64,000 nt of DNA, from contig VMFW01000001.1 of NCBI GenBank assembly GCA_007376265.1, forward strand, positions 2,455-66,454. Direction: 5' to 3'. Shown here one piece after another: positions 1-64,000 of the stretch (the stretch's first letter is position 1; every line of letters begins with the position of its first letter). Both the position numbers and the translations under genes were made by a program. The notes beneath the pieces were generated by a model. That model searched no databases. It was not told where the DNA came from and worked only from the letters and a program-made list of their open reading frames with translations. The stretch is from Parcubacteria group bacterium Gr01-1014_20 (GTDB lineage Bacteria; Patescibacteriota; Minisyncoccia; UBA6257; 2-01-FULL-56-20).

Positions 1-5
1 TGGCT

Positions 6-1724
6 TTGAAGTTGGGAGTTTTTATTTCGCTCTTCTCTTTGGTCATACCTAGAGTAACGCACGCTGGTTGGTTGTTCGATCTTGAGGATGCAGCCGCATG
101 GTTATTTGGTTGGATAATGTTCGTGGTGAGTTATTTAATATCGACTATTTTTGGCTTTTTTATCGCCATTCAGGCTTGGGCGATAGGGCTACTCCTCCAA
201 ATTCAATCGGCTCAAAAAATCGTAAACCTGCCGGTCGTGTCGATTGGTCACGAGATGATGCTCTCGCTTGCCAACCTAGGCTTTGTGGCGGCGATTATAT
301 TTATCGCTGTCGCCACCATCCTTAGGCTTCAGACCTACAACGTTAAGAAGACTTTATGGAAGTTAATTATTGCCGCGCTCCTTGTAAATTTCAGCCTGGT
401 TTTTACGGGCGCGATTATGAACTTGTCGGATCAGTTGAGTTTTACATTTTTACAGCAGTTCCCGGGACAATCCCCCGGATCAACGACTGGTTTTGCGAGC
501 GCCATCACAACGGCTTTTTCTCCGCAGAAGTACCTGAATCCTCAGGCTGACCCGGAAGCTAGGGCGGCAGCGGCGGCAAACCCCGCAGGGGTGACAGAAC
601 AATACGCTGGGGCGATATCACAAGTGGACGATGACCATCAGGAGGATATCGATGGAATTGGCCAGCTTCTAGCGCCGATTTTCTCGATGGTGATGACAGT
701 TTTAGGGTTGGGATCAATAGTGATGGTCTTGGGAGCTTTTCAAGTTTTACTGCTCATCAGATACATTGCTTTATCGATTCTTCTTGTGCTGATGCCAATG
801 GTGTGGCTTTTTTGGATCTTTCCGGGGCTTAGTGGGATGTGGACTTCCTGGTGGAAAAACTTTTTCCGGTGGACCTTTTTTGCGCCCATCGTTTTGTTTT
901 TTGTGTGGCTCGTAATTAAAACCGGGGAGGCGATGCAAGCTGGGTCTGCGGGAAGCCCGTTTAGCGGAGAAAACATGAACTTCTCGTCGAGTGATCCAAG
1001 CCCGTTGATAGCCTCTATCTCCAACTTCCTAGGCCAAACTTTCACACCGATTATCGGCACGACTCTGAATGGCTTCGTCTTAGTTGGATTGATGGTGGGG
1101 GGGCTTTTTGCGGCCAACAAGCTTTCGATCACGGGAGCGGGAGCGGCGGTGTCAGCTGTCAAGGGAGCTGGGAAGGGGGCGGCCAAGGGAGCGTGGGGAT
1201 ACACTAAGGGCAAGGCCACATCCACCCTCGGAAGACCGCCGGACCAGGACAAAGCTGGTTTTAAGGGATTGATGCAAAAAATGAATTTAGCCCAGGGCGT
1301 TCGCAAAAGAGTTCAGGATGCGGCCAAAATAGAGCAGAAGGTTGGTATTAAAGACGGCCCGGCCACAAAATTGGCGGCTAAAGGGAAGGAGGCAGCCGAG
1401 GAGTCAAAGAAGCGCGACGAGATGAAAAAGGAATATATTTCTAGGTATGGGGAAATTAAGGGGCGGGCGGCTTACGCGGTGGCTCCAGGGAAACCCAGCC
1501 CAACTCTGGTTCAATCTGTTTTCATTGAGGCCGCGAGGGGAAGCGGGCTTTTGGGAAAGAGCCAAAAGCTAACTAAGGAGCAAAAGAAGATGTTGGGGCT
1601 AGAGGAGAGAGAGGAGAAGGAGGAGAAACCAGAAGGAGAAAAGAAACCGGTTATCATCGCTGGAACCCAGGATGCTTACAACGAAGCAACGGGTGGGGGG
1701 CCGAAAATAATCCCTGGAGCTTAG
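6..1724 (+). CDS. VirB6/TrbL-like polytopic membrane protein with a Lys/Glu-rich C-terminal tail; possibly 5'-partial, since the frame is open to the window edge
   Basis: Possible signal peptide at the N-terminus, six or more hydrophobic helices and a long charged tail; lies in a cluster with a VirB4 ATPase. TTG start at 6. Confidence 0.45.
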   Translation: MKLGVFISLFSLVIPRVTHAGWLFDLEDAAAWLFGWIMFVVSYLISTIFGFFIAIQAWAIGLLLQIQSAQKIVNLPVVSIGHEMMLSLANLGFVAAIIFIAVATILRLQTYNVKKTLWKLIIAALLVNFSLVFTGAIMNLSDQLSFTFLQQFPGQSPGSTTGFASAITTAFSPQKYLNPQADPEARAAAAANPAGVTEQYAGAISQVDDDHQEDIDGIGQLLAPIFSMVMTVLGLGSIVMVLGAFQVLLLIRYIALSILLVLMPMVWLFWIFPGLSGMWTSWWKNFFRWTFFAPIVLFFVWLVIKTGEAMQAGSAGSPFSGENMNFSSSDPSPLIASISNFLGQTFTPIIGTTLNGFVLVGLMVGGLFAANKLSITGAGAAVSAVKGAGKGAAKGAWGYTKGKATSTLGRPPDQDKAGFKGLMQKMNLAQGVRKRVQDAAKIEQKVGIKDGPATKLAAKGKEAAEESKKRDEMKKEYISRYGEIKGRAAYAVAPGKPSPTLVQSVFIEAARGSGLLGKSQKLTKEQKKMLGLEEREEKEEKPEGEKKPVIIAGTQDAYNEATGGGPKIIPGA

Positions 1725-1734
1725 CGGTATCATC

Positions 1735-2757
1735 ATGAACTACTCATTATTTGAACCACAAATTTTAGTTGACCGTTTCGCGTCTTTGCCGGAGAACATC
1801 AAGAGTTCCTTGAATCACCCGAGCGACGCCGAGATTGTGGAACAAATTTGCCGGAATAATTTTTTGGAGGACGGCGACAAGATTTTAATGGTTCAACAGC
1901 TAACAACCTTGGTTTTGATGGGGTTTCTTTTGCCCGAGGAGCTAGGACGAGAAATTGCCAACAATCTTCACCTGAACCTAAAAGCAGGCCAAGCGATTGC
2001 CGAGGAGATTGATCGGAAAATTTTTACTTCGATTCATGCTGATCTAAAGAGAGTTTATTCGCCTCTCAAAGAAGCGGCGGCCGATGGTCCCGGACCAGTT
2101 ATCCTCGGGGTCACTTCGGCGGAGACGGGATCGGTCACAATGATTCCGGGGGGAATAGCGGCCGAGGCCGAGAAAAAATTAAAGGGAGCTTCGATTCAGG
2201 AAAAGATTGCGATTCTTCGAGAGGCCGCGACGGCAGGATTTGCAAGTCAGATTCCAAACATTGAGGAACACCTCAAGGAAAGCGAATTTAAGCTTTATGG
2301 AGAGCAAAAAACTTATCAGGACATCGCCGACCGAAGCGGACTAAGCCTAAAGACAATGGTGGCGGACAAAAAAACGACCGAGAGTCAAGCTGGGCCGGCG
2401 AGTGAAGTGGTTCAGAAAATTTCGGCCTACTTCAAACGCCTTCCCTCGCCCGGTGAGCTGGATTCTTTTTTTGGCGACTCATCTTTGACAAAACTCCTGC
2501 CCTTTGGACTAGACGCAACCGCACTCAAAGAAGTTCAGCTCGAGGTGGTGCGCGGAGTGACTTCGGGTTTTTCGCCGGAGGTGATGGCTAACTTTTTTGC
2601 TCAGCTTGTCAAAAGGGGGCGGCTTGAGAACTTTACTGCGGTGGCTCGCGGAGCAGGACTAAAGGAGTCCGACTTCGCGCCTGACAATTTACGATGGCTT
2701 ACAAACCAAGCGGCTGCGCCGCTTGGGATTGGTCGCCAAACTTTTGGTTTAGCTTAA
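1735..2757 (+). CDS. Hypothetical protein whose N-terminal ~100 aa are paralogous to the next ORF
   Basis: Shared motifs with ORF 2761: ...L(V/I)L(M/G)FL(L/R)PE(E/D)... and ...KIF(T/S)(S/P)(I/L)... then ...R(V/A)YxPL. Tightly packed in the same operon. Confidence 0.5.
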   Translation: MNYSLFEPQILVDRFASLPENIKSSLNHPSDAEIVEQICRNNFLEDGDKILMVQQLTTLVLMGFLLPEELGREIANNLHLNLKAGQAIAEEIDRKIFTSIHADLKRVYSPLKEAAADGPGPVILGVTSAETGSVTMIPGGIAAEAEKKLKGASIQEKIAILREAATAGFASQIPNIEEHLKESEFKLYGEQKTYQDIADRSGLSLKTMVADKKTTESQAGPASEVVQKISAYFKRLPSPGELDSFFGDSSLTKLLPFGLDATALKEVQLEVVRGVTSGFSPEVMANFFAQLVKRGRLENFTAVARGAGLKESDFAPDNLRWLTNQAAAPLGIGRQTFGLA

Positions 2758-2760
2758 CAA

Positions 2761-4146
2761 ATGACAATCACAAAAGAACAGGCTCAAACTCGATTTAAAA
2801 CCCTAACGCCTCTTTTGAAATCGGCACTTTTTTCGGTTCAAACCGCGGAGTCGATCGCAAGGGTGGCCGAACAAAACACCCTGCCAAAAGAAAAATCGAC
2901 CCAGATGGCGGAGGTGGCGGGGCTCGTAATACTAGGATTTCTACGACCGGAGGATGCGGCCCCAGAAATTCAATTGCGACTTGGTGTCCCCGCTCAATCG
3001 GCTAAGAGCATATCGGATTCACTGAGCAGTAAGATTTTTTCTCCTCTCAAGATTGAGATTGACCGAGCTTACCAACCGCTTGCCGGAGGCGACAAAAAAC
3101 CGACTTTTTCAACGGGTTCAACGTCAAAGCCAAGTATTGTGGAGGAGATAAAACAGCTTGAAAAATCTGGCGAAGAACTGGTGGGGGTTTTGAAAAGAAT
3201 GGAGAGTCCGGTTAAACCAGCTCAACCCCCGAGTTTTCCCGCAAGTTCGGGAATGGTGAAGACCCCGGCCGCACCCTTCATTCCGCCTCGGCCGTCAGCG
3301 GTCCCACTCCCTCCCTCTATTGAACTCAAAACAACTCCACCCCCACCCGTCCATGGACCAGTAATCCTCCACCGGGAATCGGAGGCTAACCCACTCGCAT
3401 CTGGCTTGGGTTTTAAGCTCGATATCCCCTCGGGAAAATTTTCGGATCGAGGCGTTACGCCCGAATCTACAGGGAAGATGGCGAGGTTAGAGGTTGGGGG
3501 AATGCAAAAATCGCCTGCCAATGCCACGGCTAGGACAGGCGTGGCGGGAGCGGGGAAAACCTTAAACTACGGCGGAAGTTTTGACCAAAATCCGAGACCA
3601 ACGGTGCCACCGCCACTCCCCATCAGGCCCACAGAGGAACCGTTTTCGAAGTCGGCTTTTGGGGGTTTGCCGCCCGTCATGCCTAAACCCTCTGTCTTGC
3701 CGCAAAGCCCTCAAGTGAACCTTCCGAACCCACCTCGACCCCAGCCACCTCGTCCCGAACAGGCGCCCCCCAACTTACCACCCCTGCCCGACAAAAAATA
3801 TCAAACTATGCCCAGGATAGAGAACAAACCCTCGCCCTTCGGCTGGATAAAATCTCTTTTTGGAAATAAGCAGCGACCCGTTCCTCCCGAAGTTAAGGTG
3901 GTGAACTTGAGCGCGGATAGTCGGCCAACCACCCCAAAAATAGAACTGCCCCAGCCCCAAAAACAAGGGCCGCCGCCAATACCCGCTTCTCCTCGTCCCC
4001 CGACCCCCCCCTTGCCCCCACCGCCAACCCCCGGCCCGAGGAGTAGCTCTCCGACAGTTGACATAAAACTTAAGGCGCCAGCTCCAACCCCGAACCAGAC
4101 CGAAGAAGTGATTGATTTGAGTTCGCTTACGAAGATAAGGAAGTAG
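2761..4146 (+). CDS. Hypothetical protein with a paralogous N-domain and a very proline-rich C-terminal ~250 aa (PPxP repeats)
   Basis: ATG start 4 nt after the previous stop. Long ORF whose proline codons create spurious antisense ORFs. Confidence 0.55.
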   Translation: MTITKEQAQTRFKTLTPLLKSALFSVQTAESIARVAEQNTLPKEKSTQMAEVAGLVILGFLRPEDAAPEIQLRLGVPAQSAKSISDSLSSKIFSPLKIEIDRAYQPLAGGDKKPTFSTGSTSKPSIVEEIKQLEKSGEELVGVLKRMESPVKPAQPPSFPASSGMVKTPAAPFIPPRPSAVPLPPSIELKTTPPPPVHGPVILHRESEANPLASGLGFKLDIPSGKFSDRGVTPESTGKMARLEVGGMQKSPANATARTGVAGAGKTLNYGGSFDQNPRPTVPPPLPIRPTEEPFSKSAFGGLPPVMPKPSVLPQSPQVNLPNPPRPQPPRPEQAPPNLPPLPDKKYQTMPRIENKPSPFGWIKSLFGNKQRPVPPEVKVVNLSADSRPTTPKIELPQPQKQGPPPIPASPRPPTPPLPPPPTPGPRSSSPTVDIKLKAPAPTPNQTEEVIDLSSLTKIRK

Positions 4147-4161
4147 TGGTATATTTTTTCT

Positions 4162-4671
4162 ATGCAGTTTCAGGTTCCTCAATTTATTGAAACGGAGGAT
4201 AAAATTGTTGGCCCGCTATCACTTCGGCAATTTATTTATATTGCGGTGGCGGGAGCGCTTTGCTTTATCTTGTTTTTCGCCCTTAAAACTTGGCTTTGGT
4301 TTATTTTTACAGTCTTGCTCGCGGCGATATCCTTTTCTTTAGCTTTTTTGAAGGTGAATGGACAACCCTTAGTAAGGGTGATTATGGCTGGAGCAAGATT
4401 TCTATGGAAGCCGCAAACTTTTGTTTGGCAGCCGGAACGGAAGACCCCTACGAGAGGGACTGACATGCAACCAGAAAAACCAGCTTTTTCGCTTCAAGAC
4501 ATCATGGCGGGGATGGCTCTTAGAAGCACGTGGCAGAAACTACAGACTGGCAGTCGGAAGTCACCAGCAGAAGAGGTGAAGCCGATTACTCAGAAAATAA
4601 AAGAAAGGTATCAAATTTTCGAGAAAATCACCGGCGAGCGCCAGGCAGCCAGGCGGGTAGATTACCGATAG
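4162..4671 (+). CDS. Small two-helix membrane protein, PrgI/VirB3-like candidate
   Basis: 169 aa with two adjacent TM helices near the N-terminus, positioned immediately upstream of VirB4 as in Gram-positive T4SS loci. Confidence 0.4.
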   Translation: MQFQVPQFIETEDKIVGPLSLRQFIYIAVAGALCFILFFALKTWLWFIFTVLLAAISFSLAFLKVNGQPLVRVIMAGARFLWKPQTFVWQPERKTPTRGTDMQPEKPAFSLQDIMAGMALRSTWQKLQTGSRKSPAEEVKPITQKIKERYQIFEKITGERQAARRVDYR

Positions 4672-4742
4672 CTGGGCATGGGTGAGTGTTTTTTTAAATA
4701 GAGAAACTTTGGGTTTCTCGATTTTGCTTTATAATAATTGGG

Positions 4743-5465
4743 ATGGCCTTAAACAAGCAATTATCAAATACGCAGGACCTGGTGGCGATTGAGGAGATTC
4801 ATGACAACACGGTTATCTTAAAAAGCGGGGCAATGCGACAAGTGCTTATGGTGGGCGGCATGAACACGGCTCTTAAATCGGAGGAGGAGCTGAATTTGAT
4901 TACGACGTCTTATCAGAATTTTCTGAACAGCCTCGATTTCTCGATTCAGATCATCGTTCACTCACGAAAGGTGAATATAGAAAAGTATCTTTCGGGCCTA
5001 GAGGAAAGGCGGCGGTTGGAACAGTCGGCTATTCTGCAAAGTCAGATTTCAGAGTACAAGGAGTTTATCGCTGGCTTTGTTCGAGAAAACGACATTATGG
5101 AGAAGACCTTTTTAGTGGTGGTGCCGTTTAGCCCGAGTGGCCTCGCCGGAGTAACGTCGGCTTCGGGAGTTGCGAAACTGTTTCCTTTCTTCGGTGCGAA
5201 AGGCGATGCGAAAGAGGTGAAGGTCAAAGAGGGGATGGAAAAGGAGGCGAGTTTCAAAGAGAGTTTGGGTCAGTTAAATCAAAGAGTTAACCAGATTGTC
5301 GAGGGCTTGCGAGCGATTGATCTAGACGCGGCAGTTCTAGGCGACGAGGAGCTGATTGAGCTTTTTTATAACTTCTACAATCCTGAAACAGTTGAGCGGG
5401 GAAACCTAAATGTCCCAGTCGAAAAAAACGAAGGCGTTGAAGGTGATGAGGTGGAGAACAAATAA
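4743..5465 (+). CDS. VirB4-family N-terminal domain encoded as a separate ORF
   Basis: Motif ...DNTVILKSGAMRQVLMVGGMNTALKSEEE... resembles the VirB4/TrbE N-terminus. TAA stop lies 2 nt before the ATG of the ATPase ORF, which is in a different frame. Confidence 0.6.
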   Translation: MALNKQLSNTQDLVAIEEIHDNTVILKSGAMRQVLMVGGMNTALKSEEELNLITTSYQNFLNSLDFSIQIIVHSRKVNIEKYLSGLEERRRLEQSAILQSQISEYKEFIAGFVRENDIMEKTFLVVVPFSPSGLAGVTSASGVAKLFPFFGAKGDAKEVKVKEGMEKEASFKESLGQLNQRVNQIVEGLRAIDLDAAVLGDEELIELFYNFYNPETVERGNLNVPVEKNEGVEGDEVENK

Positions 5466-5467
5466 TC

Positions 5468-7183
5468 ATGCCAGGAATCAATTTTAAAGAGACAAAAAAG
5501 ATAATCGCTCCAGCCGGAGTTCAGGTTGAGTCGAACTACCTGAAAATTGGAGATAAGTTTGTTAAAACTTTCTTTATATTTTCCTATCCGAGATATCTTT
5601 CGACAGGTTGGTTCGAGCCACTCATAAACTTGCCAAATATTTTTGATATTTCGATTTTTATTAACCCGGTAGACACCGGGATGGCACTCAAAAAACTCCG
5701 AAAGAAGGCTGCTCAAATCGAGTCGCAGATCAGCGACCAGCAGGAAAAGGGACTGGTGAGGGATCCCCTACTCGAGACGGCATTTCAGGATGTGGAGAGC
5801 TTAAGAGACGCTCTCCAACAAGCGCAAGAAAGGCTTTTTGAGATTGGGGTTTACGTTTCGATTTATGCCGACGATCTGGAGGCCTTGGCTAAACTTGAAA
5901 GTCGAATCGACTCTTTAATGGAAGCCAAACTTATATACATCAAGCCCGCGCTTTTCCAGCAGATTGAGGGGCTGTCTTCAATTTTGCCTCTCGCAAACGA
6001 TGAGGTGGATGTGACGACCCCGATGAACTCGGCGCCGATCTCTTCTTTTTTCCCGTTCGTTTCGGAGGACCTAAACTCCAGCCAGGGCATTATGTACGGC
6101 ATTAACCGTCATAACAACAACCTGATTATTTTTGATCGTTTCTCGCTCGAGAATGCAAATCAGGTGGTTTTTGCCAAATCTGGTTCTGGAAAATCCTATG
6201 CCACTAAGCTCGAGATAATTCGCTACTTGATGATGGGGGTGGATGTTCTCGTAATTGATCCGGAAAATGAATACAAAAAACTCTGTGAAGCGTTTGGGGG
6301 AAGTTTCTTCAATATATCTCTCTCGTCTCACGAACATATTAATCCTTTTGATGTGCCGGTTGTTCCAGAAGGAGAAACGCCAACGGATGTTCTCCGCTCT
6401 CACATAGTTAACCTAGCTGGGTTATTGAAGCTAATGCTTGGAAACATTAGCGTGGAGGAAGACGCGCTCTTGGATCGAGCAATCACTGAAACTTACGCCT
6501 CAAGAGAGATCGTGCCCGGAGAAGATTTCTCCGGAGCCCAACCACCGCTGCTTGAAGACTTGGAAACTGTGCTTCGGAACCTCGAAGGAGGGCGGGGAAT
6601 AGCCGAGCGGCTTTACAAATTTACGAAGGGAAGTTTCGCTGGGTTTGTGAATCAGCCCACCAATATTGATATTGGTAATCGCTTGATTGTTTTTTCTATC
6701 CGCGACCTTGAAGACGAACTTAGGCCGATTGCGATGTACATAATTCTTAACTTCATTTGGAATTTAACTCGGGCGCAACTTAAGAAGAGGTTGCTAATTA
6801 TAGATGAGGCTTGGTGGATGATGAAATATGAAGATAGCGCTACATTTCTTTTTGGGTTGGTGAAGCGGGCGAGAAAATATTACTTAGGGGTTTCCACGAT
6901 CACTCAAGACGTCGAGGATTTCTTAAGGTCCCCTTACGGGCGGCCAATTATTACTAACTCTTCCATTCAGCTACTACTCAAGCAGGCGCCGGCGACGATT
7001 GATATCGTGGCTAAGGCTTTTGGGCTTACTGAAGCCGAAAAAAATATGCTTCTTTCGGCGGAGGTGGGGACGGGGCTTTTCTTCGCGGGCCGGAAACACG
7101 TGGCTATCCAGATTATCGCTTCTTTCTTTGAAGACCAACTAGTGACAACCAACCCCCAGCAACTCCTAGAGGAAAAAGCTTGA
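5468..7183 (+). CDS. virB4: VirB4/TrbE/PrgJ-family conjugation-type ATPase (C-terminal ATPase portion)
   Basis: Walker A AKSGSGKSYATK, Walker B LLIIDEAWWMM, and a YPRYLSTGWFEPLINLPNIFDIS segment typical of Gram-positive VirB4. SD GAGGTGG lies upstream within the previous ORF. Confidence 0.85.
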   Translation: MPGINFKETKKIIAPAGVQVESNYLKIGDKFVKTFFIFSYPRYLSTGWFEPLINLPNIFDISIFINPVDTGMALKKLRKKAAQIESQISDQQEKGLVRDPLLETAFQDVESLRDALQQAQERLFEIGVYVSIYADDLEALAKLESRIDSLMEAKLIYIKPALFQQIEGLSSILPLANDEVDVTTPMNSAPISSFFPFVSEDLNSSQGIMYGINRHNNNLIIFDRFSLENANQVVFAKSGSGKSYATKLEIIRYLMMGVDVLVIDPENEYKKLCEAFGGSFFNISLSSHEHINPFDVPVVPEGETPTDVLRSHIVNLAGLLKLMLGNISVEEDALLDRAITETYASREIVPGEDFSGAQPPLLEDLETVLRNLEGGRGIAERLYKFTKGSFAGFVNQPTNIDIGNRLIVFSIRDLEDELRPIAMYIILNFIWNLTRAQLKKRLLIIDEAWWMMKYEDSATFLFGLVKRARKYYLGVSTITQDVEDFLRSPYGRPIITNSSIQLLLKQAPATIDIVAKAFGLTEAEKNMLLSAEVGTGLFFAGRKHVAIQIIASFFEDQLVTTNPQQLLEEKA

Positions 7184-7220
7184 GTGTGATCGGGAGCTTC
7201 AAGGTGGTAGAATAATATAT

Positions 7221-7784
7221 ATGGAAGACGAGCGTGATCATGAACCACTAATATCTCTGGTTGAGATTTTGATCATTGCCCCCTACATACTGGTAATCGA
7301 TATTATCGGAATACTTTTGGCGTTTTTGGCGTTGGATGATTTTTTCATTTTGGACATTTTGATGTTGCCGGTACTAGGATACCTCTGGTTTAAGGGGGTG
7401 CCGCTTACGAGATATGTTTCTTCGGCTATTGGGGAGGCGATACCGTGGATAGGAGATTTGCCGCTGTATTCGGTTGGTTTCATTTTAACGATTGTTGCGG
7501 ACAGAAACCCGAAGGTGGGGGCGGCCCTTGGAGCGGCCACGGGTTCAACGGCACTTGCCAAGGGGGCGGGAGGAGTCGCCAAGGGCGTGCAGGCGGAAAA
7601 AGGAGCGGTGGCTAAAGCTAAGGACTCGCTTCCAAAGAGGTCTCCGGCGACCCAACAGGCAACCGGACTGGAGGCCGATAGACCGCTTAGGGGACTAAAA
7701 GATACGATGGAGAAGGTTCCAGAATCAAATGTGGTTGATCTGCGCGGAGAGGAAGAGGACGATGAATACGGGATGGTGGCTTAG
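7221..7784 (+). CDS. Small membrane protein with a Gly/Ala/Lys-rich tail and acidic C-terminus
   Basis: Two or three TM helices. Its KGAGGVAKG-type motif resembles the one in the VirB6-like protein. Confidence 0.5.
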   Translation: MEDERDHEPLISLVEILIIAPYILVIDIIGILLAFLALDDFFILDILMLPVLGYLWFKGVPLTRYVSSAIGEAIPWIGDLPLYSVGFILTIVADRNPKVGAALGAATGSTALAKGAGGVAKGVQAEKGAVAKAKDSLPKRSPATQQATGLEADRPLRGLKDTMEKVPESNVVDLRGEEEDDEYGMVA

Positions 7785-7836
7785 GTTCTCGGTGGATCGC
7801 TGTTGATGAATATATGTGTGTTAGTTGTTATAATTG

Positions 7837-8520
7837 ATGGGAATGAATAAAAAAGGAGCTCTTTTTATAGTACTGTTTTTTTTCTTAGCAGCCTTCGCTT
7901 ACGTCGCTCGTGGCCAGACTTTTTCTCCTTCGGCAATTCTCACATGGCGGGCGGCGACTTTTTCACCGGCCAAATACCAAGGCAAAAACCTACCAACAGC
8001 CGGTGCTCAAATAAATTTGTCGGTCGAAGTGATTAATAAGGGGGTTTTGCTTAATTTAGCGAAGCAGAACATTCTGTGGTATTTGGGTGACGAACTGATC
8101 GCAAGTGGCGAGGGAGTGCGGGAGGCGATTTTTAGACCAACGAGAGACGGCCTTCAAGACGTGAGGGTGGAGGTTTGGTCACAATTCGGAAAGGTTTCGG
8201 CGGGAACAAAAATTCCGGTTGTGTGGCCGGAGGCAGTTGTCTCGGCGCCGTTTCCCGGGGGGAATTTTTCTAAGACAAACCTGACGGTTAGAGGATATCC
8301 GTATTTTTTTAATGTGGCTAATTTGGCTGATCTCAACTTTGTCTGGAAGGTAAATTCTAAAGAAGTCGGCGCGGCGGGTGACGTTGATGTCTTAAACCTA
8401 AACGTTGATCCGAAGGCGGCCCAGGGCTTTAGGTTGAATGTGGGTTTGAGTATCACAAAAAAGGCCGGGGACAAACAAGGATCGAGCAAGGAGGTGATTC
8501 TCACCTACAAAAAAATTTGA
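7837..8520 (+). CDS. Secreted protein with a signal peptide, function unknown
   Basis: N-terminus MGMNKKGALFIVLFFFLAAFAYVARG. An extended -10 element TGtTATAAT lies upstream at about 7815-7823. Confidence 0.5.
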   Translation: MGMNKKGALFIVLFFFLAAFAYVARGQTFSPSAILTWRAATFSPAKYQGKNLPTAGAQINLSVEVINKGVLLNLAKQNILWYLGDELIASGEGVREAIFRPTRDGLQDVRVEVWSQFGKVSAGTKIPVVWPEAVVSAPFPGGNFSKTNLTVRGYPYFFNVANLADLNFVWKVNSKEVGAAGDVDVLNLNVDPKAAQGFRLNVGLSITKKAGDKQGSSKEVILTYKKI

Positions 8521-9083
8521 TGGCGCGGCTAGTAGTTCATAAAACGATGGTTTTGATCTTTCTCTCCGTTGGTCTAGTGGTCTTAGGTTTGGGGTCAACC
8601 TTGGCGGCAGAGACAAACATCAGCGTGGGTATTCCGGGGCCTAACGATACGGTGGCCGAGGGGAGCGCCAACCCGGCTGGGGTGGTGGCGAATGCCTATC
8701 AGTTCGCGCTCATGATCGGGGGGTTAATGGCTTTTGTGATGATAGTTTACGGCGCCGTAAAATACACGGCGGCAGGCGGAAACAGTTCGGTTCAGAGCGA
8801 TGCCAAAGACCGGATCACGCAGGCGCTTTTGGGGTTAGCGCTTTTAGTTGGGGCGGCCATAATTCTTTCGACGATAAGCCCCCGCTTTAAATTAGAAAAT
8901 GGTGTTTTTACACTCCCGACGATTCCTTCTGGGCAGCAACTAGAAGAAGAAACGAACGCGCTTTTTAATCCTTTTCAAAATAACCCGCCGGGACAGTGTG
9001 GTCCGGTTGGTAGTCCCTGTACGTGCCCAGGCGGAACGAGTGGTAGTTGCGCCGCCGACGGAAGGTGTACGCCCTGTACATAA
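8520..9083 (+). CDS. VirB2/TrbC-like pilin candidate with a Cys-rich C-terminal extension
   Basis: Long signal peptide, then two hydrophobic helices (ANAYQFALMIGGLMAFVMIVYGAV and ALLGLALLVGAAIILSTI) separated by a charged loop. The tail has 6 Cys in CGPVGSPCTCPGGTSGSCAADGRCTPCT. Confidence 0.45.
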   Translation: MARLVVHKTMVLIFLSVGLVVLGLGSTLAAETNISVGIPGPNDTVAEGSANPAGVVANAYQFALMIGGLMAFVMIVYGAVKYTAAGGNSSVQSDAKDRITQALLGLALLVGAAIILSTISPRFKLENGVFTLPTIPSGQQLEEETNALFNPFQNNPPGQCGPVGSPCTCPGGTSGSCAADGRCTPCT

Positions 9084-9088
9084 ATAAT

Positions 9089-10309
9089 ATGAAAAAATAC
9101 ATATTTTTGTTGGTGGCAATAGCCGGAGTAGTACTTCTTTTTGTGGGGGGATATTTCTTGAGGCAGGGCTTAGACCGAAGTCCCGAGGCTCCGGGTGATA
9201 CTTCGGAGGGCGGAAGCTTGCCAGGAGCTGGAGACCAAAATCTCCCCCCAGGTGATCAAGGGGGGCAACCGGCTGGTCCTCTGACTAACCCTAAAGACTT
9301 GGTTCAGGTTTTGGCCGGACCGGTTTTGGATTATTTTGTTTCGTCTGGGGGGAACATAGTTTACATCCAACCAGACGGACAGATTTTTGAAAGTAAAGGC
9401 GGGCAGGCGGCAGTTTTGAGCGGCACTAAGATAGAAAACTTGGCTCGTGCCGGTTTTTCATATAACGGCGAGAAGTTATTGGTTGTTTTTGGTCAATTGG
9501 GGCAGCTTCAGGCAAGTGTGTTTGATTTGAAGACGAAGGCCTGGCAGCCACTCACCATTTCTCCGGAGACGGCTGCCTGGTCGCCGACTGACGAAAAGCT
9601 AGCGCTCCTTTCGAGGACAGCGGGGGTGGCGAGCGTTTCAACCCTTGATTTGGCTAACGCCAAATCGAAGCCGATTGAGCTTTTTAAGATCAGGGCTTGG
9701 GATGTCGATCTCGGGTGGCCAGTTAAGAACAAGCTGCTCCTTAAAGAAAGAACGGGTTCTCGATCTGGGGGTTCGGTCTGGATCTACGACTTGGATAGAA
9801 AGACGATTAGCTCACTTTTGGCTCACAAAACTGGACTGCGATCAACATGGAATAGCGCGCTTACACTAGGATTGGTTTTCGGAATCAATGAGGCAAGTGA
9901 GGGCTCACTATCACTCGTTGACGGAGCTGGTGTCACTACTCGGGGGTTGGGCTTCAAGACCAGACCAGACAAGTGCGCCTTTAGCGAAAGAACGGAAACG
10001 GTCACGAGCACGGTAGGAGCTACTGGAACTCCGGCGAAGAAAACGACAACAAGGATTGTTAACCTACTCACCTGCGGAGTACCCAGAAATTTTTCTTCGC
10101 TTACGGATCTGGGTTTTCTGGACGATTACGACAAAGAAGGCCTCTTCACAGTTGATAGTGTTTACCAGATAAACCTGGAGGGTGGCTCTTCACAGGCTCT
10201 TTTTGACGATCGATCGAAAAGTTTAGATGTGAGTCAGGTGAAAGTATTTTCCAAGAAGTTTTACTTCGTAGACAGATACAGCGGGGGTCTTTATTCGGTG
10301 GCGTTGTAG
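9089..10309 (+). CDS. Membrane-anchored or secreted protein, possibly a beta-propeller/TolB-like fold
   Basis: ATG at 9089 gives MKKYIFLLVAIAGVVLLFVGG as an N-terminal anchor. Last gene before a strong terminator. Confidence 0.45.
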   Translation: MKKYIFLLVAIAGVVLLFVGGYFLRQGLDRSPEAPGDTSEGGSLPGAGDQNLPPGDQGGQPAGPLTNPKDLVQVLAGPVLDYFVSSGGNIVYIQPDGQIFESKGGQAAVLSGTKIENLARAGFSYNGEKLLVVFGQLGQLQASVFDLKTKAWQPLTISPETAAWSPTDEKLALLSRTAGVASVSTLDLANAKSKPIELFKIRAWDVDLGWPVKNKLLLKERTGSRSGGSVWIYDLDRKTISSLLAHKTGLRSTWNSALTLGLVFGINEASEGSLSLVDGAGVTTRGLGFKTRPDKCAFSERTETVTSTVGATGTPAKKTTTRIVNLLTCGVPRNFSSLTDLGFLDDYDKEGLFTVDSVYQINLEGGSSQALFDDRSKSLDVSQVKVFSKKFYFVDRYSGGLYSVAL

Positions 10310-10317
10310 TTTTATTA

Positions 10318-10353
10318 AAATCCCCTTCGTCGTCTCGACGAAGGGGATTTTTG
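10318..10353. terminator. Bidirectional rho-independent terminator
   Basis: aaatccccttcgtcg tctc gacgaaggggattttt forms a perfect 13-bp stem flanked by T/A runs, between convergent genes. Confidence 0.65.
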
Positions 10354-10356
10354 TTC

Positions 10357-10791
10357 TTATCTGATTAATTTTATGATGACGTGTCTTTCTTTGCTTAAGC
10401 CCGCGCTTTCGGTAGTGACTTCGGGGTGAACAGCTAGCGCCATATGAATTAGGCGTCTCTCATAAGAGTTCATAACCGGAAGAGATATGTTCTCGCCGGT
10501 AGCTAAGACTTTTTTAGCGGCGGCCTTGGCGAGTTCAACAATAAGGTTTTCTCGCTCCTGGCGATAATTGTTCACGTCGAAGACCGGGGGTGTTTGCCCG
10601 CCTCTTTTCGCGGCCATCTGAATTACATAGTTCAGGCTCTCAACGATTTGCGCGAGGTTGTCCTTCACGAGGGTCGGACTGTCGTAAATAAAAACTAGCC
10701 CGCGGTTTCGTTCGTTGTCGATCTCGACCCTAAAGTCTTTAAAGCCGATTAACTCAATTGTTTTTTTCACGAATGTTTCCCAGTTCTCCAT
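10357..10791 (-). CDS. jag: Jag/KhpB-like RNA-binding protein (KH plus R3H domains)
   Basis: R3H-type motif YERRLIHMAL; synteny rnpA-yidC-jag. Confidence 0.7.
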   Translation of the reverse strand: MENWETFVKKTIELIGFKDFRVEIDNERNRGLVFIYDSPTLVKDNLAQIVESLNYVIQMAAKRGGQTPPVFDVNNYRQERENLIVELAKAAAKKVLATGENISLPVMNSYERRLIHMALAVHPEVTTESAGLSKERHVIIKLIR

Positions 10792-11506
10792 GTTCTCGGT
10801 TGATTTTTTTGCTGATAACTTTTTGTTGAATAATGGTTACGAGCGAGGTGGTTAACCAGTAGAGCGCCACGGTGGCCGGGAGACCGGCAAGGACGATAAT
10901 CGTAAACCCGGGGGTAATAAAGACCATCTGGCGACCAATTTTCTCGGCCTTAGTCGCTTCGTGCCCCGGTTTCTGGGGGGGGAGGGATAGCTTAGCTTGA
11001 AAGTACTGGGCGAGAGCAGCCAAAATCAGAACTATAAAGTTATTTCCCACGATACTACTTTCTTTTAGGTTTATCAAGCCCAGGAAAGAAGTGTTTAAAT
11101 CTACCGGCGCTTTCACAAAACTATAAAGCTCGGCGAACGTTTCGGGGGTGAAGCTCGATCGGGCGATTTGGAAAAGGGCGATGATGACCGGCATTTGAAC
11201 CAAGAGGATGAGAATGCCAGAGAAAGGTTTGACGTTATGTTCTTTGTAGAGCTCCATTGTGGCCTGGGCTTGTTTTTCGCGATTGCCTTTATGGACCTCT
11301 TGGGCTTTGCGAATTTTTGGCTGGAGCTTTTGCATTTCATTTTGATGACGGACATTTTTTTGAAAGAGCGGGTAAAGAATAATCCTAATGAAGATAGTGA
11401 GGAGAATAATGGCTAGACCAAAATTTTGGAATGCAACGGTGTTGTAAAAAAGGATTAGGATATTTAAAAGCGGCTCGTGGATTAAGTTGTTGTACAGTTC
11501 TATCAT
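10754..11506 (-). CDS. yidC: Membrane protein insertase YidC (short form)
   Basis: Polytopic, 250 aa, sits between rnpA and jag. Confidence 0.8.
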   Translation of the reverse strand: MIELYNNLIHEPLLNILILFYNTVAFQNFGLAIILLTIFIRIILYPLFQKNVRHQNEMQKLQPKIRKAQEVHKGNREKQAQATMELYKEHNVKPFSGILILLVQMPVIIALFQIARSSFTPETFAELYSFVKAPVDLNTSFLGLINLKESSIVGNNFIVLILAALAQYFQAKLSLPPQKPGHEATKAEKIGRQMVFITPGFTIIVLAGLPATVALYWLTTSLVTIIQQKVISKKINREHGELGNIREKNN

Positions 11507-11526
11507 TTTATTATTTTCCTCTCCGC

Positions 11527-11856
11527 TTACTTTGCTCTCTGGCTTTTCAATATCCCCCCTAAAAGTTCGGAGAGCTCGTCTTTGAGGGTAGGTTCGGGGT
11601 CGCTAGCTTTTTTGCTGTACACGAAAAGGATGTTTAGTCCGAGGTTGGGCCAACCCTTGAGGCCTTCGTAGATTTCTCGCTTCAAGGAGTGGCGTCTCAC
11701 CGCGCTTTTTTCAACCCGAGCGGCGATCGAAACTCCAAACCGGTTAAATTTTGATTGGTTTGGCCAAAATTTTAAAGTGAAATGCGTAGATCGAATAGAG
11801 TGGTGGCCACTGGATAAAAAATCTTCGGCTGAAAGCCGATATTTTTTAGCTAACAT
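11527..11856 (-). CDS. rnpA: RNase P protein component
   Basis: 109 aa basic protein (ARVEKSAVRRHSLKR) located downstream of rpmH. Confidence 0.85.
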   Translation of the reverse strand: MLAKKYRLSAEDFLSSGHHSIRSTHFTLKFWPNQSKFNRFGVSIAARVEKSAVRRHSLKREIYEGLKGWPNLGLNILFVYSKKASDPEPTLKDELSELLGGILKSQRAK

Positions 11857-11866
11857 GGGTCCGCCG

Positions 11867-12001
11867 CTAAACGGTCAGCTTTTTTCTTCCTTTTGCTCGA
11901 CGCCGACTAAGCACGCGTCTTCCCCCGGGCTTTCTTTGTCGCTTTAGAAAACCGTGGGTTCTGGCTCTTTTTCTTTTTTTAGGCTGATATGTTCGTGACA
12001 T
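11867..12001 (-). CDS. rpmH: 50S ribosomal protein L34
   Basis: Hand translation of the minus strand gives [44 protein letters not shown] (44 aa). Too short to appear in the ORF track. Confidence 0.85.
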
Positions 12002-12152
12002 TTTCTGTTTGATTGCTTTATTCTAGATAGTAGCATACTATTTGTGGGGTGTAAATCGTTAGTGGTTGTTTTCAAAAAGTTTTCAACAAGTAATCCCCAC
12101 TCGGTCGTTAAAATTTCTTTGACGGGGGCCAAATAGAAACTAAACTATCAGT

Positions 12153-13517
12153 ATGGATTTAAATCAACTTTGGCAGTTAGCTTTAGAAGAGATGCGGGTT
12201 CAGCTTTCTAGGGCTAGTTTTGCGACCTGGCTCAAAAGTAGCCGCTTAGTTGATAGGAAAGAGGGGGTTTTTTACATCAGCCTTCCAAATGACTTTACAA
12301 AGCAGTGGATAGAAGAAAAATATCAGAAAAATATACTGGGAATTATCAGAAACCTTGATAGCTCAGCGAGGAAGCTCGAGTTTATCGTGGCGGGACACGA
12401 GCCAAAGATCATATCCAAACGAGACTTAGAGATTGATCTTAATCGGTTTGACAATCAGATAGACTTGGACTTCAAGGTAGACCCAGAAACCAACCTTAAT
12501 CCTCGATACACACTGAAGTCTTTCATTGTGGGATCTTCGAATGAGCTCGCGTATGCGGCGGCCTCGGCCATTGCCCAAGAGGTGGGCAAAAAATACAATC
12601 CTTTCTTTATCTATGGAGGGGTGGGCTTAGGCAAGACTCATTTAATCCAGGCGCTCGGAAATGAGATTGTGGCTATTTATAAGGGCAAAGTTAGGCCGAA
12701 GTATGTTTCTTCTGAAAAATTCACCAGCGATGTGGTTTGGGCGATCCGGAACAAGCGGATGGAGGATATTAAGAAGAAGTACCGGGACGTGGACGTTTTA
12801 ATAATTGATGATATTCAGTTCATTGGAGGTAAAGAGAAGACAGAGGAGGAATTTTTCCACACCTTCAACGCCCTCTACGAGAACAACAAGCAGATAATCA
12901 TTTCTTCCGACCGGCCACCTCAATCCCTCCCCACCCTTCAGGAGAGGCTTCGATCTCGGTTTGAGGGGGGACTAACGGCGGATATTGGTTACCCGGAATA
13001 CGAAATGCGGGTGGCAATCATTAACAACCGCCTCCAGGCTGGCGGAAGACAATTAGATGAGAAGGTGATCGATCTCGTGGCCAACTCAATAAAGAGAAAC
13101 ATAAGGGAACTAGAGGGGGTTTTGAATAAGATTTTATTTTACCAGGACAGAAAGGGGGTTCCGATTAGTGAGAAGATGGCGATCGAGATAGTCGAGAAGT
13201 CTACCCAGAACTTCTCTAAGCGAATAAGTGACGAACACATACTAAAAACGGTTGCCTCATTTTATAACGTTCAACTTGCCGATTTAGTGGGTCGTTCCCG
13301 GAAGAAGGAGATGGTGGAACCGCGACAGGTGACGATGTATTTGCTTCGGGATATCCTCCGGATGTCCTATCCATACATTGGGGAGAAGTTGGGGCGAGAT
13401 CACACAACAGTGATACACTCTTTTGAGAAGATAAACCACGAGATAAATAAGAATTCTCCCTTTAACCAGAAGATATTATTAATAAAAGAGGCTTTGTATA
13501 ACGGAAATAAACAGTAA
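12153..13517 (+). CDS. dnaA: Chromosomal replication initiator DnaA
   Basis: AAA+ Walker A GGVGLGKTHL, box VII, and a C-terminal DNA-binding domain. Confidence 0.95.
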   Translation: MDLNQLWQLALEEMRVQLSRASFATWLKSSRLVDRKEGVFYISLPNDFTKQWIEEKYQKNILGIIRNLDSSARKLEFIVAGHEPKIISKRDLEIDLNRFDNQIDLDFKVDPETNLNPRYTLKSFIVGSSNELAYAAASAIAQEVGKKYNPFFIYGGVGLGKTHLIQALGNEIVAIYKGKVRPKYVSSEKFTSDVVWAIRNKRMEDIKKKYRDVDVLIIDDIQFIGGKEKTEEEFFHTFNALYENNKQIIISSDRPPQSLPTLQERLRSRFEGGLTADIGYPEYEMRVAIINNRLQAGGRQLDEKVIDLVANSIKRNIRELEGVLNKILFYQDRKGVPISEKMAIEIVEKSTQNFSKRISDEHILKTVASFYNVQLADLVGRSRKKEMVEPRQVTMYLLRDILRMSYPYIGEKLGRDHTTVIHSFEKINHEINKNSPFNQKILLIKEALYNGNKQ

Positions 13518-13663
13518 CCATTATTAAACAGGTTAATAACATGTTTTTTTACTTTTTGTTTTCAATTAAATAAAATTTCTCTTTGTTTGTGGGCGCCAAA
13601 AACCTTTTTATTTTTTTCTCCACAAGTTAACACCCTTAATAAAAATAATAATAATATTAATTT
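13518..13663. promoter_or_regulatory. Candidate oriC/DUE region in the dnaA-dnaN intergenic spacer
   Basis: Very AT-rich run aataaaaataataataatattaattta, plus a near-consensus DnaA box ttctccaca. Confidence 0.35.
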
Positions 13664-14776
13664 ATGGAAGTAGTAGTTATTAGAAATAATTTAAAGGATG
13701 GTTTGGGAATTATTCAGGGCGCGGTTGGAGATAATTTAAAGTTACCGGTTTTAAAGTACGCCCTTTTTGAGGCGGAGGCAGATCGGATTCGGTTTACAGC
13801 AACCAATCTTGAGATTGCAATGACAAGTATTGTTTCCGGAAAAGTAATTGAGAAAGGGAGGGTGGGTATTCCAGTTCTAACACTTCTAAGTCTAATAAAT
13901 AATATTCAAACCGAGAGAATAAGCCTTCAGGGTAAAGGGGGCCAAGTTAATTTAAAAACCGACAACTATGAGGCTATGATTCAAACAATTTCCCCCGAGG
14001 AGTTTCCCACCATACCAAAGCTCAAAGAAAAAAAGCGATTTTTTGAGATTGAGGGGGGGGTTCTCCGAGATGCGTTAACTCAAGTGGTGGTGGCGACGCA
14101 GTTTTCTGAATTAAGGCCGGAGCTTAATAGTGTCCTCTTTGATTTTTCCATCGATAGTTTGAGGTTGGCGGCTACAGACAGCTTTAGGTTGGCCGAGAAA
14201 ACTATCCCCAACAGCCAATTTAAGACAAACCAAGAGGATAGCGTGAGACTACTAATCCCCCTCCGAACCTGTCATGAACTCTTGAGAGTCATTAAAGAAG
14301 ACCCCGTGCGCATATATTTTGAGAGCAACCAGATCCTTTTTGAGGCACAGTCGTTTGAGTTCATATCGAGGTTGATTGAGGGAAACTTTCCCGACTATAC
14401 CCAGGTTTTGCCCAAAAAATTCGGATCGGAGCTTGTTTTAAACAAAGAAAAATTTATAAACGCCGTGAAGCTGGCCGGGGTGTTTGGGGGTCAGAATAAC
14501 GAGGTTAGATTGAAAGTTCTAGACGGGGGGAAGGCGGTGGAACTAAAGTCGTCAAACCAAGATGTGGGTGAGAATCGTTATGTGCTTCCGGCCAAAGCGT
14601 CTCGCGAGACCGGGGAGGTAGTTTTCAATGGCAAGTACCTCTTGGATGCTCTCCGGGTTTTGAGAACCGAAGAGGTTTTTTTGGGGGTTAATGAGGAAGA
14701 AAGAAGAGCCACCCTCCTCAAATCACCAAACGAGAGTTCTTATTTCTATATTTTAATGCCCATTCTTAAGGCCTAG
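13664..14776 (+). CDS. dnaN: DNA polymerase III beta sliding clamp
   Basis: 370 aa, directly after dnaA. Confidence 0.9.
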   Translation: MEVVVIRNNLKDGLGIIQGAVGDNLKLPVLKYALFEAEADRIRFTATNLEIAMTSIVSGKVIEKGRVGIPVLTLLSLINNIQTERISLQGKGGQVNLKTDNYEAMIQTISPEEFPTIPKLKEKKRFFEIEGGVLRDALTQVVVATQFSELRPELNSVLFDFSIDSLRLAATDSFRLAEKTIPNSQFKTNQEDSVRLLIPLRTCHELLRVIKEDPVRIYFESNQILFEAQSFEFISRLIEGNFPDYTQVLPKKFGSELVLNKEKFINAVKLAGVFGGQNNEVRLKVLDGGKAVELKSSNQDVGENRYVLPAKASRETGEVVFNGKYLLDALRVLRTEEVFLGVNEEERRATLLKSPNESSYFYILMPILKA

Positions 14777-14800
14777 GGCATTGGGGCGGTGCAGGGCAAT

Positions 14801-17206
14801 TTATCTATATATGATAACCCCCTCTTTGCTTCTGGCGGTTTTTTCATCAATAACTTCGATTTCGAGCAGGTTTTGGGCTTCTAGTTGCAGGGAGCTTAGC
14901 TGTAGGGAGAAGCTGTAGTTTTGTCCATAGGCTCCTGAGTTTTTGTAGACCAACTTACCATTTAAATAAACATTGATTTCTACTATGTTCGCTCCCGAGG
15001 TAAGGTTGGCTTGAAGGTTGATTTGGCTTGAGACGAATGACCCAACGCTTGGGCTGGTGATTTTGATTTGAGGAGCGTATGAAGCGCTAGGATTTGCTGT
15101 TGGTAAAATTCCTGGCTGGTTGTAGAGGGTGAAATCAGAAAGGTTTTTCTGGGCCCAATCAATGACTCCCGCCTCCCAGTTTTTAAATTGAGGATCTCTT
15201 CCTGGATCCTCGGGATATGGACCATCAGGGTTTTCCCGGTCAACGTAGTAGAGAATTGAGTGGATGACCTTGTTGTTTAGGTAGTCTCCTCGCAAGACCG
15301 GTTTTTGGGGAGTGGGGGTTTCGGGCTTGGTGAAGGTTTCAAGGGGCGAGTCTTTTAGGGCTTCACTCATAAACGCGTGCCAGATTGGTATGGCGGCTAA
15401 GATGCTTGAACCCCGCTTCTCCATCGGGGAGCTATCATTGTTTCCCGCCCAGACGCCCGTGACGAGGGTGGGGGTGTAGCCGAACGCCCAAGCGTCACGA
15501 TAGTCGTTCGAGGTTCCAGTTTTAAGAGCGACATCTTGGTTGAGGATGAGGGTGAGATAAAGGCTACTATGGTAGAGCCCAGCTCTTGCGTCTATGTCCG
15601 AGAGGATGTCGTTTACCATTCTTGGGTAGAGAGGGTCAACAACGACCTTGCTCTCTTCCCTAAACTGTTCAAGAACATTTCCTTTGTGATCACTAATTTC
15701 AAGAATGAATGTTTGGGGATGACTTTCGCCATCCTGGGAGAGGGTGGAGTAGGCGCCAACCATATCAATCAAGCGGACCTCTCCCCCACCCAAGACGAGC
15801 GACAAGCCATATCTTTTTGGGTCGGTGAGGGTAGAGATGTTAAAAGCGTTAGCGGTCGCGATGGCGTTTTTTAATCCCACTAGGTAGAGGGTTTTAACCG
15901 CTGGGATGTTAACAGATTGGGCGAGAGCATTTCTCAGACTTATCGGGCCACGGAAGGTTCCATCGAAATTTTCTGGGGTGTAAGCTTTTTCGGGGTTTTC
16001 CGAGGTGTCAAAATTGGTTGGAACATCGAACAAGACGGTGCTTGGGGTATAACCTTTTTCGAAAGCCGCTAAATAAACAAAAGGTTTCAGGGCGGAGCCA
16101 GGTTGTCTTAGGCCCTGGGTAGCCACATTGAAGTTTCCCTCGTTCGCGGTATCAAAGTAGTCCCTCGATCCAACAAGCGCCAGGATCTGCCCGGTTTTGG
16201 GGTCCTGGGTGGTCAAGGCGGCGTTTTTACCACTATAAAGCTCCTCATTCCTTTTTGCCCCCTCGAGAACCACCCGCTCAGCGATTTCTTGGAGTTCCCA
16301 GTCGAGAGTGGTGACCACCCTTAGTCCACCAGAGCGAACTAGATCCTCGCCGTATTTTTGAACAAGATAGTCTTGAACCGCAATTATAAAGTGAGGAGCC
16401 TTGATACCCTGGATTTGTTGGGGAGTGAAAACAATTTTCTCCTTTTTAGCGGCCTGAAGTTCTTTCTCGTCTATTTTTCCGAGCTCCCTCATTTTTTCTA
16501 ACACGAGGTCTTTTCTTCTTAGGAGTTCTTTCTGATGACTCCCCCAGGGCGAATAATAGCTTGGGGCTTTTGGTATGGCGGCAAGAATAGCGCTTTCGGG
16601 GAGAGTCAGGTCTTTTGCTGATTTGCTAAAATATGCCTGGCTAGCGGACTCTATGCCATAGAGGGTGGCGCCATAGGGAATTTCGTTGAGGTAGAGAGTT
16701 AAGATTTGGTCTTTGGGGAAGTGACGAGCTAGGCGAATAGCGAGGAAAAACTCTTTTATTTTTCGCGTGAAGGTTCGTTCGGTTGAAAGAAAGGCGTTCC
16801 GGGCAAGTTGTTGGGTGATCGTAGAGCCTCCCTGAAGGATTTTTCCTTTTGAGAGATTTACAAAGACCGCCCGGAGGATTCCGCGAACGCTAACACCCGG
16901 TTCGGTGTAGAAGTTTTCGTCTTCGATGGCGATCGTTGCATTTTTTAGGCTCTGAGGGATTTCTTCAAACAGGACGGAGGTTCTTTTTTGCCCATTAGAT
17001 ATTTCATAAAGGAGTACTTTTCCGGTTCGGTCAAAAATTTTGGTCGATTGAGGAATCTGCCGGTTAATAATTTGGTCGATTGAAGGGAGGGTTTTGTAGA
17101 GATAAATAAATGTTGCGGCAAGAATAAAAAGGCCACCGACGACAAAAGCGGAGAAGACCAAGATGAGGCGATGCCAATGTTTTTTGCGGGGTGTTTTTTT
17201 GCCCAT
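14801..17206 (-). CDS. mrcA: Class A penicillin-binding protein (transglycosylase/transpeptidase) with a C-terminal extension
   Basis: N-terminal TM anchor, GT51 motifs EDENFYTE and GGSTITQQL, transpeptidase motif SALKPF. The extra ~150 aa C-terminus looks like a beta-sandwich domain. Confidence 0.9.
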   Translation of the reverse strand: MGKKTPRKKHWHRLILVFSAFVVGGLFILAATFIYLYKTLPSIDQIINRQIPQSTKIFDRTGKVLLYEISNGQKRTSVLFEEIPQSLKNATIAIEDENFYTEPGVSVRGILRAVFVNLSKGKILQGGSTITQQLARNAFLSTERTFTRKIKEFFLAIRLARHFPKDQILTLYLNEIPYGATLYGIESASQAYFSKSAKDLTLPESAILAAIPKAPSYYSPWGSHQKELLRRKDLVLEKMRELGKIDEKELQAAKKEKIVFTPQQIQGIKAPHFIIAVQDYLVQKYGEDLVRSGGLRVVTTLDWELQEIAERVVLEGAKRNEELYSGKNAALTTQDPKTGQILALVGSRDYFDTANEGNFNVATQGLRQPGSALKPFVYLAAFEKGYTPSTVLFDVPTNFDTSENPEKAYTPENFDGTFRGPISLRNALAQSVNIPAVKTLYLVGLKNAIATANAFNISTLTDPKRYGLSLVLGGGEVRLIDMVGAYSTLSQDGESHPQTFILEISDHKGNVLEQFREESKVVVDPLYPRMVNDILSDIDARAGLYHSSLYLTLILNQDVALKTGTSNDYRDAWAFGYTPTLVTGVWAGNNDSSPMEKRGSSILAAIPIWHAFMSEALKDSPLETFTKPETPTPQKPVLRGDYLNNKVIHSILYYVDRENPDGPYPEDPGRDPQFKNWEAGVIDWAQKNLSDFTLYNQPGILPTANPSASYAPQIKITSPSVGSFVSSQINLQANLTSGANIVEINVYLNGKLVYKNSGAYGQNYSFSLQLSSLQLEAQNLLEIEVIDEKTARSKEGVIIYR

Positions 17207-17221
17207 ACGGTTAAAGTCTAT

Positions 17222-17256
17222 AAAAAAAACGAGCCCCGAACAACAATGCGCGGGGC
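17222..17256 (-). terminator. Rho-independent terminator on the minus strand
   Basis: gccccg N12 cggggc hairpin followed by an 8-nt U run on the minus strand. Confidence 0.5.
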
Positions 17257-17546
17257 GCGTTTCTTAGTAAATATTCTGTTTAAGGCGTTCCAGTTTCGTC
17301 TTCGAGGTCATCTTCGTCTAGCGAGGGGCTGTCGAGTGTTTCCAACTCTTCCTCCTCTCCAGTTTCGTCGCTTAAGAGATTTTCGTCCCAATCGCTCATG
17401 CGTAAGTCTTTAAGTTTACTATTCATAAAGGAACTCAATTTTCCGACCTTTGCTTAGCGTCGGGGCTGGAAGAGCTCGTTTCCGCCCGACGTAAGACTGA
17501 TTTTTCAGGATTTTGCTAATTTTGAGAAAAGTATATTTCTATTTGC

Positions 17547-18032
17547 TTATTTGTCAACCGGGGATAACCGCCGGGCCGAAGTAGCTAGGATCGCTAAGGC
17601 AAGAGCGTCCGTCACGTCGTCAATAACCCGTAACCCCGGCTCACCCAAGGTTAGCCTAACCATTTTGGCTACTGCTTTTTTATCAGCGAGGCCGTAGCCG
17701 GTAATGCCAAGCTTCATCTCATTAGGAGAGAACTCCCTCACTAATAAGTTGTTTTCGGCCGCACAGAGCAAAAGAACTCCCCTGCTTTCAGAGACCGCAA
17801 GGGCAGTTTTCTGGTTTTTTGAGAAATAAAGTTTCTCTATACCAAGAACTTCAGGCTCGAACTTTTTTATGATTGCTTCGAGTTCGTCTCTAATTTCCTT
17901 GTAGGCGATTGCTTTCGAGGAAGAGGTTATCTGAAGGAGGCCGGCTTTAATCATGGTCGTTTTCCCAAGGGACTGTTCGACCAAACCATACCCGACTCGT
18001 TTAAATCCCGGATCGATTCCTAGGGCAATCAT
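17547..18032 (-). CDS. ruvC: Holliday junction resolvase RuvC
   Basis: MIALGIDPGFKRVGYGLVE N-terminus with catalytic Asp. Confidence 0.9.
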   Translation of the reverse strand: MIALGIDPGFKRVGYGLVEQSLGKTTMIKAGLLQITSSSKAIAYKEIRDELEAIIKKFEPEVLGIEKLYFSKNQKTALAVSESRGVLLLCAAENNLLVREFSPNEMKLGITGYGLADKKAVAKMVRLTLGEPGLRVIDDVTDALALAILATSARRLSPVDK

Positions 18033-18583
18033 TTGGTGACGGTAAGATTTGGGTTTGAAAAGACCGATTGGATGTCGCTGTGTTTTTCGATGGCAGTGAC
18101 GAGTTTTTCAAGATCTAACCTGTCACCTTCTCTTAGTTCGTGATTGAACTTGGGACGCCACTCAGGGTCGTTTCCATCCTCGTTTTTATCAAAGGTCCAG
18201 AGCACGCTTCCTGGATTGGCCCACTTACCCTTGTTGTCACCGATGATTTTTTTAACTTCGGCAACAGTTCGGTTGCGGTTGTCGGTGATTGCTTCGATCA
18301 GGATAGGGGCGCCACCTGGCCCGTAGGCCTCGAGGAGGAGCTCTTCTAGATTTTGATTTTCTTCCGAGGCGCGCTTAATAGCTCGATCGATGTTTTCGTT
18401 CGGGACGCTAAAGTTTTTTGCTTTTTGAACGGCGGTTTTTAAGCGAGGATTAAAATTAGGATTTACGTCTGACTTGGCGGCGATAGAGATGGCGTTTAGG
18501 AGTTTCGAAAAAAGCTGTCCGCGTTTTTGATCAACAATATTTTTTCGATGTTTTATTTGTGTCCATTTATTGTGCCCGGCCAT
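18029..18583 (-). CDS. yebC: YebC/PmpR-family transcriptional regulator (short form)
   Basis: MAGHNKWTQIKHRK N-terminus; 4-nt overlap with ruvC. Confidence 0.85.
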   Translation of the reverse strand: MAGHNKWTQIKHRKNIVDQKRGQLFSKLLNAISIAAKSDVNPNFNPRLKTAVQKAKNFSVPNENIDRAIKRASEENQNLEELLLEAYGPGGAPILIEAITDNRNRTVAEVKKIIGDNKGKWANPGSVLWTFDKNEDGNDPEWRPKFNHELREGDRLDLEKLVTAIEKHSDIQSVFSNPNLTVTK

Positions 18584-18650
18584 ATCAAATGAATTATGCA
18601 GAACAGATTAGAAATTAGGAAGAGGGCGCCCGCGGTTCTGACCAGGTTTT

Positions 18651-19088
18651 TTAGTACCAAGCCGAAATATTCGGGTAGTGATTTATAACACAATTTTTAT
18701 CGATATTTGTCAATATTGGCTTTGGTTTCTTTTCACCGGTTAATTTTATAGCGATAAGATCAATCTGCCAACCGAGCGGTGAGTTGGTTAGGTGCTTGTG
18801 GCGGTTGAAAAAGTACTCACAAGTTTTTTCAAGTTTTTTGAGTTTAGAGCGACTCAGGTTGTCTTCTGGGCTAAGGTCGTTGCCTGATTCATTGCCGCTT
18901 GGTTCTTGCCGAATTGTTTTTACTTCAAAGAAGATCACTTTTCCCTCTTTTGATTTTGCAATAATATCAATTTCTCCCCACGGCCGACTAAAGTTTTTTG
19001 TGATTATTTTATACCCAAGCCTGGTTACAAATCTTTCAGCTAAAACTTCTCCGTCTTTGCCGATTTGTAGATGTTTAGCGCTAAACAT
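18651..19088 (-). CDS. yraN: YraN/UPF0102-family endonuclease-like protein
   Basis: GExDIIA...VIFFEVKT motif. Its start codon lies inside the first palindromic repeat. Confidence 0.7.
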   Translation of the reverse strand: MFSAKHLQIGKDGEVLAERFVTRLGYKIITKNFSRPWGEIDIIAKSKEGKVIFFEVKTIRQEPSGNESGNDLSPEDNLSRSKLKKLEKTCEYFFNRHKHLTNSPLGWQIDLIAIKLTGEKKPKPILTNIDKNCVINHYPNISAWY

Positions 19089-19339
19089 AGGTAACTCAAT
19101 ATTAGCAAAAAAATTAGCTTTTTTAAGCTTATCAGCTTAGGTCGGTTTTTCTCAGTGTTTAGCGCTAAACACTGTTTTTAGTGATTTTCGGCTTTTTCTA
19201 GGTTTTACAAGGCTACTGGGTTACTGGCGATATCTGAATGTTTAGCGCTAAACATTATTTTACGAGCAATTTAGTTTTATCTAGGTTTTACTTGACTATT
19301 GGGTTCTTCGGCCAGTATTAATGTTTAGCGCTAAACATT
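19071..19339. repeat. Four copies of a perfect palindrome (core TGTTTAGCGCTAAACA, 18-22 bp) spaced about 82 bp apart; copies 2-4 sit in about 82-bp tandem units
   Basis: Copies at 19071-19088, 19153-19174, 19237-19256 and 19320-19339, read directly from the sequence. They lie in the divergent region between the yraN-yebC-ruvC operon (minus) and ruvA (plus). Confidence 0.9.
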
Positions 19340-19379
19340 GTTTTTGCTCTATGGGTGCTTTTGGTTATAATTGCTAGAT

Positions 19380-19964
19380 ATGATTGAGTTTGTTCGTGGG
19401 AAGCTTGTTTCGAGGACAGACGATAGTCTTGTTGTGGATTTGGGTGGTTTTGGGATGAGAATATTTGTTTCGAAGTTTAGTCTAACGCACTTTTCTGCGG
19501 TTGTTCCCGGACAAGAAATAATGGTTTTTTGCCAACTTCGTCTTCGTGAGGATGGAGCCGATCTTTATGGGTTTTATAATCAGGACGAACTTCGAATTTT
19601 TAGACTTCTAAATACGATTTCTGGAGTTGGCCCAAAATCAGCTATTTCAATATTAAATATTGCAAGCCTTGAAGAATTAGTTTCAGCAATAAGTGAAAAA
19701 AGAGCTGATTTGCTAACTAGCGCGTCCGGGGTTGGTCGGAAAACCGCGGAGAGGATAATCCTCGAGTTGAGCGGTAGGGTTGTCGCGCCTAGGGCAGACG
19801 AGGTCGTGAAGAAGATGGAGATTGATCAAGACATAGTCGAAACCCTGGTTGGTCTAGGTTATCGAAAAGATGAGGCCCAAAGAGTTATAAGTAAGATCGA
19901 CGCAAGTGTTCAGGATATAAATTCTCGGCTGAAGTTGGCTCTCAAGATTTTAGCGAAAAGATAA
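19380..19964 (+). CDS. ruvA: Holliday junction DNA helicase subunit RuvA
   Basis: MIEFVRGKL N-terminus and HhH motifs. The ATG at 19380 is preferred over the TTG at 19371. Confidence 0.9.
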   Translation: MIEFVRGKLVSRTDDSLVVDLGGFGMRIFVSKFSLTHFSAVVPGQEIMVFCQLRLREDGADLYGFYNQDELRIFRLLNTISGVGPKSAISILNIASLEELVSAISEKRADLLTSASGVGRKTAERIILELSGRVVAPRADEVVKKMEIDQDIVETLVGLGYRKDEAQRVISKIDASVQDINSRLKLALKILAKR

Positions 19965-19971
19965 GACAAAG

Positions 19972-21237
19972 ATGCCCCCCCAAAAAAACTCTCCATTGGC
20001 AAGGTTTTTCTATCGGTTTGAATTTCTTAGATTGCTTTATCACTTTTGTCTATCTTTTTGGGCAGCCCTTTTTTACCACTTTCCCAGTAGAAAAACTTTT
20101 GTAATCGGAGTTACGGGAACCAAGGGGAAGACAACGGTTGTTGATTTGGTTAATCGTATTCTCGAAACAGCCGGGAAGAAAACCGCTGTCCTCTCCTCTC
20201 TCTATTTTAAGATTGGCGAAGATCGGGAGGAAAACTTAACCGAGAACACTATGCCTGGACGGTTTTTTGTCCAGGGCTTTTTAGATAGGGCGGTTAGGGC
20301 TGGGTGCGGTTACGCTGTCGTCGAGGTTACATCGGAGGGGATTCGATATTACAGGCATCGATTTATCAATTGGAATTTGGCGCTGATCACCAACTTAGCT
20401 CCAGAACACATTGAGTCCCACGGCTCCTTCGAAAAATATCGGGAAGCGAAACTTGATTTTTTAAAATATGCGGCCGCGAAAGGAGCAAAAATTTTTCTTA
20501 ACAACGACGACCAGGGCTCTAGTTTTTTTTTCAATCAACTCGGGAGAGAAAAAATTACTGCATATTCGATAGCCGACAGGCTAGTCGAGTCATTCCTAAC
20601 CTTAACCCCAAGTCAGGCCATTGACAAAAGCACTAATTTATTGTTTAAGAAATTCAACCTTTCGAACGTCGCGGCGGCGGTTGCGATTGCGAAATACTTA
20701 GGGGTTGGAGAAGTAGAGATAATTATGGCGCTTAAAGGCTTTAACGGTTTGCCGGGGCGCATGGACGTGATCCAGTGGGACCCGTTTCAATTCATTGTTG
20801 ATTATGCTCACACCCCCGAGAGTCTAGAAAAATTTTATCAAACAGTTAAGGAGGGACCACGGCAAAAAACAAAGTTAATTTGCATTCTTGGTTCGGCTGG
20901 CGGAGGAAGAGATAAATGGAAGCGGCCGGCGATGGGGAAAATCGCCGCTAATTATTGCGAGTCAATAATATTGACGAACGAAGACCCATACGACGAGGAC
21001 CCAAAAGAAATTCTGAAAGATATCAGGGTCGGGATTGGAGATGGAGTTTTGGTTTTAGAGGTTCTTGACCGCCGGGAAGCGATTTTAAAGGCCGTTGAGT
21101 TGGCGAACGCCGGTGACTCGGTGGTTATAACCGGGAAAGGAAGCGAGCCGTATATTCACGTTTCGGATGGCAGAAAAATCGCATGGAGTGATAAGGGAGT
21201 GGCCGAGGAGGTTTTGGAAATGAAAAAGCTCCGCTAG
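19972..21237 (+). CDS. Mur ligase family protein (MurE-like, lacking the usual N-terminal domain)
   Basis: GVTGTKGKTT P-loop, NLAPEHIESHGSFEKY, and DYAHTPESLEKFY close to the MurE motif DYAHTPDAL. Confidence 0.7.
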   Translation: MPPQKNSPLARFFYRFEFLRLLYHFCLSFWAALFYHFPSRKTFVIGVTGTKGKTTVVDLVNRILETAGKKTAVLSSLYFKIGEDREENLTENTMPGRFFVQGFLDRAVRAGCGYAVVEVTSEGIRYYRHRFINWNLALITNLAPEHIESHGSFEKYREAKLDFLKYAAAKGAKIFLNNDDQGSSFFFNQLGREKITAYSIADRLVESFLTLTPSQAIDKSTNLLFKKFNLSNVAAAVAIAKYLGVGEVEIIMALKGFNGLPGRMDVIQWDPFQFIVDYAHTPESLEKFYQTVKEGPRQKTKLICILGSAGGGRDKWKRPAMGKIAANYCESIILTNEDPYDEDPKEILKDIRVGIGDGVLVLEVLDRREAILKAVELANAGDSVVITGKGSEPYIHVSDGRKIAWSDKGVAEEVLEMKKLR

Positions 21238-21286
21238 TAATTTGCGGAGCTACTTCTTTATTTCAGCATCTCTCTTGAGGTACTTC

Positions 21287-21550
21287 TTAGAGTAGTAGGA
21301 GCTGGGTGATGGCGGAGCGATTTTTCTTCGCGTTTTTTCCATTGAGGGCGGCGTAGGCGTGTCGGCGAGCGGAAACCATGATGTGTTCAGGAACCCAAGT
21401 TCCCTCTGGGCCCATACGATTAGTCGACTCATCAGCCTTTGAGGTGAGAGTGATCCTCCCCCCGATCAGTGAGAAGCTCAAAAGGAACTCTTCGTTTTTG
21501 ATAGTGACTTTGCCGCTGGCTCTGTCTACGGAGACGATCTCGGGTGACAT
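21287..21550 (-). CDS. Hypothetical small protein
   Basis: 87 aa ORF with a GGGGG SD-like element 6 nt upstream; no recognisable family. Confidence 0.3.
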   Translation of the reverse strand: MSPEIVSVDRASGKVTIKNEEFLLSFSLIGGRITLTSKADESTNRMGPEGTWVPEHIMVSARRHAYAALNGKNAKKNRSAITQLLLL

Positions 21551-21746
21551 AATTTCCCCCTTGTGAGCGGTTTTAAGGAACTAGACTCGTAGTTTAATTC
21601 TAGCATGTATTTTCCTGTTTGTCAATATGAGGTCTTTCTTGTAAGTTCTGTTGGCTGTGATTTTTTATTGTTAACCCTCTAAGAGGACGGAGGTTTTTGC
21701 TCACGGTCCCTGAAAATGCTAGAATTCAGCTTACTTTGATTAGTTG

Positions 21747-23093
21747 ATGAAAATAATATTTTACGGGGGAGCGAACAGCGTAACTGGTTCGAATTACTAC
21801 CTAGAAAACGCGGAGACAAGAGTTCTGGTAGATTGCGGATTGCATCAAGGGAGTAATTTCGCCGAGCGGCGAAATTTTGAGCCGCTCCCATACGACGCGA
21901 AGAAAATCGACGCGGTTTTTATTACCCACTCTCACATTGATCACATCGGTCTTTTGCCTAAGCTTCTCCGGGATGGCTTTCGGGGCAAGATTTATTCCAC
22001 TAAACCCACGAAAGATTTTGCCGAACTGATGCTTCTCGACTCCGAGCATATTTTAGGCGAAGAGGCCAAGAAATGGAAAAAACCCGCGCTCTACGGAGCA
22101 GAGGACGTTTCAAAGGTGATGGCGGTTTGGGTGGGGGTTGAGTACCACGCTCCGGTTGAGGTGGGAGATCTTTCAGCCGAATTTTTTGACGCGGGACATA
22201 TTTTGGGTTCGGCATTTATCCGAATTTCCGGGAGCGGAAAGTCGGTGGTTTTCTCTGGTGACCTAGGAAATTATCCTGCGCCAATTATTAAATCAACAGA
22301 AAAGATTCCCGAGGCCGATTACTGTCTTATCGAATCAACCTACGGAGATCGAGTTCATGAGGGCGCCGAAAGCAGGTTGGAGCAACTCGAGGACGCGATT
22401 GAGGACATCAATCGGTCAAAAGGAGTTCTTTTAATACCGGCTTTTGCGATGGAGCGCACCCAGCAGTTGCTCTATGAGTTGAATGAGTTGGTTGAAAACG
22501 GCAGAGTCCCGAAAATCCCTGTTTATATTGATAGCCCCCTGGCGATTAAGCTCACGTCGGTTTACAAGAAGTATCGAAATTACTTCAACGAAGAAGCCGC
22601 CGGTCTCATCAGAGGCGGCGACGACATTTTGGACTTTAAAGGATTACATCTGACCCTAACCACCGATCAGTCGAAGGAAATTAATAATGTTCATCCACCA
22701 AAAGTGGTGGTAGCCGGATCCGGAATGTCCCACGGGGGGAGGATCTTGCATCACGAGAGGAGGTATTTGCCAGATCCAAACTCAATGGTTCTTTTTATTG
22801 GTTATCAAGGCAGTGGGTCTTTGGGAAGGATGATCCTTGATGGGGCGCGAGAGGTAAAGATTATGGGCGAAAGCATTCCGGTAAGGGCCAGAGTGAGAAG
22901 GATTAGCGCTTACTCTGCTCACGCGGATCAGCCGCGCTTGCTCGAGTGGCTTAAGCCAGCGAGGCAGGTTTTGAAAAATGTTTTTGTGGTTCAGGGCGAG
23001 AGTGGTTCGAGTGAAGCGTTAGCCCAGAAAATCAATGACGAGCTGGCGATTCAAACCACCATCCCAAGTCAGGGACAGGAATGTGAGTTATAA
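21747..23093 (+). CDS. MBL-fold metallo-hydrolase, beta-CASP RNA-metabolising family
   Basis: HSHIDHIG motif plus beta-CASP C-terminal region; ATG at 21747. Confidence 0.8.
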   Translation: MKIIFYGGANSVTGSNYYLENAETRVLVDCGLHQGSNFAERRNFEPLPYDAKKIDAVFITHSHIDHIGLLPKLLRDGFRGKIYSTKPTKDFAELMLLDSEHILGEEAKKWKKPALYGAEDVSKVMAVWVGVEYHAPVEVGDLSAEFFDAGHILGSAFIRISGSGKSVVFSGDLGNYPAPIIKSTEKIPEADYCLIESTYGDRVHEGAESRLEQLEDAIEDINRSKGVLLIPAFAMERTQQLLYELNELVENGRVPKIPVYIDSPLAIKLTSVYKKYRNYFNEEAAGLIRGGDDILDFKGLHLTLTTDQSKEINNVHPPKVVVAGSGMSHGGRILHHERRYLPDPNSMVLFIGYQGSGSLGRMILDGAREVKIMGESIPVRARVRRISAYSAHADQPRLLEWLKPARQVLKNVFVVQGESGSSEALAQKINDELAIQTTIPSQGQECEL

Positions 23094-23100
23094 TTAGAGA

Positions 23101-23718
23101 ATGGCTAGAACTGAAAAAAACGAAAAGAAGGTGCCTCTATCAAAGGTGTTGTATGAGCAGAAATACAAAATTGCTGTTTCGGGCGCGGCAGAGACCAGTC
23201 ACTGTCTTCCGGGGGCGAAAGAAAGAGCCGAAGAGATCGGACGACTGATTGCGAGAAGAGGGATGATTTTGATTACGGGGGCCACGACGGGGTTACCTTA
23301 TTGGGCGGCTAAGGGCGCCAAGGAAGAGGGCGGGGTGGTGATTGGTTTTTCGCCGGCGGCCTCGCGAATAGCTCATATCAATGTTTATCATTTACCGGTT
23401 GATTATCACGATGTTATCGTCTACACCGGGTTTGATTATTCTGGAAGGAACTTGATTTTGATTCGGGCGGCGGATGGAATAGTAACGGTTTGTGGCCGGA
23501 TGGGAACCCTGAATGAATTTACGATTGCGTTTGAGGATAAAAAACCTCAGGCGGTGTTTACGCCAAGTGGTGGCACCACCGATATGATTCAGGAGATAAT
23601 TAAGGTGGCGAAGCGGGGCCATGGGCAGGTGGTGTTTGAGAGCGACCCGAATCGCTTACTAGATCGACTAGTTGAGGTTATAAAGAAAGAACAAGGAGGG
23701 AAGGGGTCCTCGGGCTAA
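23101..23718 (+). CDS. LOG/TIGR00725-like Rossmann-fold protein
   Basis: ITGATTGLPYWAAKGAKEEGGVVIGFSP motif typical of the LOG/SLOG family. Confidence 0.55.
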   Translation: MARTEKNEKKVPLSKVLYEQKYKIAVSGAAETSHCLPGAKERAEEIGRLIARRGMILITGATTGLPYWAAKGAKEEGGVVIGFSPAASRIAHINVYHLPVDYHDVIVYTGFDYSGRNLILIRAADGIVTVCGRMGTLNEFTIAFEDKKPQAVFTPSGGTTDMIQEIIKVAKRGHGQVVFESDPNRLLDRLVEVIKKEQGGKGSSG

Positions 23719-23739
23719 AAAGCAGGTAAGCTTTGCGGT

Positions 23740-24840
23740 ATGTTTGATCGATTGAGTCAGTCGATAAGGGGTGGGGGTTTGGTGGCGGCAACGACGATTG
23801 GGGCCGGGATTTTTGTGCTCCCTTACGTTTTTTTACGAGGGGGCTGGCTCGTTGGTATTTTGTATTTTCTCATTCTGGGCTTTTTGGTGGTCTTCGCTCA
23901 CCATCTATTTTCGGAGGTTTTTTCAAAGGCGGGTGACAAGAGGGGGCTTTTGGGGTTAATTAGGGATAACTTCGGAGGAGGATTTTTTTACTTCGCGACT
24001 ATTGTGTTTAAAGGGGGACTTTTTTTAACGCTGGTTATTTATTTGCTCCTTGGGTCAAGCTTTATGACGATGGTTTTTCCCGGAGTAAATCACGGAGTGG
24101 CTTTGGCGTGGTTTTGGGTGATCGCTTCTTTCCCGATACTTTTAAGTTTGCGGCGATTCGTCGGGTTGGAGGTGGGAGCGACTCTGCTAATGGCCTTAAT
24201 TGTGGCTTTCGTTTTCGCGAAGGGTTTGCCGATTGATATTGAACGAGTCGGTCCGCCGGTCGGCGACTGGTTTTTTCCGTTTGGGCACGTGCTTTTTGCT
24301 CTGGCTGGATGGACGGCGGTCTACCCCTTATACGAAATTTCAAAAAAGAGAAAGAGCTTAATTTATCCGCTGATTTTCGGAACCGGAGTCTCGATCGCGA
24401 TTTACTTGTTTTTTGTTTTAGGGATAACGAGCGGGGCGCCAAACATCACTCCCGACGCTATTTCTGGTTTGACAGATTGGCCCAACTGGCAGATTGACCT
24501 TTTGGCGGTGCTTGGACTTTTCGCGATTTGGACTTCTTACGGGCCGATTGGTCTTGAGATCCGGAGTTCGTTTGAAAAAGACCTGAGGGTTTCTAGAATA
24601 GTAAGTTTCTTGGCGGTGCTTTTTGTCCCACTCATTCTGATTTGGTTAGGGTTTAATAACTTTTTAGAAATGGTGGGTTTGGTTGGCGGAGTTTTTCTGG
24701 CCTTCCAATATCTATTGATAGTTTTAGTTAGTAGAAAAGTGTTAGCTCTTAGGGGTTTTAGGAGAGTTGTTTCCGCTTTAGTGATTCTTATTTTTGCGCT
24801 GGCGGTTGTTTACGAAATTTACTATTTTGTAATAAAGTAG
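23740..24840 (+). CDS. Polytopic membrane protein, amino-acid permease-like
   Basis: About 10-11 TM helices; no soluble domain. Confidence 0.45.
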   Translation: MFDRLSQSIRGGGLVAATTIGAGIFVLPYVFLRGGWLVGILYFLILGFLVVFAHHLFSEVFSKAGDKRGLLGLIRDNFGGGFFYFATIVFKGGLFLTLVIYLLLGSSFMTMVFPGVNHGVALAWFWVIASFPILLSLRRFVGLEVGATLLMALIVAFVFAKGLPIDIERVGPPVGDWFFPFGHVLFALAGWTAVYPLYEISKKRKSLIYPLIFGTGVSIAIYLFFVLGITSGAPNITPDAISGLTDWPNWQIDLLAVLGLFAIWTSYGPIGLEIRSSFEKDLRVSRIVSFLAVLFVPLILIWLGFNNFLEMVGLVGGVFLAFQYLLIVLVSRKVLALRGFRRVVSALVILIFALAVVYEIYYFVIK

Positions 24841-24845
24841 AGCAG

Positions 24846-24917
24846 GCCCTCATAGTTGAATGGATACAATGTCTCCCTCCGAAGGAGGAGGTGCAGGTTC
24901 GATTCCTGCTGAGGGCA
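24846..24917 (+). tRNA. tRNA-Arg(CCG)
   Basis: Hand-folded cloverleaf: acceptor gccctca/tgagggc, anticodon loop ctCCGaa, T-loop ttcgatt, discriminator A. CCA is not encoded. Confidence 0.85.
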
Positions 24918-24936
24918 CACGAAGAGAGTAAAATTA

Positions 24937-24964
24937 AAGCCGCTTCTTTTTTGGGAAGCGGCTT
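24937..24964. terminator. Bidirectional terminator hairpin
   Basis: aagccgcttc ttttttgg gaagcggctt, a 10-bp stem lying between tRNA-Arg (plus) and the zinc-ribbon gene (minus). Confidence 0.6.
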
Positions 24965-24970
24965 TGGTTT

Positions 24971-25273
24971 CTAGCGCGCTCGAGGGGGGACTCTTTGATG
25001 GTTCGGGAGGCTCATAAGACCACCGGGCGGGTTCTGGTTTTCGGTCCGGAGGCTTTGCTCAGCAGCCTTTTGGAGTTTGTGGTTGTGGTGACAAGTCTTA
25101 CAACGCTTGGGGTCGTGGGCGTATCCCTTTTCTTCAAAGTACTCTCGGGCGCTTTTTGGGAAAGTGAACTCTTCGTGGCAGTCAACGCAGGTAAGAATAA
25201 CAGGTTTTCCTTCGGCGGATGGTCTTTCGCTTCTGGCGGTCGCCGAACTTCCGCCGGGAATACTCTCTGCCAT
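24971..25273 (-). CDS. Zinc-ribbon protein (C-x2-C ... C-x2-C), function unknown
   Basis: LTCVDCHEEFTF...KRCKTCHH motif. Confidence 0.4.
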   Translation of the reverse strand: MAESIPGGSSATARSERPSAEGKPVILTCVDCHEEFTFPKSAREYFEEKGYAHDPKRCKTCHHNHKLQKAAEQSLRTENQNPPGGLMSLPNHQRVPPRAR

Positions 25274-25439
25274 TTTTCCCCCAGAGAGGTTTGGTTGGGG
25301 TTTGTTTTTGTCTTGCCGAACGTGAGCGCTTTTTAGATACTTCTGTTCCTAAGTATAGTTTTTTATGCCGAGAAAGTAAACGCTGATATGAATCTTTAAG
25401 ACCTGTTTGGCTATTCTTTTTCTCCTGTATAATGTACGC

Positions 25440-26069
25440 ATGGATAAAGTCGGGCTTTTAAAAGAAGTTGAGCAAGAGATGATTCAAAATCGAGGCTTGC
25501 CTCTACGGGAGGCGAACTTAGTTTTTGGTGAAGGTGACGTTAACTGCAGTGTGATGTTTATCGGGGAAGCGCCGGGTTTTCATGAAAACGAGGCCAAACG
25601 GCCGTTTGTCGGACGGGGAGGACAGTTGTTGCGAAGGCTGATAAGGGAGCTCGGTTGGCTAGAGCAGGATGTCTATATCACAAATATCGTGAAGAGGCGG
25701 CCGCCGGAGAATCGGGACCCTAGCCCCGAGGAGATAGAGGCTTATCGACCCTACCTGGCGCGTCAGATTGAGATAATCAATCCCAAAATTGTTGTCCCTT
25801 TGGGCCGTTTTTCCATGAATTATTTTTTGCCGGAGGCGAAGATAACCCGTGACCAGGGAAGAGCTTTTAAGATTAACCATAGGCTTATTGTGCCGATGTT
25901 TCACCCGGCGGCGGCTCTTAGGTCAACTGGGGTTTTGGATCAGCTCCGGGCAAGTTTTTTGAGGTTGCCGCGTATAATCGGGGGAGAGGTTTTTGACGCG
26001 AACGTTTTAGTTTCATCACGAGAAGTAAAGCCGGCTACTCCCAAACAGGATCAAGTCAGCTTGTTTTAA
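25440..26069 (+). CDS. Uracil-DNA glycosylase, family 4
   Basis: GEAPGFHENEAKRPFVGRGGQLL and a C-terminal HPAA motif. The ATG at 25440 is preferred because the track start at 25407 is TTG. Confidence 0.85.
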   Translation: MDKVGLLKEVEQEMIQNRGLPLREANLVFGEGDVNCSVMFIGEAPGFHENEAKRPFVGRGGQLLRRLIRELGWLEQDVYITNIVKRRPPENRDPSPEEIEAYRPYLARQIEIINPKIVVPLGRFSMNYFLPEAKITRDQGRAFKINHRLIVPMFHPAAALRSTGVLDQLRASFLRLPRIIGGEVFDANVLVSSREVKPATPKQDQVSLF

Positions 26070-26091
26070 TTTTTTGGAATATAATTAAACC

Positions 26092-26442
26092 ATGGCCATC
26101 GTTTACCTTTTGAGTCGTCTTGGATATAGGACTTTGGATTTTTTTCATCACTGGTATTACCACGGATCAAGAGTTTTAACGAATTACTTTTTTGCATTCC
26201 TCGAGAAGCTGGATCGAGGGGTGGCCTTAAAAATAACACTGAAGTATTTTTTTCAGCCACTCTATAAAGACTACACGGTGATTGGCAGAATTCTGGGCGT
26301 GATTTTCAGAACTTTCAGAGTTGGCATTGGTTTCGTTGTCTATGGTTTTTTTGGATTTTTATTTACGGGCATTTACTTGGCTTGGGTTTTGCTTTTGCCA
26401 GCGATTCTTTTCTTTTTTGTGAGGAATTTATTTTTTCAATGA
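26092..26442 (+). CDS. Small membrane protein translationally coupled to the Clp-like ATPase
   Basis: Two C-terminal TM helices; its TGA stop overlaps the downstream ATG as ATGA. Confidence 0.5.
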   Translation: MAIVYLLSRLGYRTLDFFHHWYYHGSRVLTNYFFAFLEKLDRGVALKITLKYFFQPLYKDYTVIGRILGVIFRTFRVGIGFVVYGFFGFLFTGIYLAWVLLLPAILFFFVRNLFFQ

Positions 26443-28973
26443 GCATAAAGAAAGAAGAAGCAAGCGTCTATTTCGATGATCCGAGGCTCCGGATGGGCCT
26501 TTTCGGGCGGCTCACGGTCAGGGTGGCGGGGTACGTGGGGAATTTGGTTTTGGCGGTAGCTTGTTTTTCTTTGCTTTTTGCTTCGATTGGTTGGGCGCGT
26601 TATTTGGGACTTTTGTTTTTACTTTTCTTGATGGACAGATTTATTCATCGAGGAGAGGCGGACAAGCCTATTCCCGAGCGGCCAAAAGAGGGCCCGGTCA
26701 ACGTGGCGCTTTTTATGAGGCCGAGTGCTTTTTTGGCTCTCGAGAGGGCATACGATAAAAGTTTGATTTCAAAAACCAGCTTGTCCCTAGAGGCCCTAAG
26801 GGAGCTCTTGAACTTGCCGGAGATTCAAGAGGGTTTAGCAAGGATGGACGTCGAGCTTGGAGAGGTTAGGCAAAAGACCGAGGAGTTTTTACACCAAAGT
26901 GTTCAGATGATTCCGGGTGACCATAAACAAAAGAAAGAAGCGGCTCAAGAGATTGCCGTTAAGGCTTTTGAAATCGCCTCCCTTCATAACGATCAATTTG
27001 TTGAGCCCGCCAGCCTTTTTTCAGCCTTACCCCATACTTCGAAAGACGATTTTGTGAGTCGACTTTTTAATTTATTCGAGATTGAGAGCGACGACTTGGC
27101 CAAGGCGATGATGTTTGGGGTTTTAAAGAAACAGTTTTACTCAGTTGGGCGGATGCCGGGAAGTGTTGGGGAGTTTGTGAGGGGTCCGAAAAGAAGCTTG
27201 CGCCACCGGGTAATGAATCGAGCTTGGACGAGTCGGCCGACACCGACTTTGGATAGATATAGCTACGACTTAACCGATTTAGCGAGGCAAGAAAAAGTGG
27301 GTTTTCTAATTGGCCACAGGCTTGAGTTTGATAGATTGGTTGATGTGCTTTCTCGATCAGCGAATCCCAACGTGCTTTTGGTGGGTGAGGTAGGAGTGGG
27401 AAAGGAAACTTTGATTAGCCACCTGGCATTTCAGATCATTAAAGACAGGGTTCCGCCACCGCTTTTTGACAAACGATTAGTGTCCTTGAGTATCAGCAAC
27501 CTTGTGGCTGGAGCGGCGCCCGAGGAGCTTCAGGCCAGGTTGGATAGAATCATAAATGAGATCATTGCGGCTGGAAACATCATTCTCCACGTGCCGGATA
27601 TCCATAACTTAGTTAGAACTTCCGGGACGGCGTATCTCTCGGCCGCTGATGCCCTGATGCCGATATTTATGGATAATGCTTTTCCCATTATCGGGGCAAC
27701 TTTTCCCAAGGAGTATCGGGAAAACTTGGAGCCGAGGACTGATTTTAATGGGATTTTTGAAAGGATACAGGTTAGTGAAATAACTGAAGATGAGGCGGAA
27801 AGACTTTTGGTTTACGAGAGTTTGATTTTAGAGAGAGATTCGGGAGTGATGGTAACTTTCGGGGCGATTAAGAAAGCCGTGAAGCTGGCAAGAAAGTATT
27901 TTCGCAACAAGTTTTTACCGTCTTCTGCTGAAGAGCTCCTGAAGAACGCTTTGGCTGAAGCCAAAAGAAGAAAAGAGGTGGTGCTTGGACCAAACGAGAT
28001 TATTCGAACGGCCGAGGCTAAAGTTAATATTCCGATTCACGAGGCCTCGGAAGCGGAAGCTGCGGCGCTGGTTAACCTCGAAGAGATAATCCACGAGCGG
28101 CTAGTTGGTCAAGAGGAGGCGGTTCACGCAGTTGCAAACGTGCTTCGGGAGTATCGAAGCGGGCTTTCGAAGCCCGGAGGCCCAATTGCCAGCTTTCTTT
28201 TCGTTGGACCAACGGGAGTGGGCAAGACCGAGCTTTCCAAAATTTTGGCCAAGGTTCAGTTTGGCTCAATCGATCTCATGGTTCGCTTCGATATGTCCGA
28301 GTATCAGGACAAGCAGAGTTTTTATCGTTTCATCGGTTCGCCGGATGGGAAGATTTCCGGCGCCTTAACCGAAGCAATAACTCAAAAACCCTATAGCCTA
28401 ATTCTGCTCGATGAGTTCGAGAAAGCCTTTCCAGATATTTTGGATTTGTTTCTTCAGGTTTTTGACGATGGGAGGTTGACGGACAATTTGGGGCGGACGG
28501 TTGATTTCCAAAACACGATTATCATTGCGACCTCGAATGCTCAATCAGACATAATCAACGATGCTCTCCGACAAGGACAAACCATGAGTCAAATTGCGGA
28601 GTACTTAAAAAGTAAGCTAACTGATACTTTCAAACCGGAGCTTTTAAATCGTTTTTCGAAGATCGTGGTTTTCAATAATCTATCTCCTGGAGATCTCGAA
28701 AAAATAGCGCTGATTAATCTCAACGGTTTCTCAAAACTGGTGGCGGAGCAGGGGGTGGGATTGAAATTCAGTCTGGAGGCCGTTCGAGCGGTGGCGAAGC
28801 TCGGCTATGAGCCGGCTTTTGGAGCGCGACCGATTAATCGGGTGATTGAAGAGAGGCTCCGAGCTCCCTTGGCCGAGAAGATCCTAAAGCGGGAGGTTCA
28901 AAAAGGTAAAGAGTATCAGGTAACTTTCGAGGACGAGGCTTTCAAGTTTGTGCTTATGGAGAGAAATGGATAA
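26439..28973 (+). CDS. Membrane-anchored Clp/Hsp100-family AAA+ ATPase with a degenerate first nucleotide-binding domain
   Basis: Two N-terminal TM helices and Clp_N-like repeats. D1 reads GEVGVGKETL with no DE Walker B. D2 is canonical: GPTGVGKTELSK, LLDEFEKAFPDILDLFLQVFDDGRLTD, sensor-2. No IGF/IGL ClpP-docking loop seen. Confidence 0.8.
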   Translation: MSIKKEEASVYFDDPRLRMGLFGRLTVRVAGYVGNLVLAVACFSLLFASIGWARYLGLLFLLFLMDRFIHRGEADKPIPERPKEGPVNVALFMRPSAFLALERAYDKSLISKTSLSLEALRELLNLPEIQEGLARMDVELGEVRQKTEEFLHQSVQMIPGDHKQKKEAAQEIAVKAFEIASLHNDQFVEPASLFSALPHTSKDDFVSRLFNLFEIESDDLAKAMMFGVLKKQFYSVGRMPGSVGEFVRGPKRSLRHRVMNRAWTSRPTPTLDRYSYDLTDLARQEKVGFLIGHRLEFDRLVDVLSRSANPNVLLVGEVGVGKETLISHLAFQIIKDRVPPPLFDKRLVSLSISNLVAGAAPEELQARLDRIINEIIAAGNIILHVPDIHNLVRTSGTAYLSAADALMPIFMDNAFPIIGATFPKEYRENLEPRTDFNGIFERIQVSEITEDEAERLLVYESLILERDSGVMVTFGAIKKAVKLARKYFRNKFLPSSAEELLKNALAEAKRRKEVVLGPNEIIRTAEAKVNIPIHEASEAEAAALVNLEEIIHERLVGQEEAVHAVANVLREYRSGLSKPGGPIASFLFVGPTGVGKTELSKILAKVQFGSIDLMVRFDMSEYQDKQSFYRFIGSPDGKISGALTEAITQKPYSLILLDEFEKAFPDILDLFLQVFDDGRLTDNLGRTVDFQNTIIIATSNAQSDIINDALRQGQTMSQIAEYLKSKLTDTFKPELLNRFSKIVVFNNLSPGDLEKIALINLNGFSKLVAEQGVGLKFSLEAVRAVAKLGYEPAFGARPINRVIEERLRAPLAEKILKREVQKGKEYQVTFEDEAFKFVLMERNG

Positions 28974-28982
28974 AATAGGTGA

Positions 28983-29639
28983 GTGAGGATTAAAATAAAC
29001 GTTGATTTAAGGGTTGGGCGAGTCATTAAGTATTTTATTTTAGCGGACCTGGCGCTTTTAGCGGGTTGGGGCTTGGTGGGGCCGATCTTCTCTGTGTTTG
29101 TGATTGAGAGGGTGGCCGGGGCGACACTCGTGACCGTGGGGATTGCGGCCGGGATTTACTGGGTTTTAAAGTCCCTTCTTCAACTGCCGATAGCCACCTA
29201 CTTAGACAAAAAAGAGGGCGAAAGGGATGATTTTCTAGCTCTCATAATCGGGCTTTTTGTCTCCGCTTTCACGGCCATTGCTTACAACTTTATCACTCAA
29301 GTTTGGCATCTGTATTTAGTTGAGATTATCCATGCGATGGCTTTCGCTCTTTACGTTCCAGCCTGGTCGGCGATGTTTTCACGACACGTGGATAAAGATA
29401 GGGTTTCTTTCGACTGGTCGCTCGACAGCACGGTGGCGGGCTTGTCCGCGGGGGTGAGTGGTATTTTGGGAGGGGCGGTCGCAAGCGCGTGGGGTTTCCA
29501 TTGGGTTTTTATCCTAGCCGGCATATTTTCGGCCGTTTCAGCGTTTGTGCTTATTATGGCGCCGGATTTTATTTTTCCTCCACGGACAACCGAGAATCCA
29601 GTGATTAAGGATCATACGCCGGCGAATATCAGTCACTAA
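28983..29639 (+). CDS. Six-TM membrane protein resembling the C-terminal half of an MFS transporter
   Basis: GTG start, 218 aa, 6 TM helices. Confidence 0.4.
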   Translation: MRIKINVDLRVGRVIKYFILADLALLAGWGLVGPIFSVFVIERVAGATLVTVGIAAGIYWVLKSLLQLPIATYLDKKEGERDDFLALIIGLFVSAFTAIAYNFITQVWHLYLVEIIHAMAFALYVPAWSAMFSRHVDKDRVSFDWSLDSTVAGLSAGVSGILGGAVASAWGFHWVFILAGIFSAVSAFVLIMAPDFIFPPRTTENPVIKDHTPANISH

Positions 29640-29649
29640 AAAAGTAACA

Positions 29650-30174
29650 ATGGATCAAGAAATTTCAGCGGGAATAGTGGTTTACCGAAGGACTCAAGAA
29701 GGACCCAAGTTTTTGGTGCTTTACCACGGCCATAATTACTGGAACTTTGCTAAGGGTAAAATTGAGAGTGAGGAGAAAAGTTTTGCCGCCGCTCTCCGCG
29801 AAACGAGAGAGGAGACGGGGCTTGGGGAGAAAGACCTAAGGATCACGCGAAACTTTAAGGCTTACGAGCGATTTCACTTTAGGCGTTCTGGCAAGCAGGT
29901 TTTCAAGATCGTTATTTTTTATATGGCGGAGACCACGAAGCACGAGATAAAGATCTCTCACGAGCATCAAGGCTACGCCTGGTTTTTGTATAATGAAGCT
30001 AAGGGTATTTTAGGGAAGTATAAAGACAGCCAAAAAGTTTTAAGAAAAGCTTATGAACACCTTCGTCCAAAAAGTGATCGCAGTCGTCCGGCGAATCCCC
30101 AAAGGCCAAACCCGAACCTACCAGGAGGTGGCGCGCCGCGCCGGATCCCCCCGAGCGTACCGGGCAGTCGGTAA
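29650..30174 (+). CDS. NUDIX hydrolase
   Basis: Nudix box GKIESEEKSFAAALRETREETGL. The last ~40 codons overlap the next gene and read as low-complexity Pro/Arg sequence. Confidence 0.8.
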   Translation: MDQEISAGIVVYRRTQEGPKFLVLYHGHNYWNFAKGKIESEEKSFAAALRETREETGLGEKDLRITRNFKAYERFHFRRSGKQVFKIVIFYMAETTKHEIKISHEHQGYAWFLYNEAKGILGKYKDSQKVLRKAYEHLRPKSDRSRPANPQRPNPNLPGGGAPRRIPPSVPGSR

Positions 30175-30313
30175 TATTTTGAATCGCCACGGGGGGATGG
30201 AAAAAGGCATTCCGTGTCATCGAGTCATTAAGTCTGACGGGAGTGTGGGGGGTTATGCTTGGGGGTCAAAGAAGAAAGAAAAATTATTAAGGAAAGAAGG
30301 AGCCATTTTCTGA
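30053..30313 (+). CDS. Standalone MGMT/Ogt C-terminal domain protein (methylated-DNA-protein-cysteine methyltransferase family)
   Basis: PCHRV active-site motif and a TYQEVA helix. Confidence 0.8.
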   Translation: MNTFVQKVIAVVRRIPKGQTRTYQEVARRAGSPRAYRAVGNILNRHGGMEKGIPCHRVIKSDGSVGGYAWGSKKKEKLLRKEGAIF

Positions 30314-30331
30314 GGTGGCGGCTTTTCGGTG

Positions 30332-30360
30332 TTGACTTGTGTTGAGATGTTTTTTATCCT
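30332..30360 (+). promoter_or_regulatory. Sigma-70-type promoter for the HTH gene
   Basis: TTGACT, 17-nt spacer, TATCCT; strong SD AAGGAGG before the ATG at 30403. Confidence 0.5.
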
Positions 30361-30402
30361 GAACCAAGCCAAAATAAGGAGGGTGACGATGAGGAGGAAG
30401 AC

Positions 30403-30633
30403 ATGAAAAGATGCGGGGGAATGGTTGAACTTTCTAGCTTTCGGGAGCTGCTAGCGAGTTTGATTGACGCCAAGTTTAGCTCTCGAAACGCGTTTTGTGA
30501 TGTGATGAGGCTAGATCGAGGGCAGTTAAGCCGTGTTTTGGCTGGAACAAGCAGCTTTTCGGTCGAGGCCTTAGAGAGAGTTTTCAGCTCTTTGGGTTAC
30601 TCTGTGGTTTTGGTGCCGAAAAAGGAACCTTAG
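30403..30633 (+). CDS. Small XRE/Cro-type helix-turn-helix DNA-binding protein
   Basis: 76 aa with the HTH pattern SRNAFCDVMRLDRGQLSRVLAG. Confidence 0.6.
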   Translation: MKRCGGMVELSSFRELLASLIDAKFSSRNAFCDVMRLDRGQLSRVLAGTSSFSVEALERVFSSLGYSVVLVPKKEP

Positions 30634-30666
30634 GGTCGACTCAGCCACAAACAAAAAAGCCATCGT

Positions 30667-31014
30667 TTAAGAGATGGCTTTTTCTATGACTTTTTTGAAG
30701 ACGGCGGGTTCATGTTCGGCAAGGTCGGCCAGGATCTTTCGGTCGAGTTTGATGTTTTTCTTTTTTAACGCCGCGATTAGTTTACTATAGCTAAGATTTT
30801 CAGCTCTAGCGGCGGCGTTGATTTTCACGTTCCAGAGGGCGCGAGCGGTTCGCTTTTTTTCTTTGCGGCCGCGGAATTTTCTCGAGAGGGCGTGGAGCAG
30901 GGCTTCCTTAGCGGCGCGTTCTTTAGATTTGCGGCCCCAGCGAAAACCCTTGGTTTGCTTTAGGACTTTGGATCTCTTTCTCTTGGCGGTTGTGCCTCTT
31001 TTAACTCTGGGCAT
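30667..31014 (-). CDS. rplT: 50S ribosomal protein L20
   Basis: MPRVKRGTTAKRKRSKVLKQTKGF N-terminus. Confidence 0.95.
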   Translation of the reverse strand: MPRVKRGTTAKRKRSKVLKQTKGFRWGRKSKERAAKEALLHALSRKFRGRKEKKRTARALWNVKINAAARAENLSYSKLIAALKKKNIKLDRKILADLAEHEPAVFKKVIEKAIS

Positions 31015-31015
31015 T

Positions 31016-31195
31016 TTAGTAGTTTAGAATTTTTCTAGCGGGATAATTTAAGGAAGCCGGTCTCCTTTTTTGGCGTCGATTTTTTTTGGTCTTGGTGGTC
31101 TTAAAGTGGTCGATACCCATCGGTCGACGAATAAGTTTCCCTTGCCGAGTAATCCTTATTCTCTTGGTGACGCTTTTATTTGTTTTGTTAGCCAT
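31016..31195 (-). CDS. rpmI: 50S ribosomal protein L35
   Basis: Hand translation gives MANKTNKSVTKRIRITRQGKLIRRPMGIDHFKTTKTKKNRRQKRRPASLNYPARKILNY; sits between infC and rplT. Confidence 0.85.
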   Translation of the reverse strand: MANKTNKSVTKRIRITRQGKLIRRPMGIDHFKTTKTKKNRRQKRRPASLNYPARKILNY

Positions 31196-31268
31196 GGCTT
31201 AAATCGTACAACGTTAACACGTAGCGGATATGTTACTCTCTTTGACCTAGTTGGTCAAATCCAAAGAG

Positions 31269-31790
31269 TTATTTTTTGGCAATCTGGAGATTTAGTCCGT
31301 AACCGCCGAATTTGGGGGCGCCCAGAACTTTGTGTTCAATAGTGATCATCTTCAGGAATTCGGCGAGTTTTTGATTGGCCCACTCTCGGTTGTATTTTTC
31401 ACGACCCCGAAGGCGCAGGGCAATCTCGATGGGGTGGCCCTCGTTCATAAACTTTTCGAGCTGGTGGACTTTGATCAAGAGGTCGTTTTTTTGAGCTCGC
31501 GCGCTGATTTGAATTTGTTTTATTTCGGCCGTTTTTTGGGCAATGCGCTCTTTCTTCTCGGTTTTTTCCTTTTGATAGCGGTATTTGTCGTAACTCATCA
31601 CTTTTACGACCGGCGGAGTAGCAGTCGCAACCACCTCGATCAGGTCTAGGCCTTTTTGGTCGGCGATTTTTAGGGCACTCCCTAGCTTCATGACGCCTAG
31701 GGCCTCACCTTTTTCGTCTATAAGCCTTACCTCGGAGGCGGTAATTTCGTGGTTAAGGCGGGGTTTTTGAATTCTTGGGTTGATTCTCAC
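31269..31790 (-). CDS. infC: Translation initiation factor IF-3
   Basis: ASEVRLIDEKGEALGVMKL...LDLIEV motif; GTG start. Confidence 0.9.
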   Translation of the reverse strand: MRINPRIQKPRLNHEITASEVRLIDEKGEALGVMKLGSALKIADQKGLDLIEVVATATPPVVKVMSYDKYRYQKEKTEKKERIAQKTAEIKQIQISARAQKNDLLIKVHQLEKFMNEGHPIEIALRLRGREKYNREWANQKLAEFLKMITIEHKVLGAPKFGGYGLNLQIAKK

Positions 31791-31849
31791 TATATGGGTC
31801 TTTGGGGGTATTTTAAAGTATTAATGGCGACTAGTAAATATTGAAGGCA

Positions 31850-32096
31850 AAAAAATAATACCCCAGCCCTTATTGAAGAGCCGGGGTATTTTAAGCTACT
31901 CGCCATAAAACGGCTTGATTCCATGCCGGTTTTGGCGGCGAACAGGGAAACGACGGCCCCGGTGCTTGCCTTCCCGCCTGACCCTTTTTGGATTGGGGGT
32001 TAGAGGGTTGCGGAACAGATCTCGGGCTTCGGCAAAGCTCTTCACGAGCCACCTCCTACTGGTGAGGGTTTGGGGCCTTAAAACTTGGTGAGTACT
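31850..32096 (-). ncRNA. ffs: Candidate SRP RNA (4.5S/scRNA-like); boundaries approximate
   Basis: Minus-strand promoter TTGCCA-N17-TAAAAT at 32104-32132. Minus-strand terminator (7-bp stem plus U run) at about 31847-31893. Internal GUCAGGCGGGAAGGCAAGCACC resembles the SRP helix-8 consensus CAGG..GGAAGG.AGCAGCC. Confidence 0.45.
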
Positions 32097-32421
32097 AAAG
32101 ATTATTTTATTAGAAAGAATTTGTTTTGGCAACAGGAGCCAAGAGCGTAAAAGAAAAGGACCTCTAGGGGAGGTCCTTAATACTTATATAGTTCAGGATG
32201 ACATGTCATCCCAATGAGCGTGGTCTGGAGTAATTTTTTAAGGATCTGATTTAATCTTAGAGGAATGCGGCAAGTCGTCAAATGCCGGATTGGGGACAAC
32301 TTTTCGCTCACTTGGGCTAAAGGTTGCCTGCCTGCGAGAGCTTCCCGGAAAACAAATGCTCGCTTTGAGATAAAAAAATGAGCCGGGTCAACGTGAAGTT
32401 GTTCCGGCCCATAGGTTTTTT

Positions 32422-33078
32422 CTATCCTTCCTTATTGAGGAATGCTTGGACGACCTCAGCTGGGGTTCGCTTATCGGTTCCGGCGATCTTGGCGATGGTG
32501 GTCAAGGCGCTTAAGTAGCGACCTGCCAGCTTATTCTGTGCCGGAGTTGCCTGACCAGTAGACTCATCCCTGCAAAAGTCGTAGTGTTTCTTCGCCCACG
32601 CATTGTAGTAGGCGACTGACTGAATGTCGTCCAGGATGTCCCACCAGTCCCAGTCCGATGGGTAGAGTTCGCGGAGGCCAAGTTCCTCAACCCATTTCTC
32701 TACTATTGGTTGATCTGCCTCCGGATAGGTGTACTGGTGTGGAGCAACCGTTGCTTTGAGAAAAAGCGAAAAGTCGTAAAGCTGGCATGCCTCCCCATCT
32801 GTCAGCGACGCACCCGTCTTCAATTTGGCTAAGAGAACCACGCAATCATGAATGGTCATCTTCCGGAGGTCGTAGACATATTCCGCTTGAGCTCCTTCTT
32901 TAGCCCAGAGATCCACCTCTTCCGGATCCCCTCCAAAGTCAGCGATGTTCCTTTTTATATGCTCTACGAACAAAGCGACTGAATCGAAGGCAGGGGTTAC
33001 GAATTGATCCACTGTGCTGTTAAAGGCGACATATAGTGTGCCTTTGTCCGTCAACAACCTTCTAACGCTTGTGCCCAA
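32422..33078 (-). CDS. Hypothetical protein (about 50% GC, slightly above local background)
   Basis: 218 aa ORF with a terminator-like hairpin downstream; no recognisable motifs. Confidence 0.45.
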   Translation of the reverse strand: MGTSVRRLLTDKGTLYVAFNSTVDQFVTPAFDSVALFVEHIKRNIADFGGDPEEVDLWAKEGAQAEYVYDLRKMTIHDCVVLLAKLKTGASLTDGEACQLYDFSLFLKATVAPHQYTYPEADQPIVEKWVEELGLRELYPSDWDWWDILDDIQSVAYYNAWAKKHYDFCRDESTGQATPAQNKLAGRYLSALTTIAKIAGTDKRTPAEVVQAFLNKEG

Positions 33079-33379
33079 TGTTATCGCCGTCCTTTCTTCG
33101 GAAAACGAAATTTTAAAGGCGTGAATTTACTGGGAGTGATAGTATCACCTTGCTCTACTGTTTGTCAATGGGGGGTTAGTTGTTGGAGGTTCAGATCGGA
33201 GCATAATAACCCAGAGCACAAGACCCCGCCCTTGGGTGGATTTTTGTTAGCGGTGTTTTGGTGGAGATAGGGGAATTTCACTGCCTACCTTGAAGGAAGC
33301 TCCGACGTGATAGTCGGAGCACTCGTTTTGCAAACAAAAAAATACCGTGATCAATCGGTATTTTTTGTGCAAAACTGAG

Positions 33380-33695
33380 TGGAGATGGGCGGAATTGAAC
33401 CGCCGTGTAAGGGTATTGCCGCTAAATCATCTACGAGTGTATTTCCGCCGAAGCGAAAAAGGTTTGATTCATTGTCTCGTTCCTAAACCAGAATCATCGT
33501 TTAGAAACCAGTCTTCGGTATAACACCGCGATTAGCCAGAGAAGACTACCCAGCTAGGCGATGCCGAGTTTAAGCGTAAGCTAGGCTCGGAGCTGCAACT
33601 TTGTTGTTGGCAGTTATAAATTTTTTTGTCGGATTAACGAGACGACGCTCGACTCGCAATTCAGAACTTTACCCCTATCGAAGCCATTCATCCCC
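33380..33695 (-). ncRNA. ssrA: tmRNA (SsrA)
   Basis: 5' end GGGGATGAATGGCTTCGATAGGGG; 3' tRNA-like end GGCGGTTCAATTCCGCC-CATCTCC-A pairs with the 5' end including a G3-U wobble. Internal tag ORF GCC AAC AAC AAA GTT GCA GCT CCG AGC CTA GCT TAC GCT TAA gives ANNKVAAPSLAYA. Terminator hairpin downstream at about 33330-33365. Confidence 0.8.
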
Positions 33696-33703
33696 GAGCT
33701 CGC

Positions 33704-33732
33704 AGTTTACCACTTAATTTTATAAAAGTCAA
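33704..33732 (-). promoter_or_regulatory. Sigma-70-type promoter for ssrA
   Basis: Minus strand reads TTGACT-N17-TAAACT, with 8 nt to the tmRNA 5' G. Confidence 0.55.
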
Positions 33733-33744
33733 GATTAAAAAATC

Positions 33745-33778
33745 CCCAGAGCACGCGTTTGTGCTCTGGGGAATGGTT
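33745..33778 (-). terminator. Terminator for the GC-rich small gene
   Basis: ccccagagcac gcgttt gtgctctgggg 11-bp stem with a U run on the minus strand. Confidence 0.6.
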
Positions 33779-33799
33779 TGACTAGTCGTCTGTGGCAGA

Positions 33800-34078
33800 C
33801 TAGTTGGGCATCGGACGGACCGAGACGCCGGAGTTGGAACACTCGAGACGAATCTTATCGTAGAGTGTCGCCGGGTCGGTGTTGACCAGGATCAGGTTCC
33901 TGGCGGTCGGAACATCGATGAGCGGGGAGTGGCCGACCTTCAGGCCCTCCGGGAAGACCCGATACGCCGTGCCGTTCGTCTGGTCGACCCAGACGCCGGG
34001 CTGGTTGATATCGGAGAACTTCGCGGCGGTGATGCTGAAGGCCTGCGCGTTGCCCGGGGGCGTGGTGGTCTCGTTCAT
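33800..34078 (-). CDS. Small hypothetical protein (92 aa) encoded in a sharply GC-rich islet
   Basis: Perfect SD AAGGAG 7 nt upstream; own promoter TTGACA-N16-TACTAT (34167-34194); own terminator. About 60% GC against about 46% in the flanks. Confidence 0.6.
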   Translation of the reverse strand: MNETTTPPGNAQAFSITAAKFSDINQPGVWVDQTNGTAYRVFPEGLKVGHSPLIDVPTARNLILVNTDPATLYDKIRLECSNSGVSVRPMPN

Positions 34079-34233
34079 TGTGACACTCTCCTTAAGTTAC
34101 GAACGCCTCCCTTGGGGAGGCTGTTTTTGCTACCCATCGGCACCTTACCAATGGCAAGCGGGGTTCATAGTAGCAAGCCCGTTTATTTTGTCAACTCGTG
34201 GGTAAGATAGGCGTAGAATTGTCGCTTTTTTGA

Positions 34234-35424
34234 TCAAATGTCCGAAACTCGTTCGCCGAAGCGGATTTTGTATTTTTTTGAAGTGTAAATTTTGGTGATG
34301 AGGTAGTTAACCAGCCAGGTGGCTGCAACGATGATTAGAAAATAAAAGGCGCCGAGGCTCGTGATTTTTGGGAGTTCATTTCTTGAGAGGTAGCCGATGA
34401 TGCCAGAGATAACCCCGAGGCTTGTGATGAGCTGCAAGGATTGGATGCCGCGAGCAGTACTTTGGTTTTTGATTTCCACGATGTTCTGGATAGCAGAGGC
34501 GAGATAGTCCCCCGTCATCTTCCAAAGTTCTTTAATATAGTCGAGGGTGTCGGAGAGAACTTCAAATTTGAATTGGAAGAGTTTGGTTAGGTGTTCTTCA
34601 ATTTCCATGCCTTTGGCGATCGAGGAGCGAGTGCGGACATAGGTTCCCATTTGGTTGATGCGATTGCCAATGAGACTGATGGTTTTTTGATAGCTGTCGA
34701 GCTTGCCTCTTAGAATTTCAACTTCGTCCCCTTTCACGCTTTTGCGTTCTTTGATGTTTGATATTTCTTCCCAAAGTGTGCGGTGGATGTTTAAGTACTT
34801 TTCGAGCTGGTCTTTGAACTCTCTGAAAAAAACCTGCATCTCTACGATGTCGGCCACTTTGGTTTCCAAACCGGGTTTCGAGACCACGAAGATGTACGAG
34901 GGGGTTTTGTAGACGACAATGTTTTCGGACGAAATTTTTTGATAGACGGCGCCAAAGGTTTTTGAGTCGATGGAGTATTGGTCTGGGTTTTTGCTGGTTG
35001 AATTGATGACGGTTGGGTGAACGGTCTTGATGTTGGCCAGAATCTTGGGAGTGGGGGCGCCGAGCGAAAAGATGTAAGAGACGGCTGGGCTAAAGTGGTT
35101 TTCGAAGTAATCTTTAAGAAATTCCTGGCCCTGCTTAAGGTTCTTAGAGCTGGTTTCAAGGACGTAGAGGCCGTCTTCGTAGTAGCGGATTTCGATGCCA
35201 TCTTTGGTCAAGGCTTTCAAGAATTCGAGGTAACCGGCTTCTCTTGTCACCGAGGTTAGATTTAGGCCCTGCCGATACTTCTCAAGTGTTTCTTTGGAAA
35301 GATCGAGGTGAGATTTGCCGCTTTCGAAAAGGTTGTAGATTTCACTTAGATGGAGGGTGGTTCGTTGATACCAGCCCCCTAGGGTAATTTTAAAATTTTG
35401 ATTGCTGGCTTCATTTTTGCGCAT
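34234..35424 (-). CDS. Hypothetical protein with two C-terminal TM helices (CorA-like topology but no GMN motif)
   Basis: 396 aa with a large soluble N-domain. Confidence 0.5.
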   Translation of the reverse strand: MRKNEASNQNFKITLGGWYQRTTLHLSEIYNLFESGKSHLDLSKETLEKYRQGLNLTSVTREAGYLEFLKALTKDGIEIRYYEDGLYVLETSSKNLKQGQEFLKDYFENHFSPAVSYIFSLGAPTPKILANIKTVHPTVINSTSKNPDQYSIDSKTFGAVYQKISSENIVVYKTPSYIFVVSKPGLETKVADIVEMQVFFREFKDQLEKYLNIHRTLWEEISNIKERKSVKGDEVEILRGKLDSYQKTISLIGNRINQMGTYVRTRSSIAKGMEIEEHLTKLFQFKFEVLSDTLDYIKELWKMTGDYLASAIQNIVEIKNQSTARGIQSLQLITSLGVISGIIGYLSRNELPKITSLGAFYFLIIVAATWLVNYLITKIYTSKKYKIRFGERVSDI

Positions 35425-35501
35425 TCACTAATTATAGCAGGTAGCGATTGGGAACTGACGGATTATGCGCAGCGGGCGACTGTGTTAAAATTTCAAGGCG
35501 A

Positions 35502-36242
35502 ATGAAACCCAAAATTATCGCTCACCGAGGAGATTCGGAAAAATGTCCGGAGAACACGCTCTTGGCCTTCAAGAAGGCGATTGAGGTTGGGGCGGATAAA
35601 ATTGAGCTTGATGTTCATTTGTCGGCTGACAAAAAGCTCGTGGTGCACCATGACGCCTATCTTGGGCGGACGGACGACGGAGAGGGGTTACTTTTGAAAA
35701 AGGATTCGGTTTATTTAAAATCTCTAGACGCTGGCAAATGGAAGGGGGAGGGATTTAAGGGCTTACGAATGCCCTTTCTTCACGAGGTGTTTCAAGAGTT
35801 TGGGCGAGAGATTGAGTACGAGGTGGAGATGAAGGGGTTCGGGGAGGAGTTTTTGGACTTGCTTTTAGCGGAGGTGGACCGTTTTAATTTGATCGACAAA
35901 ATCGAGTTTACTTCTTTTCATCAATATCTGATTCGTGAGCTCAAGGTTAAGCGACCGGAGGTAATGACGGGGATGTTTGTTTTGGACTATCCAGGGTGGA
36001 TGGGGGCGGACTTAGGGAATATGATAACGGAGTCGGAGCTTGTTTTAGGGAAGATTGATGTGGCTCACTCTTCCCTCGGGATTTTGACTGAAGAGTTTAT
36101 GGAGAGGCTGAGGGCGAGAGGGATTTTAATTCATCCGAGGAACTGCAATTCAGAGATGGACATAAAGAGGGCGATTAATTTGAGGGTAGACCAGTTTTCG
36201 ACTAATGACCCAGAACTTGCTATAAAGATAAGAGGGAGATGA
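35502..36242 (+). CDS. Glycerophosphodiester phosphodiesterase
   Basis: IIAHRGDSEKCPENTLLAFKKAIEVGADKIELDVHLSADKKLVVHHD GDPD signature. ATG at 35502 chosen within the longer track ORF. Confidence 0.85.
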   Translation: MKPKIIAHRGDSEKCPENTLLAFKKAIEVGADKIELDVHLSADKKLVVHHDAYLGRTDDGEGLLLKKDSVYLKSLDAGKWKGEGFKGLRMPFLHEVFQEFGREIEYEVEMKGFGEEFLDLLLAEVDRFNLIDKIEFTSFHQYLIRELKVKRPEVMTGMFVLDYPGWMGADLGNMITESELVLGKIDVAHSSLGILTEEFMERLRARGILIHPRNCNSEMDIKRAINLRVDQFSTNDPELAIKIRGR

Positions 36243-36652
36243 AAGATTTTTCTAAGTATATTATCAAAAGTTATAAATACTGGGAGGTGACGATTCACGA
36301 AAACCAAGGCTACTTGGGCAGGTGTGTGATTTGGTGCAAACGGCCCGAGGCGGATGATTTGTCGGAGATAAGAAAGGGAGAGTATGACGAACTGCTTTTA
36401 ATCATTAACGAGTTAAAAGACGCAATTCATAAAGTTTTTAAGCCAGACTGGTTTAACTACGCTTTTTTGGGGAACGAGGTGAGACATTTGCATGCCCACG
36501 TGGTGCCGAGGTACGCCTCGGACCGATCTTACGAAGGCGGGATTTTCGCAGACAAACTTTACGGGCATAATTTTCAGACCGATCCAGGATTTAAGCTGGA
36601 CGAAGAGATGGTTTTGAAGATAAAAGAGGTGATTGCAAAAGAGCTCAATTGA
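36239..36652 (+). CDS. HIT-family hydrolase
   Basis: HLHAHVVPRY histidine triad; ATGA overlap with the upstream gene. Confidence 0.85.
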   Translation: MKDFSKYIIKSYKYWEVTIHENQGYLGRCVIWCKRPEADDLSEIRKGEYDELLLIINELKDAIHKVFKPDWFNYAFLGNEVRHLHAHVVPRYASDRSYEGGIFADKLYGHNFQTDPGFKLDEEMVLKIKEVIAKELN

Positions 36653-36666
36653 TTTAAAATTGAATC

Positions 36667-36984
36667 ATGACAAAACATAAAAACTCGACGCTGGCCGGCT
36701 TTACTTATTTGGTTTTCTTTTTGCCAATGATAACTGGTGAGAAGAACGATCCGTTTGTGAGGTACCATATGAAGCAGGCGATCGGGCTTTTGATTACCGT
36801 CCTAGCGGTTCAAGGAGCGATTAGGATTTTGGCGGCCTGGGGTTTGGGCTACGGAGGGTTGAACGCTTTGGCTTGGGGACTTAGGATCTACGCGCTCGTT
36901 TCGGTGGTCTTAGGTTTTTCAAGCGCGCAGAGAGGAGAGATGAAGCCGCTTTTTTGGATTGGGAATCACGCGGCGAAGATATAG
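36667..36984 (+). CDS. Small membrane protein, DUF4870-like
   Basis: KNDPFVRYHMKQA motif between TM helices. Confidence 0.45.
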   Translation: MTKHKNSTLAGFTYLVFFLPMITGEKNDPFVRYHMKQAIGLLITVLAVQGAIRILAAWGLGYGGLNALAWGLRIYALVSVVLGFSSAQRGEMKPLFWIGNHAAKI

Positions 36985-37032
36985 GTTGGTATCGCAGGTT
37001 GGTAAAAGAAAAAACCCCGGATGATCGAGGTT

Positions 37033-37875
37033 TTAGTTTTGTTTTTTTTGGCCTCTTTTGTAGAGGCTAGCCATTTCACCTTTTTCGTAACAGGTTTTTA
37101 TGACGTTGCCCTTGAGGACAAAGACCCAGCCGTGGATCCAGAGATATTCGGCTTCTTCAAATCCATGGCGAATAATTTGTGTAACGTTGTTTTCGCGTTT
37201 CACCAGAGTGGCTCTCTTGAACATGTCGTGAAAAGCTAGGAGGTAGGAGCTTTGGCTGCCTGGGTTTTTGTACCTGTTTTTGATCGTTCTAGATCTTCTT
37301 GCGTCTTTGATGAACTCTTCGAGTGCGTGGGGGCTTACCAGGTAAACGGTTCCCCTCACAGTAATTTCGGCAACGTGGGTAGCTTCTGGGTTTTTGGTTT
37401 TGTCGACAACTTTGATTGATGAGTTTCCCCGAAGTAGTGGATCTTGGGGGCTAATAGGGGTTAATAGCCTCACGTCGTAGATGAAGCCTTTAGCAACCTC
37501 GTACTTTTGGAGTAGAGGCTCGGCGTCTTTGTGCGTGAAAACATAACCGACAGTATTTATGCCCGATCCTTCGAAGCGCCAGATTTTTCTTCCGCAGAGA
37601 TCGAGGATGCCTTCTTTGGCAGTGGCGCGCTTATCGCTAGTTGCCCCAACTCCCAAAAGAAGAAGGCAGGCGTCGACAAGAAGATCGATGTGGCCATATT
37701 TGATAAAGAGGCCGCCCTTGATTCGGATTAGTCGCTGACTTCTTTGTTTGGCGCCCTTTCCCTTTCGAGATCGGAACTCCTCGATGGCCTTCACGAGTAA
37801 GTCTGGAGTTATGGTGACCTCGATTTCTTCTTGGTATAAGAGATTGAGACTTGAGGCCGATTTCCCTACGAGCAA
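37033..37875 (-). CDS. Hypothetical protein
   Basis: 280 aa ORF with no recognisable motifs. Confidence 0.45.
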   Translation of the reverse strand: MLVGKSASSLNLLYQEEIEVTITPDLLVKAIEEFRSRKGKGAKQRSQRLIRIKGGLFIKYGHIDLLVDACLLLLGVGATSDKRATAKEGILDLCGRKIWRFEGSGINTVGYVFTHKDAEPLLQKYEVAKGFIYDVRLLTPISPQDPLLRGNSSIKVVDKTKNPEATHVAEITVRGTVYLVSPHALEEFIKDARRSRTIKNRYKNPGSQSSYLLAFHDMFKRATLVKRENNVTQIIRHGFEEAEYLWIHGWVFVLKGNVIKTCYEKGEMASLYKRGQKKQN

Positions 37876-38013
37876 CTGACACCTCCTTTTTAAAGGTTGC
37901 TGTCGGAATATTTAACATAGCCGCAATTTTTTGTCGAATAGCGACTTGCTTTGCTTTGGTTTTTCGTGATAAACAGACTCTAGGACATTATCAACAAGAA
38001 GGAGGGTTTCTAG

Positions 38014-38784
38014 ATGAAGTGGCCAGTTGAGCTCGCTTTAATCCGGCACGGCGAGTCTGAATTTAACGCGCTCAAAGCTTCTAAACGAGCGAGCGAGCTT
38101 TACGCTGAGTTTTGCCAGCACTTTAAGCGAGAGTGGGATTCTCCAAGAACTCGCGAGTTAGCCCTGCGAGTTCAGAAAGAGTTCTCGTTGGATTTTGGAG
38201 ACTACGATACTCCGCTTACGACTAAGGGTGCGGAGCAGGCAGAGCGAACCGCTTCGGAACTCTCTCAAAAAGTCAGTTTGCCCGACGTGGTTTTCGTTTC
38301 ACCCTATCTGAGGACTTGTCAGACTTTTAGCGCTATGAAAGCGCGCTGGCCGGATCTTGGTCGAGCCAAGATTTTGTTCGATGACCGAATTCGAGAACAA
38401 GAACACGGACTGTCTCTTCTCTATAATGATTGGCGGGTGATGCACGTTCTTCATCCAGAACAACACCACCTATGGGAGCGACAGGGGCGATATTGGTACC
38501 AGTTTCCCCAGGGAGAGAGTGTTTCCCAAGTGAGGGACAGAACGCGATCATGGATGACGACCTTGATTCGGGAATTTGCCGGCAAGCGAGTTTTAGCCAT
38601 TACCCACCATCTGACGATTCTTTCGCTTCGAGCGAATCTGGAGCGCTTGAGTCCAGAGCAGTTTACCAGGCTCGATGAGGAAGAGACACCGATTAATTGC
38701 GGAGTAACTGTTTACCTTGGAAATCCCAACCTCGGTAACGATGGCAGGCTTCAGTTGTCACTCTACAACCAGAAACTTTACTAG
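38014..38784 (+). CDS. Histidine phosphatase (phosphoglycerate mutase-like) family protein
   Basis: LALIRHGESEFN RHG motif. Confidence 0.8.
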   Translation: MKWPVELALIRHGESEFNALKASKRASELYAEFCQHFKREWDSPRTRELALRVQKEFSLDFGDYDTPLTTKGAEQAERTASELSQKVSLPDVVFVSPYLRTCQTFSAMKARWPDLGRAKILFDDRIREQEHGLSLLYNDWRVMHVLHPEQHHLWERQGRYWYQFPQGESVSQVRDRTRSWMTTLIREFAGKRVLAITHHLTILSLRANLERLSPEQFTRLDEEETPINCGVTVYLGNPNLGNDGRLQLSLYNQKLY

Positions 38785-38838
38785 GAGTTAAAATATTAAT
38801 CCCGCCCCGGCGGGATTTTTTGTGTTATAATTCCACGG

Positions 38839-39837
38839 GTGATTAGGAAAGAATTCGCTCAATATATTACTGAAGCGGTCGGTCAGGGGACCAGCCAGGA
38901 GAAGGTTGAAGAAAAACTAAAGAGTTTGGGGTTATCGAGCGCGGAGCTTCAGGAGGCGCGTGTATTCTATAAGAAGGTGGCGGATGAGGGGAAGAAGATT
39001 GATCGGGCTTTTAACGCTTCTCCTCTAGCGAAAGGACCGGTTATGGATTTTCAAGCCTCGTTTTTCCGAATGAGGTTGGTGGACAGGGTTTTGATCTATA
39101 TAAGTGTATTTCTATTCCTCCTTGTAATCGGGACCTCTTTTTTCGGACTTTTTCAATATGAAGAGCGGGTTAATCTGAACAGGAAACTCTTGGCGTTCGA
39201 GAATGAAAAAGCTGCGCTCATTAAGCACGCGAGCTCTCGTTTTGATAGCTTAAGCTCGAAGGTAAAGGACTATTTTAGTATTTCCGGGGTTGATTGCGGT
39301 AAAGAAGTTGAACTTTGTTTGAATGATATTTTGGATCGGGTTAAGGTGGAAAGTTCTTTGATTAAAGCGACGCTTTCTTCTCCCTATCTGGTTTCGTGGA
39401 GTGAGGCTGGATCTACTTTTTCTCTTTCGGGGGTTTCACTTGGTCCAACCGTGGCTGGTCCGGACTTAAGCGACGGCCGAGGGGGGCTGTATCGAGAGGG
39501 AGTGACTTTAAACGCACTAGTTTTACATCTGAAGATTACTTCCGGAAAAACCGCCGAGTGTCTGTCGGTTGATTTTCGAAGGGTCCTAGACGAGGAGGGT
39601 AACTTGGCGCAACCCAACACGTTTAGGTATAAGTTTGTCGACCCAAGCATTCCTGGATCGTTTACGGGGTGTCCTATGTCTAGCACAACCTACAACGACC
39701 AGAGTGTTATTTTCGTTGTCGGAAAAGACGAGAAGGAGTTTTTGCTGAACACGGGAGGCCAGTCGAATTTGTTTTTCACCGTCAAAGTTGTTGAGGGCAA
39801 TAAGTTGAAAGTTGAAAAGCCAATTAAGAAGGGCTGA
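38839..39837 (+). CDS. Hypothetical single-pass membrane protein
   Basis: GTG start; TM helix around residue 90. Terminator at 38799-38822 and TGtgTTATAAT upstream. Confidence 0.45.
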   Translation: MIRKEFAQYITEAVGQGTSQEKVEEKLKSLGLSSAELQEARVFYKKVADEGKKIDRAFNASPLAKGPVMDFQASFFRMRLVDRVLIYISVFLFLLVIGTSFFGLFQYEERVNLNRKLLAFENEKAALIKHASSRFDSLSSKVKDYFSISGVDCGKEVELCLNDILDRVKVESSLIKATLSSPYLVSWSEAGSTFSLSGVSLGPTVAGPDLSDGRGGLYREGVTLNALVLHLKITSGKTAECLSVDFRRVLDEEGNLAQPNTFRYKFVDPSIPGSFTGCPMSSTTYNDQSVIFVVGKDEKEFLLNTGGQSNLFFTVKVVEGNKLKVEKPIKKG

Positions 39838-39844
39838 TTTTTTC

Positions 39845-40279
39845 CTAACGGCTCCGAGTTTCTCTTTCGATCGCTTTTTTCTTCAGGGCCTCGCGTTTGT
39901 CATGTTTTTTTCGGGAGCGGGCGAGTCCCAAATCAATTTTAATTAAATTTTTTTTGAGGTGGGCGTTTAAGGCGACGAGTGCCAATCCTTTTTCATTTAG
40001 CCGACCCATCAGGGATTTTATTTCGGGTGAACGCAGAAGGAGGCGCCGAGTGCGCTTAGAGTCGTAGTCAATGGGCGCGTTTTTGGGCTGGTAGGCGGGG
40101 ATTTCAGAATTTAGAAGCCAGACCTCACCTTTTTTTATGACCGCATAGCTCGCGCTTAAGTTAAGCTTGCCTGATTTGGCGCTTTTGACTTCTTGTCCAC
40201 TAAGCTCGATGCCGGCTTCGAAATTTTCGAGAACTTCATAGTCGAAGCGAGCGCGACGGTTCTCGGATATTACTTTCAT
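39845..40279 (-). CDS. smpB: SsrA-binding protein SmpB
   Basis: MKVISENRRARFDYEVLE N-terminus. Confidence 0.9.
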   Translation of the reverse strand: MKVISENRRARFDYEVLENFEAGIELSGQEVKSAKSGKLNLSASYAVIKKGEVWLLNSEIPAYQPKNAPIDYDSKRTRRLLLRSPEIKSLMGRLNEKGLALVALNAHLKKNLIKIDLGLARSRKKHDKREALKKKAIERETRSR

Positions 40280-40493
40280 GTTTTTAATGATGGCGGTTTT
40301 TGCCCCTTAATGCAATAAAAAGTCCCCGCGTTTAGCGCGGGGACGAGTGGTCGAGGCTCAGTCAAAAAATGGGGGAAAAACTTTAAGGTGAGGGTTACCT
40401 GGGAATGGTTTTTGACTCAAGCGGGGCGACCACCTCCGCTCGGGATTCTAGCATTTCTTGTTTAGGAGAGTAAATAGTTTTAAAGTTATGTTT

Positions 40494-42200
40494 ATGAAGG
40501 CCGAAATAACGAAGTTGGTTGAAAGAGTGGCTGGGACTGATCAGTTTGAGATTTTGGTTCCCGAACGAGATAGTTTTGGTCACTATTCGACTAACGTGGC
40601 GATGAGGATGGCTAAGCAGTCCGGTAGAAATCCGGTGGAGTTGGCGCGAGAGCTCATCGTGAGAATTTCGGCTGGGGCACCCAGGGGGGTGTTTCTAAAA
40701 ATCGAGGCGGCTGCTCCGGGGTTCATCAATTTTTGGCTTACAAAGGAGTTTTTGCAAAAGGAAGGATTTAGGGCCTTGGGGAACAAGAGCTTTGGCAAAA
40801 CAAATCTAGGGAGGGGTAAAAAAGTGATTTTTGAGTATTCGGATCCAAACATTGCAAAAAGAATGCACGTGGGACATTTAAGGGCGACGATTATCGGTGA
40901 CGCACTTGCGAATATTTATGAGTTTTTGGGGTACAAGGTGGTCCGATGGAATTACATCGGGGATTGGGGGACGCAGTTTGGGAAGATGATCGTGGCTTAC
41001 AAGCTTTGGGGAAACAAGGTAGCCGTTCAAAAAAATCCAATTGAAGAACTGCAGAGGCTGTATGTGAAGTTTCACGAAGAGATGGAGAGAAGTCCGGATT
41101 TGGAAGAACGGGGTCAGGAGGAATTTAAAAAGCTAGAAGAGGGAAATGGGGGAAACAAGAAACTTTGGGAATGGTTTAAGAGGGAATCGCTCCGGGAGTT
41201 TGATAGAATCTATCAGCTCTTAGGGGTGAAGTTCGACGTGACGATTGGTGAGGCCTTTTATGAAAAGGGCTTAAAAAAGCTCGTGGCTGATTTAAAAAGT
41301 AAGGGGGTGGCTAAAGAGAGTGAGGGGTCGCTCATCGTGACTCTAGAAAAATTTGGTTTGCCACCCGCCCTAGTTCAGAAGTCTGACGGGGCAAGTTTGT
41401 ATATGACCCGCGACATCGCAAACATCAAGTACCGCTTGGCGAAATATAAACCCGTAAAAATGTTTTATGTAGTCGGGAACGAACAGTCGTTGCATTTTGA
41501 GCAACTGTTTAAGGTGGCAGAAATTTTGAAGTTGAATAAAGCAGAGCTGAAGCACCTGAAGTTTGGTTTAGTTTTGGATGAAGATGGGCAAAAGTTTGCG
41601 ACGCGCGAGGGGCGGGTGGTTTTGTTGGACGACTTGATAAATAAGGCGATGGCCTTGGCGCTTGAGATAGTGGATAGGAAAAATCCTGGTTTATCAAAAA
41701 AAGATAAAGAGAAAGTTGCTCGCGCGGTGGGAATTGGAGCTTTGAAATATAACGACCTCAAAGAAAACCGGCATTCGGATGTGACGTTTAACTGGGGGCA
41801 GATGTTGAATATTTCGGGTAACAGCGGGCCGTACCTTCAGTATACGTACGCAAGGTTGGCAAGTATCTTGGGAAAAAACAAAAAACAAAAAACAAATAAC
41901 AAAAAGACCAAACCAGATTTTAAGTTGTTGGATAAAAAAGAAGAATTAGATTTGATCAGAAAAGTTTTACAGTTTCCGGATGCCATCTCAGAAGCCCACG
42001 ATTCGCTTTTGACCAGTAATTTTTCGAACTATCTTTACGAGCTGGCTAGCTTGGCGAATAGATTTTATGAGACGACCCCGGTTATAAAAGAGCCAGATGT
42101 TGCCCGGCGGGGGGCGAGGGTCGGCCTTATTCAGGTCACCAACCGAGTCATTAAAGCCGGTTTGGGACTACTTGGAATCAGGGCGCTTGGTAGTATTTAG
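40494..42200 (+). CDS. argS: Arginyl-tRNA synthetase
   Basis: HVGH class-I motif; N-terminus MKAEITKLVERV aligns with the ArgRS add-1 domain. The track start at 40458 is TTG. Confidence 0.9.
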   Translation: MKAEITKLVERVAGTDQFEILVPERDSFGHYSTNVAMRMAKQSGRNPVELARELIVRISAGAPRGVFLKIEAAAPGFINFWLTKEFLQKEGFRALGNKSFGKTNLGRGKKVIFEYSDPNIAKRMHVGHLRATIIGDALANIYEFLGYKVVRWNYIGDWGTQFGKMIVAYKLWGNKVAVQKNPIEELQRLYVKFHEEMERSPDLEERGQEEFKKLEEGNGGNKKLWEWFKRESLREFDRIYQLLGVKFDVTIGEAFYEKGLKKLVADLKSKGVAKESEGSLIVTLEKFGLPPALVQKSDGASLYMTRDIANIKYRLAKYKPVKMFYVVGNEQSLHFEQLFKVAEILKLNKAELKHLKFGLVLDEDGQKFATREGRVVLLDDLINKAMALALEIVDRKNPGLSKKDKEKVARAVGIGALKYNDLKENRHSDVTFNWGQMLNISGNSGPYLQYTYARLASILGKNKKQKTNNKKTKPDFKLLDKKEELDLIRKVLQFPDAISEAHDSLLTSNFSNYLYELASLANRFYETTPVIKEPDVARRGARVGLIQVTNRVIKAGLGLLGIRALGSI

Positions 42201-42275
42201 CCCGTTTGACCGAAGGAGTTGAATTTGATATCTAGAGAGTAGGAAAGTTTTACAATTTAAAACCAAGGGGGATCT

Positions 42276-42848
42276 ATGGGATTGTTAAGGCCGAGGAAGC
42301 CGAATTGGGCAGACAAGATGCGGGCTAAGAAAAAATTTAGGAGCGAGAGGAGGAGGGCGGCGGTCCACATTGACATGACGCCAATGGTGGACATTGGCTT
42401 CTTGCTTTTAATTTTCTACATGTCGACCACCCAGTTTAAGCCGCCGGAACAGAAAGACGTTACCTTACCTCGTTCGACTTCAGAGCGAAAGTTGCCCAAA
42501 GAGAACTTTATCACGGTTACAGTAACCAAAGAGGACTCAATTTACGTTGATTACGTGATCAAGGTGAGGGAATTTGACCCTGCAACGGGAGACTCAATTG
42601 ACGTGCCGTCTAGGGAGTACATCGCTACTTCGCCCGAAAGAGTGGGGAGGGAAGTAAAAAGGATGCAGGCTAACGCTTTTAATAAAGGCATCCGTGAGCT
42701 CTACTTGGCAATTAAGGGCGATCGGGACGCATCTTTTGGAGCTGTTGAGAAGGTGATGAAGTCTTTGCAGGAAGAGAACCTGAATAGCTTCCAGGTCGTT
42801 ACTGACCTTGATCGGTCTTTGAAGCGGACAACGGTTGGTGGTCCTTAG
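42276..42848 (+). CDS. ExbD/TolR-family protein
   Basis: MTPMVDIGFLLLIFYM TM segment typical of ExbD/TolR; no ExbB/TolQ/MotA partner in the window. Confidence 0.6.
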   Translation: MGLLRPRKPNWADKMRAKKKFRSERRRAAVHIDMTPMVDIGFLLLIFYMSTTQFKPPEQKDVTLPRSTSERKLPKENFITVTVTKEDSIYVDYVIKVREFDPATGDSIDVPSREYIATSPERVGREVKRMQANAFNKGIRELYLAIKGDRDASFGAVEKVMKSLQEENLNSFQVVTDLDRSLKRTTVGGP

Positions 42849-42996
42849 GTTTTTGGCGCCAGGCATTGATTAACCTCTGTAACTCACACAGGGGTTTTTT
42901 ATTCGAGTCGCTCCTGTACTTGATTTTTTTGGTCCCACTTTGTAAGCGGGGCTTTTTGTTGACCCGGGCGTGTTAGAATTAGTAGGATAAACCCTA

Positions 42997-45900
42997 ATGT
43001 TCGTTAAAGATTTAAAAGAATTTAATTTGCCCAAAACCGAGGAAAAGGTTTTGGAGTACTGGAAGAAAAACCAAATTTTCGAAAAAACACTCGCTTTAAG
43101 GAAACCCACCTCCGCTAAAGCTTCGAAGGGCAAAAAACACTTCGTGTTTTTTGAGGGGCCACCGACGGCGAACGGCCGGCCTGGGATCCACCACGTTTTG
43201 GCGCGAGCTTTTAAGGACGTCATTTTACGGTATAAAACCATGCGGGGTTTTAACGCGCCGCGGCGGGCGGGGTGGGACACGCACGGACTGCCAGTAGAGA
43301 TTCAGGTTGAAAAAGAGCTGGGCTTGAAGTCGAAAAAAGATATTGAAAAATTTGGGATCGCGGAGTTTAACAAAAAGTGCAAGGAATCGGTCTGGAAATT
43401 TAAGGATGAGTGGGAGAGGTTAACCGAGCGGATGGGTTTTTGGTTGGATATGAAAGACCCTTATGTCACTTACGAGAAAGATTATATTGAAACTTTGTGG
43501 TGGATCATCGCGCAGTTTTGGAAGAAGAAGCTTTTATACAAAGGAAACCGAATAGTGAATTGGTGCACCCGTTGCGGAACAGGACTTTCTTCACACGAGA
43601 TGGCGCAGGGGTACAAGGAAGTGACGGATAATTCGGTTTATGTAAAGTTTAAACTGAAGAAGGGCCAGAAGGTCGGAAAAGATTTTTCGACAAACGATAA
43701 AACCTATATTTTATCTTGGACAACCACGCCCTGGACGTTGCCCGGTAACGTAGCGCTCGCAGCTGGAGAGAAGATACGTTACGTCTTTATTGAAGCCGAT
43801 GGAGAAGTTTTGGTTTTAGCTAAAGAAAGGATGGAGGCGGTGGGAGTTCAGGGAAGAATTATTAAAGAAACGATGGGCAAAGATTTGGTAGGTTTGTCGT
43901 ACCAACCGCTTTTTGAGGTGGACCCACTCAAGAGCAAAAATTCTTACAAAGTTTATGCGGCGGATTTTGTGACGACGACGGATGGAACAGGTGTGGTGCA
44001 TACGGCGGTCATGTACGGAGAGGATGACTACAAGTTGGGCGTGAAGATGGGTTTGACCCAACACCACACCGTGGACGTGGCAGGGAAATTTACAAAAGAC
44101 GTAAAAGTTCTGGCGGGTATGTACGTCAAAGATAAAAAAACTGAAGAAAAAATTCTTAATTATCTAAAAGCTAGAAGTTATCACCTGAAAACTGAACCAC
44201 ACAAACATGACTATCCGCATTGCTGGCGATGTTCGACGCCTCTGCTTTATTATGCGAGGTCGTCTTGGTTTGTGGCGATGTCGAAGCTCAAAAAAGAACT
44301 TTTAGCTAGTAACAATAAGATCAATTGGACGCCAGAGCACGTTAAAAATGGAAGGTTTGGCGAGTGGCTTCGAGAGGTTAAAGATTGGAATTTTTCGCGG
44401 GAAAGATACTGGGGGACGCCCTTGCCGATTTGGGAGTGTAGCAAATGCGGGATTACGGAAGCAATTGAGAGTTTAGCTGATTTAGATGGAAAAACCGGAG
44501 GGGCGAGAAATCGGTATTGGGTGATGAGACACGGACAATCCGAGGCGATGATGGTGGGCGTGATTGACGCTGGTAAAGGAAAGTATCGTTTGACTGACCT
44601 GGGACGAAAACAAGCGGAAAAAACCGCCAAGAGGTTGGCCAAGGAAAAAATTGATTTAGTAATTAGCTCCGATGTTTTGAGGACTAAAGAGACGGCGCAA
44701 ATTGTGGCCAGGGTTTTGGAGGTGGGGAAGCCGGTTTTAGATGAGCGTCTTCGCGAGATAAATTTGGGGGTTTTGGCCGGAAAATCTGTTCGGGAGTATT
44801 CGGAGATTTTGCCTACGCTCGATTCCAGGATTTTAGGAAAACCAGAAGGTGGGGAGTCGATAACAGATGTGAGAACCAGGATGTGGAGTTTCGTTCAGGA
44901 GATTGAGAAGAAGTATAAAGGCAAAAATATTTTGCTAGTTAGTCACGAGTACCCGATATGGATTTTAAGTCAGGTGATGAATGGCTGGACGAATCAGGAA
45001 CTCATTCTAGAAAAAACTAAAGGGGGAAAAAACTATATTGAGGCTGGTGAGGTTTGGGGGGTGGCGCATAAGGTTTTGCCGAGAGATAATACCGGTCTGG
45101 TTGATTTGCACCGACCGTATATCGACGAGATTTTCCTAAAGTGTTCGAAGTGCGAAGGAAAAATGAAGAGGGTAAAAGAATTGGCGGACGTCTGGTTTGA
45201 TTCTGGGGCGATGCCGCTAGCACAGTCTCATTTTCCATTCGACCGTGCAAAAAGTTCCAAGTCACAAATAACAAATAACAAAGAACACGTTGATTATCCG
45301 GCGGACTATATTTGCGAGGCAGTGGATCAGACGCGGGGATGGTTTTATACGCTTTTAGCGATAGCCACGGCTCTCGGTAAGAACGCGCCTTACCGAAATG
45401 TAATTTCGCTCGGACATATCAACGACAAACACGGGCAAAAAATGTCCAAATCAAAAGGAAACATTGTTGATCCGTGGATGATGGCAGAAAAATATGGCAT
45501 GGATGCCGTGCGTTGGTACATGTATGCTGCGACACCGCCGGGAGAGCCAAAAAATTTTGACGAGCAAGAGCTTCTTAAAACCTACAGGCGGATGCATTTA
45601 ATTTTGTGGAACTCCCTTCTTTTCTATAAAACATACGCCGTTTCTGGGTCCAGTCGTAAGTTGGGGTTGCGGCCGAAGTCTAAGAATTTGCTTGATTTAT
45701 GGATGCTCTCTCGGCTTGATGAGGCGATAGTCAGAGCGACTAAAGCGATGGATCGATATGATATTCGGGGGGCTGCGCTCGAGATTGAAAAACTGGTGGA
45801 CGATCTTTCTAGATGGTACATTCGTCGCTCGCGACGAAGGTTGCAACGACCGGAGAGTAAAGCCGATTTTGAAGCTTGTGCGTCTACGCTTCAGCATGTC

Positions 45901-46563
45901 CTAGCCTCGATTTCTAAAATGATGGCGCCGTTTAATCCTTTCTTTTCGGAGGTTGTTTGGAATACTTTGGGAGGCGCGAGCTCTATTCACCTTGAAGATT
46001 GGCCGACAAGAAACATTAAGAGCCAAGCGCCAGGCAATAAGTTGGTGGAAGAGATGGGAGTGATACGCGGCTTAGCAACCCTGGGTTTGGCGAAAAGAGC
46101 CGAGGTGGGGGTGAAGGTGAGACAGCCCCTCTCGGTGATGAAAATAAAGCCCAAGGTTACCAACAAGCAGTCGCTTCAGATTTTGGCTGATGAGGTCAAT
46201 GTTAAAAAGACTATCGTTGATGCGAAGATAAAAGGTGAGATCGAACTCGATACAAGGATAACTGCGGAGTTGAAAGAAGAGGGGATTTTAAGGGAGCTCG
46301 TACGGGCGATTCAGGATTTGCGTCAGAGAGCGGGGCTGGAGCCTGGCGACGCGATTGTTGTGATGTTGGAGTTGCCGGATAACTTGCGAGAGATAGTTTT
46401 GTCCGCCGGAGGCCGATCCTCCTCGGGAGGAAAAAATGAAGCCTTTTTGAAGAATGAAACTGGAGCTAAAAGTATTGAATACAAAAGATCAGAAAAGTTT
46501 GAAGCGGAAGCGATCACGAAGTTTGAAGATTCAGAGGTTTGGTTGGCAGTTAGGAAGATATAA
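42997..46563 (+). CDS. ileS: Isoleucyl-tRNA synthetase carrying an inserted histidine-phosphatase-like domain
   Basis: HIGH motif PPTANGRPGIHHV, CP1 editing motifs (TTPWTLPGN, GTGVVHTA), KMSKS. About 190 aa (RYWVMRHGQSE ... LLVSHEYPIW) lie between PLPIWECSKCG and DLHRPYID. Confidence 0.95.
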   Translation: MFVKDLKEFNLPKTEEKVLEYWKKNQIFEKTLALRKPTSAKASKGKKHFVFFEGPPTANGRPGIHHVLARAFKDVILRYKTMRGFNAPRRAGWDTHGLPVEIQVEKELGLKSKKDIEKFGIAEFNKKCKESVWKFKDEWERLTERMGFWLDMKDPYVTYEKDYIETLWWIIAQFWKKKLLYKGNRIVNWCTRCGTGLSSHEMAQGYKEVTDNSVYVKFKLKKGQKVGKDFSTNDKTYILSWTTTPWTLPGNVALAAGEKIRYVFIEADGEVLVLAKERMEAVGVQGRIIKETMGKDLVGLSYQPLFEVDPLKSKNSYKVYAADFVTTTDGTGVVHTAVMYGEDDYKLGVKMGLTQHHTVDVAGKFTKDVKVLAGMYVKDKKTEEKILNYLKARSYHLKTEPHKHDYPHCWRCSTPLLYYARSSWFVAMSKLKKELLASNNKINWTPEHVKNGRFGEWLREVKDWNFSRERYWGTPLPIWECSKCGITEAIESLADLDGKTGGARNRYWVMRHGQSEAMMVGVIDAGKGKYRLTDLGRKQAEKTAKRLAKEKIDLVISSDVLRTKETAQIVARVLEVGKPVLDERLREINLGVLAGKSVREYSEILPTLDSRILGKPEGGESITDVRTRMWSFVQEIEKKYKGKNILLVSHEYPIWILSQVMNGWTNQELILEKTKGGKNYIEAGEVWGVAHKVLPRDNTGLVDLHRPYIDEIFLKCSKCEGKMKRVKELADVWFDSGAMPLAQSHFPFDRAKSSKSQITNNKEHVDYPADYICEAVDQTRGWFYTLLAIATALGKNAPYRNVISLGHINDKHGQKMSKSKGNIVDPWMMAEKYGMDAVRWYMYAATPPGEPKNFDEQELLKTYRRMHLILWNSLLFYKTYAVSGSSRKLGLRPKSKNLLDLWMLSRLDEAIVRATKAMDRYDIRGAALEIEKLVDDLSRWYIRRSRRRLQRPESKADFEACASTLQHVLASISKMMAPFNPFFSEVVWNTLGGASSIHLEDWPTRNIKSQAPGNKLVEEMGVIRGLATLGLAKRAEVGVKVRQPLSVMKIKPKVTNKQSLQILADEVNVKKTIVDAKIKGEIELDTRITAELKEEGILRELVRAIQDLRQRAGLEPGDAIVVMLELPDNLREIVLSAGGRSSSGGKNEAFLKNETGAKSIEYKRSEKFEAEAITKFEDSEVWLAVRKI

Positions 46564-46564
46564 A

Positions 46565-46600
46565 AAGCGCTCCGGTAGTTATCGGAGCGCTTGGGTTTTT
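46565..46600. terminator. Bidirectional terminator
   Basis: aagcgctccg gtagttat cggagcgctt 10-bp stem followed by a T run. Confidence 0.7.
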
Positions 46601-47023
46601 CTACTCGGCTAGTTCCGGGTAGTTGTCGATGACAAGACTGGGGCAATCAACAAAGTCCTTGTCTTCGTCGAAGAACGGCTGGCCGCCGAAGCAGACCATT
46701 TCCATTTCGGTCAGAGGATATAGGGTGTGAGCCTCGAGTCGATTGAAGCAGACGACCGAGTTTGGTTCGAACGGCACTTTTTGGGGAGGCGAAGTTATAT
46801 TCCCCTTGGGATCAACTTCGGCTACAAGAAAATACCCACTTCCGGAGAGGATGAGGAAATGTTCGCTTTTGAAGCGGTGAGCGTGTTTTCCAAGTGGAGC
46901 TTTCGTCTGGCGGATTTCGAATCTTTGATAAACAAAGCCGCCTGGAATTGAGTTCAATTCACGAATCGTGCGTCTCTCGTCGCTCATTCGGGGATCGGTG
47001 ACTGAGACTTGTCCTGTTATCAA
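46601..47023 (-). CDS. Cupin-fold protein
   Basis: Two-His cupin-like motifs (GKHAHRF ... EAHTLY). Confidence 0.45.
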   Translation of the reverse strand: MITGQVSVTDPRMSDERRTIRELNSIPGGFVYQRFEIRQTKAPLGKHAHRFKSEHFLILSGSGYFLVAEVDPKGNITSPPQKVPFEPNSVVCFNRLEAHTLYPLTEMEMVCFGGQPFFDEDKDFVDCPSLVIDNYPELAE

Positions 47024-47095
47024 GTTACCTCCTTTGGGTGGTGGTTTTTTATTAAAGAACTCAGATAAGTCAATTTAGAGCTTACAGATTGATTT

Positions 47096-47129
47096 GTCAA
47101 AGAAAAAGCGGCTCGTTTGACGAGCCGCT
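47096..47129. terminator. Bidirectional terminator
   Basis: aagcggctcg tttga cgagccgctt followed by ggggttttt. Confidence 0.65.
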
Positions 47130-47137
47130 TGGGGTTT

Positions 47138-47923
47138 TTACGGATGTTTTACAACCGAGTAGTGTTGCATATATTCGTCATAGGAGGTATAGCTTTCGTC
47201 CATGCGGGTGGCTTTGACATCGGGGATCAGCGGGAATCGATCGGTTTCCGGGAAGCCAAACCTTCTGAAGAAATCTCGGAGAATTCGATCCTGACTCCAT
47301 CCGGTTTCTAGACGCTTAGCAACAATCTCATCAAGCGAAGTTATGACGCTGATTGACTCGCTTGAGAGGTTGCCAAACTTCTCTTGAATCCTGACGAGCT
47401 TAGCCCAAACGTCGTCGTCCAATCCGGCCATCCAGACGGAGGCAAAACCTTGAACGTCGCCGGTTTTGTTTTCCGGGTCGGCTCGATCAAAAACGATTCT
47501 TGGGACAAACTCGATGTAATCACCGAGATGAAAGAGTGAGTCGATAATAGCCCTCTTGACGGCTTCGAGATCATCCAGATCTCCCTCGCTTGGATCAACA
47601 TTCTTCCGGTCGACAGTTCGAGTTGAGACTGCGTGGCCAAAGATTTGGGCGAGCTCGGCGTCGTCAACTGGGCCGAGCGGTCTTTTGACCGAGAGCTCTT
47701 CCTTGATTTCCCGAATGAGCGTGCCCTTGGGACTTCCGTCGTTAGCGGCAGCGGTTCCGAGCCAATTGCCTCCCATGCAGAGAAGCTTGAGTGCGAAAGC
47801 CTTCTTAGGATAAGTGGCGTCTTTCATATCGAGGAAGACGTCTCTCGGATTGCTTTTCCGATAGGTGATGCAAACCGCCGAAAGGGTTTGAACCTCCGGA
47901 CGGCCGTCGGCTGCGGTGATCAA
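47138..47923 (-). CDS. Nudix-like protein with a degenerate Nudix box; paralog of ORF 48823-49623
   Basis: GGNWLGTAAANDGSPKGTLIREIKEEL is a Nudix box with E replaced by D and a 1-aa insertion. Clear paralogy with ORF 48823 (ITSLDEIV, VFL-E-KD motifs). Confidence 0.5.
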   Translation of the reverse strand: MITAADGRPEVQTLSAVCITYRKSNPRDVFLDMKDATYPKKAFALKLLCMGGNWLGTAAANDGSPKGTLIREIKEELSVKRPLGPVDDAELAQIFGHAVSTRTVDRKNVDPSEGDLDDLEAVKRAIIDSLFHLGDYIEFVPRIVFDRADPENKTGDVQGFASVWMAGLDDDVWAKLVRIQEKFGNLSSESISVITSLDEIVAKRLETGWSQDRILRDFFRRFGFPETDRFPLIPDVKATRMDESYTSYDEYMQHYSVVKHP

Positions 47924-47947
47924 TCATGACCTCCTTTTTGAAGCGGG

Positions 47948-48775
47948 TTAGTCGTTCAGGATTGAGAGTAGTTGGTTGTGGATTTTGCCGTTGGTGGCCA
48001 AGGTGCGATTGGCGTAGCACTTCCAGTCGTTACCCCGAAAGTCTGTTACGCGACCCCCGGCTTTTTTCAGAATAAGTCCGGAGGCGGCGGTGTCGAAGGG
48101 ATCAGGTTGGCCGATAATGCCATCGATTTCACCGCTAACCATTTTCATGAAGTAGGCGGTTGAGGAGGTTGGGATTTGACCATGAATGCCGATTCGCCGC
48201 ATTTTTTCCATGATTTGCCAGAAAGGATTTTCGGGTGGGTTGGCGAGTCCAGGTTTTCCATAGTCGAAGGCGACGTTGCAGCGCGTGAGTTCAGTTTTTA
48301 CGCTGACTTTTGGGTGGACGATTTTGTCAGAACCATCCTCGGTCATTTCGGTGGGAGTGTCTATAGTAGCGCTGAAGAGTTGTCTTGCGATGGGTAGGTA
48401 GACTACTCCAGCCACAGAGACACCGTTTTCGATCAGGGCGATCGAAACGCCCCACTCTGGGTTACCTTTGTAATAGCTGATTGTGCCGTCTAGGGGATCG
48501 ATGACCCAGCGCAGCCCTTCCTGACTAAACTCGCCACCAGCCTCTTCGGAGTAGGCAGGAATTTCTGGGAATGCTTCACCAAGAATCTCGAGAATTTTGC
48601 TTTCTGATTTAAGGTCTTGCTGGGTGACGAAGTCTTTGTAGTTTTGGTCGATGGATTCAGCCTCGAGTTGCTCGTCGCGAAGCATTTTGCCAGCGGCGAG
48701 AGCGGCCTCTTTCATTGGGGAGATGTAGTCGTTTTTCACCTGTTTTTTGTCTCCTTTGGGTTTTTTCGATTTCAA
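47948..48775 (-). CDS. Inositol monophosphatase/CysQ/SuhB-family phosphatase
   Basis: WVIDPLDGT motif. Confidence 0.8.
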   Translation of the reverse strand: MKSKKPKGDKKQVKNDYISPMKEAALAAGKMLRDEQLEAESIDQNYKDFVTQQDLKSESKILEILGEAFPEIPAYSEEAGGEFSQEGLRWVIDPLDGTISYYKGNPEWGVSIALIENGVSVAGVVYLPIARQLFSATIDTPTEMTEDGSDKIVHPKVSVKTELTRCNVAFDYGKPGLANPPENPFWQIMEKMRRIGIHGQIPTSSTAYFMKMVSGEIDGIIGQPDPFDTAASGLILKKAGGRVTDFRGNDWKCYANRTLATNGKIHNQLLSILND

Positions 48776-48822
48776 TAAACTGGTCCAATATTGCGTTATC
48801 GTAAGATTTTTGTCAAGAAAAC

Positions 48823-49623
48823 TTAGCGAGGGGTCAACGGATTTTTTTGTACGTCGTATTTTTCCAAGTACTTTTGGTAGGAAGCCAATGGCGCTCCCAA
48901 AAACTTACTAGTAACACCTTGGTCGAGCTTAATACTCTTGGCTTTGTTTAGGCGGTGGCTTAAGAAAAATTTTTGGATAGCTCGGTCATGACCGAAGACG
49001 AATTTCGCCCCTTTCTTTACGATTTCATCTAGTGAGGTTATGAGAGTCCTTGATTCGTTCGAAAGGTTTTCGAATTTAGCTTGAAGGGTTACTAGAATTT
49101 GCCAGTCTTTTTCGTTGAGAGCGATAGACCAAGAAGAGCATAGAACGACAAAGTTCGTCTTTTTGTCTCGTTTGTTTCCCGTGAGTAGTGTTTTCGGGAG
49201 GGTGTGCATAAAGTCACCCAACGCCTTGGGCGATTTCGTTAAAACTTTCTTGAGTTCACGCAGGAGTCTTAAATCCTTTTCGCTGGGGGCAACTTTTTTT
49301 CTTGGCGTGACGTAAGATTTTTTATCTTTTGTAATATTGAGAAGTTTGAGTTCGAGGGTAGTTGCATTTTTTTTGATGAGAGATATTTCTTCTTCTATTT
49401 CTCGTTTTAAGGTTTGGGGAGTACCTAGGTCTTTCTTTGCGGCTACGCCGATCCAGTTTCCTCCTATGAGGCATAGCCGATTTCGAAAAAGTTTTACCGG
49501 GTGAGTTACGTCTTTTTCCTCGAGAAAAACTTCGGCTGGATTTGACTCACGATAAATAATGCCAACACTTGCGATGTTGTTAACTTTCGGTTTTGCGCTG
49601 GCGTTGTCGTTTCTCTCCAGCAT
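48823..49623 (-). CDS. Nudix-like protein (Lys-rich, AT-rich paralog of 47138-47923)
   Basis: GGNWIGVAAKKDLGTPQTLKREIEEEI. Confidence 0.5.
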   Translation of the reverse strand: MLERNDNASAKPKVNNIASVGIIYRESNPAEVFLEEKDVTHPVKLFRNRLCLIGGNWIGVAAKKDLGTPQTLKREIEEEISLIKKNATTLELKLLNITKDKKSYVTPRKKVAPSEKDLRLLRELKKVLTKSPKALGDFMHTLPKTLLTGNKRDKKTNFVVLCSSWSIALNEKDWQILVTLQAKFENLSNESRTLITSLDEIVKKGAKFVFGHDRAIQKFFLSHRLNKAKSIKLDQGVTSKFLGAPLASYQKYLEKYDVQKNPLTPR

Positions 49624-50747
49624 TAAAGAGTGAGACCAGTTCTTTTCTTAACCTCAAGTATCTTTTTGTCGGCAATTTTACCGGCTTTTTTGGATCCTTG
49701 AGTGAGGGTGGTCGAAAGAGTGCTCGGCTTTGCGAGCAAGGATTTTTTATTTTTGCGATAGTCAGCGAAGTAGGTTATGGCAAGTTTGGCGAGGGAAGAT
49801 TTGAGTTCAGAGTAGGTTTTTCCAGAGAATTCTTTTTCGAGTTTCTCGGTGTTTTTGTCGCTGAGGCTCGAGTAAATCTTTAAAAGATTCGAGATGGCTG
49901 GTTTGGTTTCGGGATTGAACTTAACTTCGTTGCCGGAGTCGGTTACCGCGCGTTTGATTTTGGATTCTATCACCTCGGGGGAGTCATCTAAGAAAAGGCA
50001 GGTTTCGGGTTTGGACTTAGACATTTTTTTAGAAGGGTCGCCCAGACTCATGACTCTCGGGATTTCGGTGTGAAGGCCTTGGGGTTCGGTGAAAACTTTC
50101 CCGAACTTGGAATTGAATTTTCGAACCAGGGCGCGGGTGAGCTCTAGGTGCTGGTCTTGATCGTCGCCTGTGGGGACAAACTTCGCGTCGTATAAAATGA
50201 TGTCGGCGGCCATCAAAATTGGATAAGTGAAGAGGCCTGCATTTGTATTTTCCCGCGCCTCTTTGGCCTTATCAAAATATTCTATAGACTCGTTGAGTTT
50301 TTTTATGAAATCGTCTGTTTTAACTGGGGTACCCGGTTTAAAGTCTAGTCGAGCGTTTTCTAGTATTTTTCGTGCTTCAGCATAGTTTTTTGACATGCCT
50401 GCTTTATCTTTAAATTGCGTCATCCTTTCAAGTTCACCCATTGGGGTAATGGTGTTTAAAATAAAAGCTAGTTCAGAGTGGGCAGGGATTTGGGACTGCT
50501 GGAAGATGACGGATTTTTTGGGATCCAAACCGGCGGCGAGATAGTCGGCGGTGAGTTCCAAAATCTGCTTGGCTTTTTCTTCGGGATTGAACTCTTCGGT
50601 TAAGGAGTGAAGATCGGCGATGAAAAAGTAGCACTCATACTTGTCGGAGTTTTGGAGGTCAACGAAATTTTTCAGGGCGCCGAGGTAATTTCCAAGATGG
50701 AGGCGACCCGAAGGTTGGATGCCAGATAGTAAGCGAGGCCTCGACAT
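49623..50747 (-). CDS. trpS: Tryptophanyl-tRNA synthetase
   Basis: GIQPSGRLHLGNYLG HIGH-like motif and KMSKS. Confidence 0.9.
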   Translation of the reverse strand: MSRPRLLSGIQPSGRLHLGNYLGALKNFVDLQNSDKYECYFFIADLHSLTEEFNPEEKAKQILELTADYLAAGLDPKKSVIFQQSQIPAHSELAFILNTITPMGELERMTQFKDKAGMSKNYAEARKILENARLDFKPGTPVKTDDFIKKLNESIEYFDKAKEARENTNAGLFTYPILMAADIILYDAKFVPTGDDQDQHLELTRALVRKFNSKFGKVFTEPQGLHTEIPRVMSLGDPSKKMSKSKPETCLFLDDSPEVIESKIKRAVTDSGNEVKFNPETKPAISNLLKIYSSLSDKNTEKLEKEFSGKTYSELKSSLAKLAITYFADYRKNKKSLLAKPSTLSTTLTQGSKKAGKIADKKILEVKKRTGLTL

Positions 50748-50764
50748 AAATTTAATTAAAAACT

Positions 50765-52495
50765 TTAAACTTCGATGATGACGGGCAAGATCATGGGCCG
50801 ACGTTTAGTTTTAGTATACAAAAGTTGGCCGACTTGGTCGCGGATCAGAGTTTTCAAATAATCGGCTTCGAGGGGCTGATAGTTTGGGAGGCGGGCGACA
50901 AGGTTTCTGATTTTTTTTCTTATTTCTTCTAGAATGTCCTGGTTCTCCTTGATGTAGATAAAACCGCGCGAGATAATGTCTGGACTTTTTAGGAGCTTGT
51001 TGTGTTTGCGATCGATGGTAGCAATGATCACGACCATCCCCTCCTGAGAGAGGGCCCGCCGATCTCGGAGAACTACCTCTTCGACATCTCCCACTCCAAG
51101 ACCGTCAACCATGACGTAAGAAGCAGGAACGGTTTCACGAGTGATAGAGAAGCTGTCTTTGGTGATCTCGGACACCTGGCCGTTATCGAGGAGGAAGATA
51201 TTTTTTCGGGGGATGCCGATTTCCACTCCGGATTGGGCGTTAATTGAGCGTTTGTAAAAGTAGCCGTGAATGGGCACCAAGAATTTGGGATTTAAAAGTT
51301 TCATGGCAAGTTTTAAATCTTCCTTCGGGGCGTGACCAGAGGCGTGGATGTCGATGATATCAGAGGTGTAAATGATTGCGCCCTGACGAGCGAGATTATC
51401 TTTTAGGCCTTGAACGCTGCGTTCGTTGCCGGGAATTACCGAGGCTGAAAACATGACGGTGTCGCCGGGTTTGATTTGAATGTGGCGGTGCTCGCCGTTG
51501 ATTATTTTCATAAGCGAGGCGTTTGATTCACCCTGCGCGCCAGTTGAGAGGATTAAAATCTTGTTGTCTTTGTATTTATGAATCTCCTCGACGGGAATGA
51601 TTGTGTCTGGGTCGGATTTAATGAAGCCGAGGCGTTTAGCGATCTCAATATTGGCTTTCATGGAGTATCCAGAGAGGGCGACTTTGCGGCCGAGTTTTTC
51701 AGAGATTTTAATGACCTCGGCGATGCGAGTAAGAACCGAAGCGAACATGGCAACGATGATCCGACCCTCGGCTCCCTTGATCAACTCCTCCAGGTTTTTT
51801 TCGACAGTGCGTTCGGACTCGGAGCGACCAGGGCGGTCGGCATTGGTACTTTCTATCGTGAAGACGTGGACACCTTGTTTGCCGATTCTTTCAAGATCTT
51901 GGGTTTCGGTCGGATTGCCCTTGGCGTCGTATTCAATTTTGAAGTCGCCGAGGTTAACAACGTTTCCCACTGGAGTTCGAAGATTGACGGCGGTTGACTC
52001 TGGGATGGTGTGGATGATACCGAAAAATTCTGCCTCGAAATGATTGGAAAGTTTTACAACGTCGCCGTTTTTGACGACGATGATGTTTAGTTTATCTCGA
52101 TTCGGGAAGTCCTCTTGTCTTTTTTCTATGAGAGCTTTAGTAAGCGAGGTGCAGTAGATTGGTGGGTTGCCGATTTTTCCCATGATGTAGGGAATGGCGC
52201 CGATGTGATCGTAGTGGCCGTGGGTGATAATGAGGGCGTGGACGTTAGCTTTTTTGGATTCTAAGTAAGAGACGTTTGGAATAATAAAATCGATACCGGG
52301 AGTTTCTTCTTCCGGGAACTGCAAACCAGCATCGATAGCGACGATTTCATTTTTATATTCGAAGAACATCATGTTCCGACCGATTTCTTCGAGGCCCCCA
52401 AGCGGAACAAAGCGAAGGTGGGGTTCGCTCTTGTTGGTAGATTTTTGATCAACCGGGGGTTTAATTCTCGGTCGAGGATAAGTTTTTCTGATCAT
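50765..52495 (-). CDS. rnj: Ribonuclease J
   Basis: ALIITHGHYDHIGAIPYI MBL motif, with beta-CASP and a C-terminal domain. Confidence 0.9.
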   Translation of the reverse strand: MIRKTYPRPRIKPPVDQKSTNKSEPHLRFVPLGGLEEIGRNMMFFEYKNEIVAIDAGLQFPEEETPGIDFIIPNVSYLESKKANVHALIITHGHYDHIGAIPYIMGKIGNPPIYCTSLTKALIEKRQEDFPNRDKLNIIVVKNGDVVKLSNHFEAEFFGIIHTIPESTAVNLRTPVGNVVNLGDFKIEYDAKGNPTETQDLERIGKQGVHVFTIESTNADRPGRSESERTVEKNLEELIKGAEGRIIVAMFASVLTRIAEVIKISEKLGRKVALSGYSMKANIEIAKRLGFIKSDPDTIIPVEEIHKYKDNKILILSTGAQGESNASLMKIINGEHRHIQIKPGDTVMFSASVIPGNERSVQGLKDNLARQGAIIYTSDIIDIHASGHAPKEDLKLAMKLLNPKFLVPIHGYFYKRSINAQSGVEIGIPRKNIFLLDNGQVSEITKDSFSITRETVPASYVMVDGLGVGDVEEVVLRDRRALSQEGMVVIIATIDRKHNKLLKSPDIISRGFIYIKENQDILEEIRKKIRNLVARLPNYQPLEADYLKTLIRDQVGQLLYTKTKRRPMILPVIIEV

Positions 52496-52576
52496 GTTTT
52501 GCTTTGTTGTCGCCCCGTCTGGGGCGGAGCATAAGAAAATCTAGAATTCGTTTTGCTAATTAAGATTTTCTATTTG

Positions 52577-52658
52577 TGCCGAGGGTGGGACTTGAACCCA
52601 CAAGCCTTGCGGCATACGGCCCTGAACCGTACGTGTCTGCCAATTTCACCACCTCGGC
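52577..52658 (-). tRNA. tRNA-Leu(CAG)
   Basis: Hand fold: acceptor gccgagg/cctcggc, anticodon loop ttCAGgg, long variable arm, T-loop ttcaagt. Confidence 0.85.
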
Positions 52659-52873
52659 AAAAGGGGGATTTTGTAGAATGTTTGTTTTATGAAGTTTTTC
52701 TCAAGTTCGAGTTACTTAAATTTTGACTAAGTGAGTAGTTGTGGCTAGGGTGATTTCGAGGGTTTGAATCAAAGAAGGGATAATTGAAGGTATTTTGATT
52801 CTAATTTCTGGTTTTGAATAAGTCAAATAAAGAATTCCCCCAGTCACACATTGCTGTATGACTGGGGGATGGA

Positions 52874-53698
52874 CTACTCTCGTATGTCTCTTGGACCCAA
52901 AACGAACTGGTAGGCGTGAACGCCCTTCCCTGGAATGCGGAACTGGCGTTCGGCGGTGCCCTGGATGTAGCCCTCGCTTGCAAAAGTGAACTGGAGGCTG
53001 GCCTGTTGCCCACGCTCCAGAACTTCTCGTCCGTGGAAGATGTAGATTTCACCGGGACGAAGAGTGTAGCGAAGCTGGCCGCCCACTCTGATACTTAGAT
53101 CAAAGTGAGTGTTGTTGGCTACTTGGACCACGGCCGTGGCGTTCCAATCTTCCCTGGGGTAATCAACCGTGTGCGTGCGCAGACTGGCTTTGGCGAGAGC
53201 GTAAACGGGTGTTTGGCCGCTTCGGAGTTGATTTCCGTCGGGGGTTTTTATGTCTCCCAGGCGGACGATCCAGGATTGCGATCGGGGATTCTGACTTTGA
53301 AAACTAAAGATCTTGGAGGCGAATCCGAGATGTTTTCCTTGCGAGAGGTCGTCGGCGTCGAGGTAGTACTTGATGAGAACCGACACCTGAGGATTCAGGG
53401 GTTCCCACTTTAGACCAAGGAGTTCTTGGCCGATGACGCCGTCGATGCTTTCACCCGGTGCGATGAGAGCCACTTCCTTGTCGTAGACGTAGACTCTTCC
53501 GTAGAAAGGAACAGCCGAGGTCACCGAGAGGTGATTGCCATTCAGGTCGAAGCCAAGCTTTTTCATAGCTGGGCTATCCACTTTCACAGCGGAAAGCGAG
53601 TTTTCGACCAGGCCCGCGATTTGCTTGATGATTCCGGCGTTTGCTGATTGGGTCAGGAGCGCGACGATCACGACGAGAAAAAGCGTCTTTTTTGCCAT
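52874..53698 (-). CDS. Secreted protein with a signal peptide, function unknown
   Basis: MAKKTLFLVVIVALLTQSANA signal peptide. Confidence 0.5.
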   Translation of the reverse strand: MAKKTLFLVVIVALLTQSANAGIIKQIAGLVENSLSAVKVDSPAMKKLGFDLNGNHLSVTSAVPFYGRVYVYDKEVALIAPGESIDGVIGQELLGLKWEPLNPQVSVLIKYYLDADDLSQGKHLGFASKIFSFQSQNPRSQSWIVRLGDIKTPDGNQLRSGQTPVYALAKASLRTHTVDYPREDWNATAVVQVANNTHFDLSIRVGGQLRYTLRPGEIYIFHGREVLERGQQASLQFTFASEGYIQGTAERQFRIPGKGVHAYQFVLGPRDIRE

Positions 53699-53864
53699 AT
53701 AGACATCCTCCGTTTTCGGGTTTAGAGAGTTAAGACTACTTTCTTTATTATATACTTTTATCTATTAAATGTCAAATGAGAAGAAGGTTTGACTACTTTC
53801 GGTTTTTAGGACAAGATGGAGGCGGATTTTTAACAATTTAGAGGAGAATAAGGAGGTGACCTGA

Positions 53865-54806
53865 ATGGCCAAAAATAAACCCACTTTTGCCCTTGGGCGA
53901 GCGGGTTATATTCCCAAGCGTCGTGAAGGGAAAACCAGCAATATGAATGGGCGGCCGAAGCGAGGACGAGAGGAGGGCGAAGCCCTTGATCTTTACCTGA
54001 ACGAGATTGGCCGTATTCCGCTTTTGACTGGAGAGCAAGAGAGGGCTCTCGCGACCCGAGTTCGAGAGGGTGATGAAGAGGCTTGTCAAAAACTCGTGCA
54101 GTCGAATCTGCGATTTGTGGTTTCAGTAGCGAAACAATACCAGAACCAGGGTATGACACTCGGTGACTTGATCAACGAGGGCAATGTTGGTTTGATGAAA
54201 GCCGCAAAGAGATTTGACCCAAGCCTGGGTTTCAAGTTTATTTCTTACGCGGTGTGGTGGATTCGCCAGGCGGTCTTGCAGGCACTTTCCGAGCAGTCGA
54301 GGATTGTTCGGCTTCCCCTCAATAAGGTTGGTGATCTTCAAAAGATCAACCGGACGAAAGAAATGCTCGAGAAAGACGGTGGGCAACCGGCGGATGCGGC
54401 AACAATTGCCGATGAGCTTGGAATGTCTAGCGAAGATGTGACCCGAGCTCTCCAGATCGCAGGGACTCATTTGTCGCTAGACGCTCCTTTCGCGGGCGCG
54501 GAGGACACTAGTCTCATGGATATCCTTGAAGATGAGGCGGTTGTTTCACCGGACGTGGCGGCTCTTGAGGGTTCTTTGAGGGACGCGATTGACGTTTGTC
54601 TTTCTCAGCTTTCGGCAAGAGAGGAGTTGGTGGTTAGACTTTATTCTGGGTTAAGTGCTGACGGTATGAAACTTACCCTCGAAGAGATTGGTGTCAGGCT
54701 TAACATAACCCGAGAGAGGGTGAGGCAAATCAAAGAAAAGGCTCTTAAGCGCCTTCGAATTGGCAATCGAGCTAGACTCCTGAGGTCGTTTTACGATTCT
54801 TTCTAA
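53865..54806 (+). CDS. RNA polymerase sigma-70 family factor (RpoD-like, short)
   Basis: Regions 1.2 (DLYLNEIGRIPLLT), 2.x (NLRFVVSVAKQY, DLINEGNVGLMKA, ISYAVWWIRQA), 3 and 4. Strong SD AAGGAGG upstream. Confidence 0.85.
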   Translation: MAKNKPTFALGRAGYIPKRREGKTSNMNGRPKRGREEGEALDLYLNEIGRIPLLTGEQERALATRVREGDEEACQKLVQSNLRFVVSVAKQYQNQGMTLGDLINEGNVGLMKAAKRFDPSLGFKFISYAVWWIRQAVLQALSEQSRIVRLPLNKVGDLQKINRTKEMLEKDGGQPADAATIADELGMSSEDVTRALQIAGTHLSLDAPFAGAEDTSLMDILEDEAVVSPDVAALEGSLRDAIDVCLSQLSAREELVVRLYSGLSADGMKLTLEEIGVRLNITRERVRQIKEKALKRLRIGNRARLLRSFYDSF

Positions 54807-54807
54807 G

Positions 54808-54838
54808 CCACCCGTATTTAAGGGTGGCTTTTTTATAC
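54808..54838 (+). terminator. Rho-independent terminator after the sigma factor gene
   Basis: agccaccc gtatttaa gggtggct ttttt. Confidence 0.7.
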
Positions 54839-54854
54839 CCATCCATCCCTTGTA

Positions 54855-54882
54855 TTGACAGGTAAATGCTCGCATGTATAAT
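54855..54882 (+). promoter_or_regulatory. Consensus sigma-70 promoter upstream of nusA
   Basis: TTGACA-N16-TATAAT, perfect hexamers. Confidence 0.6.
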
Positions 54883-55002
54883 TAAGACTAATTCAGATTC
54901 GATTGATTTTTGGTCCGCCTGCGAGCGGACTTTATTATTGAGAGCGGTCACGAATATAAGAATTTCGATGAATATACAAACGAGTAATTATTTAAAACTA
55001 AA

Positions 55003-56274
55003 ATGTTTGATGTAAAAAGTTTTTCGAAGTTAGTAACACAGGTGGCGGAGGAGAAGGGAATTCCGGCCGAAAAAGTAATCGAGGCGATTGAATCTGCAAT
55101 TGCGGCGGCCTACAAGAAAGAATATGGGGTAAGAGGTGAGATCGTGAAAGCAAAGTTTAACCTAAAAACCGGAGGGGTTGATTTTTGGCGAGTTAAGACG
55201 GTGGTGGATGAAACGACGGTAAGGGTTGTCGAGGAGGGAGAAGAGGAAAGTGAAGCTTCGACGTTCGCCCGAGGCGAGGTCGGAGTCCCGCCCGTTTCGC
55301 GTGTTGGGAAAGAGACTGAAGATGATGAGCAGAAACTTCCCCGTTACAATTCGGAGAGACACATTTTTATTAAAGAAGCGCGAGAGATAAAAGCTGACGC
55401 GGTTTTGGGAGAGGAGTTAACTTTTCCTCTCGAGATGAGGGAAGATTTTGGAAGGATTGCGGCTCAAGCGGCCAAGCAGGTGATTTTTCAAAAACTTAGA
55501 GGCTCGGAGCGGGATTCTATTTTGAGCGAGTGGCGAGGCAAAGAGGGGCAGGTTGTGAGCGGAGTAGTGCAGCGTTTTGAGAAGGGGCACATTTACATTG
55601 ATCTAGGAAGAACAGTGGGGGTGATGTTTTCAAATGAGTCAGTTCCAAGTGAGCACTATCGTTCTGGTGATCGGATGAAGTTTTTGGTCTTAGCGGTTCA
55701 GGAAGACACCCGCTTGCCGGGGGTGATTCTTTCCCGCTCACATCCGAAGTTTGTGGCTAAGCTTTTTGAGAGTGAGGTGCCGGAGCTGGCTGAGGGATTA
55801 GTGGAAATAAAAGCTATCACTCGAGAGCCAGGCAACCGAACGAAACTGGCGGTGGCTTCGAATGCTGATGGGGTGGATCCGGTAGGGGCTTTGGTTGGCC
55901 AGCGTGGAACGAGGGTGATGGTTGTAAACAATGAACTCGGAAATGAGAAGATTGATATTATCGAATGGTCGGATGACCCAGAGAAATTTATCGCGAACGC
56001 GCTTTCGCCAGCTAAAGTGATGGGAGTAGAGGCTTTGCAAAGGAGGGAGGCCAGGGTTTTTGTGCCGGAAGATCAGTTGAGTTTGGCGATTGGCCGAGGT
56101 GGCCAGAACGTCCGGTTGGCGGCTAGACTTACGGGTTGGAAGATTGATGTTCGGTCGCAAACGAGGCCGGAAGAAGTTCAAGCGGGAGGGGTGGCGGGGG
56201 GAGAGGTGTCGGGTAATTTTGAGGAAACGCCGGATGATAAAGACGAAGCCAAACCGGCCAAAGCTAAAAAATAA
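55003..56274 (+). CDS. nusA: Transcription termination/antitermination factor NusA
   Basis: N-terminal domain plus S1 and KH domains. Confidence 0.9.
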   Translation: MFDVKSFSKLVTQVAEEKGIPAEKVIEAIESAIAAAYKKEYGVRGEIVKAKFNLKTGGVDFWRVKTVVDETTVRVVEEGEEESEASTFARGEVGVPPVSRVGKETEDDEQKLPRYNSERHIFIKEAREIKADAVLGEELTFPLEMREDFGRIAAQAAKQVIFQKLRGSERDSILSEWRGKEGQVVSGVVQRFEKGHIYIDLGRTVGVMFSNESVPSEHYRSGDRMKFLVLAVQEDTRLPGVILSRSHPKFVAKLFESEVPELAEGLVEIKAITREPGNRTKLAVASNADGVDPVGALVGQRGTRVMVVNNELGNEKIDIIEWSDDPEKFIANALSPAKVMGVEALQRREARVFVPEDQLSLAIGRGGQNVRLAARLTGWKIDVRSQTRPEEVQAGGVAGGEVSGNFEETPDDKDEAKPAKAKK

Positions 56275-56294
56275 ACTATTAAATTAATTTAAAC

Positions 56295-58268
56295 ATGAAT
56301 AACATCCTACCCATTGCGCTCTCCTTGGTTTCGATAGCTTTTGGTTTGTTTTTGATTTTTCTTATTAAACGTTATCCGGCTGGAGACAGTAAGATTTTAG
56401 CGATCAGAGACGCGATTAAGGAGGGATCCAAAACTTACTTGAAACGACAGAACAAAACTGTTTTTTGGGTGGCATTGATAATCGCAGTTATTTTGTGGAA
56501 GGTTCTGAGTGGCGCGGCGGCCTTAGGATTTCTTTTGGGGGCTTTTGCTTCGGCTTTGGCGGGCTACTTAGGGATGATGACGGCGGTTGACACCAACTCG
56601 AGAACAACTGAAGCCGCCAAAAAAGGATTAGGCGAGGCTTTTCGGGTGGCTTTTTTGGGAGGATCGGTGACGGGATTTTTAGTCGTGGGTTTAGGACTTT
56701 TAATAGTCGGAGCTTTTTACATTTTTTTGCCGGCCGGGAATATTCAACCTTTGGTTGGTTTAGCGTTCGGGAGTTCGCTTATCTCTGTGTTTGCCCGCTT
56801 AGGGGGTGGAATTTTTACTAAGGCGGCTGATGTCGGAACGGATCTAGTGGGTAAGGTTGAGGCTGGAATTCCGGAGGACGACCCTCGAAATCCGGGAGTG
56901 ATTGCTGATAATGTTGGCGATAACGTCGGTGATTGCGCTGGGATGGCAGCTGACCTTTTTGAAACTTATGCGGTCACGCTTACGGCGGCCATTCTTCTTG
57001 GGACCGCCAGTCTTTCTATAGAACAGGTATCTTTTCCTCTGGCGCTTGGAGGAATGGCGATTGTAGCTTCTATTTTGGGAAGTTTCTTTGTGAGGGTCGG
57101 GAAAAGCGGCTCAATTATGGGCGCGCTTTATAAGGGACTAATAATTTCGCTCTCGGTGTCGGCGGTTTTGTTTTACTGGGCCGCTAAAATTTACTTTCCG
57201 GAAAATTATCTGAACATTTTCTTTGCGAGTTTAGTGGGTTTGGCGGTAACAGCGTTAATGGTTTGGGTGACCGACTACTATACTGCTAAAAAATACCGGC
57301 CAGTAAAAAGTATCGCCGAAGCCTCAAAGTTTGGACATGGAACGAATATTATCATGGGGCTTTCAGTCGGAATGGAATCAACTTTCCTCCCGATCTTGAT
57401 AATTGTTTTGGGAATTTTGTCAGCCCATGCTTTTGCCGGTCTTTATGGAATTGCGGTCGCCGCGACGGCGATGTTATCGGTGGCGGGAATTATTGTGGCG
57501 ATCGATTCTTTCGGGCCAATTACGGATAACGCCGGGGGGATAGCGGAGATGACGGGGGCGCCCGAGTCGGTTCGGGAGACAACCGATGCGCTCGATGCGG
57601 TTGGAAATACCACTAAGGCAATTACAAAGGGTTACGCTATCGCTTCGGCTGGGCTTGCGGCCATAGTTTTATTTTCTGGTTACATTGAGGAGCTTGTGGC
57701 TTCTGGGAAGACGGTGGTTTTTGAGCTTCAGGACCCTCAGGTTATTGTGGGGCTTTTTCTTGGAGCATCAATCCCGTTTCTTTTCGCCTCAATCGCCATG
57801 AAGGCGGTGGGTAAGGCGGCCGGATCTTTAGTGGCTGAGATTCGTCGACAGTTCAGAGAAATTAAGGGGTTAATGGAGGGGACGGCAAAACCGGAATATG
57901 GGAAGGCCGTTGATATTGTGACTCGGTCGGCTTTGAAAGAGATGATAGTTCCTGCGCTTTTGCCAATCGTTTCCGTGCTTGCGGTTGGTTTTTTTATGGG
58001 AGCGAAAGGGGTGGGAGGATTTTTAATCGGGAGTATTGTTTCCGGTCTTTTTGTGGCGATTTCAATGACTTCGGGCGGAGCGGCTTGGGATAACGCTAAA
58101 AAATTCATTGAAAGCGGGAACTTTGGCGGGAAGGGATCGGAGGCCCATAAGGCAGCCGTGACCGGAGACACTGTTGGTGACCCCTACAAAGATACAGCCG
58201 GACCAGCGATTAATCCTTTGATCAAAGTGATCAACATTGTGGCGTTGCTTCTAGTGCCATTTTTGTAA
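56295..58268 (+). CDS. hppA: Membrane-bound proton-translocating pyrophosphatase
   Basis: [19 protein letters not shown] and DNVGDNVGD signatures. Confidence 0.9.
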
Positions 58269-58356
58269 GATAACTTGGTAAATTGCAATTCGTGACAAAT
58301 TGGTTGGGTTTTTGTAAAATATGTTTGTCGCAGGTTGTCGGTAATAAATTAAGAAC

Positions 58357-58941
58357 ATGAATCTAATCCCAACCGTAATCGAAAAAAGTGGGCGAGGGGA
58401 GAGGGCTTATGACATTTACTCCCGTCTGCTCAAGGAGAGAATAATTTTTCTGGGCGGACCAATAGTGGATGCGGTAGCAAACTCGGTGATTGCTCAGCTT
58501 TTGTTCTTAGAGCACGAGGACAGCAAAAAGGATATTAAGCTTTACTTAAACACCCCAGGCGGGTCGGTGACGGCGGGGCTCGCAATTTATGACACGATGC
58601 AATATGTAAAGCCCGACGTGCAGACGATTTGCGTGGGAATGGCCGCTTCAATGGGCGCGGTTCTACTTGCCGCCGGGAAAAAAGGTAAGCGGTTTTCCTT
58701 GCCCAATGCAGAGGTTTTGCTTCACCAGGTGATGGGTGGAGTGGAGGGTCAGGCCATTGAAGTTGAAATCACCGCTCGGCACATTATTAAAATCAAGGAC
58801 AAAATTAACCAAATCCTAGCTAAGCACACAGGGAAACCAATTGGGAAGATAGAAAAAGACACGGATCGAGATTTTTACATGACTCCACTTGAGGCGAAGG
58901 AATATGGTTTGGTTGATGAGATTATAAAAAATAATCGGTAG
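58357..58941 (+). CDS. clpP: ATP-dependent Clp protease proteolytic subunit
   Basis: GMAASMGA active-site Ser and His motif. Confidence 0.9.
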
Positions 58942-58964
58942 GTTTTACTCGAAAAGGCCTTGAT

Positions 58965-58990
58965 AAAAACCGCCGATTGGGCGGTTTTTG
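58965..58990 (+). terminator. Rho-independent terminator after clpP
   Basis: aaccgcc gatt ggcggtt ttt. Confidence 0.6.
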
Positions 58991-59007
58991 TGATAGAATT
59001 TTAGAAT

Positions 59008-60204
59008 ATGGAATCTGACCGGGAAAAAAATATAAAACAGGTTTTAGAAAGAAACGTTCAGGATGTCATTGAGCGAGGACATCTTCGCCAGGCTTTGCTT
59101 AGCGGTAAAAAGCTAAGAATTAAGCACGGGATTGATCCGACGGGTGACAAAATTCACATTGGGCGCGCGGTAGTGCTTTGGAAACTCAAAGAGTTTCAAG
59201 AGTTGGGGCATAAGATTGTTTTAATTATCGGAGATTTTACGGCTCAGATTGGAGACCCATCGGATAAACTTTCAAAGCGACCGTTTCTCTCTAGCACCGA
59301 GATTAAAAAGAATTTGAAGAATTATCTTCCTCAGATTGGAAAAATTTTGAATTTGAAAAAGGTGGAGGTGAGATACAACAGTGAGTGGCTTTCGAAGCTT
59401 GACTTTCGAGAGGTTTCGGAACTCGCGGAAGTATTTTCGGTTCAGCAGATGGTGAAGCGGCGTAACTTTGCCGAGCGGTGGGAGAAGGAAGAGGAGATAA
59501 GCTTAAGGGAGTTTTTTTATCCATTGATGCAGGGGTACGATTCAGTGGCGGTTAAGGCGGATTTGGAGTTAGGTGGTACGGATCAACTCTTCAACCTAAT
59601 GGCCGGGAGAAAGATTCAGGAATATTACGGTCAGAAACCGCAGGACGTAATGACCGCCAAGATGCTTTTGGGGACAGACGGTCGGAAGATGAGCACGAGC
59701 TGGGGGAATGTAATCAACATTATTGACTCTCCGAGGGAGCAGTTCGGGAAAGTAATGTCAATGAAGGACGAGAGTATTCTCGAGTACTTTGCTTTGGCAA
59801 CCGATGCTTCCACAGACGAAATTAGAGAAGTCGAAGCAGAACTGAAAAAATCCAACCCTAAAATAGTTAAAGAGAAGTTGGCGACTAGAATTGTCGAAAG
59901 GTACCACGGAGGAGAGGCGGCCTTAAAAGCGAAGGCGGATTTTGAGAAGGTTTTTTCTAAGAGAGATTTTTCGGGCCCGTTGCCGGTTTTAGGAATTCCA
60001 AAGTCTGGTTTTCAGATTTTGGAGTTGGTGATGATTTCCGGGGTAGTAACAAGTCGAAGTGAAGCGAGAAGACTAATAGAGCAGGGCGGGGTGGATGTGG
60101 ACGATGAGAATGTATCCGACCCAAAAACTGAGAAAGTTTTTAAGGGAGGAGAAGTTTTGCGGGTGGGAAAGAAAAGTTTTTTTAAAGTTCAGATTGTGAA
60201 GTGA
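59008..60204 (+). CDS. tyrS: Tyrosyl-tRNA synthetase
   Basis: Class-I HIGH-like HIGR and KMSTS motifs, with a C-terminal S4-like domain. Confidence 0.9.
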   Translation: MESDREKNIKQVLERNVQDVIERGHLRQALLSGKKLRIKHGIDPTGDKIHIGRAVVLWKLKEFQELGHKIVLIIGDFTAQIGDPSDKLSKRPFLSSTEIKKNLKNYLPQIGKILNLKKVEVRYNSEWLSKLDFREVSELAEVFSVQQMVKRRNFAERWEKEEEISLREFFYPLMQGYDSVAVKADLELGGTDQLFNLMAGRKIQEYYGQKPQDVMTAKMLLGTDGRKMSTSWGNVINIIDSPREQFGKVMSMKDESILEYFALATDASTDEIREVEAELKKSNPKIVKEKLATRIVERYHGGEAALKAKADFEKVFSKRDFSGPLPVLGIPKSGFQILELVMISGVVTSRSEARRLIEQGGVDVDDENVSDPKTEKVFKGGEVLRVGKKSFFKVQIVK

Positions 60205-60281
60205 GGATTGCAGCCCCGTTCGACTCCATTTACCCGGAACTAAATTAATATGACAGTTAGTAATATTAATTTGGTTAGCAG

Positions 60282-60352
60282 AGCGGGTAAGGGGAGTCGA
60301 ACCCCTGTCATCAGCTTGGAAAGCTGAGGTAATGCCGTTATACGATACCCGC
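60282..60352 (-). tRNA. tRNA-Gly(UCC)
   Basis: Hand fold: acceptor gcgggta/tacccgc, anticodon loop ttTCCaa, T-loop ttcgact. Confidence 0.8.
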
Positions 60353-60442
60353 AGTTTGGTTTAATTTAGCAAGTTTTCTCTAAAACTCAAAATAATTGAC
60401 TGGTTACTTGTGTTAAATTAGAATGGTTCTGAGATAAATAGG

Positions 60443-61039
60443 ATGAAAAAATTACCCCATAAGGTAAAACTTTTCTTGGTTTTCGCCGCCGTTGTTTTCG
60501 GCGGTTATTTGGCTATAACGCTGGCGGGTTCTTTTGGCGGGGGGGTGCCAGCGGCTTTTTCGGATGCTAGAATGCAGGGAGCCCTGATTGCCCAAAACAT
60601 AGTCGATGTTTCGAACCAATCGGTGACTGACCTTGAAAAAATCAGCGCGCTTGATAAGTCCGGCAACTTTACGGAGGCGCTAAACGAAATAACCGCCATG
60701 GTTGGTAGGAGTCAAGAAATTAGAAATCATGCAGTTGAGTTATCGACGGAACTTGAAAAGATGACTCGGTCACTTTCAGAGGTAAAATCTTTCGAGGCTA
60801 GGCAGGCGGCACTAGAAGCAATTGGGAATCATTTGTCGATGATTAGCAGACTCATAAATTACAGCGCGTATTTAGGGGGGTTACTCGAGGTACTCCGAAA
60901 CAGATTTCTGGGCAATTTTTCAGATAACGTGCGAGTTGTGGACATCATTACCCAGATCAATATAGAGGTAAAATCAATAAACGATTTAAATATTCAGGCA
61001 AAGTCTGCTATTCAAAGATTTGACGAGTTGGTGCGTTGA
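60443..61039 (+). CDS. Hypothetical protein with an N-terminal membrane anchor
   Basis: 198 aa with a TM segment at residues 10-30. Confidence 0.45.
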   Translation: MKKLPHKVKLFLVFAAVVFGGYLAITLAGSFGGGVPAAFSDARMQGALIAQNIVDVSNQSVTDLEKISALDKSGNFTEALNEITAMVGRSQEIRNHAVELSTELEKMTRSLSEVKSFEARQAALEAIGNHLSMISRLINYSAYLGGLLEVLRNRFLGNFSDNVRVVDIITQINIEVKSINDLNIQAKSAIQRFDELVR

Positions 61040-61072
61040 TTGGAGGTAGTTTTGGTAAGCGATAAGTGTTTT

Positions 61073-61144
61073 CGGCCCGTAGCTCAGTGGCAGAGCAAGC
61101 GTCTTATAAGCGCTGGGTCGCAGGTTCGATCCCTGCCGGGCCGA
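61073..61144 (+). tRNA. tRNA-Ile(UAU), putative
   Basis: Hand fold: acceptor cggcccg/cgggccg, D-loop agtggcaga, anticodon loop ctTATaa, T-loop ttcgatc, discriminator A. Confidence 0.7.
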
Positions 61145-61149
61145 CAGAT

Positions 61150-63057
61150 TTAAACCGAGACCGGTTTTATCTTGAAGGGTTTGATGATGCTGTAGAAATC
61201 TTCTTGTTCCAGGGTTTCTCGCTCTATCAGGGCTTTCGCGACTGAGGCGAGAGCTTTTTTGTTGCTCACAATAATCTTTTTAGCGGTTTCGTAGCTTCGA
61301 GTGATAAAATTTTTTACTTCCTCGTCAATCTTTTCGGCCACTTTTTCCGAGTAGTTTTTTTCGGACGAGATTTCTCTCCCCAAGAAAATCAACTCATCCG
61401 TCTTACCAAAGGTGAGCGGCCCGAGAACTTCGCTCATGCCGTATTTGGTAATCATTTTCCTTGCGAGAGCAGAGGCTTCTTTAAGGTCGCTCGAGGCTCC
61501 AGTTGATATGTCGTTAAACTGAACTTTTTCAGCGATCATGCCAGCGAGCATAACGGCTAAGTCGTTTAGGAATTGAGTTTTAGTTCGTAGGTGCTGTTCT
61601 TCAAGGGGAAGTTTCATGGTGTAGCCGCCGGCAGTGCCGCGACTCACTATCGAAACTTTGTGGACGGGATCAGAATCCTTGAGAGAGGCGGCGACAAGCG
61701 CGTGACCCCCTTCATGGTAAGCGGTAATTTCTTTCTCTTTCACAGAGATGATCCGATTTTTTCTTTCGGGACCCAAAATCACTTTTTCAATAGAAGAGTA
61801 TAGATCTTCCTGTTCTATGATTTTTTGATTTTTCCTGGCGGCTAAGATGGCGGATTCGTTAGTGAGGTTGGCCAGGTCGGCGCCCGAAAAGCCCGGAGTG
61901 CGAACGGCGATTTTTTTTAAGTCAACTTTCGGCGATAAAGGTTTGCCCCGGACGTGAATTTTTAGGATTTCTTCTCGATCCTTGATGTCGGGCATATCAA
62001 TGACTACTCGTCGGTCAAATCGGCCTGGGCGAAGCAGGGCTGGGTCGAGAATGTCGGGTCGATTGGTAGCGGCAAGAACGATGATTTTTGTATCCCGGTC
62101 AAAGCCATCGAGCTCGACTAAGATTTGATTTAGAGTTTGCTCCCGCTCATCGTTGCCCCCACCCATACCGGCGCCTCTCTGGCGGCCAACGGCGTCGATT
62201 TCATCAACGAAAAGGATGGCTGGAGCAGCGCGTTTGGCGACGGCGAACGCGTCTCGAGTGCGCGAGGCGCCAACACCGACGAACATCTCAACGAATTCTG
62301 AGGCCGAAATGTTGAAAAAGGGAACGTTGGCTTCGCCGGCAACAGCTCGGGCGAGGAGGGTCTTGCCGGTACCGGGCATGCCCACCAATAGAACGCCTCG
62401 GGGGATTCTGGCTCCTAGCTCAAGAAATTTTTTAGGACTTTTAAGAAACTCGACGACCTCCATCAACTCTTCCTTGGCTTCTTTGCAACCCGCCACGTCG
62501 TTGAAGGTGATTTTTTCTTTCGCTAAGTTTGATAGACGAACACCGGAGCGGCCGAAGTTGAAAGCCTGATTGACGCCCGTTCGGGCCTGACGAAACATTA
62601 ACCAGAAGATAGCGCCGATAAAAATAACCGGTAGGAGAGTAGGGATTAAAATACCCGCCCAAAATTGCCAGCCTGACGGCTCCTCTATTTCAAGTTGAAC
62701 TTTTTGAAGGGCCGCCTGATCGACGGCTAAGTTTTTTAGGGTTTCGGTGAATCCAGATTCAGCTTCTTTTTTTGATTTGGCTTCGGTGCCATCGCTTAAA
62801 GTGACTTTAATGCTCTCGCCACTGATTACAATTGTTTTGACTTCTCCGGCGTTAATTTTCGCTACCAACTCGTTGATATTGATTTCTTTTGGTTTGGTTG
62901 TGCCACTTTCGATGAGGGATGAGAAAACTAACGAGATAACAATTAAAGTGACGAGGGACCAGATGATGTTTTTTGTGAAATTAGACATGATGTTTCTGAT
63001 TGTATGCCAAAATTTGAATTTTGAAAAGACGGGGGGCCTTCCCGTCTTTTCTTCCAT
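61150..63057 (-). CDS. ftsH: ATP-dependent zinc metalloprotease FtsH
   Basis: [33 protein letters not shown]. Confidence 0.95.
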
Positions 63058-63073
63058 CCGTTTTTAAGTTCAA

Positions 63074-63367
63074 TTACTTCTTTTTGGCGGCAGCTAGAAA
63101 GTCCTTCATTTCTCTCACTAACCCCTCCATTTCCTCATTTCTAACTTCGTCTAGATCGGAAACCTTGGCGCGTAGGAATTCGTCCACTTTGGCGGCGTTG
63201 CCAATCTCAACTAGTTTGTCGAACTCTTTTTGGTCTTCGGCTGTGAGTCGATCGTAGACTCTGATTACGAGGCGTTTCAAGAGCGAGTCGGTGATTTGGA
63301 TAAGAATTTTTGACTTATCTTCTTCGTTTAAGTTTTCCAGGTCGAGTTCTTTGGTGATGTCGTTCAT
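63074..63367 (-). CDS. Small acidic hypothetical protein
   Basis: 97 aa ORF. Confidence 0.4.
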   Translation of the reverse strand: MNDITKELDLENLNEEDKSKILIQITDSLLKRLVIRVYDRLTAEDQKEFDKLVEIGNAAKVDEFLRAKVSDLDEVRNEEMEGLVREMKDFLAAAKKK

Positions 63368-63404
63368 GATTTTATGTTATCAGATTTGTTGTTTTCGACC
63401 AAAA

Positions 63405-63923
63405 TTATCTGGAAAAGCTGGCCATTTTGAGAAGCTTTTCGATGGTTAAGTTTTTAACGGATCGGCCGGGGAATAAGTTTCTCAAGATTTGGGCTAAGCC
63501 GCGCCGATGGCTGATTTCTGCGGCATCAATATTTTTTTCATCTGGGAAGTATTCGAATAGGTCTCGGCCGTAGCGTTTTAGGTATTCTCCAACTTTAAGA
63601 TCTTTAATTTTGGTGTATTCGGTTTCGGTGAGACCTGAAGAACCCCAGGCCTCATTGTAGTTTTCGATGGCGTGTTCGTGGAGGGGGTGATTTTGTAGGA
63701 AAACCAGTAGTTTTTGGAGGTAGGGTTGGTCAGGGTTGCGTTTGAGGGCTTGGGCGGTTTTCTTGATCAACTCTTCTTGATCTAGAAGGCAGTAGTTTTC
63801 TAGGGTGGTTTCGGCCTCGTGGGCGATGTTTTCAGGGATGATTTCGGCATGAGTATGGACGTGGGCGTGAGTTTCCGCAGAACTTGCGTCTGGTTTGATA
63901 TCGCTTGAGGGTTCCCTGATCAC
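63405..63923 (-). CDS. Hypothetical protein (His-rich N-terminus)
   Basis: 172 aa ORF near the window end. Confidence 0.4.
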   Translation of the reverse strand: MIREPSSDIKPDASSAETHAHVHTHAEIIPENIAHEAETTLENYCLLDQEELIKKTAQALKRNPDQPYLQKLLVFLQNHPLHEHAIENYNEAWGSSGLTETEYTKIKDLKVGEYLKRYGRDLFEYFPDEKNIDAAEISHRRGLAQILRNLFPGRSVKNLTIEKLLKMASFSR

Positions 63924-64000
63924 CGAATCGGTTGAGTGGGGTGTTGCATTGGTATCAGGAGTGTCTGTGGTGATATCTGGGAGCGAGTGGTATTCAAAAC

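Follow-up and report, generated by a model that had tools for sequence, protein, structure and literature searches.

A histidine phosphatase domain nested in the CP3 zinc knuckle of a Parcubacteria isoleucyl-tRNA synthetase, and its links to other tRNA enzymes

What is a complete histidine phosphatase doing inside an enzyme that charges tRNA? The question is raised by one gene in the window, by which we mean the whole 64,000-nucleotide stretch of DNA analyzed here. The GenBank label of its product (TSC82868.1) reads only 'isoleucyl-tRNA synthetase' and names no phosphatase, whereas an initial annotation, made from the sequence alone, had placed a histidine phosphatase within the zinc-knuckle region of this 1188-residue protein. 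The features that bear on the question are collected below.

Table 1. Features of the ileS locus in the window, in order of position (aa, residue of the ileS product).
Feature	Position	Strand	Basis
Separate His_Phos_1 protein, 256 aa, distant relative of the insert	38014..38784	+	Pfam, E=3.3e-25
argS, conserved upstream neighbor in the order argS-(phosphatase)-ileS	40458..42200	+	tRNA-synt_1d, DALR_1, Arg_tRNA_synt_N
ExbD/TolR-like gene between argS and ileS, outside the system	42276..42848	+	Pfam ExbD, E=4e-22
ileS, type-2 isoleucyl-tRNA synthetase, 1188 aa, with nested phosphatase	42997..46563	+	ORF, profiles, PDB matches
Class I signature, non-canonical form GIHH (aa 63-66)	43183..43194	+	Read from sequence
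CP3 zinc knuckle, first CxxC (C481, C484)	44437..44448	+	WECSKCG; pairs with T. thermophilus CP3, which bears zinc
Nested histidine phosphatase domain with linkers (aa 499-702, 204 aa)	44491..45102	+	Unaligned to solved IleRS; His_Phos_1
RHG motif: R511, nucleophile H512, G513	44527..44535	+	R511 and H512: 98% conserved (77 nested copies)
R562, second phosphate-binding arginine (LRTKET)	44680..44682	+	100% conserved in 77 nested domains
E587, predicted general acid (LREINLG)	44755..44757	+	89% conserved; aligns with the family's invariant Glu
H650, second catalytic histidine (LLVSHE)	44944..44946	+	100% conserved in 77 nested domains
Return into CP3: DLHRPYID and second CxxC (C716, C719)	45103..45153	+	1ILE/8C8W alignment resumes at aa 702
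Disordered loop, 'site B' (aa 751-763), empty in the window	45247..45285	+	Full-length pLDDT <50
KMSKS motif (aa 815-819)	45439..45453	+	Motif location

The host protein is a type-2 isoleucyl-tRNA synthetase (IleRS). It scores 832.7 bits against the isoleucine--tRNA ligase equivalog TIGR00392 ileS (cutoff 621.4), contains the Pfam domains tRNA-synt_1, Anticodon_1 and DUF5915, and ends in the type-2 C-terminal region (DUF5915 at aa 1068-1187) rather than the bacterial C-terminal zinc-binding domain. Its top solved matches are the IleRS2 structures 8C8W and 1ILE, with much weaker matches to IleRS1. The GXHH form of the class I signature is an IleRS2 variant tied to mupirocin hyper-resistance (PMC10485003). 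With GIHH, KMSKS, the CP1 editing motifs WTTTPWTLPGN and GTGVVH, and the anticodon-binding domains all intact, the synthetase looks functional as judged from its sequence. Two specialized NCBIfam models do not describe it: the MupA/MupB exception model (cutoff 1900) gave approximately 740 bits and ileS_w_GNAT (NF040702, cutoff 1999) 316.6 bits, the latter in keeping with the lack of any GNAT match among the Pfam families.

In alignment with the solved synthetases, the insert emerges from the tip of the zinc-knuckle hairpin of CP3, where it separates the two CxxC halves of the zinc site, in the region named by the initial annotation. Residues 498 and 702 correspond to residues 478 and 488 of T. 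thermophilus IleRS (1ILE) and to residues 474 and 486 of P. megaterium IleRS2 (8C8W), so that approximately 204 residues stand where the solved loop has about 10. The CP3 of T. thermophilus IleRS bears zinc and is structurally plastic (PMC7191050), and the first CxxC is kept in most of the 76 intact nested relatives described below. All of the motifs on which the annotation relied were recovered at their assigned places, with PLPIWEC starting at aa 475, RYWVMRHG at 506, LRTKETAQI at 561, GGES at 618, LLVSHEYPIW at 646, DLHRPYID at 703 and KCSKCEG at 715. Its figure of 30-40 residues for the canonical spacing between PLPIWxCxxCG and DLHRPxID was too large, the distance being nearer 20-25 residues.

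The insert has every mark of a complete, catalytic-looking histidine phosphatase. Positions 44455-45100 searched alone match PF00300 (His_Phos_1) with E=1.1e-36, and the profile covers aa 508-668 (E=2.8e-35, 122.2 bits, gathering cutoff 21.7). The branch-1 catalytic set is entire, comprising the RHG nucleophile histidine, two arginines, the glutamate acid and the second histidine, and the equivalents of R511, H512, R562 and H650 are likewise conserved in free-standing copies. AlphaFold2 models the insert alone with a pLDDT of 93.7 and a pTM of 0.90 and retains it within the full-length protein (pLDDT 88-96 for the insert, full-length pTM 0.84), as an alpha/beta PGM-like fold that Foldseek matches with probability 1.00 and a TM of about 0.7 to PhoE, PspA and Rv2419c; the nearest solved folds are small metabolic phosphatases (Rv2419c, PspA, PhoE and CobC). 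On these models the insert folds autonomously as a branch-1 histidine phosphatase whose catalytic set is intact. It reached no NCBIfam equivalog cutoff, scoring 95 against 225 for dPGM_arch, 74 against 163 for cobC, 70 against 350 for PspA, 66 against 261 for GpmB and 32 against 74.5 for SixA. Comparison of coding sequences gave a dN/dS of 0.10-0.16 for the insert versus 0.02-0.15 for the IleRS core, indicating that the insert is under purifying selection with its reading frame kept. That the nested domain is catalytically active as a phosphatase we consider quite likely.

A second His_Phos_1 protein is encoded upstream in the window, and the initial annotation had taken it for a standalone paralogue. 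It does belong to the family, although at 25% identity to the insert it is not a close relative, and a recent duplication of this gene into ileS is thereby ruled out as the source of the insert. PADLOC defense models matched neither this protein, nor the insert, nor a free-standing relative.

The arrangement had also been called highly unusual, a fair description as far as publications go: in the library searched, queries on IleRS with histidine phosphatase or phosphoglycerate mutase, and on synthetase insertions in the CPR, returned nothing relevant. The nested architecture is nevertheless a common state in many Parcubacteria lineages and not a rare one. We found 518 relatives in GTDB species genomes, and the best 80 of these genome loci include 76 intact nested IleRS open reading frames and a 77th nested locus broken by frameshifts (L075). 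Among 80 metagenome loci, 21 carry the phosphatase nested at the same CP3 site. The nested loci are nearly all labeled Patescibacteria or Parcubacteria. IleRS-embedded representatives account for 89 of the 164 proteins collected, a set made up of the best 150 of an exhaustive HMMER search together with earlier matches. A word-indexed protein search, with 16 matches, greatly understated this spread, whose extent was shown by pattern scans together with exhaustive HMMER searching.

The phosphatase is also found outside the synthetase, in a telling position. A free phosphatase gene of approximately 190 codons lies directly between argS (upstream) and ileS (downstream) in 46 metagenome loci and 3 genome loci, separated from ileS by only 5-30 nt, and the phosphatase adjoins or sits within ileS in 67 of the 72 readable metagenome loci; the other five are standalone loci without ileS directly after the phosphatase gene. 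A free and a nested copy occurred together in no locus examined, genomic or metagenomic, and a simple N-terminal fusion of phosphatase to IleRS was not seen among the surveyed loci and collected proteins. This pattern, nested in ileS or directly upstream of it, points to an undescribed partnership between the phosphatase and tRNA charging. In the window itself, the slot that the free gene holds in relatives is filled by the ExbD/TolR-like gene.

Other lineages carry the phosphatase in three further IleRS loops, sometimes in 2-4 copies and with at least four loops used overall, and these extra copies retain the RHG/RHA and SH motifs. One such seat is site B (site mapping of P0055 and P0108), which together with site C flanks the KMSKS region in sequence. 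Members of the subfamily are also fused as C-terminal extensions to ArgRS or TsaC, and the tRNA-maturation genes cca, tgt and truD were noted in the neighborhood alongside these fusions. The TsaC fusion lends weaker support than first appears, because TsaC of the CPR joins many unrelated partners (MGMT, TruB, 2H, Nudix and GNAT). The nested, free, multi-site and fused forms are alternative states of one Parcubacteria phosphatase subfamily tied to tRNA enzymes, and of the architecture and linkage we are highly confident.

How the nested state arose can be partly reconstructed. The nested copies probably derive from capture of the neighboring gene. The CP3 and phosphatase block has a history separate from that of the IleRS backbone, giving the gene a mosaic character, and the phosphatase is retained across deeply different backbones; the block has since been swapped among ileS backbones. 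Parsimony on neighbor-joining trees gave nine changes between the nested and free states on the domain tree and seven on the IleRS tree, counts that, coming from trees without support values, are a rough sign of several transitions only.

The partner enzymes offer a guide to what the phosphatase might act on. IleRS, ArgRS and TsaC have in common that they form an adenylate from ATP, release PPi and serve tRNA. CP3 comes directly after the segment that lines the tRNA CCA-end pocket, the CP2-CP3 linker lining both the tRNA CCA and the reveromycin pocket (PMC7955072). From this shared chemistry and the position of CP3, we therefore propose a phosphatase that acts on something the partner enzymes bind or release. 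That the phosphatase is functionally coupled to tRNA charging or modification seems to us probable, and the fuller explanation, in which a nested phosphatase tied to tRNA enzymes works on what its partners bind or release, is favored by a somewhat narrower measure. In the proposed reaction a terminal phosphate would be hydrolyzed via a phospho-histidine intermediate, with H512 as nucleophile and E587 as acid and with R511, R562 and H650 holding the phosphate, and aminoacylation and editing would still be performed by IleRS.

Two candidate substrates follow from this proposal, both tentative. The first is a nucleotide by-product (PPi or AMP), above all PPi, the removal of which would render activation irreversible at source; we consider PPi or a nucleotide a possible substrate with the balance against it. 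A tRNA 3' end bearing a 2'/3'-phosphate or a pyrophosphate, which would be cleared before charging, is the second and strikes us as slightly less likely again. No branch-1 histidine phosphatase known to us hydrolyzes inorganic pyrophosphate or removes 3'-phosphates from RNA. Among the roles suggested by the initial annotation, action on a phosphorylated nucleotide by-product is retained as the first of these two candidates. Turnover of Ap4A is unlikely since that molecule is without a terminal phosphomonoester, making it a chemically unlikely substrate for the histidine-phosphatase fold, and we found no specific support for a part in alarmone metabolism or proofreading. Histidine phosphatases of yeast take terminal phosphates off DNA and ATP (PMC2737285).

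A bolder form of the proposal would make the phosphatase a genuine third active site of the synthetase, working in cis on aminoacylation and carried by a swappable CP3 cassette that was placed in IleRS time and again in evolution; we hold this to be conceivable, though doubtful. It might destroy PPi where this is released, possibly in place of a soluble pyrophosphatase that the cell lacks, or it might free the CCA end of the tRNA from a blocking 2'/3'-phosphate or pyrophosphate immediately ahead of charging. A soluble pyrophosphatase is normally enough for the former task, and a literature search on Parcubacteria and pyrophosphatase returned nothing relevant. For the latter, the HD domain of the CCA-adding enzyme already heals tRNA ends in E. 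coli, and a second healing enzyme would be less needed because the CCA-adding enzyme adjoining the TsaC fusion retains its HD domain.

Among competing explanations, the one that survives best sees a hitch-hiking metabolic phosphatase of the PhoE/PspA/Rv2419c type, with no mechanistic link to aminoacylation, whose place by or in ileS does no more than keep the two constitutively co-expressed in a genome of reduced size. The metabolic character of the nearest folds and profiles, with no equivalog cutoff reached, agrees with such a view, as do the plasticity of CP3 as a module tolerant of insertion, the promiscuity of CPR TsaC as a fusion hub and the precedent set by RNase H/acid phosphatase, a pairing of unrelated enzymes whose model (NF005567) is the best NCBIfam match of the insert (102 bits, far under the cutoff of 326). 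However, mere co-expression sits poorly with a subfamily that very rarely occurs apart from a tRNA enzyme, that has used four or more IleRS loops and kept 2-4 copies, that is maintained where the IleRS backbone differs deeply, and that has not yielded the simple N-terminal fusion despite the very short gap to ileS. We judge this explanation unlikely.

Protein substrates have also to be weighed. Kinases of the HipA/HipT type target class I synthetases, which they phosphorylate in the KMSKS region, and the PGAM family includes the protein phosphatases SixA, PGAM5 and Sts-1. The nested domain could then be a self-protecting protein phosphatase that takes off inhibitory phosphates put on the synthetase by toxin kinases, an idea in line with its weak SixA profile match, the class I membership of its IleRS and ArgRS partners, the location of sites B and C on either side of KMSKS and the open active site suggested by the small cap in the model. 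The TsaC fusion does not fit this idea, a linked kinase was present in none of the loci examined, the defense and toxin libraries gave no match, and to our knowledge no toxin phosphorylates IleRS, all of which leaves self-protection distinctly improbable.

It is harder still to regard the domain as a pseudo-enzyme without catalysis that serves as a spacer, either structural or for binding tRNA. In cyanobacterial synthetases the CAAD insertions have a structural role and E587 is kept in only 89% of copies, but the other four catalytic residues are 98-100% conserved, in free-standing copies too, the dN/dS is low and the isoelectric point is not shifted to basic relative to free copies (median 7.2 for nested and 8.7 for free proteins of the representative set). 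Basic charge proved uninformative as a sign of RNA binding, the median for the 77 locus inserts being 9.1. A spacer is accordingly given very little weight. Finally, a negligible probability attaches to a chimeric assembly and to a selfish insertion of mobile or intein-like kind, which the origin of the window in a metagenome-assembled genome and the large, sharply bounded insertion might bring to mind. The chimera is refuted because approximately 100 independent assemblies, including contigs of up to 1 Mb, share the architecture. In GC content the insert (0.460) is no different from the gene (0.459) and lies near the window (0.469), His_Phos_1 is the sole Pfam family in the insert, with no Hint, splicing, homing-endonuclease or transposase domain, and the insert is in frame under purifying selection.

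Aminoacyl-tRNA synthetases are among the best-studied enzymes, and their accessory domains (editing, tRNA-binding and membrane anchors) have each brought new biology to light. A conserved, intact phosphatase tied to IleRS, ArgRS and TsaC would imply an unrecognized phosphate-removing step linked with tRNA charging in a bacterial group that is very large and uncultivated and has minimal genomes, and, if the phosphatase is indeed a third catalytic site, a new kind of quality-control or reaction-driving step within an aminoacyl-tRNA synthetase. The system is also a clean natural case of the capture of a neighboring gene into a protein loop, with repeated sites, copy expansion and cassette exchange, and can inform both the study and the engineering of domain insertion.

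Several known systems share parts of this design. The type-2 IleRS enzymes of 1ILE and Priestia megaterium (8C8W) are collinear homologs over the full length (E ~1e-227), with the same Rossmann fold, CP1 editing domain, zinc-bearing CP3, type-2 C-terminal domains and GXHH signature; the window protein differs in bearing a second enzyme at the CP3 tip in place of their short loop. The PhoE-like branch-1 phosphatases (Rv2419c, PspA 4IJ5, PhoE 1H2E, CobC and Rv3214) share the fold (TM 0.66-0.76), the catalytic Arg-His-Arg-Glu-His set and a length of about 200 residues, yet the insert is only 23-29% identical to them, falls under none of their equivalogs and belongs to a subfamily nested in or adjacent to tRNA enzymes. 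RNase H/acid phosphatase of the Rv2228c type likewise unites a nucleic-acid enzyme with a branch-1 histidine phosphatase, but as an end-to-end rather than nested fusion and with another partner enzyme. In ileS_w_GNAT, a separate NCBI family of which the window protein is not a member, IleRS also carries an extra enzymatic domain, there a GNAT and here a phosphatase. A parallel in manner of spread is CAAD of cyanobacterial class I synthetases, a stand-alone family repeatedly captured at several internal sites, with a free gene nearby in related species and suspected transfer between synthetases (PMC4893482). The phosphatase resembles CAAD in its recurrent internal capture, several sites, neighboring free gene and suspected transfer, whereas CAAD is a non-catalytic membrane anchor distributed over seven synthetases and the phosphatase is an enzyme concentrated on IleRS. 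New here are the free gene between argS and ileS, the other IleRS sites and copies, the fusions to ArgRS and TsaC, and the separate history of the CP3 block.

The host enzyme is an IleRS of the type-2 group. TIGR00392 identifies its ORF as an isoleucyl-tRNA synthetase (832.7 bits; cutoff 621.4), in which Pfam recognizes tRNA-synt_1, split into separate parts, along with Anticodon_1, DUF5915 and His_Phos_1 (aa 508-668, E=2.8e-35). Alignment to solved IleRS structures stops at aa 498 and restarts at aa 702, equivalent to residues 478/488 of Thermus thermophilus IleRS and 474/486 of Priestia megaterium IleRS2, and thus some 204 residues stand in place of a loop of about 10. This insert is flanked by the CxxC pairs C481/C484 and C716/C719 and lies within the CP3 subdomain, which bears a zinc motif in Thermus IleRS and varies in topology between IleRS (PMC7191050). 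The initial annotation of a phosphatase domain in the zinc-knuckle region is therefore confirmed, with every motif it quoted located where described and its interval (44455-45100) matching the His_Phos_1 profile at E=1.1e-36; its interpretation of the domain is partly supported. The insert has the same GC content as the ileS gene, and the GenBank entry (TSC82868.1, Parcubacteria group bacterium Gr01-1014_20) reads only 'isoleucyl-tRNA synthetase', leaving the phosphatase unmentioned. The synthetase retains its GIHH, KMSKS and editing motifs, the first of these a GXHH variant that has been linked to mupirocin hyper-resistance in IleRS2 (PMC10485003). Most relatives also keep the zinc cysteines, and those lacking them have lost both CxxC pairs together.

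When a single genome from each GTDB species was scanned with an alignment of inserts as query, at least 518 relatives were recovered. IleRS with the same insertion, which the initial annotation suggested looking for, do exist: 76 of the best 80 loci hold the phosphatase at exactly the window position, within host ORFs of approximately 1150-1300 aa. Three of the remaining four encode it as a separate gene, and the fourth (L075) is a nested-phosphatase ileS spread across three frames in a long-read MAG, representing either sequencing frameshifts or a pseudogene. The lineages named in the records are Patescibacteria/Parcubacteria, including Liptonbacteria, Wolfebacteria, Jorgensenbacteria, Campbellbacteria, Azambacteria, Nealsonbacteria, Nomurabacteria, Adlerbacteria and Yanofskybacteria among others, with a generic or non-CPR label in a few records. 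Among 164 collected proteins (the best 150 from a HMMER search over 1.84 billion representatives plus 14 found earlier), 89 are embedded in IleRS and 68 are free proteins of about 190 aa.

Conservation across the 77 nested copies is 98% for R511 and H512, 100% for R562 and H650, and 89% for E587. For unsaturated pairs, dN/dS is 0.10-0.16 in the insert and 0.02-0.15 in the flanking IleRS core. Autonomous folding, suggested earlier as a question for AlphaFold, was predicted for the insert alone (AlphaFold2 pLDDT 93.7, pTM 0.90); in the full-length model (mean pLDDT 88.4, pTM 0.84) most of the insert reaches 88-96, and some 10-residue blocks fall to approximately 77-80. The closest solved folds are the small bacterial phosphatases Rv2419c, PspA, PhoE, Rv3214 and CobC (TM 0.66-0.76, identity 23-29%). 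No NCBIfam equivalog model matched the insert at cutoff, and it belongs to histidine phosphatase branch 1 but to no named equivalog. Collectively, residue conservation, dN/dS, the AlphaFold2 models and the wide distribution establish the nested domain as real, autonomous and selectively maintained, and predict that it is probably an active phosphatase.

The same subfamily also occurs as a free gene. Three genome loci (L071, L076 and L065) have, directly after argS, a gene for a phosphatase of 189-207 aa that shares 38-42% identity with the insert; the ileS that follows lacks the insert and either starts after a gap of 5-17 nt or overlaps the phosphatase gene by 4 nt. Scanning metagenomes with free-standing members as seeds gave 80 loci: 46 with the free gene directly upstream of ileS, mostly with argS directly before it; 21 with the phosphatase nested in ileS, which argS abuts in most; eight in which the contig ends immediately after the phosphatase; and five exceptions with another ORF or a spacer downstream. 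In none of the loci examined does a free copy accompany a nested one. In the window, an ExbD-like gene separates argS from ileS. The simplest origin is capture of a gene between argS and ileS into an ileS loop, and neighbor-joining trees, which carry no support values and give a rough indication, hint at several switches between the two states. Despite the tiny intergenic gap, the matches include no plain N-terminal phosphatase-IleRS fusion, suggesting that the position of the phosphatase on the synthetase matters.

The insert and its host do not share one history. In two groups with strongly different IleRS cores (59-66% versus about 46% identity to the window in the N-terminal part), insert identity to the window copy is 44-50% in both; identity of insert and core correlates only weakly (r=0.33), compared with r=0.84 between the two core halves. 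Flank identity between loci L120 and L124 is 93-100% for most 30-residue windows and 80-90% for a few, whereas their CP3-plus-phosphatase block is only 56-76% identical, with both dN and dS raised. The opposite pattern is seen between L005 and L011 (backbone 44-49%, block 63-76%). Such discordance indicates a separate history for the CP3-phosphatase block, most simply explained by putative recombinational exchange between ileS genes.

Some other IleRS carry two to four phosphatase domains, and the extra copies retain RHG or RHA motifs. Two copies stand in tandem at site A, the insertion site used in the window (tip of the CP3 hairpin, aa 498/703), in three proteins (P0058, P0113 and P0121). 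Site B (window aa ~752-757, after DVWFDSG..HFPF) is occupied together with site A in P0055. Site C (window aa ~882-897) follows the KMSKS/stem-contact region and precedes the anticodon-binding domain; it is occupied with site A in P0038 and with site B in P0108, in which site A is empty; proteins identical to P0108 occur on contigs up to 1.06 Mb. P0032 has four phosphatase stretches, including one at site D (window aa ~430-442, CP2). The window's own site-B loop, lysine/serine-rich and low-confidence, is the main disordered internal segment of the AlphaFold2 model and holds a second phosphatase in other IleRS. The subfamily is also fused C-terminally to ArgRS, as a single ORF on one metagenome contig (L097) and independently in P0105 (a 689-aa cluster representative), and to TsaC/Sua5 of t6A synthesis (P0124, P0174-P0176 and locus L161), with cca, tgt, a queuosine-salvage gene and truD as neighbors of the TsaC fusion. 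TsaC is a promiscuous partner, since in CPR it is fused as well to MGMT, TruB, 2H-phosphoesterase, MPG, Nudix and GNAT domains.

In the histidine phosphatase fold, a histidine attacks the terminal phosphate, two arginines and a second histidine hold the phosphate, and the leaving group takes up a proton from a glutamate. The insert has the full catalytic residue set, and the nested phosphatase would hydrolyze a terminal phosphate with histidine as nucleophile. In yeast, superfamily members cleave terminal phosphates off DNA and ATP (PMC2737285). IleRS, ArgRS and TsaC have in common that they form an adenylate from ATP, release PPi and serve tRNA; a nucleotide by-product, above all PPi, ranks first as a tentative substrate. 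CP3 comes directly after the DWN.SR.RYWG segment; in the yeast enzyme this segment forms the lining of the pocket that receives the tRNA CCA end and reveromycin (PMC7955072). A phosphorylated or pyrophosphorylated tRNA 3' end, ranked second, is a conceivable if doubtful candidate. Ranked third, and unlikely, is an unrelated metabolic phosphatase retained for co-expression; a protein phosphatase undoing toxin-kinase phosphorylation of the synthetase is less probable still, and a pseudo-enzyme comes last as very improbable.

Several other window genes deserve mention. The separate His_Phos_1 protein has about 35-45 extra residues right after RHG relative to the IleRS-associated subfamily. The Trp/Tyr-type class I synthetase matches Pfam in two stretches, the best covering aa 161-327 only, and may harbor a further lineage-specific insertion or have an N-terminal half that has diverged. 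Between it and ileS lie an inositol-monophosphatase-family gene and three ORFs that have no Pfam match; the gene for RNase J is next beyond it.

Positions of features in the window and in related loci
Feature	Location	Position	Strand	Detail
Separate His_Phos_1 protein	window	38014-38784	+	
argS	window	40458-42200		
ileS	window	42997-46563	+	ORF, 1188 aa
Class I HIGH motif, as GIHH	window	43183-43194		IleRS aa 63-66; non-canonical GXHH form
Nested phosphatase	window	44491-45102	+	IleRS aa 499-702
Site-B loop	window	45247-45285		IleRS aa 751-763
Three ORFs	window	46601-49623	-	140, 261, 266 aa; range includes the next gene
Inositol-monophosphatase-family gene	window	47948-48775	-	
Trp/Tyr-type class I synthetase	window	49623-50747	-	374 aa
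RNase J gene	window	50765-52495		
Frameshifted ileS	L075	5545-7337		
ArgRS-phosphatase fusion	L097	2881-5067		
TsaC-phosphatase fusion	L161	1964-3292		

As a synthetase bearing an accessory domain specific to its lineage, the nested-phosphatase IleRS is widespread in Parcubacteria. Our literature search found no paper on a phosphatase within or beside IleRS, and this architecture is undescribed in the literature searched. NCBI defines a family of GNAT-bearing IleRS, to which the window protein does not belong. The closest evolutionary analogue is CAAD, a membrane anchor derived from the free Curt1 family, which was likewise captured repeatedly at internal sites of class I synthetases, in cyanobacteria, and has adjoining free genes in related species (PMC4893482). 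The two differ in that CAAD is structural, whereas the IleRS-nested module is an enzyme.
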